This document shows positions 1-64,000 of a DNA stretch of 64,000 bases, in pieces. The notes beneath the pieces are model-generated. The model did no database searches, was not told where the DNA came from, and was given only the letters and a program-made list of their open reading frames with translations. Made by a program: the position numbers and the translations under genes. The stretch is taken from assembly GCF_902713615.1 (NCBI RefSeq), contig NC_052154.1, positions 92,077,030 to 92,141,029 on the forward strand. The letters run 5' to 3'. The DNA comes from Scyliorhinus canicula. Taxonomy: Eukaryota. The stretch's first letter is position 1, and each line of letters starts with the position of its first letter.

Positions 1-399
1 CCCAGTCTAGAATGACCTGTTCTCCAATTGGTTCCTCAATGGAATCGTCCAGAAAACCACCCCATATACATTTCAGGAATGTCTCCTCTATGCTATTGTG
101 GTTAAATTAATTTGCCCAATATATATGCCGACCAAGTCACCCAAAATGACTGATGTTCCTTTATTGCAAATTTCCTGTTTAATGCCATTCTCAACACCAC
201 CACTAAAGTTTGGAGTTCTCTATGCAACGACGATTTACGAGTTTTGCCACTTGGAGTTTCTCAGATGCACACATACAGATTCGACATTGTCGTATCAACC
301 CTCACTATTGTGTTAACTTCCTTTTTCACCAGCTCTGCCACTCCACCGCGTTATTCAGTTTGTTAATCCTTCCTAAATACTGGATAACCCTGTACATTC

Positions 400-830
400 A
401 GTTCCCATCCCTGGTCACACTGCAGCTATTTCTTGGTAACCTCGATCACAGCGTCTGCACATTCTCTCCGTGTCTGCGTGGGTTTCCTCCGGGAGTTCTG
501 GTTTCATCGCACAAGTCACGAAAGGTGTGCTGTTAGGTAATTTGGACTTTCTGAATTTTTGATTTGTGTACCAGAACAGGCGCCAGAATGTGACAACGAG
601 GGGCTTTTCACAATAACGTCATTGCAGTGTTAATGTAAGGCTACTTGTGACAATAAAGCTTATTATTATTGTAATCCCGATTATATTCCCATACCAGCCT
701 ACCCGGGCAGGTGCCGGAATGTGGCGACGAGGGGCTTTTCACAGTAACTTCATTGAAGCCTACTCGTGACAATAAGCAATTTTCAATTTCAATTTCAATT
801 TCAATTTATCAATTTTCAATTTTCATTTTT
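400..830 (+). mobile_element. Two adjacent SINE remnants (V-SINE core with ATT tail; second tail ending in (TTTCAA)n)
   Basis: V-domain core gtctgcgtgggtttcctccggg near 470-490. The tail aacaggcgccggaatgtggcgac...gtgacaataa occurs twice (about 575-670 and 705-830) and recurs elsewhere in the window. Confidence 0.75.
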
Positions 831-2521
831 TTCGATTATACTACATCAGTTTATCTCTTTTTGCGGGATTAGTTGATCCATTTTATTCTAATGCTCTGCA
901 CGTTGAAGCACACAACTGTTACCTTGTCATTTTAAAATTAGTTGTCCCACTCCCAATATTTTTCACTGTGGTCCTCTTTCAATATCGAACACAGAACATA
1001 GAATAATACAGCACAGAACGGGCCCTTCGGCCCACGGTGCTGTGCCCAAATTTTGCCCTAGATTAAGAACAAATTAATCTACACCCGATAATTCTACCAT
1101 AATCCATGTACCTATCTAATAGCCGCTTGAAGGTTCCTAATGTTTCTGACTCAACTACTTCCACAGGCAGTGCATTCCATGCCCCCACTACACTCTGGGT
1201 AAAGAACCTACCTCTGACATCCTCCCTATAACTTCCACCATTCACTTTAAATCTATGTCCCATTGTAATGGTTTGTTCAGCCCGAGGAAAAAGTATCTGA
1301 CTGTTGACTCTATCTATTCCCCTGATCATCTTTGCAACCTCTATTAAGTCGCACCTCACCCTTCTCTGTTCTAATGAGAAAAGGCCACGCACCCTCAACC
1401 TTTCCTCGTAAGACCCACTCTCCATTCCAGGCAACATTCTGGTAAATCTCCTTTCCACCTTTTACAAAGCTTCCACAGCCTTCCTAAAACGAGGCGACTA
1501 GAAATTCACACAGTCCTCCAAATGTGGCCTTACCAAGGTTTTGTACAGCTGCATCATCACCTGACGGCTCTTAAATTCGATCCTTCTGCTAATGAACGCT
1601 AGCACACTACAGGCCTTCTTCACAGCTCTATCTACTTGAGTGGCAACTTTCAAAGATCTACGAAAATAGACCCCAAGATCTCTCTGCTCCACCACATTGC
1701 CAAGAAACCTACCGTTAACCCTGTATTCCGCATTTATATTTGTCCTTCCAAAATGGACAATCTCACACTTTTCAGCGTTAAACTCCATCTGCCACTTCTT
1801 AGCCTAGCACTGTATCCTATCTATGTCTCTTTGCAGCCGACAACAGCCCTTCTCACTATCCACAACACCACCAATCTTCGCATTGTCTCTAATTTACTGA
1901 CCCACCCTTCAACTCCCTCATCTCAGTAATTAATGAAAATCACAAGCAGCAGAGAACCCAGAAATGATCCCTGCAGTACGCCAGTGGTAACTAGGCTCCA
2001 GGCTGAATATTTGCCATCCACCATCACTCTCTGACTTCTATCGGTTAGCCAGTTCGTTATCCAACAAGCCAAATTTCCCACTATCACATGCCTCCTCACA
2101 TGCATAAGCCTACCATGGGGAACCTTATGAAGTGCCTTAATAGAATACATGTACACTGCATCCACTACTTTACCTTCATCCACGTGCTTGGTAACCTCCT
2201 TCAAGAATTCAATAAGACTTGTGAGGCAAGACCTACCCTTCACAAATCCGTGCTGACTATCCATAATCAAGCAGTATCATTCCACATGCTCAGAAATCCT
2301 ATCCCTCAGTACACTTTCCATTACTTTGCCTACCACTGAAGTAAGTCTAACTGTCCTGTTATTCCCAGGGTTATCCCCATTCGCTTTTTTGAACAGCGGC
2401 ACAACATTCGCCACTCTCCAATACCCTGATACCACCCCTGTTGACAGTGAGGACGAAAAGGTCATTGCCAACGGCTCTGCAATTTCATCTCTTGCTTTCC
2501 ATAGAATTCTAGGATATATTT

Positions 2522-2850
2522 GGGTAGCACGGTAGCATGGTGGTTAGCATAAATGCTTCACAGCTCCAGGGTCCCAGGTTCGATTCCTGGCTGGGTCACT
2601 GTCTGTGTGGAGTCTGCACATCCTCCCCGTGTGTGCGTGGGTTTCCTCCGGGTGCTCCGGTTTCCTCTCACAGTCCAAAGATGTGCGGGTTAGGTGGATT
2701 GGCCATGCTAAATTGCCCGTAGTGTCCTAAAAAGTAAGGTTACTGGTATAGGGTGGTTACGTTGGCTTGAGTAGGGTGATCATTGCTCGGCACAACATCG
2801 AGGGCCGAAGGGCCTGTTCTGTGCTGTACTGTTCTATGTTATATGTTCTA
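2522..2850 (+). mobile_element. Full-length HE1-like tRNA-derived V-SINE nested in CR1
   Basis: tRNA-like head with B box ggttcgattcc, V-domain core, and a CR1-shared tail gagggccgaagggcctgttctgtgctgtactgttctatg. Confidence 0.9.
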
Positions 2851-3702
2851 TCCCGTCAGGCACGGGGGACTTGTCTATCCTCAAATTTTTCAAAATGCAC
2901 AACACATTTTCCTTCCTAAAAAGTATCTCTTCAAGCTTACCAGTCTATTTCACATTGCCCTCTCCAACCATATGGCCCCTCTCATTTGTAAATACTGAAG
3001 AAAATTACTCGTTCAAGACCTCTCCTATCTCTTAAGACTCAATACACAATCTCCCGCTATTGTCCTTGATCGGACCTACCCTCGCTCTTGTCCTTCTCAT
3101 ATTTCTCACATATGTGTAAAAGGCCTTGGGGTTTTCCTTGATCTTACCCGCCAAAGATTTTTCATGCCCTCTCTTAGCACTCCTAATCCCTTTCTTCAGT
3201 TCCCTCCTGGCTACCTTGTATCCCTCCAGCGTCCTGTCTGAATCTTGTTTCCGCAGCCTTACAAAAGTATCCTTCTTCCTTTTAACAAGACATTTAACCT
3301 CTCTTGTCAACCATGGTTTCCTCACTCGACCATCACTTCCCTGCTTGACAGGGACGTACATATCAAAGACACATAGTATCTGTTCCATGAACAAGTTCCG
3401 CATTTCAATTGTGTCCTTCCCTGACAGGCTATGTTCCCAACATATGCACTTCAGTTCTTGTTGGACAGCATCGTATTTACCCCTCCCCCAATTGTAAACC
3501 TTGCCCTTTTGCAAGCACCTATCACTCTCCATTACTAAAGTGTAAGTCAGAGAATTGTGGTCACTATCGCCAAAATGCTCCCGCCTAACAAATCTATCAC
3601 TTGCCCTGGTTCATTCACAAGTACCAAATTCAATATGGCCCCTCCCCTCTGGTCGGACAATCGACATACTGTGCTAGAAAAGCGTCCTGGACACATGGCA
3701 CA

Positions 3703-5883
3703 GGTGCTATGTCTTTTCGTCCGACGTCATTTCGTCCAACGACACTTCGTCCACGTCTTTTGGTCCAACGTCTTTTTGTCCGCACGTCTTTTGGTCCTGC
3801 GTCTTTTTGTCCGATTATTTTTTTCGTCAAAGACTTTTTGTGACTTGTTACGTTTTTTTGTCCGATTATTTTTTTTGTCAAAGACTTTTTGTAACTTGAC
3901 TTTTTGTAAATCGAAATCAAGGTATTATATCTTCTCTAATGCACATAGCAAGGTATAATATGTAATAAAGGATTTTTATTACCGGTCTCTTTCCTTTAAC
4001 GAGCCTTGTTAAAGGATAGTTATTATCGTTCTCTTTCCTTTAACGAGCCTCGTTAAAGGATAGATATTATCATTCTCTTTCTTAATTCGCCCATCCCGAA
4101 ATGGCAAAGTTCATTGTGTCAATGAAGAGCAAAAGGAAGGTAGCTGATGAAAGTAACTACATCTACGATTTTCATTCAAGCAGTACAAACCTAGGAAAAG
4201 AATACTGGAGAAGTGAGAAAAGAAGGCTGTGTTCAGTGCGGATTCACAAGGTAACGGAAAACAATGAGCCAAAAATTATTTATTTTTCTAATGAGCACCT
4301 TCATCCAGCTGATGTTGATTCGTTAAATGCTAGAAAAGCAGTTGCAGAAATAAAGCATGAAGCAGTGGAAAACATAGCAGCAAGTTCGCGTAGCATTCTA
4401 GCAGCCAAGTTTACGCAGCTATCAGAAAATATCTGCTCTCAACTTCCTAGGTTGCCCGTCGTCTCAAGGACTATTCAAAGGTGCCGACAAAAAAAATCTG
4501 GATTTCCCGCTAATCCAGCGGCTAGACACGGTTTTGAAATACCTGACGAATATTGTAAACTTGACAATGGCGAACAGTTTCTGAGATACGATTCGGGCGC
4601 CGAGGATCAACAGCGCTTACTAGTATTCGCATCAAAAGTGCTCTTCAGGATTTAGCATCATATCGTCATTGGGCATGTGATGGAACACTCAAGATTGTGC
4701 CACAACAGTGGTTTCAACTGTTCTGCATTCATGTACTAGTTAACGGTAGCAGTTTTCCACGGGTCTTTGCATTACTGCCGAATAAAAGAAAGCAGACATA
4801 CGAATTATTTTTTGACCAATTGAAAATTATGCAACCTAATGCAGATCCGATTGATATCATGGCAGATTTCGAAGTTGCAGTTCACAAGGCAATTAATTCA
4901 TCATTCCTTAATTCATCTGTCGTGGCATGTTTGTTTCATTTGAGCCAATCAGTGTTTCAAAAAATTACAGATTTAGGCCTCAAAGAAAAATACAATACAG
5001 ACTCTGAATTAAAATACGATGTTTTTCAGCATTAGCTTTCCTCCCCGTTGAAGATGTCGAAGAGGCTTATGAAGATTTGATAGACGATGAAGAAATACCT
5101 GCTGAATTCATCGTTTACTTCGACTTATGAGAGGACGTGGTGCTAGACGAAGGAGAGAACCACCTACATTCCCGACAGCTGTATGGAATGTTAATCAGCG
5201 TGTTCTACAAGACCTACCGAGAACAAATAATGCTGCTGCGGGGTTTCATTCTGCGATAAAGCGTTCGGCGGGTGGAGCTCATTTGAATATTTGGAGGTTA
5301 ATCAAAACTCTGAAAGAAGGACTAGGAAGGGTTCATAATAGGCAAAAAGGCTCAAATTCTTCAGGGAGATCAGTCGACTTCATGTACGCGATATAAGAAA
5401 ATAACTGAACGCCTCAAAAGATTGGTCGTTGAATATGATTCTACAACAAAAATTGATTTTTTGAGGAATGTTGCATGCAATTTGCATCAATTTTAAGTAA
5501 TTAGTAATCTTTTAGATTTTTTAACTACATTTTCCAACTGTATTTTCTAAGTGATATGATATCTTTCGGGAATTTTAAGTAATTAGTAAACTTTTAGATT
5601 TTTTAACTGCATTTTTCAAATTTTGCTGTATTCTACTTGCATTTTATCAATTAAATTCTCATAGTAAACTTTTAGATTTACTTGCTGTATTGTACTTGCA
5701 TTTTATCAATTAAATTCTCATTGAAGATATTATACCTGGATATTATACGGAGTTTATTTGTAATTGGATAATTGGACAAAAAGATGTAGGACGAAAAGAC
5801 GTGCAGACAAAAAGACGTTGGACCAAAAGACGTGGACGAAGTGTCGTTGGACGAAGTGACGTCGGACGAAAAGACGCAACACG
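3703..5883 (+). mobile_element. Mutator-like (MULE) DNA transposon with TIRs and degenerate 9-bp TSD
   Basis: Left end gtcttttcgtccgacgtcatttcgtccaacgacacttcgtcc... is the reverse complement of about 5785-5883. Flanks catggcaca (3694-3702) and cactgcaca (5884-5892) match at 7/9. The host CR1 resumes on both sides. Confidence 0.88.
4101..5400 (+). pseudogene. Frameshifted MULE transposase (FLYWCH-like N-terminus + MULE DDE domain)
   Basis: 4101-4655 has YIYDF...YWRSEKRRLCSVRIH...H. Downstream frames give WACDGTL, FALLPNK, IMADFE, CLFHLSQ (CxxH) and LPRTNN, all typical of MULE transposases. At least two frameshifts. Confidence 0.85.
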
Positions 5884-7049
5884 CACTGCACAAACACAAG
5901 CCCATCCAAACCATTTGATCTAAAGCGTTTCCACTCATTATTCTGGAAGTTAAAGTCAACCATGACTACGACCCTGTGACTTCTGCACCTTTCCAAAATC
6001 TTTTTCCCAATCTGTTCCTCCACATCTCTCCTGCTATTGGGGGGCCTATTGAAAACTCCCAACAAGGTGACTGCTCCTTTCCTATTTCTGACTTAATATG
6101 GCCGATTGATTTCTCTACCTATCACTTTTCTTATTCGCCTTTCTGCCTCTTTCCTCCTTCTCTGACTCCTTACATAGTTTCCCATGCTCCTGCCATCTTA
6201 GATGAAACCGTCCCAACCGCTCCAGCAGATAATCCCCACCCCACCCAGGACATCAGTGCCGGCCCTGCGCAGTGTTTTGGTAGAAGGGGGTATTGCAGTG
6301 AGGGGCGATAGACGCTCGTCTGTGCAGAATGGAGAGAGACTAGAGAAAGCAGTGTTGTCAGTTTTGCCTGTTTTCAGGAATTAGTGCATCTGCTCAGGGT
6401 TAAAGAGACGCATCAATTTTGAAGAAAGTAATCTAGTCGTGTGGTTTGTGGCAGTACTAATTACATAGGCAGTATTCAAAATGGGTCCTGCTAGCAAGTG
6501 TGTGAAGTTAGGTACTGAATTCGGAAGCATAATCTCAAAGGTAATGATCGCTGAATCTTTAACCCAGCCAGATACAAATTGACATAGGCCAAATAAGTTT
6601 CGAGAGATAAATGATTAGTTCAAAGTCTGGTGTGGAAATAAGCATGATCCTGTACGTGGGCCACTGGCACCGTTACTGGGGAACGTGCGAGATGAATGGT
6701 TACATGGGACGTGCGCACATTCAAATTGCACAACAAGGAAACTTGAAAGTCATTAAACTAAATACGTGGGGTTGGGGGACCAATAACTGGAATTAAAAAA
6801 ACCTACATCTGGCTCAACAAAGGAAAGATTACGGGTAACATGACTTGAGTGACCAACAGAATATTTATATACAATTGTATAAAATTAAGTGGTCGATTTA
6901 AGTTCCAATACCCTAATAGTAAAATCGGTAATGAGGGGCATATAATATCAGGAATGGGCAGGACGAAAAAAGCTCAGAAAACCGCGAATTGGCAAGTCTA
7001 GACGGAAAGAAACAAAAGCAAAATTAGAGACTCTGCATCTGGTTGCGTG

Positions 7050-9550
7050 TAGCACTCAAATCAAATTAAGTGGTACACATATAAATAAATCCACATAATC
7101 TGATTGACATTACAGAAATGTTGCTGCTGGTTGGGATGTAGCACTCCGGAGCGAGTAAGACATTGTTGTAATAATTGGAGATGTACTTGGTTCTTGTGAA
7201 TGGGATGTGGAATCTGTTTGGTTGGAGGTAAGGAATAGTATGGGAAAGGCTTTATTGGTGAAAATGATTTACAGCCTATCTAATTGTCACCATCAATGTA
7301 AGCCAACTCATCAGAAATCAAATAATGGATGTCGTGATAAACTCACGTTCGGAATCATGGGTGATTTTAATCTCAATATAAGTGAAAATATCCGATTGAC
7401 AGTTGCAGGCGAATTGAGGCGTCCATAGAATGTTTACGAGACAGCTTATCATACCATCACGTTCTGGAGCCACCCATGAAACAGGTTGTGTTAGACTTGT
7501 TATTGCATAATGTTAAAATGCTAATTAATGACCTCAGAGTGAAGACACCACTGGGTAACCGCACTTACTGTATGTTTGATCTTTTTACTTCCAGACTGAC
7601 ATGGAAAAGAATGGAGTTAAGACCCGGTTGTTAATATTGAACAAGGGCAACCTGGAAATGGGTTTCGATGATAGTTCATCAGAGAAACAGGACAGATCTT
7701 CAAGATGACATTTCAGAATGCTCACAGCGGTTATATCCCCCTGTGTAGAAAACAATTTTAAAAGGATGCTCCATCAAACGTGGTTAAAATAATAAGTTAC
7801 GGAAACAATCAAATTTTTTTAAAAATGCAAGTAGCTGTGCAAATATGAGGCGCTGTTGAGATACATGGTCAGAATATAACACACGATGGACAATAACAAA
7901 CATGTTTCAAACGATAAATAAATTAGAGAATGTGAGAAGCCCAGCTCGAAATTGAAATTTTAAAACGGATACCAAGATTTTGTATGAGCATTTAAAAACA
8001 AATGAACAGTGTACGTAAAGTGGTCCGCGAGAGTAGATAATAAGTTAATGTCAGATTAAATGAGCAGATATGTTGTTTCTATCTTCAGTATACAGGCTGT
8101 AAAATAATTTAAATAATATTTGTAGATCAAGTGGCGGTAAAGACGACGAACTTGGTAACTTGCGTTCTTCAGGGAAACTGGACCGAACAAGCTGTTGGAG
8201 TTGATGACTGACTTCTCCTCATGGACGTCATCCTAGTGCCTCAGGGGAGTTGGCTAATATGCTGGTAGAGGTGATGGTGTTAATATTCCGCAATTCGTGA
8301 AAGTCTGGAATGATTCCTTCACACAGTAAAATTGAAAATATTCTTTGTCTTTTCAAGAAAAGAGGGAGAAAGTAAACAGGAAAAAATAGGCGAATTACCT
8401 TGACGTGTGGAAACACTCAGAATGTTTGATTGAATAGGCTGTTGCTGGGCACTTAGAAGCACTCAAGTTAATCGACTATACGAACACACAAACATTGTGA
8501 AACATAACTGGAGTAGTTCGTTCAACCCCGCGAGCCTGCTCCATCATTTAATAAAATCATGTCTGATTTGCTGGTAACTTTAAATCTGCATCCCATTTAT
8601 ACCAGATAACATACCACCCTCTTGGTTACTAAGAACGTATCCACATCTCTCTTAAACATATTTAAAACCAGGAAGAGTCCGGATGTTTTTCTGGAAGGAA
8701 AATCATATTATGCCAATATAATATTGGGAGGAGTAACACGCGCTCTGGTTAACTCGAGTATTTGGATTTGCAGAAATCTTTTTATGACGTATTATAATGA
8801 AAGTTATTGCCTAAAATACGGTTTCAATATGTAGGGGCAACATATTAGCATGGATATAAATTTGGCTACACAGTAGAATATAGACTACGCATAAAAATTA
8901 TTTATTTTGTATTTGCCGAACGTAAAGAATTGAGTCAATGACGGGTGTGAAGGCATGGTCGATTTTGTTTCTGATGATACAACAATAGATCAGAAAGTAT
9001 GCTGTGAAGAGAATGAACGGAGGTTGTACGTGGATTTAAATAGGGTGAAGGAATGGAAACAATCCAGCAGATAGAGTATAATATGGGAAAATGTAAAGTT
9101 ATTCACGTTGGCAGGAAGAAAGCTTAGCTAGAATGAGGAACACCTTCGGAATTTCGAGATTCAGTGGTAGCTAGGTGATCTAGTATATGACCCGCACAAC
9201 ATTACTAGGCAGGGACAGCAATGATTAAGACAGTTAATTGAATACGACACTGTATTTTGAGAGGAATTGAACATAAATATAAGAATAGTCTGTGCCAGGT
9301 AAAAAAGGGCACTGACGTGATCATATCTGGATTATTGTGTGCTGTTCTGCTCTCCTCATTTGAGAGAGGATGAAAATACGTTGAGCGTGGTTCATATGTG
9401 ATTTACATGGCTGCCACCTGGAATGGGTCTGATTGACCGAACTGAAATAATTCCACCCGAGGTTTAGCTGGATGAGTGGTGAATTGTCTGAACTTTTGGA
9501 GATATTGAATGATCTTGACGAGGTGGAGGTGGAAAGCATATGTCATATTA
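7050..9550 (+). mobile_element. Old, highly degenerate CR1 LINE (its 3' part resumes after 12531)
   Basis: Residual motifs ESVWLEVRNSMGK and IMGDFNLNI. Further RT-like remnants run to 9540, and the sequence continues at 12532 with gggtgagtccagaaccagg. Confidence 0.65.
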
Positions 9551-12523
9551 TAAGAACATAAAAACATAAGAACTAGGAGCAGGAGTAGGCCATCTGGCCT
9601 CTCGAGCCTGCTCCGCCATTCAATTAGATCATGGCTGATCTTTTGTGGACTCAGCTCCACTTTCCAGCCCGAACACCATAACCCTTAATCCCTTTATTCT
9701 TCAAAAAACTATCTATCTTTACCTTAAAAACATGTAATGAAGGAGCCTCAACTGCTTCACTGGGCAAGGAATTCCATAGATTCACAACCCTTTGGGTGAA
9801 GAAGTTCCTCCTAAACTCAGTCCTAAATCTACTTCCCGTTATTTTAAGGCTATGTCCCCTAGTTCTGCTGTCACCCGCCAGTGGAAACAACCTGCCCGCA
9901 TCTATCCTATCTATTCCCTTCATAACTTTAAATGTTTCTATAAGATCCCCCCTCATCCTTCTAAATTCCAATGAATACAGTCCCAGTCTACTCAACCTCT
10001 CCTCATAATCCAACCCCTTCAGATCTGGGATTAACCTAGTGAATCTCCTCTGCACACCCTCCAGCGCCAGTACGTCCTTTCTCAAGTAAGGAGACCAAAA
10101 CTGAACACAATACTCCAGGTGTGGCCGCACTAACACCTTATACAATTGCAACATAACCTCCCTAGTCTTAAACTCCATCCCTATAGCAATGAAGGACAAA
10201 ATTCCATTTGCCTTCTTAATCACCTGTTGCACTTGTAAACCAACCTTCTGTGACTCATGCACTAGCACACCCAAGTCTCTCTGAACAGCGGCATGCTTTA
10301 ATATTTTATCATTGAAATAATAATCCCGTTTGCTGTTATTCCTACCAAAATGGAGAACCTCACATTTGTCAACATTGTATTCCATCTGCCAGACCCTAGC
10401 CCATTCACTTAACCTATCCAAATCCCTCTGCAGACTTCCAGTATCCTCTGCACTTTTCGCTTTACCACTCATCTTAGTGTCATCTGCAAACTTGGACACA
10501 TTGCCCTTGGTCCCCAACTCCAAATCATCTATGTAAATTGTGAACAATTGTGGGCCCAACACGGATCCCTGAGGGACACCACTAGCTACTGATTGCCAAC
10601 CAGAGAAACACCCATTTATCCCAACTCTTTGCTTTCTATTAATTAACCAATCCTCTATCCATGCTACTACTTTACCCTTAATGCCATGCATCTTTAGCTT
10701 TTGCAGCAACCTTTTGTGTGGCGCCTTGTCAAAGGCTTTCTGGAAATCCAGATATACCACATCCATCGGCTCCCCGTTATCTACTGCACTGGTAATGTCC
10801 TCAAAAAATTCCACTAAATTAGTTAGGCATGACCTGCCCTTTACGAACCCATGCTGCGTCTGCCCAATGGGACAATTTCTATCCAGATGCCTCGCAATTT
10901 CTTCCTTGATGATAGATTCCAGCATCTTCCCTACTACCGAAGTTAAGCTCATTGGCCTATAATTTCCTGCTTTCTGTCTACCTCCTTTTTAAACAGTGGC
11001 GTCACGTTTGCTAATTTCCAATCCACCGGGACCACCCCAGAGTCTAGTGAATTTCGGTAAATTATCACTAGTGCATCTGCAATTTCCTTAGCCATCTCTT
11101 TTAGCACTCTGGGATGCATTCCATCAGGGCCAGGAGACTTGTCTACCTTTAGCCCCATTAGCTTGCCCATCACTACCTCCTTAGTGATAACAATCATCTC
11201 AAGGTCCTCACGTGCCATAGCCTCATTTCTATCAGTCGCTGGCATGTTATTTGTGTCTTCCACTGTGAAGACCGACCCAAAAAACCTGTTCAGTTCCTCA
11301 GCCATTTCCTCATTTCCCATTATTAAAACTCCCTTCTCATCCTCTAAAGGACCAATATTTACCTTAGTCACTCTTTTTTGTCTTATATATTTGTAAAAAC
11401 TTTTACTGTCTGTTTTTATATTCTGAGCAAGTTTACTCTCATACTCTATCTTACTCTTCTTTATGGCTTTTTAAGTAGCTTTCTGTTGCCCCCTAAAGAT
11501 TTCCCAGTCCTCTAATCTCCCAGCAATCTTTGCCACTTTATATGCTTTTTCCTTCAATTTGATACTCTCCCTTATTTCCTTAGATATCCATGGTCGATTT
11601 TCCCTCTTTCTTCCGTCCTTCCTTTTTGTTGGTATAAACCATTGCTGAGCACTGTGAAAAATCGCTTGGAAGGTTCTCCACTGTTCCTCAACTGTTCCAC
11701 CATAAAGTCTTTGCTCCCAGTCTACCTTAGCTAGTTCTTCTCTCATCCCCTTGTAATCTCCTTTGTTTAAACACAAAACACTAGTATTTGATTTTACTTT
11801 CTCACCCTCCATCTGTATTTTAAATTCCACCATATTGTGATCGCTCCTTCCGAGAGGATCCCTAACTATGAGATCATGAATCAATCCTGTCTCATTGCAC
11901 AGGACAAGATCTAGGACCGCTTGTTCCCTCGTAGGTTCCATTACATACTGTTCTAGGAAACTATCGCGGATACATTCTATAAACTCCTCCTCAAGGTTGC
12001 CTTGACCGACCTGGTTAAACCAATCGACATGTAGATTAAAATCCCCCATGATAACTGCTGTACCATTTCTACATGCATCAGTTATTTCTTTGTTTATTGG
12101 CTGCCCCACCAAAACGTTACTATTTGGTGGCCGATAGACTACTCCTATCAGTGACTTTTTCGCCTTACTATTCCTGATTTTCACCCAAATGGATTCAACC
12201 TTATCCTCCATAGCACCAATGTCATCCCTTCCTATTGCCCGGATGTCATCCTTAAATAACAGAGCAACACCACATCCCTTACCATCCACTCTGTCCTTCC
12301 GAATAGTTTGATACCCTCGGATATTTAACTCCCAGTCGTGACCATCCTTTAACCATGTTTCAGTAATGGCCACTAAATCATAGTCATTTATGCTGATTTG
12401 TGCCATCAACTCATTTACTTTATTCCGAATACTACGAGCATTCAGGTAAAGTACACTTATGTTGGTTTTTTTTACCTTTGTTTTGAATCTTAACATCTTT
12501 TACCTTTGTTTTGAATCTTAACA
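9551..12523 (-). mobile_element. Young 5'-truncated CR1 LINE, nearly intact ORF2 (APE + RT), TSD TCATATTA
   Basis: ORFs 11471-12496 (APE: LNARSIRNK, AITETWL, MGDFN), 10949-11371 and 9651-10952 (RT: PQGSVLGP, FADD). One nonsense codon at about 11471 and one frameshift at about 10980. tcatatta lies at 9543-9550 and 12524-12531. Confidence 0.95.
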
Positions 12524-12869
12524 TCATATTATGGGTGAGTCCAGAACCAGGAGGCACTGTTTTACAATCAGGGGTCGCTCTTTCCGGGCACAAATTAGGA
12601 ATTTATTTCTCTCAGCGCTTTTGCATATCTATACATGAAGCGAGGGGGAGAAAGTAGAGGAAACTATAGGTCACTTAATCTGGTGCCAATTACCGAAACA
12701 TACTGAAGCAAGGAAGATGTAACAATGTACTTCCGAAAACAACATGATTGAACCAGGTCATCATGATTTGACGAAAGGAATGTTTGTCCATTTTAATAGG
12801 AACAATGTGCATGTAAAGAGCTGAGTCGGTAAAGACAATTTAAAAAATAATTTTGGAGAATGCAACTCG

Positions 12870-13070
12870 TTTTTTTCCAATTGAGCGGCAAGAATTGGGC
12901 GTGGCTAATTGACCTACATTGCACATCACTTTCGGTTGTGGGATGGGGGGGGGAGTTCCATGCAGACATAGGGAGAATGTGCAAACTCCACACAGACATA
13001 GAGCCTGGATCGAACACCGGGCCCTTCACGTTATGCAGCAGTAGTACTATCCACTGAGCCACAATGCCGC
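12870..13070 (-). mobile_element. V-SINE remnant
   Basis: Reverse complement of the tRNA-like head and the gtggagtttgcacattctcc core. Confidence 0.7.
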
Positions 13071-13109
13071 TCGGAAGTATGAGGTGCACGTCATTGCGAT
13101 TTACAAAAA

Positions 13110-13835
13110 TGCATTCAATGAACAAAGAACAAAGCAAATTACAGCACAGGAACAGGCCCTTCGGCCCTCCCAGCCAGCACCGATCCAGATCCTTTATCTA
13201 AACCTGTCTCCTATTTTCCAAGGTCTACTTCCCTCTGTTGCTGCCCGTTCATATACCTGTCGAGATGCCTCTTAAATGATGCTATCATGCCCGCCTCTAC
13301 CACCTCCGCTGGTAAAGCGTTCCAGGCACCCACCAACCTCTGCGTAAAAAACTTTCCACGCACATCTCCCTTACACCTTCCCCCTCTCACCTTGAAATCG
13401 TGACCCTTGTAACTGACAGCACCACTCTTGGAAAAAGCTTGTTGCTATCCACCCTGTACATAACTCTCATAATTTTGTATACCTCAATCAGGTCCCCCTC
13501 AACCTCCGTCTTTCCAACGAAAACAATCCTAACCTACTCAACCTTTCTTCATAGCTAGCACCCTCCATACCAGGCAACATCCTGGTGAACCTCCTCTGCA
13601 CCCTCTCCAAAGCATCCACATCCTTCTCGTAATGTGGCGACCAGAACTGCACGCAGTATTCCAAATGTAGCCTAACCAAATTCCTATACAACTGTAACAT
13701 GACCTGCCTACTCTTGTACTCAATACCCCGTCCGATGAAGGCAAGCATGCTGTATGCCTTCTTGACCATTCTATCAACCTGCATTGCCACCTTCAGGGTA
13801 CAATGGGCCTGAACTCTCAATGAAGCGCCCCGCAA
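13110..13835 (-). mobile_element. CR1 LINE 3' fragment
   Basis: ORF 13488-13835 (YRNLVRLHLEYCVQFWSPH) followed by a 3' UTR ending near 13115. Confidence 0.85.
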
Positions 13836-13949
13836 GATAGTGGTTCACGGCATTTTGTCTTCTGCAGTTTTGTTGATACAGTAACAGGGTTAGATAACTG
13901 GTTAAATGTCAGGGCGCAGAGGCTAAACAGTCATTGTGCATTTTCTTTC

Positions 13950-14170
13950 CTTTTCTACTTTTCGAGTACCCAATTCATTTTCTTAAATTAAGGGTCAATT
14001 TAGCGTGGCTAATCCACCTACCCTGAAAAACTTTGAGTTGTGTGGGCGAAAGCAACGTAAACAGGGGAGAATGTGCAAACTCCACATGGACAGTGACCCT
14101 GAGCCGGGATCGAACCCGGAACCTCGGCGCCGTCAGGCATCAGTGCTAACCACTGCACCACATGCTGCCC
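13950..14170 (-). mobile_element. V-SINE remnant
   Basis: Reverse complement of the SINE head (ggttcgatccc B box) and V core. Confidence 0.7.
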
Positions 14171-14947
14171 CATTATGCATTTTCAACATTGCAGCCGATG
14201 ACTAATTGGTCAGTGCACGCAATTCAGTTTTTTTACAATCTATATTAACATCATTCTCGGAGAGGCATACATAATTGCATCTAATTTTGTTACAAAAAGC
14301 AGCCAGACATGAATACAACCAAGTCGCAATACAAAGTTACGAGGATTTGGCGGTAACACATTTAAAAACCGATGTGCAATTATATTTGCATATTTAAGGA
14401 CGTACTTGCACCCTTGTAACAGAGAATGTTTACTCGTTTAGCTCTAAAAGTTGAGAGCATGACCTGGAATGAGTGAATTCGGTCTACCTACTCTGGAGTT
14501 TAAAAACATGAATGGTTTGTAGAAAAGGTTAATATTCAGAATTATTTACAACGAATCTGTTGTTGAATTTTGCGTATTAGTCAAATAATCGCACTGATGT
14601 AATCCTGACCCCCATATAAGATCATGCTGAAATCTGGGACACCAACGCACTACATGACTTAGTCATTGTCAGCTCCAGGCTCGCAGTTCATATGTGGTGC
14701 AAGACATATGGCCGTTAAGGCAGTGACGTCAGCTGGTCAAGGGTGGTCAAATTACTAGCAATTGAACTTGATCAGTTGCATTCTCTAAATTAGAAGACAT
14801 TGTGCAACCGATACTACTGTTAAAGCATGCATATTGTGCGTGGAATCGATAAGAGGCCATGAGTTCAATTTCTGTCACAATATGATCCTTGGTGTTGTCA
14901 GTTTTGAATTAAGTATTGTCGTAGCCGTTTAAACTCTATATTTATTT

Positions 14948-15560
14948 TGTTATGGGAGCGGCATTTTCTGAACCCCAAAATATATCATGGAGTTCAACCA
15001 ACCTCCCCCTTTAATGGACTGCTGCTTTTGAACCACACGCCTTGGTCTTCAGATGTGGAAATATAATTATGGACACGAGGGTTTTAAACACAAAACAATG
15101 TTTATTCCATGAATTCAACGTAACCTTTCTAAATAAACATTGGATCACTTACCACCCCTCACTTCAAAGATAAAGCCGAAAATAATATAACACTAAATAA
15201 TCCCTCAAAATGTTCCTTCAAACCTCAAAAAGACGTAACACCTTAAAACAGAGACACATCAGGTTAAAGATATCACTATTATGAGTTTAAATCACACAAA
15301 TGGTTCAGAGATAGTCTTTCCTGGCAGAGATCACCACAGACCCAGCTCACTTCAAACACAGACACACCCAAGCTCTTTTTCTTCATGCAGTTCTTAGCAA
15401 ACCAGCCAGGCACATTCAGCTGCTCTCTCAAACTGAAACTAAAAGCGGAAGTGAGCTCAGCTCCCCCGCCCTGTGACATCACTTCAGTAATATGAGCTGC
15501 TTCATTTCTTAAAGGTACATTGCTTAAACATTCATTTCTTCAAGGTACTCTCACATGACA
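14948..15560 (-). repeat. 3' LTR of the Gmr1-like element
   Basis: Starts tgtcatgtgagagtacc and ends cccataaca on the minus strand. Homologous to 20050-20645, 27895-28260 and 30029-30652. Confidence 0.9.
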
Positions 15561-18500
15561 CCTCCCCCCAAGAAAAACAAATAAACCATCAACTTCAAGA
15601 TGGTTTCATTTTTCACTTTTGCACCATCCACTAAGAAATGTACACAGTAAATATACTTTTTCGTTTCACAAAAAAAAACAACACACGCAAACAGGCATAA
15701 TAATAAAGTCCATCTTTCCCGTTCTTCTTCCTCCAACCGAAATCCATCTCGATTGACAGTCTCGTTGAACAAGAAAGTCAATGCATGATGCATCCATTCC
15801 TCTACGCCTTGACAATTCTCTTTAAAGTTAGATACTTCAGTTCAATCTGATCAGAGTCCCTTGCAATATTCCAATGCAGGAGCATCGGTTATCATAGCTT
15901 TCAGGCAGCTACATGCCTGTTCAAAGTCCGCTGTCCATTGAAAATTTTGACGTTTCTTTAGCAGGTCACGTCCATCAGTGGAGTAATCACGCCACAAAAC
16001 ATTTGCACAACGGTTCGATCAAATCCATTCATGCTAAGAAATCGCATTATTTCCCTTCGTCTTGAGGGTATCGGAAACTCCTCAAGGAAAGTGATTCGTG
16101 CTGCTCCAAATTCACTTTCGGCTAGGTTCATCACCAAACCCGCGTCCTGAAGTCGATCGAAGAACTCCATACGATGTTTTAAATGTTCTTTCCACGACTG
16201 CAAGTTGGAAATAAAAGCAGATTGTCCCACGTTCTCAATACGAATCTTCAAACGTGGGATAGGGTAATAGTCCGTTCTTGTAACTGCATTCACCTTTCGA
16301 TAGTCCACACACAACTGTTGGGTACCGTCTGGTTTAGGCACCATCACTATGGGTGAGCTCCATTGGCTGCAACCCACTTCAATTATGCAATTTTTCAGCA
16401 TACTCTCAATCTCTCTGTTAACCTGTGCCAATTTTAAAGGATTAAGTCTATATGGATGTTGTTTGATAGGAACAGCAGTTCCCACATCTACATCATGTAT
16501 TGCCATTTTAGTACTTCCCAATTTATCTCTACAAACTTGCCCATGTGATATCAATAACTCTTTCAGGTCAGTTCGTTTTTCCTCTGGAAGGTAACTTAAC
16601 AATTCATCCCAATTTTTAAGAACATCCTCATTTTCCAATTTAATTTGATGTACGTCAAATTCACAGTCATCTGGATATGATTCGTCACTTTGAGTTAGAA
16701 TCATTAAAACATCATTCTTCTCTCCTTCCCTTTCAAAGTACCTTTTAAGCATATTCACATGACACACTCAGTGAGTCTTCCTTCTATTTGGTGTTTTTAC
16801 CACATAATTCACCTCACTTAATTTCCTTTGAATCTGATACGGTCCACAAAACCTAGCTTTTTAAAGGCTCACCTACCACTGGTAACAGCACTAAAACCTT
16901 ATCCCCACTGATAAAACTACGAACTTTGGATTTCTTGTCCGCTACCCGTTTCATCACATTTTGTGCAACTTTCAAATGTTGTCCAGCCAATTCACCTGCT
17001 CTATTTAATAGTTCCCTAAAATTTGACACATAATCCAATAGTGTAATTTCCGATTTCTCACCCACCAATGTTTCCTCAATCAATGTAAGTGGTCCTCTTA
17101 CCTCATGACCAAAAATTAGTTCAAAAGGACTAAATTTGGTGGACTCATTAGGTGCATCCCTAATTGCAAACGATACGAATGGAATTACTTTTCCCAATCC
17201 TCTGGATAATCTTGACAATACGCTCTCAACATTGTCTTTAACGTCTGATGCCACCTTTCTAACGCTCCCTGCGATTCTGGATGGTGCGCAGTTGATTTAA
17301 ATTGTTTTATTCCTAAGCTATCCAGAACTTCTTTGAATAACTTTGAAGTAAAATTCGATCCTTGATCAGATTGAATTTCGGTGGGTAGTCCATATCTGGT
17401 ATAGAATTGAAGTAACTCATCCACAATCTGTTTAGCTGTAATATTACGTCCTGGAATGGCCTCTGGAAACCTAGTAGACACATCCATTTAAGTCAAAACA
17501 TATTGATTAGCACTTTTTGTTTTAGAAAGCGGTCCTACACAATCGATTAGGACCCTCGTAGAAGGTTCCTCAAATGCTGAAATGGGTATTCAAGGCGCTG
17601 GTTTTATCAGTGCTTGGGGTTTCCCTATCACTTGACATGTGTGACATGATTGATAAATTTTAACTATATCATTGTGTAGTCCAGACTAATAAAAATGTTT
17701 CTGGATTTTAGCTTGAATTTTCCTTATTTCCAAATGACCTCCCACTGGTACCTCATGTGCAACTCGCAACACCTCCTTTCGATACCGTACCGGCAATACT
17801 GCTTGACGAACGTCTGGCCACTTTTCATCCGCCTGCATATGTACAGGTCTCCATCTTCTCATCAAGACGTCACGTTTACGGTAATAACACTCTAGTATAC
17901 TCTCAGATTCCTCTTCCGTATATGCTTTCTGATATTTCAGTTATATTTCTACATCTTTCTGTTGTAACTCCACCAATTTTGCTGAACTAAAAATATCCGC
18001 CTCATCCTCTAACTGTTCTTCTCCTTTTTCAACCATCTGATCAAAAATCATTTCTGATAATTGTACTTCAACTTCGTCTTCACTCTTTGATTTCTCCTCT
18101 TGTCTTATCCTGTGACTTTGCAGCGTTGTTACTGCACACTCCGGAAAACTCCCAGGATATTCGTCCTTCAACAGTTTCAGTTGTCTGATTTTTCACTGGC
18201 TTATCAACTACAGTAGGCATCACTCCCACCTGCGAACCAACTATATCATTACCCAAGATAAACTGTATTCCTGGACAAGATAGTTTATCTATTACTCCTA
18301 CTACCACTTCACGACTATTCACTGGACTTTCGAACCTTACCATATATAATGAAACGCTACTCCTCTCACCCTGAATTCCACAGATCATCACCTTTTCTGG
18401 CAACATTCTTCCCAAACTACATAATTCCTCATTTCTTACGATTAAAGATTGACTGGCCCCTGTATCTCTTAAAATTGTGACTTCATTCCCTGCTCCTCCT

Positions 18501-20049
18501 GATGCACATGAGTAGACCTTACCCACACAAGTAAATTCTTTAAAGACATCTGGCACCTTCTTAAGAATTACTTCTTGTACAGGCTGTACAATCGTTTGCA
18601 CCTCTTTCGTTTCCCTTGGGCTTTCTTTTACCACTCTAACACATCCCACTGTCTTCTCCTGTTTTACCACATCAGCCTTCCCAGTGCTTTTCTTCAACCA
18701 CTAACACTGTGACTTTACATGGCCTAGTTTATTGCAGTGAAAACATTTGAAACTTTTCATTTCTTTTCCACCCTCCTGGATTTATTTTTTAACCTGAGAT
18801 ACACTCTCTTTATTCTCTGCCATCAGATCACCTTTACCTTTACCACTTGAGTATTTCTCATGTCCCCAGTTTCTATCCCTCACCGGCTGAAACTGATGTC
18901 AGAAACCAATCTTTGGTTTACGAACTAATTCATAATCATCTGCCATTTCTGCTGCTAATCTAGCAGTTTTAACCCTCTGTTGTTCCACATGAGTTCTCAC
19001 TACGTCAGGAATTGAATTTTTATACTCCTCCAAAAGTATAATTTCTCTGAGAGTTTCATACGTTTGGTCAATTCTCAAAGCCCTTATCCACCTATCAAAA
19101 TTACTCTAAGTGTGCCTTTCAAACTCCATGTATGTTTGGCCAAATTCTTTCCTTAAATTTCGAAACCTTTGTCTGTAAGCTTCAGGCACTAGCTCATATG
19201 CACTTGAGATGGATTTCTTCACCTCCTCATACGTTCCAGATACGTCCTCCAGTAGTGATGCAAACACTTCACAAGCTCTACCTAGGAGCATTGTTTGAAT
19301 CAGTAACACCCACATTCCTGTGGCCATTTCATTTAGTTAGCTACCTTCTCAAATGAAATGAAAAAGGCTTCCACTTTCTTCTCGTCAAACTTTGGCAATG
19401 CTTGGACATATTTAAATAGATTCCCACCAAGCCTTCGTCTATGACGCTCTTTCTCACTGTCCTCACCACTATCATCCAACTGTACGTTTCCCTTTGTGTC
19501 TGCCAATTTTAATTGACTTTCATGTTTCATGGTCATTTTCTGAAGTTCAAACTCCCTCTCTTTATCTTTTTCCCTGATCTTTATCTTCCTTTCTTTTTCT
19601 TTTTGTTCTGCTCGGGCTATTCTTCCTTTTCCCCTTTCTTCTCTCTCCTTTTCTTTTTCCTCTCTCTCTCTCTCGTATTCAAGCCGCTTTAATTCTTTCT
19701 CATGTTCCATTTGTTTAATTTGCAACTGAATTTTTGCCATTTCCAATGAGTCAGCCTCTATCTCAGGCAACTTTAAATGCTTAACCACCACCATAATTAC
19801 CTTATCTCTTCGCATTTTGTCAGGTAATGTTAACTACAATTTTCTTGCCAAATCTAACAGTCTCCTTTTCGTCTCTGTCCTAAGGCACTGCGTGTGACAT
19901 TCTCCAGCCCCAAAAACGTCTGAGCCTCTGAAAGAGCCATTGTTCACAACTTTCTCCCCACTTAACCTATAATACCACACCGGAAAAGTAACAATCCTTC
20001 ACTGTCTTTAAGTTCACAAAAGCCAATACAATAGATCGACGTTTATCCC

Positions 20050-20645
20050 CCTCGAACCCAAAAATGTATCATGGAGTTCAACCAACCTCTCCCTTTAATG
20101 GGTTGTTGCTTTTGAAGCACACGGCTTGGTAGCCAGGTGTGGAATTACAATTATGGACACGTGGGTTTTTAAACACATAACAATGTTTATTCCATGAATT
20201 CAACTTAACATTTTTAAATAAACATTGGATCACTTACCACCCCTTACTTCAAAGAGAACCCCGAAAATAATACAACATTAAATAATCCCTCAAAATGTTC
20301 CTTCAAACCTCCAAAAGACTTAACACCTTCAACAGAAACACATCAGGTTAAAGACATTAATATTATGAGTTTAAATCACACAAATGATTCAGTAATAGTC
20401 TTTCTTGGCAGAGATCACAGCAGATCCAGCTCACTGCAAATGCAGGCACACCCAAGCTCTTTTTCGTCATGCAGCTCTCAGCAAACCTGCCAGGCACTTT
20501 TCAGCTGCTCTCTCAAACTGAAACTAAAAGCAGAAGTGAGCTCAGCTCCCCCACCCTCTGACATAACTTCAGCAATATGAGCTGTTAAGTTTTTTAAAGG
20601 TACAATGCTTACATATGCATTTCTTAAAGGTACTCTCACATGACA
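20050..20645 (-). repeat. 5' LTR of the Gmr1-like element (3' end deleted into the PBS)
   Basis: Collinear with the 3' LTR but lacks its terminal ...cccataaca. It runs directly into gggttcgagggggataa. Confidence 0.85.
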
Positions 20646-21359
20646 ATTTTAACTTTCATTATTTGGGAATATGTATTAGTTGAATGTGTTTCGTCATACT
20701 TAGCTTACAGATACTGTGTATACTTTGCGCAATTTCTGTAACTTTTTTGTTTTTTAAAAAAAGTTATTATGTATACTTTTTAATTATATCAATTACTGAC
20801 AAATACAACAAAAGCACACGATAGCAAAGCAGTCCGCTCAACAAAATCACCTTGATGAGCGCCTGTTTAATTAAATTTTAAAGAACATACTTCTACTTAT
20901 AGATCAACTGGACACCAGGATTAATGCATCCGTGTTCTCAGACATGACTAGCCGTGTTACCTAAAAAAAACGATATCCAAACCATGCAAAGGGGAACTTA
21001 AATATCTATGATCCGAATGCACTTACATTCGATATATACTCAATGTAATGTTTAATTATGGCTCGGTTTATAATCACTTCATCAAGTTTCAGTTCATCAG
21101 TCGTTTTTCCAAGTTAACCTACGTTATAAACGTAAAGTAGCTCATTCCAAGTAACTACAGAGAGAGTAATAATAATCAAAATAGCTTGAAAAACAATGAT
21201 GAGATCAAGGAAACAATAAGGAATGCAGAACAGCAAGTTTGCCCTATAGTTAACAAACTGATAAATAATATACCACAAGGGGGCAAGGGAATCTTGATTT
21301 GAAGGTGACAATTTGCTTTGGTTTATTGAATGCTGAGCAGACTACCCAGATATTTTATA

Positions 21360-21555
21360 ACAATAATAATATTTATTGTCACAAGTAGGCTTACATTATA
21401 GGCTTACATTATCATTGCAACGAAGTTACTGTGAAAAGCCCATATTCACCACATTCCAGCGCCTGTTTGGGTACACAGAGGGAGAATTCAGAATGCCCAA
21501 TTTACCTAACAAGCACGTCCTTCGGGACTTATAGGAGGATACCGGAGCATCCGGA
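21360..21555 (-). mobile_element. SINE 3' part (ATT-tail family)
   Basis: Reverse complement of the tail seen at 540-670 and 41700-41845. Confidence 0.75.
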
Positions 21556-23009
21556 CGAAACTCCTTTAATAACGCTTAATCCCTTTATTCTTCAAAAAAA
21601 CTATCTATCTTTATCTTAAAAACATTTAATGAAGGAGTCTCAACTGCGTCACTGGGCAAGGAATTCCATAGATTCACAACCCTTTGGGTGAAGAAGTTCT
21701 TTGTAAACTCAGTCCTAAATCTGATTCCCCTTAATTTGAGGCTATGCCCCCCTAGTTCTGCTTTCACCCGGTAGTGGAAATAACCTGCCCGCATCGATCC
21801 TATCTATTCCCTTCATAATTTTATATATTTCGATAAGATCCCTCCTCCTCGCATCCTTCTAAATTCCAACGAGTACAGTCCCAGTCTACTCAAACTCTCC
21901 TCGTAATCCATCCCCCTCAACTCTGGGATTAATCGAGTGAATCTCCTCTGCACACCCTCCAGCACCAGTGCATCCTTTCTCGGGTAAGGACACCAAAACT
22001 GAACACAATACTCCAGGTGTGGCCTCACTAACACCTTATAAAATTCCAGCATAACCTCCCTAGTCTTAAACTCCATCCCTCTAGGAATGAAGGACAAAAC
22101 TCCATTTGCCTTCTTCATCACGTGTTTCTCCTGTAAACCAACTTTTTGCGACTCATGCACCAGCACACCCAGGTATCTCTGCACAGCAGCATGTTTTAAT
22201 ATTTTATTATTTAAATAATAATCCTTCTTGCTGTTATTCCTACCAAAATGGATAACCTCACATTTGTTAACATTGTATTCCATCTGCCAGACCCTAGTCC
22301 ATTCACTTACCACATCCATTGGCTCCTCGTTATCTACCGCACTGCTAAAACCCTCAAATAATTCCACTATATTAGTAAGGCATGACCTGCCCTTTATGGA
22401 CCCATGCTGCATCTTCCCAATGGAACAAGATCCATCTAGATGCCTCGCAATTTCTTCCTTGATGATAGATTCCAGCATCTTCCCTACTATCGAAGTTAAG
22501 CTAACTGGCCTATAATTACCCACTTTCAGCCTACCTCCATTTATAAACAGTTCTGTCATGTTTGATAATTTCCAATCCGCCGGGACCACCCCAGAGTCCA
22601 GTGATATTTGGTAAATTATCACAAGTGCATTTACAATTTCCCTAGCCATCTCTTTTAGCACTCTGGGATGCATTCCATCAGGGCCAGGAGACTTGTCTAA
22701 CTTTAGCCCCATTAGCTTTCCCATCACTACCTCCTTAGTGATAACAATCATGTCAAGGTCCTCATTTGTCATGGCCTCATTTCCATCGGTCACCGGCATA
22801 TTATTTCTGTTTTCCACTGTGAAGACCGAACCAAAAAACCTGTTCAGTGCCTCAGCCATTTCCTCATCTCCCATTGCTAAATCGCCCTTCTGATCCTCTA
22901 AAGGAGCCAATATTTACATTAGCCACACTTTTTTGTTTTATATATTTGTAGAAACTTTTACTATCTGTTTTTATATTCTGAGAAAGTTTACTCTCAAAGT
23001 CTATCTTTC

Positions 23010-23120
23010 AATTCCCGTACCAGTCTCCACGAACAGGCGCCGGAATGTGGCAACTACGGCTTTTTCACAGTAACGTCATTTGAAGCTTACTTGTGACAAT
23101 AAGTGATTTTCATTTCATAT
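23010..23120 (+). mobile_element. 5'-truncated SINE nested in CR1
   Basis: aacaggcgccggaatgtggc...gtgacaataagtgattttcatttca tail. Confidence 0.75.
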
Positions 23121-24004
23121 CATTACTTTTCATCATAGCTTTTTTAGTCGCTTTCTGTTGCCCCCTAAAGATCTCCCAGTCCTGTAGTCTCCCACTAATT
23201 TTGCCACTTTGTATGCGTTTCCCTACAATTGCTACTCTCCCTTATTTCCTTGGATATCCGCGGTCGATTTTCGTTAGTCTACTATCCTTCCTTTTTGTTG
23301 CTATAAACGTTTGCTGAGCACTGCAAAAAATCGCTTAGAAGATTCTCCACTGTTTCTCAACTGTTTCACCATAAGGTTTTTGCTCCCAGTCTACCTTATC
23401 TTGCTCTTCTCTAATCCAATTGCAATCTCCTTTGTTTAAGCACAAAACACGAGTGTTTGATTTCACCTTCTCACCATCTGTATTTTAAATTCCACCATAT
23501 TGTGATCCCTCCTTCCATGAGGATCCCGAACTATGAGATAATCAATCAATCCTGGCTCATTACACAGGACCAGATCTAGGGCCGTTTGTTCCCACGTAGG
23601 TTCCATTACATACTGTTATAGGAAATTATCACGGATACATTCCACAAACTCCTCCTCAACACTGCCTTGACTGACATGATTAAACCAATCGATATGTGGA
23701 TTAAAATCTCCCATGATAACTGCTGTACCATTGCTACATACATCCGTTATTTCTTTGTCTGCCCCACCATAATGTTACTATTTGGTGGCCTATAGACTAC
23801 TCCCATCAGTGACCTTTTCGCCTTACTATTTCTGATTTTCGCCCAAATCGATTCAACCTTTTCATCCATAGCACCAAATTCGTACCTTAATGTTGCCCGG
23901 CTGCCATCCTTAAATAACAGAGCTACACCACCTCCCTTACCATCCACTCTGTCCTTCCGTATAGCTTGATACCCTGGGATATTTAACCCCCAGACGCAAC
24001 CATC

Positions 24005-25998
24005 ATAGAACATAGAACATTGAACGATACAGCGCAGTACAGGCCCTTCGGCCCTCGATGTTGCACCGACATGGGAAGTCCAAAAACTAAAGGCCATCTA
24101 ACCTACACTATCCCATTATCATCCATATGCTTATCCAATAAACTTTTAAATGCCCTCAATGTTGGCGTGTTCACTACTGTTGCAGGTAGGGCATTCCACG
24201 GCCTCACCACTCTTTGCGTAAAAAACCCACCTCTGACCTCTGCCAATATCTATTACCCCTCAATTTTAGGCTATGTCCCCTCGTGCTAGCCACCTCTATC
24301 AGCGGGAGAAGGTTCTCATGTCCACCCTATCTAACCCTCTGATCATTTTGTATGCCTCTATTAAGTCACCTCTTAACCTTCTTCTCTCTAACGAAAACAA
24401 CCTCAAGTCCATCCGCCTTTCCTCATAAGATTTTCCTCCATACCGGGCAACATCCTAATAAATCTCCTCTGCACCCGCTCCAAAGCTTCTACGTCATTCC
24501 TATAATGAGGCGACCAGAACTGTACGCAATACTCCAAATGCAGCCGTACTAGAGTTTTGTACAACTGGGGCTGGTTTAGGCCTGTAGGGGCTGGTTTAGT
24601 TCACAAGGCTAAATCACTGGCTTTTAAAGCAGACCAAGCAGGCCAGCAGCACGGTTATATTCCCGTAAAAGCCTCCCCGGACAGGCGCCGGAATGTGGCG
24701 ACTAGGGGCTTTTCACAGTAACTTCATTGAAGCCTACTCGTGACAATAAGCGATTTTCATTTCATTTCAACTGCTACATGACCTCATGGCTCCAGAGCTT
24801 AATCCCTCTACCAATAAAGGCCAACACACATTAGGCCTTCTTCACAACCCTATCAACCTGGGTGGCAACTTTCAGGGATCTATGTACATGGACACCGAGA
24901 TCCCTCTGCTCATCCACACTACCAAGAATTTTACCATTAGCCAAATATTCCGCATTCCTGTTATTCTTTCCAAAGTGAATCACCTCACATTTCTCCACAT
25001 TAAACTCCATTTGCCACCTCTCAGCCCAGCTCTGCAGCTTATCTATGTCCCTCTGTAACCTGCAACATCCTTCCGCACTGTCTACAACTCCACTGACTTT
25101 AGTGTTGTCTGCAAATTTACTCACCCATCCTTCTGCGCCCTCCTCTAGGTCGTTTATAAAAATGACAAACAGCAACGGCCCCAGAACAGATCCTTGTGGT
25201 ACGCCACTCATAACTGAACTCCATTCTGAACATTTCCCATCAACCACCACTCTCTGTCTTCTTTCAACTTGCCAATTTCTGATCCACATCTCTGAATCAC
25301 CCTCAATCCCCAGCCTCCGTATTTTCTGCAATAGCCGACCGTGGGGAACCTTATCAAACGCTTTACTGAAATCCATATACACCACATCAACTGCTCTACC
25401 CTCGTCTACCTGTTCAGTCACCTTCTCAAAGAACTCGATAAGGTTTATGAGGCATGGCCTACCCTTCACAAAACCATGCTGACTGTCCCTAATCATATTA
25501 TTCCTATCAAGATGATTATAAATCGTATCTTTCATAATCCTCTCCAAGACTTTACCCACAACAGACGTTAGGCTCACCGGCCTAGAGTTACCGGCGTTAT
25601 CTCTACTCCCCATCTTGAACAAAGGGACCACATTTGCTATCCTCCAGTCCTCTGGCACTAATCCTGTAGCCAATGGTGACATAAAAATCAAAGCCAAAGG
25701 TTCAGCAATCTCTTCCCTGGCTTCCCAGAGAATCCTAGGATAAAACCCATCAGGCCCCGGGGACATATTTATTTTCACCTTGTCCAGAATTGCCAACACT
25801 TCTTCCCTACGCACCGCAATGCCATCTATTCTAATAGCCTGGGTCTCAACATTCTCCTCCACAACATTATCTTTTTCCTGAGTGAATACTGACGAAAAGT
25901 ATTCATTTAGTATCTCGCTTATCTCCTCAGCCTCCACACACAACTTCCACCACTGTCCTTGACTGGCCCTACTCTTACCCTAGTCATTCTTTTATTCC
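24005..25998 (-). mobile_element. 5'-truncated HER1-like CR1 LINE nested in the endonuclease region of the host CR1
   Basis: RT ORF 24831-25943 is very similar to the 60932-63025 ORF. Tail (agaacat)n at 24005-24020. The host reads accatc|ctttaacc across the insertion. Confidence 0.92.
24567..24769 (+). mobile_element. tRNA-derived SINE with (TTTCA)n tail nested in the nested CR1
   Basis: ggggctggtttag head, near-identical to 34872-35057. The host sequence aact is duplicated at both ends. Confidence 0.85.
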
Positions 25999-27894
25999 TT
26001 TAACCATGTTTCAGTAATGGCCACAAAATCATAGTCATTCACGATGATTTGCGCCATCAACTCATTTACCTTATTCCGGATACTACGAGCATTCAGGTGA
26101 ACTACACTTATGTTGGCTGTTATATCTCTGTTTTGAATCTTAACATCTTGATCAGTAACCTCTCCTAATTTATTTTTCCTCTTAACTTTTCTCCTAATTT
26201 TCCCTGTCATTGAACCCATATCTTCATGTAACAACCTGCTGCATCACTTTCCATCTATGTTTTTACTTCCCGTTTTATTCCTTTTCGTATTACTGGGCCT
26301 ATTCATTGAGCTCCCCTCAGTCACTGCACCTTGTACTGTCGTTGTCTTTGATTTTTGGCTATGGCCTCTCTGCCTTACACTTTCCCCCTTACTGCCATTT
26401 GTTTCTGTCCCTGTTTTACTACCATCCGACTTCCTGCATCAGTTCCCACCCCTATGCCACATTAGTTTAAACATTCCCCAACCGCTCTAGCAAATAGCCC
26501 AGGTGTAACCCGTCCAATTTGAACAGGTCCCACCTCCCCCTGTACCGGTCCCAATGCCCCATGAATCTGAAACCCTCGCTGACACCATCCCTTCAGCCAC
26601 GAATTCATCCGATGTATCCTCTCATTTCAACTCTGACTAGCACGTGGCACTGGTAGTAATCCTGAGATCACTACCTTCGTGGTTCGATTTCTTAAATTCC
26701 TTCCTAGCTCCCTGTATTCTGATTTTTGGACCTCATCCCTTTTTTTACCTACATCGTTTGTACTGATGTGTACCACGATCACTGGCTGTTCACCCTCCGC
26801 ATCAAGAATATCCTGTACCCGCTCCGAGACATCCTTGATCTTAGCACCAGGGAGGCATCATACCATCCTGGAGTCTCGTTTGCGGACACAGAAACGCGTG
26901 TCTATTCCCCTTACAATTGAGTTCCCTGTAACTATTGCACTGTCTGACTTATCACCCCACCCCTCTGCAGCAGAACCAACCGTGGTGCCACGAGTTTGGC
27001 TGTTGCTGTTTTCCCCTGAGAGGCCATTCTCCTCAATGGTATCCAAAACGATATATCTGTTCTGTAGGAGAATGGCCACAGGAGATTCCTGCACTAACTG
27101 CCTAGCTTTTTGCTTTGTCTCGTGGTCCCCCATTCCCTTCCTGCCTGCGTCGTCTGAGCCTGTGGTATGACTACCTCTCTATGGCTGCTATCCACAATAC
27201 TCTCCGACTCGTGAATGCTCCACAGTGTCTCCAGCCGCCACTTCAGCTCTGAATCTCGAGCTTCCAGGAGCTGCAACTGGAGACACTTCCTGCACAAATG
27301 CTGACCCTGGGGACTGGAACTGTCTCCAGCCTGCCACATGGGCCAAGAGGAGGAGACCACGCCTTGGAGCTGTTCTGCCATGAATTATTCCTTTAAATTA
27401 AATCTTTGAAATTAAATTTTAAAAAGACGTTTTTGTGTCAGATTAAATCCAATCCCCGTGTACTATTTAATTAGATTTTTTTTAAACTGAGTATTTATCC
27501 CCCTTGATCGGACAACAGATTAAAAATAGTTATGTAATTGAAATTTTAAAAGTTATTGAAATCAAACTTAAAAGATTTATTTAAATCAACCCAAAAAAGT
27601 TATTTAAGCCACGTTAAAGAATTTTAAAATAGGAATTCAAATCAACTTAATAATAGCAATCTAAGTAAAATCAAAACTGGTATTGAAATCAGGAACTCCA
27701 AATATTCAAATTTAGCCCTGTCTGCCTTTCAGCCAATCAGGTCACAGTATCCTGTGACGTCATATTACCGTGTTTTTTTCAATTTTGAAACAAACAAATG
27801 GCTGTCTTCCCCGACAGCGCTCTTTACTAAAGTCACGCCCTCTCTCTCTTCGCGCTCTTTATTGAAGTCCCGCCCGCTCTCTCTCCATGCTCTT

Positions 27895-28260
27895 TACTGA
27901 AGTTGCTAATTTCAACGTGGTAACTGTTCTCAGTAGTGAATATAACCCTGATGTGCTTCTGTTAAAAGGTGTTTTTTAAGTCTTATGGATGTTAAAAGGA
28001 AAGTAAGGATTACTTAGTGTAGTATTCTTTGAGGATCGTATTTGAATTAATGGTTGCTAAGATGTTCACTGTATGTTTTAAAAAGGTTAACTTCAGTTCA
28101 TAGAATATATATTGTTTTCTTTTTTTAAATAGTTTGCCATTACTGCTGTATCACGCCTGTAGAGTTCTCCATGTGCTCCCCATATCACAATCTATTAAAA
28201 GTTGTGGGTCAGGTGAACTCCATGATACACTTTGGGTTCTCAAAACCCTGGCCCATAACA
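27895..28260 (+). repeat. Partial LTR of the Gmr1-like family
   Basis: Ends aaaaccctggcccataaca and is collinear with the 3' half of 30029-30652. Confidence 0.8.
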
Positions 28261-28789
28261 ACATAAATTGTTAATTTTTTATTGTATTGCATGATAAATT
28301 CTAATAAAACATTAAAAACAGGGCTATAAGGTGACAGATTGTGTTTCGGTATAATTCTGCTGCTACTGATGGCCCACAGCGCCTCATGGAAGCCCAGTCT
28401 TAAGTTGCTACACCTGTTCAATTATATCCAAATAGCACCTGGCATTTCATACAACACGATTCAGGTTATCCGTAAAGTAATGTTGGGTCTTTGTCTTCAC
28501 AAGGAGTGAGTGATTGTCACTCCTACTAATTCTTTAAAGGACAACTGCTTCTGCGGGAGCAGGTTGGTGAGGATTAGATTAAATATATTTTCCCTTTCCT
28601 TGCTTCCCTCACAAATTTGACTAACTACTTAAAACTATTTATTATCCGAAGTAGAATAATAACCAAACCAGAGGGCGGAGAACAATATAGTTATCATTTA
28701 ATATTTATAATATAAATCCAGCAATATAGATTATATAGTAATTGTAACTTAATTTAATAAGTATTTATTTGTAATTAACTAATTAGCGC

Positions 28790-29480
28790 TAGAAATGTCA
28801 GTCAGTGGGGAAAAGTGCTTCACTTCTGAGATGTGGGAGATCCGTGATGCTTCCAGCTTTCCAAACATCTACATCTGCAGGTAATGTACCCACTTGCAGA
28901 TTCTTACAGACCTCATAGACCTGTTGCGGCAACAGTTAGATGCACTTAGGAGCACCGAGGTGGCGGAAGGCGCCACAAACAGGAGTTTTAGATACGTGAC
29001 CACACCCAACGTTCTGGCAGATAGATGGGTGACCGGTGAAATGGGCATGCGGTCAGTGCAGGAACACTTTGTATTGTCCCCTTCTCTAACACATATAACA
29101 TTTTGGATACTCTTGGGGGTATTGCCTACCAGGGAACAACAGCAACAGGAGCAAGCACCATGGTGGCTCTGCTGTTCAGCCGGGAGCGTCAAAGTGCAGA
29201 AGCACAGTAGTTATAGGGGACTCTATATTCACAGGCACAGATAGGCACTTATGTCACGTGAAAGACACTGCAGGGTGGTAAATTGCCTCCCTGGTGCCAG
29301 GGTCAATTATGTCTCTGAACGGACACAGAGCATTCGAAATGGGGAGAGTGGAAAGGCAGAAGCCATGGAACATGTTGGTACAAATGACAGAGGTAGTAAC
29401 ACCGTGTTTGGTGGCAAACCTCGCCAAAAGTGGATTTGGAAATGGCCACGTCACTTCCCTTCGCCATACAATCGGACAGG
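28790..29480 (+). mobile_element. Degenerate CR1 ORF1 fragment
   Basis: Reads ICR*CTHLQILTDLIDLLRQQLDALRS and VVNCLPGARV...HVGTND, as in CR1 ORF1 esterases. Confidence 0.7.
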
Positions 29481-29544
29481 GTGGACTGGTCACACGGGAT
29501 GTGAAACCAACAGTTATTGAGGAGTTTCCGATACACTCAAGAAA

Positions 29545-30652
29545 AAGGGAAATAATTTGATTTCTAGGCATGAGTGGATTTTATCGAAAATTTGTGAAAA
29601 TGTTTTGTAGCGTGGTTGCCCCACTGATAGACTTACTGAAGAAACGTCGAAAATTTCAGTGGACAGCGGACTTTCAACAGGCATTTGACTTCCTGAACGC
29701 TGTGATAACCAATGCTCCTGTCCTGGAGAATTACAAGGGACTCTGTGATCAGATTTAACTAAAGTAACTGACGTTAAAGAGAAATGCCGAGGCGTAAAGA
29801 AATGGATGGATAGTGCAGAGAACTTCTTGTTCAAAGAGACTGTCAATCCAGAAGGATTCCAATTAGAGGAAGAAGAACAAAAATGGACTATATTATTATA
29901 CCTGTTTGCGTGTGTTGTTTTTTGAAACGATAAAATAGATTTACTGTGTGCATATTTTAAAGGATAGTGAAAAGGTGAAAAAAGAAACCATCTTGAAGTT
30001 GACGGTTTATTTTTTTCGTGAGGGGAGGTGTCATGTGAGAGTACCTTTAATAAATGGGTGTTTATAAATAGGTGTGTGTATAAAAATATCTGCAGTGAGA
30101 GTACCTTTAAGAAATGGGTCTTTATTACTGCAGTGATGTCAGAGAGTGGGTGGAGCTGGTTTGTCTGTCAGATTTTTTCTTTCGCTTTGGGTTTTTTGCC
30201 GCAGGGTGGGTTAGGTATCATTTTAGTTTTGGAGAAGCTGCAATCACAGCAGGATGTGTGTGAATCTCTGAAAGCTTATGAATGTCCATTTGCTGATTTC
30301 AATGTGGTAACTGTTATCAGTAATGAAGTTAAACCTGAAGTGCTTCTGTTGAAGGTTTTGTTTAGAAGTCTTATGGATGCTAAAAGGAAAGCTTAAAAGA
30401 TTACTTAGTGTTGTAGTCTTTATGGCATGTATTTGGATGAATGGTTGCTAAGATCTTCGCTGCATGTTTTAAACAGGTTAACTTGAGTTCATAGAATAAA
30501 CATTGTTTTGTATTTAAAAATACGTTTCCAGTTCTGCTGTACCACACCTGTAGAGTGGGCTGTGTGCTCCTCATACCTCAATCTATTTAAAGTTGTGGGT
30601 CAGGTGAACTCCATGATACATTTTGGGGTTCTCTAAACCCTGGCCCATAACA
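29545..30652 (+). mobile_element. 3' fragment of a Gmr1-like element (RT connection region, PPT, complete LTR 30029-30652)
   Basis: FLGMSGFYRKFV...VAPLIDLLKKRRKFQW (29570-29758), PPT gaggggagg, then tgtcatgtgagag...ggcccataaca. Confidence 0.88.
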
Positions 30653-30659
30653 GGGGCCA

Positions 30660-32230
30660 GAATCAAATAAGGACATCGTTTTTTTTTAAATAGTAGAAAA
30701 GGGGCAAGGGACGTCAGAATGGGGTTCAGGGTATACTAGCTAGATGGATAAAGAACTGGCTGGGTAACAGGAGACAGAATAGTGGTGGAAGGGAGTGTCT
30801 CAAAATGGAGAAAGGTGACTAGTGGTGTCCATCAGGGATCCGTGCTCGGACCACTATTGTTTGTGATCTACATAAATGATCTGAACGAAGGTATAGGTGG
30901 TCTGATTAGCAAGTTTGCAGATGATACTAAGATTGGTGGAGTTGCAGATAGCGAGGAGGACTGTCACAGAATACAGCAAAATATAGATAGATTGGAGAGT
31001 TGGGCAGAGAAAAGGCAGAGGGAGTTCAATCCAGGAAAATGCGAGGTGATGCATTTTGGAAGATCAAATTCGAGTGCGGACTATACGGTCAATGGAAGAG
31101 TCCTGGGGAAAATTGATGTGCAGAGAAATCTGGGAGTTCAGGTCCATTGTCTGTGTGGAGTCTGCACGTCCTCCCCGTGTGTGCGTGGGTTTCCTCCGGG
31201 TGCTCCGGTTTCCTCCCACAGTCCAAAGATGTGCGGGTTAGGTGGATTGGCCATGCTAAATTGCCCGTAGTGTAAGGTTAATGGGGGGATTGTTGGGTAT
31301 ACGGGTTACGTGGGTTTAAGTGGGGTGATCATTGCTCGGCACAACATCGAGGGCCGAAGGGCCTGTTCTGTGCTGTACTGTTCTATGTTCTATGTTCATT
31401 GTACCCTGAAGGTGGCAACGCAGGTCGATAGAGTGGTCAAGAAGGCATACAGCATGCTTGCCATTGTCGGACGGGGTATTGAGTACAAGAGTCGGCAGGT
31501 CATGTTACAGTTGCATAGGACTTTGGAATACTGCGTGCAGTTCTGGTCGCCACATTAACAGAAGGATGTGGATGCTTTAGAGATGGTGCAGAGGAGGTTC
31601 ACCAGGATGTTGCCTGGTATGGAGGGCACTAGCTATGAAGAAACGTTGAGTAGATGAGGATTGTTTTCAGTGGAAAGACGGAGGTTGAGGGTGGACCTGA
31701 TTGAGGTCTACAAAATTATGAGAGGTCCAGATGACAGTCCAAAGATGTGCGGGTTAGGTGGATTGGCCATGCTAAATTGCCCGTAGTGTAAGGTTAATGG
31801 GGGGATTGTTGGGATACGGGTTACGTGGGTTTAAGTAGGGTGATCATTGTTCGGCACAACATCGAGGGCCGAAGGGCCTGTTCTGTGCTGTACTGTTCTA
31901 TGTTCTATGTTCTAGGTATGGACAGGGTGGATAGCAATAAGCTTTTTCCAAGAGTGGAGGTGTCAATTACAAGGGGTCACGATTTCAAGGTGAGGGGGAA
32001 AGTTTAAGTGAGATATGCGTGGAAAGTTTTTTACTCAGAGGGTGGTGGGTGCCTGGAACGCTTTGCCAGCGGAGGTGGTAGAGGCGAGCACTATAGCATT
32101 ATTTAAGATGCTTCTGGACAGATATATGAACGGCTGGGGAACAGAGGGAAGTAGATCCTTGGAAAATAGGCGACAGGTTTAGATACAGGATCTGGATCGG
32201 CTGTTTCTGTGCTGTAATTTTTTTGTTCAT
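30660..32230 (+). mobile_element. CR1 LINE 3' half interrupted by two truncated HE1-like SINEs (about 31143-31397 and 31734-31913)
   Basis: RT motifs VHQGSVLGPLLF and FADD in 30782-31270. The SINE core and tail split the RT C-terminal region twice. Confidence 0.88.
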
Positions 32231-32239
32231 TGTAACCCC

Positions 32240-33560
32240 TGTTGTGACTCGACACTCCATCTTTCGAAACGAACTTTCCCGGGCCATGCCCTCTGGTCCG
32301 AAAGCAACTCCAGCTCCAAATTCCCTCAGGCTAATACCCCAAGCCGTTCCATCTCCGGTCCCAGCCCCGTCTTTGGTGTGTAACCTTGTATGAAGCACGA
32401 ACGTGCAATTACTGAATTCTAATTTTGGAGTAAATTACAAACAATTCTAGGCAAATCCGTGACTTTATAATTACGAGTGGTCAGGAGGCAGCATTGATAC
32501 TTGTGACACATCTCGTGACCTACATATCTGAACTGTGTGCACTAACCTTTTTTTCCGTAGGACACAACTTTGTAAAAGCAGATTTTAACGTGTTAATCCT
32601 GGCTAACCTCAAAGGCAATGTCCCCTTATTTTACGCACTCTTCAAAGGAACTCTCACCTACGAAATTGCAGAACGTCCAGTTCAATTTGATAACATATTT
32701 CATTAACACCGTGATTAGTCTGTTCCACAAACTCATTATGCTCTAATTGGGGCAGTTGTGCTGCCGTTGATCTAAATAGTGGGGGCAGAACGTGCATTTG
32801 ACTAATAGCTTTCCTGTGATCGATTTCTTCGAGCCCTGAAGAATATTCTTTTCTTGCGAACAGGCGTAGATACATGTGCTGCGACCTTATCACCGGTACT
32901 ACTCCCACTCGTCTCGCTAGGAACAACTCATAGATTTGGACGGAAAAATTTTCTCCCGACTTGATCATTATAGCCTTATCAATTCACCTTTATCAATTTT
33001 TAGCCAGGTGACGACATCCTGCTCCTTCCGAGCACACTTATCCTCGTTTAATTCTGGTTCGAGTCTCTCGTCGCGGAGACCCAGCTGAGCTTTCTTTGTG
33101 TGGCATATGGTGCATGTTGCATCTGCGCGCTGCCCTATCCAAGATCTCGAACTGATGTACTGGAAATTAGTCTCACTTGTCTCTTCAGCCAAAATTGATG
33201 ATATCACATTTGACAACATTATACTCCAGGTCATTTATATATATTATAAAAAGTTGAGACCCCAGCAGTGGTGTGACACACCACTCGGCACATCCTGCCA
33301 ACCATAAGCAGACACACTAATGCTAACTCGCTGTTTCCTGTTACTCGTTCCATGACAATGTGAACCCCACTGCAACAGCTTTTACCGTACGCAATAAAGT
33401 TTTATACGGCACCTTATTAAATGCCTTCTCGAATTATAAGTTCAGTATTTCCATCGGTTCTCCTGTTCCTCCTCCAGAGAACCACAATCAATTGGATAAA
33501 CATATTTTTCCTTAACAAAACCATATTCACTTTGCCTGATTGCCTCGAATATTCAATAGT
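32240..33560 (-). mobile_element. Very old CR1/L2-like RT remnant
   Basis: The minus strand gives INDLEYNVVKCDIINFG, RDLG, PQLEH and LQFRR in the order expected for a CR1 RT C-terminus. Confidence 0.55.
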
Positions 33561-33899
33561 GCACCGCTGTAAAATCTTCAGTAGTAGAATAGAATCATAG
33601 AATCGCCATATTGCAGAAGGAGGTCACTCGGTCCATCAGGTCTGCACCGACCCTTCTATATGAGCACTCTAGCCCATTTCTGCTTCCCCGTCCAATCCCC
33701 TGTGCAGGGCAAATCTCTGAGGGTCCTTAAGGCAGAGATAGATAGGTTCTTGATTCATCAGGGGATCAAGGGCTATGGGGAGAAGGCAGGGGAATGGGGA
33801 TGAGAAAATGTCAGCCATGGTTCAATGGCGGAGCAGACTTGATAGGCCGAGTGGCCTAATTGTGCTCCTATGTCTTATGGTCTCAAGGTCTAATATCCG

Positions 33900-34680
33900 T
33901 GGACATTAAAGGGCAATTTAGCATGGCCAATCTACCAAATCTGCATATCTTTGAACTGTGGGAGGAAAACTGAGCACTCAGATGAAACCCGCACAAACAC
34001 AGGGCGGATGTAAAAACTACACACAGTTAGATGCTGGACTTGAACCAATTCCAGGCGCTATGAGGCAGCAGTGCAAACCAGTGTGTTGCCGTGCCGCCCC
34101 AAATGGCTTTGAACATTTTCTCGATGAGAGATGTTGGGCTAACTGCCTATAGTTTCCTGTTTTCTGTCACACTCCCTTCTTGAATAATAGTATTGCATTT
34201 TCTATCTCCAAATCTAATGGAAACTTTCCTGAAACTAGGGACATTTGAAAAATTAAACCAATGCACCAGCTACCAAATTAGGCACTGTATTCAGAACATT
34301 AGGGCGAAGTCCACTCGCACCAAAGGATTTGTCAGTCCACATACCCACCAGTCTGCTCAGTACCACTTGCGTGGCGATTTTAATTGTCTTGAGGTATAAG
34401 CTTTATTATTGTTACAAGTAGGCTGCCTTTAACACTGCAATGAAGTTACTGTGAAAAGCCCTGAGTCGCCACACTCCAGAGCCTGTTCAGGACACTGAGG
34501 GAGAATTCAGAATATCCAATTCACCGAACAAGCATTTCAGGACTGCGTGAGGAAACCGGAGCATCCAGAGGAAACCCACCCACACACGAGGAGAAGATAC
34601 AGACTCCGCACAGTGACCGAAGCCTGGATTCGAACCCTGGTGCTGTGAAGCAACAGTGCTAACCACTGTGCTACCGTGTT
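33900..34680 (-). mobile_element. SINE remnants (about 33900-34100 and 34400-34680)
   Basis: Reverse-complement tRNA head, V core and tails match the other SINE copies. Confidence 0.7.
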
Positions 34681-34871
34681 CATCCTTCCCACCAAATTTC
34701 TGATTTACAGCTATTTCTGTGATGCTGTTTGGGTCCTCTATAGTGTGACAGATGCCAACTCCTGTTATTTTTTTCTGCCAGAGTCGTATTCCATCGATTC
34801 AATTTCCATAGGATCAATGCTCACTACGTTAACTATTTGCTTTTAAAAATATCTATCGAAACTCTTTCTTT

Positions 34872-35057
34872 GGGGCTGATTTAGCACACTGGGCTAAATC
34901 GCTGGCTTTGAAAGCAGACCAAGGCAGGCCAGCAGCACGGTTAAATTCCTGTACCAGCCTCACCGAACAGGCGCCGGAATGTGGTGACTAGGGGCTTTTC
35001 ACAGTAACTTCATTGAAGCCCACTCGTGACAATAAGTGAATTTCATTTTTTCATTTT
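34872..35057 (+). mobile_element. tRNA-derived SINE with (TTTCA)n tail
   Basis: Near-identical to 24567-24769. Confidence 0.85.
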
Positions 35058-36596
35058 AGTCCTTGTATTACTGGCCAGTTTGTTCTCGTCGTCCATATTT
35101 CCCCTTGCTATCAATATTTTCGCCATTCTTTGATAATCTCTATATTCCAGACAATATTCTGATCTGCCAGTAGCCTTTTTGAGTATATACGCTTTTTCTT
35201 TAAATTGAACACTGTCTTTAACTGTTTCTTCACCACGTATGATAGGCTTTCTTCTTGGACTCAAGTCCAAATCTCTGTCGTCCTGTAGCGATGACTCTGT
35301 AAATGTTTTCAGATCATACGGATTAATTTATTTTTTCAAATTAAGGTGCAATTTAGCGTGTTCAATCCACCGACCTTGCACATCTTTGGGTTGTGGGGGC
35401 GAAACACATGCAAAGACGGAGAGAATTGAAAACTCCATACCGACAGTGACCCAGAGCCGGGGTCGACCCTGGGACCTCGGCGCAGTGAGGCATCAGAGCT
35501 AACTCACTGCACCACGGTACTGCCCTATACAGATTAACTTTTACTTGCCCTATAAATTAATCTGATTTTTTGGAATGCTATGTGCACTCAGATACTTGCT
35601 GGTGTTTTTGCTCAACCCGAACCTGCTGTCATCCTTCCTCAGATTAATCTACATAGTAAAAGGGCATTCCCTTTTCCCTCTAATGTGGGAACATTTAGAG
35701 TGTTCCTCTTTCCAAGTTCTTCCTCAAAATGGATAGTCATGCAAAACTTTACGAGGATGCGGAACACATTACCTAAAAGGGTGCTCCAAACAAATTCTAT
35801 GAGAGACATTTACATAGAGAAGGCGAACCAATATATACATAAATGGCACGAATTCTCTGGACTAAGGGGAGAAATCTGGAACGTGGGTTTAACTCTTGTG
35901 GCCCTTTCAAAGTGGAGCTGATGCTACATAGGGCAAATGTGCCTCTGCGAGTAATTGACCTTGGTAATACATATCATTCGCAGTTGGGAGATCAACCTCC
36001 CGAACTTCAGTTATTAAAATTTTTTATCTGTTCCCAATGTTGTATTATTATTGCTGTTGCCAACTGTTCTCAAAAATTGCTCTACCTGCTCATTCCCATA
36101 ACTATCAATAATGCATCCCTCCACATAAGCCCAGTATTTAGGAACTTAATCTTCTGGCTCAACATATTATCAGCTTCCTGAACAGGACGCTGTAGATTAG
36201 TTAATTTTCTCTCCTCATGACATGCATGTGTTACTGCACTACTGCCAAGTTGTATTACTTAAACGCTCAAGCTATTCTGCTTCCGAAGACATAATTTCAA
36301 ACAGACATCTTATGGCAATACTGTCCTTTTTCTGCACGGGTGAGATATTGACAGAGTAGCATCATCACTGGGCTTGCAATCCAGAGACCCAGGGTAATGG
36401 GCTGGGGACTTGAGTTCAAATTCCGCTATAGCAGTTCGTGAAACTTGAAGTGAACAAAAATCTGGAATCTGGCCATGAAACCATTGTCAATTGTTGTAGA
36501 AACCCATCTGTTTCTCTAAAGCCCTGAGTGAAAGAAATCTGCCATCTTTACCTGGTCAGTCTACAGGTGACTCCAGATCCAGAATAATGTGGTTCG

Positions 36597-37258
36597 AACA
36601 TAGAACAGAGAAAAATACAGCACAGAACAGGCCCTTCAGCCCACGATGTTGTGCCTATTTTTTGTCCCAGATTAAGAACAAATTAATCTACACCCCATCA
36701 TTCTACCGTAATCCATGTTCCTATCGAATAGCCGCTTGAAGGTCCCTAATGTTTCCGACTCAACTAGTTCCACAGGCAGTGCATTCCCACTATTCTCTGG
36801 GTAAATAACCTACCTCTGATCTCCCCCCTGTATCTTCCACCATTCACCTGAAATCTATGTCCTCTTGTAATGGTTTGTTTCACGTGGGGGAAAAGTCTCT
36901 GACTGTCCACTCTATCTATTCCCCTGATCATCTTATAAACCTCTATCAAGTCGCCCTTCATCCTTCTTCGTTCTAATGAGAAAAGGCCTAGTACCCTCAA
37001 CCTTTCCTCGTAAGACCTACTTTCCATTCCAGGCAACATCCTGATAAATCTCCTTTGCACCTTTTCCAAAGCATCCAAATCCTTCCTAAAATGAGGCAAG
37101 CAGAACTGCACACAGTACTCCAAATGTGGCCTTACCAAGGTTTTGTACAGCTTCATCATCACCTCACGGCTATTAAATTCAATCCCTCTGCTAACGAACG
37201 CTAGCACACCATAGGACTTCTTCACAGCTCTATCCACTTGCGTGGGAACTTTCAAAAA
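36597..37258 (-). mobile_element. CR1 LINE 3' fragment
   Basis: ORF 36764-37288 (KTLVRPHLEYCVQF) plus tail. Same subfamily as 986-2520 and 58455-59810. Confidence 0.9.
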
Positions 37259-38899
37259 GTTGACTGTTTTAAAGTTAGAGATTGGCAATAATTGAGGTCC
37301 ATCCAGCGACCGCCAATTCCCATGAACAAATTAGAAACATCAGCAAGTTAAGGCCTATCGGTTGAGTGAATCAGATAAATCAGTTACCTAACATAAATAT
37401 ACCTTGTGTATCTTAGAGAAAGCAATGTCAGGCTGCCATAATCAAATCTCCCAGTAACGCCACGATCAACGTACAATCTAAGCACGTGTTTGTAAAGGGA
37501 AAACACTGGACAATGTAAACCAATGTTAGTTTAAGATACACGATTAAAATAATTGAATTAAAAACAAAAGTTATTGCTAAATCTTGGAGGACGGGCATTT
37601 TTGAAGGAAGACAGTTTCCAAGGCTGTAACCTTGTGTTACTCTGATCCACATTGTGAGATCATGCCAGGCACTTTTAATCGTTTGTAGTTTGATTTAACT
37701 CAATTTATTTATGTAAAACCCACTCTCCAAGAATATAATCAAGGTGATGAGCAAACAAAGTTAAGAGTGAAAATTATTCTGTTCAATGACATTGTATTTT
37801 TCTGAATGAGTTCACAGAGTAATAACATTGCAGATATCACACGGAATCACATTACAGTTCAGTATGGGCAAGGCTGAGGCAGACAGGTTTCTAATCAGTA
37901 AGGGAATCAAAGGTTGTGGGGATAAGGCGGCAAAGTGGAGTTTAGGAATATCAGATCAGTCATGATCTCGTTGAATGGAGCATCAGATTTGATGAACCTT
38001 GCTTCTTCCCCATGTCACATAACCTTAAAGTCTAAAACTATAATCAGTTAATTTACATTTTAGTCACACGCAGCAAATAGATATAAATATCAAAAAGGAA
38101 ACAAATAGCTCCAACATTAAATGACTTTGTGCAACATCAAAGATTGACAGGAATGCCAGTTTCGCTCAATGACCTTTTCTTGGTTGCCAGACCCGTGAAC
38201 AGGATGGTACAGGTCGATCCCCAATGAACATATCAAATGGAGCTTTGGTGAAAAAACAATATAATGACTCAACCCACTTTATCAAGCGAGATAAACAACG
38301 TTATTGTTACGTGGAATCTTCTTGCAGATTGCATGTACGTTTCCCAGTAGGCAGTGCAAATGTTTCAGTCTTGACATTTGTTCATGAGAAAGAAATTACA
38401 TGTCCAGCTTCACAAGTTAATCAAAAGACTCACTTGTCCTCACCAAGTAATAAATCAACTAAAATAAAGAAATAAACAATGTTTAGTATATTAAATAGCG
38501 TGAATTATTTTGTTTTTAACCACTGCTTCATGTATTTCCCTTTTCTGAAACTGACTGCATTTCCGTGAATAACTTTAACATTATCAGTCACATTTACATT
38601 GTCATATTACATCTCAAGCTCGCTTTAGTTATCAATGCATGTTGCAGAAGTAAAAGATTTAATTTTTCAAGTACACAATATGCAATCTGTAAAAAAAGAA
38701 CCGATTGCCTCATGAAATATAAGTTAAATAGTATCTATAAGTATTGCAGATAATTTGCACGAAAGGAATTAACTTTAAATACCTATAGTCCCTATCTATA
38801 ACTGATACATATATTATGACGATGAAATATTCAGAAACAGGGGAATTCATAACAGGGAAACAAATAAATGGCTGAGCAACAAATATTATCTTCACAAAG

Positions 38900-40530
38900 G
38901 AAGAGATTAATAATATGCTGGAAGTTCTGAAAAACACAAGTATCAGTAAGGCGCTGTAGGAAATAAGTATTGGCAAATAAATAGTTTTGAGGAAATTAAT
39001 GAGATTAAAGGCGGGAAAATCTCTAGGACCTGATAATCCTCAACCCCGAATGCGAAAGGAAGTGGCCTTAGAAATATTAGAGCCATTGGTCGTCATTTTC
39101 CAAAATTCATTGGACTCTGGAACATTCTGACAGGTTTCAGGGTAGCTAAAGTAAACATCGATATGCAAGAAGGGAGATAGAGAGAAAACAGGGAGTTCTA
39201 GACTAGTGAGCCGAACGTTGGTACTAGGCAAGTCGCTGGAGTCCATTCTCAAGGATTTCCGAGCACAGCATTTGGAATGCAATGGTGTATATGTGCGAAG
39301 TCAGCATTAATTTGCGAAAGAAAAATCATGCTTGAAAAATCTACTGGAATGTTTTGAAGATGCAACTAGTAGGGTTGACCAGGGAGAACCGATGGATATG
39401 GTTTATTTAGACTTTCAGAATTCTTTCAACAAGCTATCACATTGTGGATTAATATTTTAATGCTTGGGATTACGGATAGTGTCTTCCGATGGATAGAAAA
39501 CTGGGTAGGGGACAGAAAGAAAACAGTTGAAACAAATTAGGCTTTTCCTGATTGGCAGGCAATGACTAATGGTGTACTGCAAGGGTCTGTGCCAGGACCC
39601 CAACTGTTCACATAATATATTAATGATGTGGACGAACTAAATGTATTTTCTCCGAATTTTCAGTTAATACAAAGTTTAATGGGGGTGGGGGGGGGGGGGG
39701 GTGAGCTGTGAGTAGGATGCATAGATGCCTCAGTGGGATTTGGATACGCTGGGTAAGTGGGCATATGCATAGCAGAAGCAGTATGATGTCGACAAATGTG
39801 AGGTTATCCACTTCGGTAGCAGGTACAGAGTGGCAGATTATGGTTTGAGTGGGTGTAAATTGAGAGAGGTGGATACTCAGAGTACCTGGATACTTGGTGT
39901 CCTCCTGCATTGGCCACTGGAATTCAGCGTGCAGGTACAGCAAATAGTATGTTCGCCTTCATGGAAATATATAAGCATAGAAACATAGAAAATAAAGGCA
40001 GGAGCAAGCCTCTCGGCTCTTCAAGCCTGTTCTACCATTCATTATGATCGTGGCTGATCATCACGGTCAAGACCCTGACACCGCCCCCCCCCCCCCCCAT
40101 CCCTTGATCGCATTAGCCTCAAGAGCTATATCCAATTCTGTCTTGAAATTACACAACGTTTTGGCCTCAACTACGTTCTGTGGTAGCCAATTTCACCACT
40201 TTCTGGGTGAATAAATTTCTCCTCATCTCAGTCCTAAAATATTTACCCCTTATCCTCAAACTATGACCCCAATACTGGACTTCACCTCTCACTCTTCCCA
40301 GCTCCAATGCATATATTCCGAATGCACACAGTCACCCCTCATATGACAGTCCCGCCATCTGAGGAATCAGCCGGGTAAACCTTTGCGGTACTCCCTCCAT
40401 AACAAGAACATCATTCCTCAGATGACTGCATAAATATTGCACACAATACTCCGGATGTGGCCTCACCAATGCCCTATACAATTGCAGCAAACATATCTAT
40501 TCCAATACTCAAATCCTCTCGCAATTAATT
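38900..40530. mobile_element. Degenerate CR1 fragments in both orientations (+ about 38900-39960, - about 39980-40500)
   Basis: Residual RT DNA motifs (ttagactttcagaa, tactgcaagggtctgtgcc) and a CR1 3' UTR. Confidence 0.6.
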
Positions 40531-40532
40531 TA

Positions 40533-40712
40533 GAACATAGAACATAGAACAGTACAGCACAGAACAGGCCCTTCGGCCCTCGATGTTGTGCCGAGCAATG
40601 ATCACCCTACTTAACCCACGTAACCGGTATACCCGTAACCCAACAATCCCCCCATTAACCTTACACTACGGGCAATTTAGCATGGCCAATCCACCTAACC
40701 CGCACATCTTTG
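40533..40712 (-). mobile_element. 5'-truncated HE1-like SINE
   Basis: Reverse complement of caaagatgtgcggg...ttctatgttctatgttct. Confidence 0.88.
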
Positions 40713-41184
40713 TTCTTTGATATATCTCTTGGGCCTAAAGGGATCAAGAGTTATGGGGGTAAAGCCGAATCAGGGTATTGAATTTGATGATCAGCCATGA
40801 TCATAATGAATGGTAGAGCAGGCTCGAAGGGCCGAATCGTCTCCTCCTGCTTTCATTTTCCATGTTTCGATGAATCTAAACAGAAGCTGTACAAATGCTG
40901 GATGATCAAATAATGCCTTGCATCTTCCTGATTCAATTAGTTAGAAAAGCATGCACACCATTTGCCTTTCCTGAGTATACTGTAGTTCGGCTTTGTTTTT
41001 AAGAAGTTATGAACCTAATTAAAAGTTTGCAAATTGTACAGCTGGACGATGTTAAATTGTTTTCCAAACATTTTGGAATATTACAGCAATTTTCACCTGT
41101 CCTCATATAGTTCCACATTCTTCCCATAACTAGGTATGTATGGATCTATTTTACTATCATGCTGTGATAAGTATTTCACAATTA

Positions 41185-41845
41185 ATGGGCAGCACGGTGA
41201 TGCAGCGGATAGCACTCTTGCGCCGAAGACCAGGGTTGGATCCCCGACTCGGATCACTGTCCGTGTTGAGTTTGCACATTTTCACTGTCTCCTTGTGTCT
41301 CACCGCCACAACCCAAAGATGTGCATTGTGGGTGGATTGGAGGTGCTAAATTGTCCCTTAGATTTCACAACTAATATGAATTTCGTCTGGATGATAATAG
41401 GAAATTATCTGATTCTTCAGTGAAATTTGGATTGGAAGCTTCTCCTTTAATAAGTAGCCACAAACAAACAATCTTTGAGGATTATTGTACGCAATAACAC
41501 TTTAAATGGGCTTCTGTTTAAAATTGTTTTACAAAGCAAATGTATGTTTAATTTTCAAACTGCAATATAAAAAGTGGTTAGCACTGTTGCTTCACAGCGC
41601 CAGGGTGCCAGGTTTGATTCCTGACTTGGGTCACTGTCACTGCAGAGTCCGTGACTGTGTGTGGTTCCACCGGGTGGTCTGGTTTCATCCCACAAGTTCT
41701 GAAAGATGTGCTGTTAGGTAATTTGGACAGTCTGAATTCTCCCTCTGTGCACCCGAACAGGTACCGGAGTGTGGCGACTATGGGCTTTTCACAGTAACTT
41801 CAATGCAGTGTTGCAGCCTACTTGTGACAATAAAAATTATATTTT
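41185..41845 (+). mobile_element. Two SINE remnants (about 41185-41360 and 41560-41845)
   Basis: gggcagcacggt head with V core; the second copy has the ATT-family tail. Confidence 0.7.
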
Positions 41846-41850
41846 TTTAC

Positions 41851-41886
41851 CGAATGTTAGGCGGAAATATCTCAAATTATAAGGTG
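41851..41886 (-). other. Candidate 36-nt exon downstream of the TM exon (cytoplasmic relic or 3' UTR exon)
   Basis: Strong pyrimidine tract tgtttattctctcgtttgtcacag|, donor TTCG|gtaaaa, phase 1-1, open as (A)PYNLRYFRLTF. Based on splice signals only. Confidence 0.35.
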
Positions 41887-42125
41887 CTGTGACAAACGAG
41901 AGAATAAACACTCAGGATTTACTTTGATTAATTTAATGTCTTCTTTTACAATATGGGCCATGTTTGGATTCACTAACGGTCAATTCTATTTCTAATTTTG
42001 TGAATTGTTTTCGATATTTTCCGAGAGCACCTCGCAATCTGTTTGTTGTTGGATGCAAGCGATAGCCCAGCGAATTCGGGTGAAACACACAATTAGTCTG
42101 CAATAATATATTGCTTACCTTTAAA

Positions 42126-42226
42126 TCAGCTCCGTTTGAAATGGACGACAATCATAATTATCAAAATGAGAATCACGAGGAAGCCTAATACAAAACGAGG
42201 GATCAGAGCAACCTGGAACCTGTGAA
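42126..42226 (-). CDS. VJ-C1 IgSF receptor gene, transmembrane exon with Arg and short tail (HRFQVALIPRFVLGFLVILILIIMIVVHFKRS*)
   Basis: Phase-1 acceptor ctacactttag|TT. Encodes a long hydrophobic stretch with one Arg near its outer end, a basic stop-transfer HFKRS and TGA at 42128-42126. A strong donor AAAG|gtaagc follows at 42119/42118, making a symmetric 108-nt exon. It is not in the supplied ORF track. Linkage to the C1 exon is inferred. Confidence 0.75.
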
Positions 42227-42659
42227 CTAAAGTGTAGGATTTACAGGAATCATATAAATTTAGGATACAAGAACAGGATTGAAATGAATGGACACATAAT
42301 TACAATATATCTAAGTACAATAAGGACGGACATGCCGTATGTGGGTTTTAGAACATAGAACATAGAACAGACAATGCAGAATCAAAAATGAAGCAAATTA
42401 GTTATGTTCTGCAGTATGTTTCCATTATATGAAATGCGGGAGGACTGCGTCCATATATGTAAATTCAAGGATGCATTGCTGGAACCAGTCCTCACGAAAT
42501 CACTAAATTGTTAACAGAAACTGACTTATGCTCCACGGTTTCCCGTGTTCAGTGGATCCAAATAAAATGCAGTTGTTCCAGAAATAAACAATGGTCTTAA
42601 GGTCATTTATGTGCAACAAAAGAACAATTTGCAAGTTACCTAATTGCAAGGTAATTTCA

Positions 42660-43000
42660 AATAACAAAGAAAAGTACAGAACAGGAACAGGCCCTTCGGC
42701 CCTCCAAGCCTGTGCCGATCATGATGCCCTAACTAAAGAAAAACCTTTGGCCCTTTTCTCGGTCCATTGCCCTCTATTTCTTCCCTATTCTGTATTCATC
42801 CAGTAGCCTCATAAATGTTGTTAATATGCATTTTACACCACATCCTCTGGCATTCCAGGCACCCACCACTCTCTGCGTGAAAAACGTATCACACGCATCT
42901 ACCTTAAACTTTCCCCCTCTAATTTTGAACCTACGCCCCTTGTAATTGGCACTTCCACCCTTGGAAAAAGCCTCATTGGACTTCGAATATTTTATTGACC
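42660..43000 (-). mobile_element. CR1 3' end fragment
   Basis: [12 protein letters not shown] (ORF 42774-43040) and a ggcccttcggcc tail stem. Confidence 0.8.
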
Positions 43001-43486
43001 CCCATATCACACACACACCTCCTTGACATCCTCCCCCCACCCCACACCACTCCCATATAAATATTCCAGCTTACTTTGAGAAATACAACTGCATAGAAAT
43101 TTAAATAGTTTGCAGTGAAAAGGAAAGCACGTAGAATCGATGTTTCAATATACTTGCTGGAATTAATTAGTTTTTCATTACTATTTCAGTTCAGCACAGG
43201 GATGAAATGGAAGATTCCCAATACGATACTGAGGACGGAAATTTTGTATGGAAAATAAAATGCCAAAATGATTTCTGGGAAAGACAATTATTATCCATGG
43301 CTCTTCATTCAAGTGCATGATTTTTTGTGCCACTAAGCTAATTTTATAAATGTGAACTAGGGGTTATGACTGTTTTTACTTAATGTCCTTAATACTGGAA
43401 TGCTAGCCATTTTAGTGCGGCTGGGGAACAGCACTCTGTGTTTCTTAGATGAATTGACTGACCAGGATAAACAAGACAAATTTAGA

Positions 43487-45370
43487 ACATAGAACATAGA
43501 ACATTACAGCGCAGTACAGGCCCTTCGGCCCTCGATGTTGTGCCGACCTGTGAAACCATCTGAAGCCTATCTGACCTACACTATTCCATTTTCATCCATA
43601 TGTCTATCCAGTGACCACTTAAATTCCCTTAAAGTTGGCGAGTCTACTACTGTTGCAGGCAGGGCGTTCCACACCCCTACTACTCTCTGAGTAAAGAAAC
43701 TGCCTCTGACATCTGTCCTATATCTACCACCCCTCAATTTAAAGCTATGTCCCCTCGTGTTGGTCATCACCATCCAAGGAAAGAGACTCTCACTGTCCAC
43801 CCTATCTAACCCTCAGACTATCTTATGTCTCTATTAAGTCACCTCTCAGCCTTCTCCTCTCTAACGAAAACAACTTCAAGTCCCTGAGCCTCTCCTCGTA
43901 AGACCTTCCCTCCATACCAGGCAACATCCTAGTAAATCTCCTCTGAACCCTTTCCAAAGCTTCCACATCCTTCCTATAATGTGATGACCAGAATTGCACG
44001 CAGTACTCCAGGAACGGCCGCATCAGAGTTATGTACAGCTGCAGCATGACCTTGTGGCTCCGAAACTCAATCCCCTACTGATAAAGGCTAGCACACCATA
44101 TGCCTTCTTAACAGCCCTATTAAACTGGGTGGCAATTTTCAGGGATTTATGTACCTGGATGCCGAGATCTCTCTGTTCATCTACACTACCAAGAATCTTG
44201 CCATTAGCCCAGTACTCTGCATTCCTGTTACTCCTTCCAAAGTGAACCACCTCACACTTTTCCGCATTAAACTCCATCTGCCACCTCTCAGCCCAGCTCT
44301 GCAGCTTATCTATGTCCCTCTGTATCCTATAACATCCTTCACCACAACTCCACCGACCTTCGTGTCATCTGCAAATTTACTAACCCATCCTTCTACACAC
44401 TCTTCCAGGTCATTTATAAAAATGACAAACAGCAGTGTCCCCAAAGCAGATCCTTGCGGTACACCACTAGTAACTGAACTCCAGGATGAACATTTGCCAT
44501 CAACGACCATCCTCTGTCTTCTTTCAGCTAGCCAATTACTGATCCAAACCGCTAAATCACGTTCAATCCCATACTTCCTTATTTTCTGCAATAGCCTACC
44601 GTGGGGAACCTTATCAAACGCCTTACTGAAATCCATATACACCACATCAACCACTTTACCCTCATCCACCTGTTTGGTCACCTTCTCAAAAAACTCAATA
44701 AGGTTTATGAGGCATGACCTACCCTTCACAAAACCGTGTTGAGTATCGCAAATCAACTTGTTCTTTTCAAGATGATTATAAACCCTATCTCTTATAACCT
44801 TTTCCAACATTTTACCCACAACCGAAGTAAGGCTCGCAGGTCTATAATTACCAGCGTTGTCTCTACTTCCCTTCTTGAACAAGGGGACAACATTTGCTAT
44901 CCTCCAGTCTTCCGGCACTATTGCTGTCGACAAAGACGACATAAAGATCAAGGACAAAGGCTCTGCAATCTCCTCCCTGGCTTCCTAGAGTATCCTAGGA
45001 TAAATCCCATCTGGCCCAGGGGACTTATCTATTTTTACACTTTCCAAAATTGCTAACACCTCCGCCTTGTGAACCTCAATCCCATCTAGCCTGGTCGACT
45101 GAACCTGAGTATTCTCCTCGACAACGTTGTCTTTCTCCAGTGTAAACACCGACGAAAAATATCCATTTAACGCTTCCGCTATCTCCTCTGATTCCACACA
45201 CAACTTTCCACTACTATCCTTGATTGGCCCTAATCTTACTCTAGTCATTCTTTTGTTCCTGGTATACCTATAGAAAGCCTTAGGGTTTTCCTTGATCCTA
45301 TCCACCAACGACTTTTCGTGTCCTCTCCTCGCTCTTCTTAACTCTCCCTTTAGGTCCTTCCTGGCTAACA
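43487..45370 (-). mobile_element. 5'-truncated CR1 LINE inside the C1-TM intron
   Basis: ORFs 44985-45371, 44310-44957 (PQGSALG, FADD), 44029-44277, 43823-44047 and 43576-43800. Tail (agaacat)n at about 43487-43505. Confidence 0.92.
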
Positions 45371-46108
45371 TTTGAGATGCTATTAACGATAAACGGGACT
45401 TGCCTTCGGACTTTTGGGCATTCTGAATGTCATAGACAAGATTTGTTTCACATAAGCAAGAAAGTGGTAGTAGTTAAGTCCACAATGCATGCCTGTGGTA
45501 GATCTTTTGTGGATCGAAGAAAAAAATGTCTATGTGATTACGTATTAACAGTAAAATGCAAAGATGACCCTTAATTACGTCTACTGTTTGTGAATATTTA
45601 CTGAAGTATTGATTGAGGCCGACAGCTGTGGACCAAACAAATAGAATTGTGTAAGTGAAAATTCTGCTTTCAATGGATTCATGATAACGCGGTATGTGGT
45701 GTGACATATATTTTGATGCAGATATTTTTTTAAGATCTTCAGAGAGATGGAAAGGTAGAAGGTGGACACATAGAATCCACAGTTTTGGTTTAGCTGGACT
45801 TCTACCACATATAAATGATTATATTGCATTCTGCAACCCCAAACTTCTTGTGCACATTTGCAGTGTGGCAGGGCGGGGACGATGTTCACGGGTCGTTGAA
45901 TTTTAAGGACCTGGACAAAAACCATGAAAAGGTTTCGAAATAACGATATTAATTTCAATGTTGCTAGAATGTAGTCTCTGTTGCTGTTTAAAAAGCAAAT
46001 TACTGTGGATGGTGGAATCTGAAACTAAAGAGAAAATGTTTCAAAATGTTCCGGCATTTTCTCTGTGGTCTCTGTTGCTGTTGATGATCTGTAAATAACT
46101 GAACTTAC

Positions 46109-46438
46109 AATTGTTGTTTGCTCCACCAGTTGGCACACCTTTCCAATTTAGGGCATTGAAGGTGACATTAACTGGAATCTTAAGAGTCCGATGAGCTACT
46201 TGGCAGGTTACGTAACGAAGAGTTGGTGTGACTTCCAAGCAGCTGGAAAGTTCATAAAGTCCTTCGGAATTTAGTTTTATAACTGTATTTATCCCAGTCT
46301 CAATACGAAAGCCATCCTTGTACCAAGTCACATTGATACGATCCGGGTAAAACGCTGCCGTTTTACATAAAATAATTAGAGTTTTGGATGCATTAATGTC
46401 AGGTAATTCGGACTTGATGCTCAACGGAATTGGAGGAA
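46109..46438 (-). CDS. VJ-C1 IgSF receptor gene, C1-set domain exon
   Basis: Acceptor ctctctctgctttattttgcag|TT, consensus donor AATT|gtaagt, 330 nt, phase 1-1. C1-set motifs LCKTAAFYPDRINVTWYKDG, GLYELSSCLEV and YVTCQVAHRTL are present. Confidence 0.92.
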
Positions 46439-47441
46439 CTGCAAAATAAAGCAGAGAGAGACGTGTTTATGTTGATGCCAGCTTCCTAATAAAAGGCATT
46501 GGCTAATCATTCGATTTTCACTTGTCCATAAACTCTCCGCCATATTTTGCGGCGTTTACAGAGCAATTATGTTTTGCACCCGCTACAGGGTATCTTGAAA
46601 GAGCATGAGGTGCGCAAACACTGTGTATCACTTTGAGGAGTTTGAATGAATCAAAAGGTGAATAATATGGGATCTAACCCATTTGCTAGCAGAGTTAAGT
46701 CAAAATCAAAACAGCCTCGGAAAGTGATATTGCAAGTAAATATATGTAGGATTAAGGAACAATGGTGAAACAGTCAGGAAATCAGTAGAAAATGTGATGA
46801 ATATCTGTATATAGTACATGACAATTGTATGATTTGAGATATATTCTGAAATTGTTTGGAACTAAGTGTGCCGTGCAGTGATTAGAGAATCGAGATGAGG
46901 GCTTCGTTAATAATTATAGTTCCTTCGCAACAGCTGAATCTTAATGTTGAATAATATCATTAAGTGATAAAAGCGAATTTGCAGCCCCATTGGACAACAG
47001 TTATCGATATATTTTATTGACTTTCATTTAAATATAAATCAGAAGAGCAAAAAAAGTGATACCAATTAGTTACAACGTGCTCCATATTTTGCTGCGAAGT
47101 CAGGATCTACTGCAGTCAATTCATCAATTAAATACCAATGGAATTGCATTATAGTTGTCACACACAAATGGGGATTCATTTAAATTTTATCAAAGTGGAA
47201 AGTTCATGACATGTGATTAACAGTCTGCTGTATCTCTCTCTCGTGTGTCCTTCATATCACTTTGCATAACTCGCAGTGAACCGTGAAGTATTATTTTCCA
47301 TTGCAATGCAAATAATATGTCTTACCAGAGCCACCGGAAAGCAACAATCAAAGTTCAATAATCATATTAATTATAATACATATTCGATATCACCTGTTCT
47401 CAATTATGTACAGAATAATGTAAGGTGCGATTTTCGATTAC

Positions 47442-47762
47442 CGTAGACGACAAGCGTGGACCCAGTTCCATTTGTAAATAGGTTATCCAGATGTTTTACT
47501 CCGCAGTAATAGACTCCAGAATCTGCGACCTGGACTTTCAGGAGCTGAAGAGAGGCTTCACCTTTCCTCAAACGAACAATTTTTTTTCTACTGTCCGTTC
47601 CCGGCTGCAGGAAGTCAGTGTCGCCCAGTTTCCACCAATAAATATTCGCTTTCGAAATATCTTGAAGAAAATGAAACGCGCAATGAAATGTAAAGTTATC
47701 ACCTTCCATCCCGTGAGCATTTTGGGGGGCTTGGAATACTTTCCTCTGACCATCAGCAATAT
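47442..47762 (-). CDS. VJ-C1 IgSF receptor gene, V-set domain exon with germline-encoded J-like strand
   Basis: Acceptor ttattcctcacag|AT, donor TACG|gtaatc, 321 nt, phase 1-1. Translation: (D)IADGQRKVFQAPQNAHGMEGDNFTFHC...IYWWK...ASLQLLKVQVADSGVYYCGVKHLDNLFTNGTGSTLVVY. Both Ig cysteines, the C-strand Trp, DxGxYxC and a GxG-T-L-V-V G strand are present. Confidence 0.92.
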
Positions 47763-47927
47763 CTGTGAGGAATAAATGTAAACAGTAAGAACATTATTCT
47801 CGGGCATCAAAAGTAAAAGTGGAAGAAAAGGAAAAAGAGATTTAGAGCGGGTTGGGGATGAGGGTAGAGGGTCGGGGTAGTTGGGCGGGATGGGGGTAGG
47901 GAGGGGCTAAGAACGTTAAAGATATAC

Positions 47928-47985
47928 CTGTGTAGGTAATGAGGAGAAGATGTACACATGGAAGCAAAACAGCATCCAAAAACAT
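47928..47985 (-). CDS. VJ-C1 IgSF receptor gene, leader exon (MFLDAVLLPCVHLLLITYT)
   Basis: ATG at 47985, then 19 hydrophobic codons plus 1 nt and a phase-1 donor ACAG|gtatat. It splices in frame to the V exon across a 165-nt intron. Confidence 0.8.
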
Positions 47986-48199
47986 GTTCAACAGAGGAAA
48001 TATCGATTCACCATCAGGTGGCACTGAGCCCAGGTTGCTTCAATGTCGCATAAGTAATTAACTCAAAGTCACTTCCACGTGGTGCCTGCCGAAAGAATGA
48101 GATAAATCAACGGATTATGGAACAATCAGTCATTCGCATCACACCTGGTCAGAACATTTGAAGAATCATTCGTATAAACCGCAGAGCATGGTTGTTGTG

Positions 48200-48520
48200 C
48201 TGCTCATTGAATTGGATTGGATTGATTTGTTTATTGTCACGTGTACCGAGGTACAGTGGAAAGTATTCATCTGCATATAGTTCAGACAGATTATTCCACA
48301 CATGAAAAAGAAAGTACATAGGACAAACAGAAAATACACAATCCAAATACATAGACATTGGGTGACGCATGCAGGAGAGAAGATGTGTTAAGGTATCAGA
48401 TACGTATAGGTATCAGATAGAGGGTCGTTTAGGAGTCTGGTAACTGCGGGGAAGAAGCTGTTTTTCAATCTGTTAGTGCGTGTTCTCAGACTTCTGTATC
48501 TCCTGTTCGATGGAAGAAAT
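48200..48520 (-). mobile_element. Probable non-LTR retroelement 3' end with (CCAAT)n-type tail
   Basis: (attgg)n followed by tttattgtcacgtgtaccgaggtacagtg has the look of a retroposon tail. Family not assigned. Confidence 0.45.
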
Positions 48521-49899
48521 TGGAAGAATGAAGCAGTCAGGTGGGACAGATGATTTGCTACATCGGAAATATATCATGGGGGTTAATAGCTCATTTGTCG
48601 ATTGGTAGACTCTAACTATTGGGTGCCACACGGATCATTACTGTGGTCTCAAATATGTGCCATCTATATTAGTGACAGAATTAGGTGACCTAATATATTG
48701 CAGTCGCATTTTCTGAGATAGGTATGAAGCCAATTGATCGGAAAGATGAAACAAGTCTGCAAAGAGATATCGTCATCATAACAGAGCCGTCAAAACACGG
48801 GTACGTGAAGTTTGATGTGGTAAAACATGAGATTAACCACATTAGTGCAAATTATATTAAAGTAGAATGATATTTAAAAGGAGAGAAACTTCAGACGGTT
48901 GTGTCACAGAGCGATTTGTCTTCCTATTTGAAGTTTAAACTGTTGGCAGACGCAGCCCGCAATTAGAAAGGAACATGCAGTCGTGCTCTTTTTTTCAAGA
49001 CTGGACTTTCAATGTAGGGGAGTATTGTAACAAATGGGTCGGGCATTCATCAAATCGCACGGACCCTTGTGTCCTCCTCATTTAAGGACGGATAATATTT
49101 CTATCAGGGACAGTTCAAATGAGGTTCCCTATTTTAATTCATGAGATGGGCATTTATTTTGTGAGACACCTTAGAGTCGTCGGTCCGAAACTCACTGGAG
49201 CTTGACCGAATGAGAGGTGATATTGTTGAATTAAATAAAATGCTATGCGGTCTTGAAAGGAAGCTACCAATGTGAGGTCGTGGGGGTCGTGTTGGAATCT
49301 AGCATAGTGGCGCCATTTTACAGTGCGGAGTCACCCATTTAAAATGAAAATGTTGAGAAATGCATGCTTTCAGACTCTCCTCAACCGTGGAAATTCCCTG
49401 AAACGGTGCACTGAAGGCTGGATTATTTTAGAGATGCTAGGCTCAGTTAGACTGAGTTTTGATCAGCAAAGCAGTTCACTGTTATGAAGAAAACAGAATC
49501 AAGTGGAATTAGGGCAGCTGTGGCTGTATTGAATGGTAGTGTAGGCTGAAAACGAAATGGCCTGGTTCAGCTTCTATTGTGTTCTTGTGTTTATGTGCTC
49601 TGCAGCATTCACAATTGAATTTTCTCCACCATTCACTGTCTTGAAATCAACTGCCTAGGCCGGTAGCCCTGGATTTATCACTCTAAATCACTCCAACATC
49701 CTATCTCCCTTTAATCTTTATAAGGCTCTGTAAACTGAACACTTCAAAGAAGCATGTGGTAATCTCTCGTAACATTGCTTGTGATACGTTGACTTTTCAG
49801 TCTTGTGCATACCAAGTGTAGTTTTTGGTTTGATACTCTTCTTCTACAATCTCTGGCGTAAAATGGCAAATGCCGAGCTACACAATTGTACATTCCATA

Positions 49900-50500
49900 T
49901 CGCTGTAAATTCAGCAATTCCTGGAGATAAAGTGATCTGCAGTTTTCAAAGTTCTATTATTTGTAGTTAAAGAAATTGGGTATCAGAATTTGGGGGGGGA
50001 TTGGTGGAGTATCTGTGTCTTTCTAAAGGTGATAGTGAAACTATAATCGGAAACCCCTTTTGAAAAACATTGATCATTCTCACAGGAACCCATTCTCACA
50101 GGAGGGCACTGGCTTCTGCAAAGCAGCAATTCCATATTGTCTTGCGTGATAACTTCTTTGAGGATTTCAGTCATCTCGTTAAAGAGATTACTATGTTTTC
50201 TGAATTGGGTGTGTATTTCATCAACATATCCATCAAATGGCACAGAAAACATGATAACAACTTCTATACTTATTACGAAAGGTGCTATGGCACCTCATGC
50301 ATCACTCCACATAAAGGTGATCAATCTATTCACCACCAGCAATGGCTCTGGACATTATTCCATTGTGAAATGTTTACACAGCTCTGTCAGAGCTTTGAAG
50401 TTCGGACTAATAGTTTCCAAAAAAAACCCCTATGGCAATATATGCATTCTTTTTCTGGCTGACAAATATGCTGCACCCACGACTGACACATGGGAAGTTG
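49900..50500 (-). mobile_element. Old RTE-type LINE RT remnant
   Basis: Minus frame GAIAPFV...FRKHSNLFN...MELLLCRSQC...SFTITFRKTQILHQSPP resembles RTE/BovB GCVLAPTLF...GKLFN...ELQYADDC...GLTISLKKTEVLHQP. Confidence 0.55.
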
Positions 50501-50689
50501 GACATTTTAGACAGTATATGCACTCCCGAGGACACGAGCTTGGAATTTCCGAGTACTAAAGTAGTTCAAAGAGCAGATATAGAATTGTAGCGTCTCTACT
50601 GCGCAAAAGGAGACCATTCAGCCCACCGACTCTGCACCGTCCCTCAAAAGAGTACACTACCTGGGCCCAATTCCCCGTAACATCACCTA

Positions 50690-50890
50690 ACCTTTGGACA
50701 CTAAGGGGTAATTTAGCATGGCCAATCCAGCTAATTTGCACATCTTTGGACTGTGGGACTAAACCGGAGCACCCGGAGGAAACCGACTCACACACGGGAG
50801 AACGTACAAACTCCAGGCGACAGATCCGCATGGCCGGAATCGAATCCTCGCACTCTGAGACAGCATTGCGAACCACTGTGCCACAATGCC
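50690..50890 (-). mobile_element. V-SINE remnant
   Basis: Reverse complement of the V core (ggaaaccggagcacccggaggaaacc on the plus strand). Confidence 0.75.
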
Positions 50891-53201
50891 GAAAATATGT
50901 ATGTCATTGAAGCCCAGTTCAGATCAAGTGGATATTTAGTATGTATTCGTCATGATAAAATCCCTCAGGCGGTCATAGATGCACAATGTAAATTTAGACA
51001 ACGCCTGCAAGCTAGACCTGGATTAAAGTTTTAGGGCTCTTTGAAGGTGAACCTCAGGATACGTGGTACGGCCAGCACGGATGGGCGAAAATTACACGTG
51101 ATAGAAATACCTGGCAAGCAATCTGAAATAATGGCGTTGTTTCCTTCCAACAGAAAAGAGTTCAGGAACCTAAGGAAAAAAGTTAAGGAAAAAAAGACGA
51201 GCATGTCCCCAAACCTCAAACAGCATATACTTGCTCTCACGATGGAATCCAATGCAGATGTGTAATCGGGCTCCATAGCTACAGAACAGATGATTTAATG
51301 CACACAACACACGGGCCTCTTAGAAAGCGGAGGGAACGAAATAAACTTCATAAAGTTCCTGCAGAGCAGGGAGGAAGGATATTTTTATAGACGATGTATC
51401 AAAAATGAAGGATGGTATTGCATCTTGGTAGACTGTTACTCTGGGGAAGTCAAAAAGACTGCTAGTAGAACTAAGAACAGTTCTGAGTTATTGCACGAGG
51501 TTTGCCAAATAGTTTGATATCACTGAGTACTGTCTAGGGAACACTGTTTGGATGTAATGAACATGAGAGCGGAGCTATCTGAAGAGAAATGTAATTTATA
51601 ATGGACAAAACGCTCAAGTCGGGACCTTTTGCTGTGCACTTAGAACATCACAATTGCAACTTTGCCCAATATAACGACAATTAACACAGCAGGAGTTGTA
51701 CCAGTTGCGTTTCCTGTGTTGCAACCAGCTTGGAACCAATCGTGTAATATTTCGAAGATGCCTTACTTTCTTCAAAGCAGTCTGAAAGGTACTTCCGGTT
51801 TCTAACGTTGGTTCAGACAGATATTTTAATCACGTCTTTTTAAATATTTTTACGGTTTACATAAAGGCAAGTGATACAGTTGAAAGCTAGACTGTTAATT
51901 TGAAGGATATTTTGCAAAGATTAAACATGTTAATATTAACTGTTTTAAGTTGAAATGTAAATTTACGTAATTATGGTTTAATTGAGAGTAACAATGCTGA
52001 AATTTAAGAAGCATCAATAAAGCTAACTAATTGCTCAGCTCATTGAAGTAGTTTGACCAGACGTTTACGCACTTTTAATGCAATCTATAGTACATGGCGC
52101 ATTGTATGGACATTTATATGTGTCGATATTATTGCTGTTCGTTGTGTAATTCCTGTGCCTCAGTGGCTCTTTCCGTGCCCTACTTTCTCGCACACGTTAA
52201 GACAAACAACATGATTCCTCGTTATTATAATGTATTGTTTTGATAAATCTATAAAACTTCACAATTTATAAATTCAGTGAGATCTTGATTACCTGGAGTG
52301 TAAAATTAAAACCCGATCTTGATCTTACTACTGTTGCGTGGTGAAAACGAATTCCGTTTTTGACACAGGTGTTCACTGTGATCCATTAATTGGAAAGACC
52401 ACGTATAACTTCCTGAACACCGCCACATTATTATTCTTGATTCTTTCTTTGTTCTTTATTCTTGAGCATTTGGCTGTTTTAATAAATCTTTGCCGTATTA
52501 ACTCTGGATTGAATGTACCTTGTGCATTTTATTTCTAACTTCCATTCTAAACTTCCTCTTGTTAATTCAAATCCAGTGGTCATGCATCAGACATGTTTAA
52601 TTGTCATTAATTTATATTTTACCTCGCAATTTTCCTTTGCAGCCTTTCTAGTGCAAGCAGAAACTCTTCGTCATATGCTGACCAATAGGGTACCCAGTGC
52701 TCTAACGTTCAAATCGCTAATGTTTTATCACCTTTAGAGTAACTCCAATTCTTTTGAAAATCAAACACAAGTGTTACCGATGTCTCCTGGACTATTTGCT
52801 CTGTTCATTAGAGGATTTGTGGATATGCTTCTCAACACCCAAATATTCATGTGCACTCCTTGGTCATGCAAATAATAATCGCGTGTCCCCATCACTTGCT
52901 TGTCCTCCCCAAATGTATTGTCTCACAACTCTCCGTTTGAATTATACATCTCCCCGATGTGTGCGTTTTAGATTTACGCGATGCTGGGGAGGAGGGGATG
53001 TCTTGGGCGCACGTTCCAGCACCATCCTGTCTAACCACAAACTCAAACCCGATACTGGAGATGGGCGGGAGCAGAAATCAGCAGCAAGCTCGCCCATATA
53101 ATTGCCAATATAACTGTCAAATAGGCGTGTTAATAAACATAGTATAACACAAACATTATAACACAACGCCCACACCATAAACTGTTTACCTCAGATGATA
53201 T

Positions 53202-53520
53202 GGGCGGCACGATGGCACATTGGCTAGCACTGCTATCTCACAGCCCCAGGGGCCCGGGTGCTACTCCGGCCTGGGGTGACTGTCTTCGTCGAATCTGCAC
53301 TTTCTCCCCGTGTCTGAGTGGGTTTCCTCCGGGTGCTCCCGTTTCCTCTTTCAGTCATGGCCCATAGATTGGCCAATGCTCAATTGCCCCTCAGTGTCCA
53401 AAATATTCGGTGGCGTTACGGGGCTAGGGTGGAGGCGTGGGCTTAAGTAAGGTGCTCTTTCCAAGGGCCGGTGCAGATACAATGGTCCGAACGTCCTCCT
53501 TCCACCCTGCTAATTATATG
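53202..53520 (+). mobile_element. V-SINE
   Basis: gggcggcacgatggc head, V core and CR1-type tail. Confidence 0.8.
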
Positions 53521-53737
53521 CGTAAATAGTGCGGCGCCTAGGCCTATTGTTTCACGGGGATTGACCTTTGCTAATCGCCGAGCAAGGCCCTTCGGTTGAA
53601 CACGAACTTCCTTCCTGCCGCTTCCACTCTGAACACCACCCTCAACCTACAACCCCATCCACATGCGAACCACTACCACTCACCACCCCACCCCCATACC
53701 CCCGCGCATCACCACTGCCCTTAACCCTGAGACTTAC

Positions 53738-54000
53738 CTGAACCGTGGAGTGCTGGTCTTTGGGATCTTTCCTTCGATTGCAGTCCAGGCAGCTACCACT
53801 TCCTGCCAGGACTGATGGAGTTGCCTGCCAATTAGATCATAGTTGTAGAGGGCGGGACCTCAGTCCCAATTAGACCTGTCGCGGTTGAATACTGCTGGGA
53901 TGCCGGACACACTATAGGTCCAATTCACTCCGCCGTATTTTGAGTGGGGAGGGAGGAAAGCCATGTGACGCACCTAGACGCTAACACCCACCACGCAGTC
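53738..54000 (-). promoter_or_regulatory. Candidate TATA-less promoter and non-coding first exon
   Basis: Consensus donor CAG|gtaagt at 53738/53737 on the minus strand. ETS core CACTTCCTG at 53797-53805, CCAAT at 53828, 53866 and 53920, GC box GGGCGGG at 53850-53856. Non-repetitive and CpG-containing, with no ATG between the ETS site and the donor. Confidence 0.4.
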
Positions 54001-54569
54001 CACTGATGTCCCTTTTCTCGCCAGTTGGTGTAGCGTTGCATCTTGACACAGTTAGGACGTTTATCTTTCACTATCACTATCAACAGCACGGGCGTTTTTG
54101 TATAATGTGTCTCATTCTGAATTATTTTCACTATTTCTAAGAATAGATTATTGCTACTTACGTCGATAAGGAAAGGATCTCGTACGAATCCCTGTGGGAT
54201 CTCCATGGAAAGACCCGTGAGGTCAAAACTAAAATGGTTATGATTATTTTCAATGAGTGGTAGGTGCATTCCAGTTCCCTTGGATTCAATGAGTTTTTAG
54301 TTCTCTCGCCGGTCAAATGTTTCTTGAAATACACGTCGCCAATGTCATCAATCGCTTCAGCGTTCCTTGTTACTTCCTCGAAAACATCAATCAATTTTGC
54401 CAAATGCGCATTCCCATAACCCAACTCTCTGATTGCCTTTAATACACCCGTGTCATTCCAAAAGACAATGGTAATGCGCACCACAGAAAGTTTCCAATCA
54501 TTTGCTGGTCAGCTAGATTAGCCGGAGGGGTCTGCCACTGCTTCTTGGATTTTACAACAATGGTACAAT

Positions 54570-57500
54570 CCAAAGAACAAAGAACAATACAGTGCAGTAA
54601 CAGGTCCTTCGGCCCTCTGTCCCTGTACCGGTCATGATACTAACCTTTGAAAAAACCCTCAGATCTTAAACCAATGTCCCCTTGTTACTGACCCTTCCAC
54701 CCTAGCAAAGAGTGCCTGCCCCTCAACTTTATCCGTGCCCCTCATCATCTTTCAGACCTCTATCAAGTCACCCTTCAACCTCCGTCATTCTCATGAAAAC
54801 AGTCCGAGTCTATTCAGCCTCTCCATATACCTAACACCCTCCAGTTCAGGCAACATCCTGGTAAACCTCCTTTGCACCCTCTCCAAAGCTCCACATCTTT
54901 CTGATAGTGTGGTGAACAGAATTGTGCGCAATATCTCATGTGCGGCCTTACCAAGGTTCTATACAACTGTAGCATTATTTGCCAGTTTTTATACTCGATG
55001 CCCGATCTAATGAAGGCAAGCACTGCATATGCTTTCTTGACTCCCTTGTCCACTTGTGTTGCCACCTTGAATGATCTATGGACATTCACACGCAGATCTC
55101 TCTGACTTTCTATATTGCTAAGAGTTTTGCCATTTACGGTATATTTCCCCTCTATGTTAGACCTACCAAAATCTATTACTGCATGTAAGCGGTACCATAT
55201 TCCTCCAGCAAATCCCAATGGCGAAAGAGTATTGAAAACTGATGTTTGGATCCTCTGCTCTTTTCTCTATTGTGTCTCTTAACAGCCAAGTACATATTCT
55301 ATCCTCACATCACGGTTCTCTGCACCTACGACTGATCCTTAATTTAATTACTCATTTCATCTTTCAACCAACAGATCCTCAATAGCTATCTTTACTAGAT
55401 TGTGTCTACATTTCCATCACTTTCATGATCATTATTTATACCGAACAGAAGTCATGGTAAATATAAAACTGAGAGCAGGCATCCCAAATGGCTCGTTACT
55501 CGTCATTATTATATACTTTCCCTCGGCAGTTTGAGAGAAAAGAACAATGGTTACAGCTGTTTTCAGTTTTCCATGTCTTAGCTTGATATTCATGTTGTAA
55601 TTGTAAATGTATTCCATGGTTTACAATGATTCCCTAAGATTTTTGCCATTTATAATGTACTTCCCCTCAATGTTAGTCTTACCAAAATGCATTACCTAAC
55701 ATTTGTCTGGATTAATCTCCATTTGCCATTTCTCTGCCCTTTTTTCCAACTTATCTATGTCTTGCTGTATCCTCTGACAATCCTCAACACTATCTGTCAC
55801 TGCAACAACTTGTGTGTCATCTAAGAACTTACTAATCAGGCCAGCTACATTTTCGCCAAAACCGTTTATGTATTCTACAAACAACAAAAGCCCCAGCACA
55901 GATCCCCGTGGAACACCATAAATCACGATAATAACCTTTGCCAAAACACCATTCATAAAAACACCCTTCCATTGGTATCCTTTGCCTTCTGTGACCGAGC
56001 CAGTTCTGTGTCCATATTACCACTCTTTTCCTGTTTGACTTCACCTTTTGTACCAGTCTGCCATGAGGCACCTTGTCAAAGGCTTTACTTAAGTCCATGT
56101 AAACAACATCCACCACCCTTCCCTCATCAATAATATTTGTGACCTCCTCGGAGAACCTGATCAAGTTAGTGAGGCACGATCTCCCCTTCACAAATCCATG
56201 CTGTCAATCGCTAATGAGTCCATTTGTTTCCAAATCGGTGTAAATCCTGTCCCTGACAATTCTCTCCAATAATTTACCTACTACCGACTTGAGGCTTACT
56301 GGCGTATTGTTTCCTGGATTATCACTATTATCTTTCTTAAACAGGGATACCACATTAGCTATTCTCCAGTCCTCTTGGATATCACCTGTAGCCAATGTGG
56401 ACGCAAAGCTACAAGATCACTTCTTACCTTGCTTCCCTCAGTATTCTGGGGTAAATCCCATCCGGCCCAGGAGACCGATCATCCTCAATGTATTTTAAAA
56501 GACTCAATACTTCCTCATTTTTGATGTCAACATGACCGAAAAATGTCCCTCAACCCAAGAATCATCTTTGGCAAAGTCCTTTACTTTGATGAACACTGAT
56601 GCAAAGTACTCATTTGGTACCTCACCCATTTCTTCTGGCTCATCACACAGATTCCCTTACTGTTCTTAAGTGGCCCAATCCTTTCCCTGGCCACACCGTT
56701 GCTGTTTACATATGAATAAGAAATCTTTGGGATTTACCTTAAACCTACTTGCCAAGTACTTTTCATGGCCCCTCCTAGCCATCCAAATTTCGGAGTTGAC
56801 TACCTTCCTACTTTCCTTATATTCCTCAAGGGTTTCGACTGCTCCCCCCCCCCCCCACCCCATCTTTTTCGTTTTGTCGAGATTCACAATATCCCTAGTT
56901 ATTGAAGATTCCCTAAACTTCCCAAACATATACTTCATTTTCTCAAGAACATGACTTTCCTGAATCCTAATCAATTGTCGCTTGAAAGACTCCCACGTGT
57001 CCGATCTTGATTTACCCTCCAACAGCCGGGCCCAATCCAAATCCTTCAATTCGTGTCTAACGTTATCTTCATTTGCCTTTCCACCATTTAGCATCTTAAC
57101 CAGAGGGTTTCCCTCATCCCCATCCAAAAGTACCCAAAAACATGTTGATTTGTGTTCACTAATCCCAAAATGTTCCCCTACTGAATCCTCAACCACCTGT
57201 CCAGGCTTATTCCCCAATACTAGATGCAGTACTGCCCCTCTCCGAGATGGACTATCTAAATATTGCATCAATAAGCCTTCCTGGATACACATTAGAAATT
57301 CTGCCCCATCCAAGTCCCTAGCACTAGGTGAGGCCAAGTCAGTGTAGGGGGAATTAAAATCCCCTACAACAACAACCCTGCTACTTTTGCACCTATCCAA
57401 AATGTCTTTACCTATCTGCTCATCTATCTCTCTCTGGCAGTTGGGGAGCCTGTAATAAACGCCCAACATTGTGATTGCCCCTTCCTGTTCCTGAGCTCGA

Positions 57501-58450
57501 CCCAGATGAGCCCTCCGCGGTGGCCTCCCACAGTAAGGCTATAATATTCTCCACAACCAGTAATGCTATTCCCCCACCCCTTTTACATCTGCCTCTATCT
57601 CTCCTGAAGAATCTATATCCTCCAACGTCCAGCTGCCAATCCTGCCATTCCTTTAACCACCTTTCTGTGATATCCACAACAGTCCAAGTACTAGTATGTG
57701 ATCTACGTTCATATGCCTTACCTGCTATACTTGTGGCGCTGAAACAATTACACTGCAAAATACTGTATTTGAGCAGACAGTTTGATATTGCTCTCGTATT
57801 TGTGTTCTCTATTTACACTTTAGATATTACACCTTCCAGGCTAATGCTCTGCTTCCCACCCGCCGGCCATCCTAGTTTAATTCCTCCCGAATGACTCTAG
57901 CAAACCTACCAGCCAATATATTGCTACCCCTCTAGTTTAGATGCAACACGTCCATCTTCTACAGGTCACACCTGCCCCAGAAGAGATCCCAGTGGTCCAG
58001 GAATCTGAAACCCTCCCTCTTACACCGGCAGTTTAGCCACATCTTTAGCTGCACTATCCTATTTCCAGCCTCACTGTCACGTGACACAGGGAGTAATCCT
58101 GAGAGTACAACAGTAGAGATCCTGATTTTTAGACTGCTGCCTAACTCCTTGTACTCCTTATGCAGGAGCTCATCACTCCTCCTGCCTATGGTGTTCTTAC
58201 CAATGTGTACTACGACCTCTGGCTGTCCACCAACCCCCTGCAAGACGTTCTGTGTTCATTTAGAGATGTCTTTTGCCCTGGCACCAGGAGGGCAACATAC
58301 CATCCTGGAGTCTCTTACACGTCCCCAGAAGCCCCTCTCTGTGCCCCTTCCTACACAGTCCCCTATAACTATCACTCTCCAACACTTTTCCCTCCCGTGC
58401 TGAGCAACAGAGCCAGTTGTATTACCACGACTGTTATTTCCCCCTGATAG
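54570..58450 (-). mobile_element. Fragmented CR1 LINE(s): 3' RT pieces, endonuclease 56666-57758, ORF1 esterase 57900-58450
   Basis: ORFs 54814-55218, 55696-56191, 56204-56395, 56666-57469 (VVVVGDFNSP), 57959-58243 (VVVHIGKNTIG) and 58256-58492 (VIVIGDCVGRG). Confidence 0.85.
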
Positions 58451-58454
58451 GCCA

Positions 58455-59810
58455 GGGGATTGGAGAGTGGCGAATGTCGTGCCCCTGTTCAAAAAAGGGA
58501 ATAGGGATAACCCTGGGAATTACAGGCCAGTTAGTCTTACTTCTGTGGTAGGCAAAGTAATGGAAAGGGTACTGAGGGATAGGATTTCTGAGCATCTGGA
58601 AAGACACTGCTTGATTAAGGATAGTCAGCACGGATTTGTGAGGGGTAGGTCTTGCCTTACAAGTCTTATTGACTTCTTTGAGGAGGTGACCAAGCATGTG
58701 GATGAAGGTAAAGCAGTGGATGTAGTGTACCTGGATTCAAGTAAGGTTCTCCATGGTAGGCTTATGAAGAAAGAAAGGAGGCATGGGATAGTGGGAAATT
58801 TGGCCAGTTGGATAACGAACTGGCTAACCAATAGAAGTCAGAGAGTGGTGATGGATGGAAAATATTGAGCCTAGAGCCCAGTTACCAGTGGTGTACCGCA
58901 GGGATCAGTTCTGAGTCCTCTGCTGTTATTTGATTTTCATTAATGACTTGGATGAGGGAGTTGAAGGATGGGTCAGTAAATTTGCAGATGATACCAAGAT
59001 TGGTGGAATTGTGGATAGTGAGGCGGGCTGTTGTCAGCTGCAAAGAGACATAGATAGGATGCAGAGCTGGGCTGAGACGTGGCAGATGGAGTTTAATCCT
59101 AACAAGTGTGAGGTTGTCCATTTCGGAAGGACAAATATGAATGCTGAATACAGGGTTATCGGTAGAATTCTTGGCAGTATAGAGGAGCAGAGCGATCTTG
59201 GGGTCTATGCTCATAGATCTTTGAAAGTTGCCACTCAAGTGCATAGAGCTGTAAAGAAGGCCTATGGTGTTCTAGCGTTCATAAACAGAGTGATTGAGTT
59301 TAAGAGCTCAGAGGTGATGATGCAGCTGTACAAAACCTTGGTAAGACCACATTTGGAGTACTGTGTGCAGTTCTGGTCACCTCATTTTAGGAAGGATGTG
59401 CTGCTTTGGAAAAGGTGCAAAGGAGATCTACCAGGATGTTGCCTGGAATGGAGAGTAGGTCTTACGAGGAAAGGTTGAGGGTGCTAGGCCTTTTCTCATT
59501 CGAACGGAGAAGGGTGAGGGGCGACTTTATAGAGGTTTATGAGATGATCAGGGTAATAGATAGAGTAGACAGTCAGAGACTTTTTTTCCCGGGTGGAACA
59601 AACCATTACAAGGGGACATAAATTTAAGGTGAATGGTGGAAGATATAGGGGGGATGTCAGAGGTAGGTTCTTTACCCAGAGAGTAGTGGGGGCATCGAAT
59701 GCACTGCCTGTGGAAGTAGTTGAGTCGGAAACATTAGGGACCTTCAAGCGGCTATTGGATAGGTACATGGATTATGGTAGAATAATGGAGTGTAGATTAA
59801 TTTGTTCTTA
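58455..59810 (+). mobile_element. CR1 LINE 3' part (RT)
   Basis: ORFs 58467-58868, 58930-59478 (FADD), 59406-59621 and 59593-59811. Close to the reverse complement of about 1060-2420. Confidence 0.92.
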
Positions 59811-59811
59811 A

Positions 59812-60112
59812 GGGCAGCACGGTAGCATTGTGGAAAGCACAATTGGTTCACAGCTCCAGGTTCCCGGGTTCTATTCTTGCTTCGGTCACTGTCTGTGTGG
59901 AGTCTGCACATCCTCCTCGTGTTTGCGTGGGTTTCCTCCGGGTGCTCCGGTTTCCTCCCACAGTCCAACGGTGTGCAGGTTGGCTGGATTTGCCATGATA
60001 AATTGCCCTTAGATTATCATAGAATTTTGAACACTATGATTAAACTATGATTAAACTGGGACAACATCGTGGGCTGAAGGACCTGTTCTGTGCTGTATTT
60101 CTCTATGTTCTA
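59812..60112 (+). mobile_element. HE1-like V-SINE
   Basis: gggcagcacggtagc head, V core and tail. Confidence 0.85.
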
Positions 60113-60498
60113 CAGGTTATCCCCCCCCCCCCCAACGGTATCCAAAACGGTATGCGTATTAGAGAGGGGGACAGCCACAGGGGATTGCTGCATTGACTCC
60201 TGCCCCCTTCTAGCTTTTACCCATCTATTTGCCCGCACCTCCCTTAGGTGTGACCATGTCTCTATAACTCCTATTTATGATGCTTTCTGCCACCTTCATA
60301 TTCCTTAGAGCATCCAACTGCTGCACCAACCGAACCACGTGGTCTGTGAAAAGCTGCCATTGGTGACACGCCCTGCAGGCGTAGTCAACCACAACACTGC
60401 AAGTGTCACAGACCTCCCATATCTCACAGTTAGAGCACTGGGTGACATTTATGTGCTACTTAATTAATTGAAAATAAATACTTACATTATTTTTCGAT

Positions 60499-63400
60499 GA
60501 ACATAGAACATAGAACATAGAACGATACAGCGCAGTACAGGCCCTTCGGCCCTCGATGTTGCACCGACATGGAAAAAAAAAACTAAAGCCCATCTAACCT
60601 ACACTATGCCCTTATCATCCATATGCTTATCCAATAAACTTTTAAATGCCCTCAATGTTGGCGAGTTCACTACTGTTGCAGGTAGGGCATTCCACGGCCT
60701 CACCACTCTTTGCGTAAAAAACCCACCTCTGACCTCTGTCCTATATCTATTACCCCTCAATTTAAGGCTATGTCCCCTCGTGCTAGCCACCCCCATCCGC
60801 GGGAGAAGGCTCTCGCTGTCCACCCTATCTAACCCTCTGATCATTTTGTATGCCTCTATTAAGTCACCTCTTAACCTTCTTCTCTCTAACGAAAACAACC
60901 TCAACTCCATCAGCCTTTCCGCATAAGATTTTCACTCCATACCAGGCAACATCCTGGTAAATCTCCTCTGCACCCGTTCCAAAGCTTCCACGTCCTTCCT
61001 ATAATGAGGCGACCAGAACTGTACGCAATACTCCAAATGCAGCCGTACTAGAGTTTTGTACAACTGCAACATGACCTCATGGCTCCGGAACTCAATCCCT
61101 CTACCAATAAAGGCCAACACACCATAGGCCTTCTTCACAACCCTATCAACCTGGGTGGCAACTTTCAGGGATTTATGTACATGGACACCGAGATCCCTCT
61201 GCTCATCCACACTACCAAGGATTTTACCATTAGCCAAATATTCCGCATTCCTGTTATTCTTTCCAAAGTGAATCACCTCACACTTCTCCACATTAAACTC
61301 CATTTGCCACCTCTCAGCCCAGCTCTGTAGCTTATCTATGTCCCTCTGTAACCTGCAACATCCTTCCGCACTGTCTACAACTCCACCGACTTTAGTGTCG
61401 TCTGCAAATTTACTCACCCATCCTTCTGCGCCCTCCTCTAGGTCATTTATAAAAATGACAAACAGCAACGGCCCCAGAACAGATCCTTGTGGTACGCCAC
61501 TCGTAACTGAACTCCATTCTGAACATTTCCCATCAACTACCACTCTCTGTCTTCTTTCAACTAGCCAATTTCTGATCCACATCTCTAAATCACCCTCAAT
61601 CCCCAGCCTCCGTATTTTCTGCAATAGCCGGCCGTGGGGAACCTTATCAAACGCTTTACTGAAATCCATATACACCACATCAACTGCTCTACCCTCGTCT
61701 ACCTGTTCAGTCACCTTCTCAAAGAACTCGATAAGGTTTGTGAGACATGACCTACCCTTCGCAAAACCATGCTGACTATCCCTAATCATATTATTCCTAT
61801 CTAGATGATTATAAATCGTATCTTTTATAATCCTCTCCAAGACCTTACCCACCACAGACGTTAGGCTCACCGGCCTATAGTTACCGGGGTTATCTCTACT
61901 CCCCTTCTTGAACAAAGGGACCACATTTGCTATCCTCCAGTCCTCTGCCACTATTCCTGTAGCCAATGATGACCTAAAAATCAAAGCCAAAGGCTCAGCA
62001 ATCTCTTCCCTGGCTTCCCAGAGAATCCTAGGATAAATCCCATCCGGCCCCGGGGACTTATCTATTTTCACCTTGTGCAGAATTGCCAACACTTCTTCCC
62101 TACGCACCTCAATGCCATCTATTCTAATAGCCTGGGTCTCAGCATTCTCCTCCACAATATTATCTTTTTCTTGAGTGAATACTGACGAAAAGTATTCATT
62201 TAGTAAATCGCTTATCTCCTCAGCCTCCACACACAACTTCCCACCACTGTCCTTGACTGGCCCTACTCTTACCCTAGTCATTCTTTTATTCCTGACATAC
62301 CTATAGAAAGCTTTTGGGTTTTCCTTGATCCTACCTGCCAAAGACTTCTCATGTCCCCTCCTTGCTCGTCTCAGCTCTCTCTTTAGATCCTTCCTCGCTT
62401 CCTTGTAACTATCAAGCGCCCCAATTGAAACTTCATGCTTCATCTTCACATAGGCCTCCTTCTTCCTCTTAACAAGAGATTCCACTTCTTTGGTAAACCA
62501 CGGTTCCCTCGCTCGACCCCTTCCTCCCTGCCTGACTGGTATGTACTTATCAAGAACATGCAATAGCTGTTCCTTGAACAAGCTCCACATATCCAGTGTG
62601 CCCAACCCTTGCAGTCTACTTCTCCAACCAACACATCCTAAGTCATGTCTAATGGCATCATAATTGCCCTTCCCCCAGCTATAACTCTTGCCCTGCGGGG
62701 TATACTTATCCCTTTCCATCACTAACGTAAAGGTCACCGAATTGTGGTCACTGTTCCCAAAGTGCTCACCTACCTCCAGATCTAACACCTGGCCTGGTTC
62801 ATTACCCAAAACCAAATCCAATGTGGCCTCGCCTCTTGTTGGCCTGTCAACATATTGTGTCAGGAAACCCTCCTGCACACATTGTACAAAGAACGACCCA
62901 TCTAATGTACTCGAACTATACCTTTTCCAGTCAATATTTGGAAAGTTAAAGTCTCCCATAACAACTACCCTGTTACTTTCGCTCTTTTCCAGAATCATCT
63001 TCGCCATCCTTTCCTCTACGTCCAAAGATGTGCGGGTTAGGTGGATTGGCCATGCTAAATTGCCCGTAGTGTAAGGTTAATGGGGGGATTGTTGGGTTAT
63101 GGGTATACGGGTTACGTGGGTTTAAGTGGGGTGATCATTGTTCGGCACAACATCGAGGGCCGAAGGGCCTGTTCTGTGCTGTACTGTTCTATGTTCTATG
63201 TTCTATCCCTAGAACTATTAGGTGGCCTATAGAAAACTCCCAACAGGGTGACCTCTCCTTTCCTGTTTCTAACCTCAGCCCATACTACCTCAGAAGAAGA
63301 GTCCCCATCTAGCATCCTTTCCGCCACCGTAATACTGTCCTTGACTAGCAGCGCCACACCTCCCCCTCTTTTGCCCCCTTCTCTGAGCTTACGAAAACAC

Positions 63401-63960
63401 CTAAACCCCGGAACCTGCAACAACCATTCCTGTCCCTGCTCTATCCATGTCTCTGAAATGGCCACAACGTCGAAGTCCCAGGTACCCACCCATGCTGCCA
63501 GTTCCCCTACCTTATTTCGTATACTCCTGGCATTGAAGTAGACACACTTCAAACCACCTACCTGAACACTGGCACCCTCCTGCAAAGTCAAATCTGTGCT
63601 CCTGACCTCTATACTCTCAATCTCCCGTACCCCAAAACTACAATCCAGGTTCCCATGCCCCTGCTGAATTAGTTTAAACCCCCCCAAAGAGCACTAACAA
63701 ATCTCCCCCCCAGATTAAGTTACAATTAACTGTGTGGTTCCTGGCGCTAGATTTCTACTATAAAATTAAATACTAAATACTAATCTCTGCCCTCAGGTTT
63801 AGTTACTCCTCTGCCGAGTTAAGTAATTAGTTTTAATTAGTTTTTGCAATGAGTTTTTTTCTCAAATGTAACACAGATTCCCCACCAACCAATCAGGTCA
63901 CCGCTATGCTGTGACGTCACTTCTCAGTTTTGTTCCCCCCACAATTTGAAAACACAGAGG
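60499..63960 (-). mobile_element. Young HER1-like CR1 LINE, ORF2 nearly intact, ORF1 apparently missing
   Basis: ORF2 = 63196-63687 + 60932-63025 + 60599-60910, broken only by a SINE insertion (63020-63204) and one TGA at 60932. Tail (agaacat)n at about 60500-60525. 5' UTR-like sequence at about 63870-63960 matches 27720-27770. Confidence 0.95.
63020..63204 (+). mobile_element. 5'-truncated HE1-like SINE inserted in the CR1 endonuclease
   Basis: gtccaaagatgtgcggg...ttctatgttct. Removing it restores NSSRD|VEER in frame. Confidence 0.92.
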
Positions 63961-64000
63961 GACACAGACACAAATACCACTTACCTTCTCAGACTGCACT

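What the first reader, a model, noticed from the sequence alone, without database searches (positions are those of the whole stretch)
42126..47985. Non-rearranging antigen-receptor-like gene: leader / germline-joined VJ / C1 / Arg-containing TM
Seen: four exons with GT-AG borders and phase-1 junctions splice into one 269-aa frame (58+321+330+101 nt including the stop). The V exon already encodes a CDR3-like loop and J-like strand (YYCGVKHLDNLFTNGTGSTLVV), and I see no CACAGTG heptamer in it. The second domain is C1-set (C-x4-FYP-x2-I-x-V-x-W, YVTCQVAH). Five N-x-S/T sequons are present. Established: C1-set domains are largely restricted to Ig, TCR, MHC, beta2m, tapasin, SIRP and B7-H6-type proteins, and germline VJ with a GxG strand marks NKp30/NCR3, CD8, SIRP and PRARP/VJC1-type genes. 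Inference: this is a shark innate-type receptor that mimics a single TCR/IgL chain without RAG rearrangement, a candidate relative of the pre-RAG antigen-receptor ancestor. It is easy to miss because it sits among TEs and the TM exon is absent from the ORF track.
Basis: partly seen in the sequence, partly recalled or inferred. Interest (0 to 1): 0.85.

Follow-up and report, generated by a model that had tools for sequence, protein, structure and literature searches.

The report
Catshark tail-less V-C1 immune receptor gene
This is a real, transcribed small-spotted catshark gene for a surface receptor built like one antigen-receptor chain that needs no gene rearrangement. It is the short-tailed, probably activating member of a large shark, ray and chimaera family, and it is already in RefSeq under a misleading automatic name.

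Summary
On the minus strand, four coding exons (58+321+330+101 nt) splice through GT-AG introns into a 269-aa protein with a split leader, a V domain with a built-in J-like strand, a true C1-set domain, a transmembrane helix that starts with Arg247, and a 3-residue tail. RNA contigs from four public runs carry exactly these junctions. They also show a fifth, untranslated exon. The protein is identical to a RefSeq model of Scyliorhinus canicula named "tapasin-related protein-like", so the gene was not missed. That name is a misnomer.

The gene belongs to a large chondrichthyan-only family (sharks, batoids, chimaera) annotated under about six inconsistent automatic names. Most members have ITIM-rich tails. 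This gene sits in a six-species orthologue clade that keeps an Arg-type transmembrane segment and a short tail without motifs.

The nearest outsiders I could sample are sarcopterygian SIRPs, with moderate support. The V domain does not nest in Ig or TCR.

Best reading: an activating-type, adaptor-coupled partner in a SIRP-like paired-receptor family. Adaptor coupling is inferred, not shown. The "pre-RAG ancestor" claim gains no specific support. This scan had already found the same family elsewhere in this genome.

The parts
47928..48050 (-). Exon 1: 5' UTR plus the first part of the split leader. The ATG is at 47985 and the CDS covers 47928-47985 (19 codons plus 1 nt). The transcript continues about 90 nt beyond 48050.
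   Evidence: X1, X3 and X4 contigs cover 47928-48050 and are joined to 47762. One search shows an in-frame stop upstream of the ATG.
47442..47762 (-). Exon 2: end of the leader plus a V-set domain with a germline-joined J-like G strand, all in one exon and with no RSS.
   Evidence: frame, no heptamer or nonamer. (V-set 4.9e-9). (contigs identical to the genome across the whole exon).
47446..47472 (-). J-like motif NGTGSTLVV (residues 117-125). The GxG bulge is kept, and the Phe of the canonical FGxG is replaced by an N-glycosylation sequon that is nearly invariant in the family.
   Evidence: N117 present in at least 90% of sequences, G118 invariant, G120 present in at least 90%.
46109..46438 (-). 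Exon 3: C1-set domain plus stalk. It has 13 residues between Cys151 and Trp165, FYP at the start of the BC loop, and CQVAH after the F-strand Cys.
   Evidence: C1-set 1.9e-11, against CD80-like C2-set 2.6e-4. for the joints. The hallmark list is from PMC2785349.
46109..46138 (-). Catshark-specific 10-aa stalk extension (GVPTGGANNN). It arises because the gtaagt donor at 46108 is used instead of the unused phase-1 donor AAAG|GTGTGC at 46138, which lies where other sharks splice.
   Evidence: only the 46109 joint is seen. (orthologue alignment)..
42119..42226 (-). Exon 4: stalk end, transmembrane helix and a 3-aa tail. The stop codon is at 42126-42128, 7 nt before the donor AAAG|gtaagc.
   Evidence: (helix 245-268 in the model).
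42195..42197 (-). Codon of Arg247, in the first turn of the transmembrane helix, directly before the 19-residue hydrophobic core.
   Evidence: Arg is conserved in 5 of 6 orthologues and in Heterodontus P0039; Chiloscyllium has Gln.
37699..38458 (-). Exon 5: 3' UTR. AATAAA lies at 37704-37709. One contig reads on to 37340.
   Evidence: X1 2100-nt contig positions 971-2100; X4 868-nt contig ends at 37699. (acceptor ttttag|TTGATT, poly(A) signal).

Best explanation
The locus is an expressed, non-rearranging gene of Scyliorhinus canicula. It encodes a 269-aa type I membrane glycoprotein: split leader, one V domain with a built-in J-like strand, one C1-set domain, a short stalk, a transmembrane helix beginning with Arg247, and a tail of three residues.

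It is the catshark orthologue of a lineage conserved in carcharhiniform, lamniform and orectolobiform sharks. That lineage lies inside a large, chondrichthyan-only V-C1 receptor family, most of whose members carry ITIM-rich inhibitory tails.

Most likely mechanism (inferred):
- The V domain binds a conserved, probably host-encoded ligand through its CDR-like loops as a single domain, as SIRP does.
- The receptor has no signalling tail, so it signals by pairing Arg247 with the membrane aspartate of an ITAM adaptor. The position of the Arg near the outer face points to the FcR-gamma/CD3-zeta type rather than DAP12.
- It thereby gives the activating counterpart to the inhibitory family members.

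Shown: gene structure, transcription, splicing, absence of rearrangement signals, domain types, orthology and family membership.
Inferred: adaptor coupling, activating function, monomeric ligand binding and the nature of the ligand.

The confidence of 0.6 is for the whole statement. The gene and family parts alone stand at about 0.95.
For: Gene model and transcription:
- Exons, frame and sequons are; domain types are.
- Exact splice joints appear in contigs of four runs, and a 2100-nt contig spans all five exons.
- The product is identical to RefSeq P0163 in assembly GCA_902713615.2.

No rearrangement:
- No RSS, and V and J lie in one exon.
- The V exon in RNA contigs shows 0 differences from the germline.

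Family:
- The profile of 26 members gives E of 1e-61 or better only to sharks, batoids and Callorhinchus. The next hits are at about 1e-14.
- The ectodomain HMM gives at least 187 bits inside the family and at most 91 outside.
- Most members have ITIM tails.

Orthologue clade:
- The six-species clade has support 98* in the ectodomain tree and 98/92* in the V tree, and it follows the species tree.
- All six have the same TM type and tails of 3-19 aa without tyrosine motifs.
- Arg is kept in 5 of the 6.
- TM identity to S. torazame is 96%, against 91% for V and 87% for C1.

Structure and ligand:
- The model has pLDDT 87.5, with the TM helix at 245-268 and Arg247 in its first turn.
- The best rigid superposition is on human SIRP-beta-1 d1-d2, TM-score 0.62 and rmsd 4.4 A.
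- The base of the CDR3-like loop, YYCGVKH, is invariant in the six orthologues, which suggests a conserved ligand.

Established knowledge: a basic TM residue in a tail-less Ig receptor pairs with FcR-gamma or DAP12 (PMC4016189).
Against: - No adaptor, ligand or cell type was tested.
- Arg247 lies at the very edge of the hydrophobic core, so it could simply snorkel at the outer interface.
- Chiloscyllium has Gln at this position.
- The acidic residue near the inner end of the TM, conserved in the other sharks, is Val in both catsharks.
- The nearest ITIM-bearing relatives are at most about 50% identical in the ectodomain. This gene therefore has no near-identical inhibitory twin among the proteins I could see, and pairing is shown at family level only.
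- The tissue of the RNA runs is not disclosed.
- I did not check whether FcR-gamma, CD3-zeta or DAP12 exist in the catshark.
Confidence: 0.6

Rival explanations
1. Non-signalling binder. The protein is a tail-less decoy, adhesion or ligand-sink receptor, like SIRP-gamma. Arg247 is only a membrane-boundary residue with no adaptor partner.
For: - Arg247 is the residue just before the hydrophobic core.
- Gln replaces it in Chiloscyllium.
- Catsharks shortened an already short tail further through a TGA 7 nt before the donor.
- Catsharks also lost the inner acidic residue.
Against: - Arg is kept in 5 of 6 orthologues and in a second ectodomain lineage (Heterodontus P0039, also P0043).
- The TM is the best-conserved part between the two catsharks, at 96%. 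That is unusual for a mere anchor.
- A basic residue on the outer side of a TM goes against the positive-inside rule (established knowledge).
Confidence: 0.25
2. Relic close to the pre-RAG antigen-receptor ancestor. The family would descend directly from the VJ-C1 precursor whose V exon the RAG transposon invaded.
For: - The gene has a VJ-C1 layout with a split leader, as in antigen-receptor genes (PMC12227049).
- Foldseek ranks Ig light chains and TCR-beta first by E-value.
- phmmer aligns residues 88-214 collinearly with lambda chains.
- The family is as old as the chimaera-elasmobranch split.
Against: - The same features hold for SIRP, PRARP and UrIg, so they single out nothing.
- The V tree is unresolved at depth.
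- The ectodomain groups with SIRPs rather than with IgNAR, IgL-like or TCR-beta-like rows (SH-aLRT 91).
- The family lacks FGxG, and a glycan sits where the V-V interface Phe would be.
- Linkage to the MHC or to antigen-receptor loci was not testable.
Confidence: 0.1
3. B7/butyrophilin-type ligand (NCR3LG1-like, as several orthologues are auto-named) rather than a receptor.
For: - Automatic names.
- Foldseek finds B7-H6, butyrophilins and CD276 with TM-scores of 0.55-0.60.
- CD276 appears in the PDB sequence hits.
Against: - The C domain scores as C1-set (1.9e-11) far better than as CD80-like C2-set (2.6e-4).
- The V has a J-like GxG strand.
- Paralogues carry multiple ITIMs and this lineage carries a TM Arg, which is receptor-type wiring.
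- SIRPs score higher than any B7-type protein in the family profile.
Confidence: 0.05

Closest known systems
SIRP family (SIRP-alpha, -beta and -gamma; structure 2WNG, PMC2785349)
   Same: - Non-rearranging V domain with a J-like strand, followed by true C1-set domain(s).
- Family with ITIM-tailed members and tail-less, basic-TM members.
- Best outside hits of the family profile are coelacanth, duck, lungfish and lizard SIRPs at 71-91 bits.
- The tree groups them together with SH-aLRT 91.
- Best rigid structural fit is human SIRP-beta-1.
   Different: - One C1 domain here instead of two.
- Arg at the outer edge of the TM instead of the mid-membrane Lys of SIRP-beta (recalled, not tested).
- NGTGS rather than the SIRP GAGTELSV-type motif.
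- Only about 25-30% identity.
- Orthology, synteny and CD47 binding are untested.
PRARP genes of birds, reptiles, amphibians and bony fish (Fu et al. 2019, J Immunol 202:1992; cited in PMC10751288 and PMC11599192)
   Same: As cited, these are non-rearranging IgSF genes with a joined VJ domain, listed alongside SIRP, NKp30, CD8 and NITR. From my memory of the abstract, their layout is V-C-TM.
   Different: - No PRARP reference sequence or paper text was available, so the relationship is untested.
- Turtle, frog and catfish V-C-TM-ITIM proteins that might be PRARP-type fall away from the shark family in the tree. Their C domains are not hit by the family C1 profile.
UrIg and UrIg2 of elasmobranchs (PMC12227049; PDB 9DMX)
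   Same: Shark, non-rearranging, single-exon VJ with a split leader, and C1-type constant domains.
   Different: - UrIg and UrIg2 have three to eleven C domains, form disulfide-linked dimers, and are linked to the MHC or the antigen-receptor complex.
- This protein has one C1 and no stalk cysteine.
- It scores no closer to 9DMX (4e-14) than to Ig lambda or SIRP-alpha.
NKp30/NCR3 and other FcR-gamma/CD3-zeta-coupled Ig receptors (NKp46, Fc-alpha-RI, LILRA)
   Same: Tail-less receptors with an Arg near the outer end of the TM. NKp30 also has a germline VJ domain. These points are recalled, not tested here.
   Different: NKp30 has no C1 domain. The others have C2/I-type domains. No sequence relationship was shown.

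Membership tests
Chondrichthyan V-C1 receptor family (auto-named SIRP-alpha-like, NCR3LG1-like, tapasin-related-like, Ig-lambda-like) | Collinear V+C1 ectodomain matching the family profile, with the hallmarks WWKxGE, DSGVYYC, NGTGSxLxV, VPP(T/I)PL, FYP and GLYE. | tested here: met
   285 bits against the family HMM, with the family floor at 187 and the best outsider at 91. All invariant columns are present. The gene lies inside the family clade, support 98*.
Chondrichthyan V-C1 receptor family, activating-type lineage | TM of the type xRFxLxFLVILxL...H with a short tail lacking tyrosine motifs. | tested here: met
   The tail is 3 aa with no Tyr. Arg247 is present. The inner acidic residue is lost in both catsharks.
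SIRP family | N-terminal V-set domain with a J-like strand, encoded in the germline. | tested here: met
SIRP family | Two membrane-proximal C1-set domains (d2, d3). | tested here: not met
   Only one C1 exon lies between V and TM, and the RNA contig joins V-C1-TM directly.
SIRP family | Orthology or synteny with SIRP loci, and CD47 binding. | not testable with these tools
   No flanking genes lie within reach. The tree support is only moderate.
C1-set Ig domain | 13 residues between the B-strand Cys and the C-strand Trp; (F/Y)(F/Y/H)P at the BC loop; xVxH after the F-strand Cys (PMC2785349). | tested here: met
   C151 to W165 spans 13 residues; FYP and CQVAH are present. Pfam C1-set E 1.9e-11.
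Rearranging or germline-joined Ig light chain / TCR chain | RSS-flanked segments in the family, the FGxG J motif, a C-terminal or stalk Cys for chain pairing, and a V that nests in IgL or TCR clades. | tested here: not met
   There is no heptamer or nonamer, NGTGS replaces FGxG, and there is no stalk Cys. A TM exon is present. The family is separate from the IgL-like, IgNAR and TCR-beta-like rows. Shark IgL and TCR references were few.
Tapasin / TAPBPR (the RefSeq name of this protein) | A large N-terminal tapasin domain before the C1 domain, giving a protein of about 430-470 aa. | tested here: not met
   The protein is 269 aa with a V-set domain at the N-terminus. No tapasin or TAPBPR appears among the best PDB sequence hits or the Swiss-Prot fold hits.
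UrIg / UrIg2 | VJ followed by three or more C1-type domains. | tested here: not met
   One C1 only. The match to 9DMX is no better than to Ig lambda or SIRP.
PRARP | Sequence relationship to chicken PRARP genes. | not testable with these tools
   The paper is not held and no named PRARP sequence was returned by any search.
B7 / NCR3LG1 | V without a J-like strand plus a CD80-type C domain; ligand rather than receptor wiring. | tested here: inconclusive
   C1-set scores far better than C2-set_2. The fold similarity is generic, TM-score 0.55-0.60. No reference B7-H6 was in the trees.

The most novel reading that the evidence does not exclude
The chondrichthyan V-C1 family, including this anciently fixed Arg-TM lineage, is the cartilaginous-fish counterpart of the SIRP/PRARP stock. 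On this reading it would be a direct, never-rearranged descendant of the VJ-C1 precursor of antigen receptors. This gene, with its invariant CDR3-like base, would be an activating sensor for a conserved self ligand, of CD47 or MHC type. That would put a paired 'self-check' system at the root of jawed vertebrates.
Probability: 0.15. Interest if true: 0.65.

Novelty: new member of a known kind. Interest (0 to 1): 0.35.

Why it matters
It adds a well-documented example to the small set of non-rearranging V-C1 receptors (SIRP, PRARP, UrIg) that bear on how antigen receptors arose: five exons, RNA support and six-species orthology. It shows that in cartilaginous fish such genes form a large family with inhibitory members and tail-less, Arg-TM members. 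It also corrects the annotation: the RefSeq name "tapasin-related protein-like" is wrong, and orthologues carry five other names. I found no paper on this family. The gene itself is not a discovery, because the model already exists and this scan has reported the same family at other places in this genome.

Tried and rejected
- **Paralogues in the window.** tblastn with the four exon products found none, only the gene itself.
- **ITIM-tail relic downstream.** tblastn with the tails of 36 family members found nothing. It only showed the lamniform read-through homology at the TM exon end.
- **V exon homology search.** Searching the V exon alone against the 5.8-billion-protein set gave one hit, because of the tool's length filter: a mis-spliced S. 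torazame model.
- **Profile searches of PDB.** Searches with V-only and C1-only family profiles were dominated by multi-domain proteins (titin, contactin, IgH) and did not discriminate between families.
- **V-only tree.** The deep nodes are unresolved, and long branches (IgNAR, IgH) are drawn into the family polytomy, so it says nothing on origin.
- **DNA of orthologues for dN/dS.** None was returned because the files were too large. Only protein identities per domain could be compared.
- **Literature.** Fu 2019 and Flajnik 2023 are not held. Searches for PRARP, SIRP with shark, and paired receptors with cartilaginous fish gave no description of this family. A search for adaptors in cartilaginous fish was uninformative.
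- **Alternative TM acceptor.** An acceptor at 42219 breaks the frame and was rejected.
- **Germline-joined IgL, tapasin-related and UrIg readings.** All were rejected on defining features; see the membership tests.

Full report
**1. Observation**

The gene lies on the minus strand. Four coding exons join into 810 nt, which is 269 codons plus TGA:
- 47928-47985
- 47442-47762
- 46109-46438
- 42126-42226

The introns are all GT..AG and phase 1. An alternative acceptor at 42219 breaks the frame.

ATG 47985 is the first in-frame ATG after an upstream stop. Pfam scores the second exon as V-set (4.9e-9) and the third as C1-set (1.9e-11, against 2.6e-4 for the CD80-like C2 set).

The C1 domain also meets the three hallmarks listed by Hatherley et al. 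(PMC2785349):
- 13 residues between Cys151 and Trp165
- FYP at the BC loop
- CQVAH after the F-strand Cys

**2. Transcription and full gene model**

Logan contigs of four public runs of the same species carry exactly the three predicted joints: 47762|47928, 46438|47442 and 42226|46109. Each is CT..AC on the plus strand, and the V exon shows no differences from the genome.

One 2100-nt contig runs through all exons and continues past the stop. The TM exon ends at 42119 (AAAG|gtaagc). It is spliced to a fifth exon that starts at 38458 (ttttag|TTGATT). A second run's contig ends at 37699, ten bases after an AATAAA at 37704-37709.

The stop codon therefore lies 7 nt before the last exon junction. 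By the usual 50-55-nt rule (established knowledge) that is too close to trigger nonsense-mediated decay.

The only variants seen were a synonymous change in codon 202 and a 9-nt indel in the 3' UTR. The runs' tissues are not disclosed.

**3. It is already annotated**

The spliced product is identical to a 269-aa RefSeq protein of Scyliorhinus canicula named "tapasin-related protein-like". That protein lies on a 198.8-Mb chromosome of GCA_902713615.2, with a CDS span of 5860 nt.

The name is wrong. There is no tapasin N-terminal domain. Tapasin and TAPBPR are absent from the best sequence and fold matches.

**4. Family**

A search with the C1 exon, and then with full-length relatives and a 26-sequence profile, found a large family restricted to Chondrichthyes:
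- Sharks: Scyliorhinus, Mustelus, Carcharodon, Cetorhinus, Chiloscyllium, Stegostoma, Rhincodon, Heterodontus, Heptranchias
- Batoids: Amblyraja, Leucoraja, Mobula, Hemitrygon
- Chimaera: Callorhinchus

These members are named automatically as SIRP-alpha-like, SIRP-beta-like, NCR3LG1-like, tapasin-related-like, Ig-lambda-like, MHC class II beta-like or CD276.

Profile E-values are 1e-61 or better inside the family and then fall to about 1e-14. An ectodomain HMM gives at least 187 bits inside and at most 91 outside.

The invariant or near-invariant features are a WW pair in strand C, DSGVYYC, N-G-T-G-S-x-L-x-V, VPP(T/I)PL, FYP, GLYE and CxVxH. The sequon NGT sits where antigen-receptor J segments have the Phe of FGxG. 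That Phe lies at the V-V interface (established knowledge), so a glycan there argues for a single-domain binding site. This last step is inference.

Most members have a GGLAFLLLLIIIGK-type TM and long tails with several ITIM-like motifs (LTYAxL, TVYAQ, TEYAxL).

**5. This gene's lineage**

In the ectodomain tree and in the V tree the gene sits in a clade of six species. The branching follows the species tree: Chiloscyllium; Carcharodon plus Cetorhinus; Mustelus; the two Scyliorhinus. Support is 98* and 98/92*.

All six share a distinctive TM (xRFxLxFLVILxL...) and tails of 3-19 residues without tyrosine. Arg is kept in five; Chiloscyllium has Gln.

Between the two catsharks, identity by region is:

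| Region | Identity |
|---|---|
| TM | 96% |
| V | 91% |
| C1 | 87% |

The base of the CDR3-like loop, YYCGVKH, is invariant in all six.

Three changes are specific to catsharks:
- **Shorter tail.** A TGA cuts about 11 residues from the already short tail. The read-through frame, FKVDLLLGEDK, resembles the white-shark tail, FKDLVQKEKCN.
- **Longer stalk.** A shift to a downstream donor adds ten stalk residues.
- **Lost acidic residue.** The acidic residue near the inner end of the TM is lost.

The same TM type also occurs on a different ectodomain lineage. Heterodontus P0039 has an ectodomain that clusters with ITIM members, which points to exon exchange within the family.

The nearest ITIM relatives of this gene are only about 50% identical. 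Pairing is therefore shown for the family, not for a twin of this gene. A first-stage note reports an ITIM/ITSM V-C1 gene about 15 kb before the window (s1-268224). I could not read it.

**6. Relation to known families**

By name look-up, the best outsiders for the family ectodomain profile are SIRPs:

| Outsider | Bits |
|---|---|
| Coelacanth SIRP | 90.9 |
| Duck SIRP | 79.5 |
| Lungfish SIRP | 73.8 |
| Shark IgNAR | 71.7 |
| Lizard SIRP | 70.7 |
| Teleost IgL-like proteins | 54-61 |
| Turtle proteins auto-named TCR-beta-like | about 50 |

The quick ML tree puts the family (98*) with the SIRPs and against the other rows at SH-aLRT 91. That value is not starred, and the outgroup sampling is thin.

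Domain by domain the picture is less clear. The C1 profile scores Ig lambda C (52 bits) about as high as SIRP domains (44-58). The V profile scores turtle and catfish V-C-TM proteins (39-41) above SIRP V (21-30). The V-only tree is unresolved at depth.

The AlphaFold model is confident, with pLDDT 87.5. Foldseek ranks Ig light chains and TCR-beta first by E-value. The best rigid fit over both domains is human SIRP-beta-1, with TM-score 0.62 and rmsd 4.4 A.

The gene is not UrIg or UrIg2, which have three to eleven C domains (PMC12227049). PRARP could not be tested because neither the paper nor a named sequence was available.

**7. Mechanism**

Shown: a glycosylated V-C1 ectodomain, one TM helix (residues 245-268 in the model) and no signalling tail.

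Inferred:
- The receptor signals through an ITAM adaptor. This is the known solution for tail-less Ig receptors with a basic TM residue (PMC4016189).
- The Arg lies in the first turn, followed by 19 hydrophobic residues. From memory, this is the arrangement in FcR-gamma/CD3-zeta-coupled receptors such as NKp46 or Fc-alpha-RI, rather than the mid-membrane Lys of DAP12 partners. This is a lead, not a test.

The main rival is a non-signalling decoy, because the Arg is at the membrane edge and is not universal.

I put the gene and family statements at about 0.95 and the activating, adaptor-coupled reading at about 0.55-0.6.

**8. Novelty and verdict**

The kind of gene is known: non-rearranging V-C1 receptors with inhibitory and activating forms. 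The model is in RefSeq. Other agents of this scan have already described the same family at other places in this genome (s1-258541, s1-240101, s1-253600).

I found no paper on the family in nine literature searches. The value of this report is a verified five-exon model, a corrected name, a six-species orthologue lineage of the tail-less form, and a bounded statement on its relatives.

The evolutionary interpretation is only partly supported.

Noticed in passing
window 46109-46138 (minus strand): An unused phase-1 donor, AAAG|GTGTGC, lies at 46138, where other sharks end the C1 exon (NWK|V...). Both catsharks splice 30 nt further on at gtaagt, which adds ten residues to the stalk.
   Followed up: partly
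window 42117-42128 and 38428-38458 (minus strand): The TGA lies 7 nt before the donor. Read through, the frame gives FKVDLLLGEDK and then a stop in exon 5, which resembles the lamniform tail FKDLVQKEKCN. The catshark lost about 11 tail residues, not an ITIM tail.
   Followed up: yes
window 42650-42900, 43480-43700, 40540-40740, 41540-41940: Short interspersed repeats in the introns begin with tagaacatagaacat...caggcccttcggcc. They show RNA-contig word depths of 1e4 to 1e5 in all four runs, so they are very abundantly transcribed repeat families.
   Followed up: no
window 44310-45371 (minus strand), inside intron 3: A LINE reverse-transcriptase fragment with ORFs of 215 and 128 aa lies in the same orientation as the gene. 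Similar RT ORFs fill much of the window, for example 9654-10988, 21816-22913, 24834-25979 and 60935-63076. The receptor is the only cellular gene I recognised.
   Followed up: no
P0039 (Heterodontus francisci) against P0170, P0064 and P0173: The Arg-type TM and short tail occur on an ectodomain that clusters (99*) with ITIM-tailed members. This suggests exchange of TM and tail exons between activating and inhibitory genes.
   Followed up: partly
P0192, P0194, P0195, P0197, P0199 (turtles), P0201 (frog), P0202 (catfish): These proteins of about 300 aa have a V domain (the turtle ones ending in FGTGTRLIV), one C domain, a TM and a TEYAAV- or VTYAAL-type tail. They are auto-named TCR-beta-like or IgG heavy-chain-like. 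They may be the PRARP-type genes of bony vertebrates.
   Followed up: no
P0164 against P0001 (Scyliorhinus torazame): The newer RefSeq model of the S. torazame orthologue has an unrelated N-terminus in place of the MFLDAV leader. The older, mis-spliced model does contain that leader. The first exon of the orthologue is probably mis-called.
   Followed up: no
window 46212 and 37519: Run X1 carries a synonymous G>A change (Tyr202) and a 9-nt insertion in the 3' UTR. These are ordinary allelic variation.
   Followed up: yes
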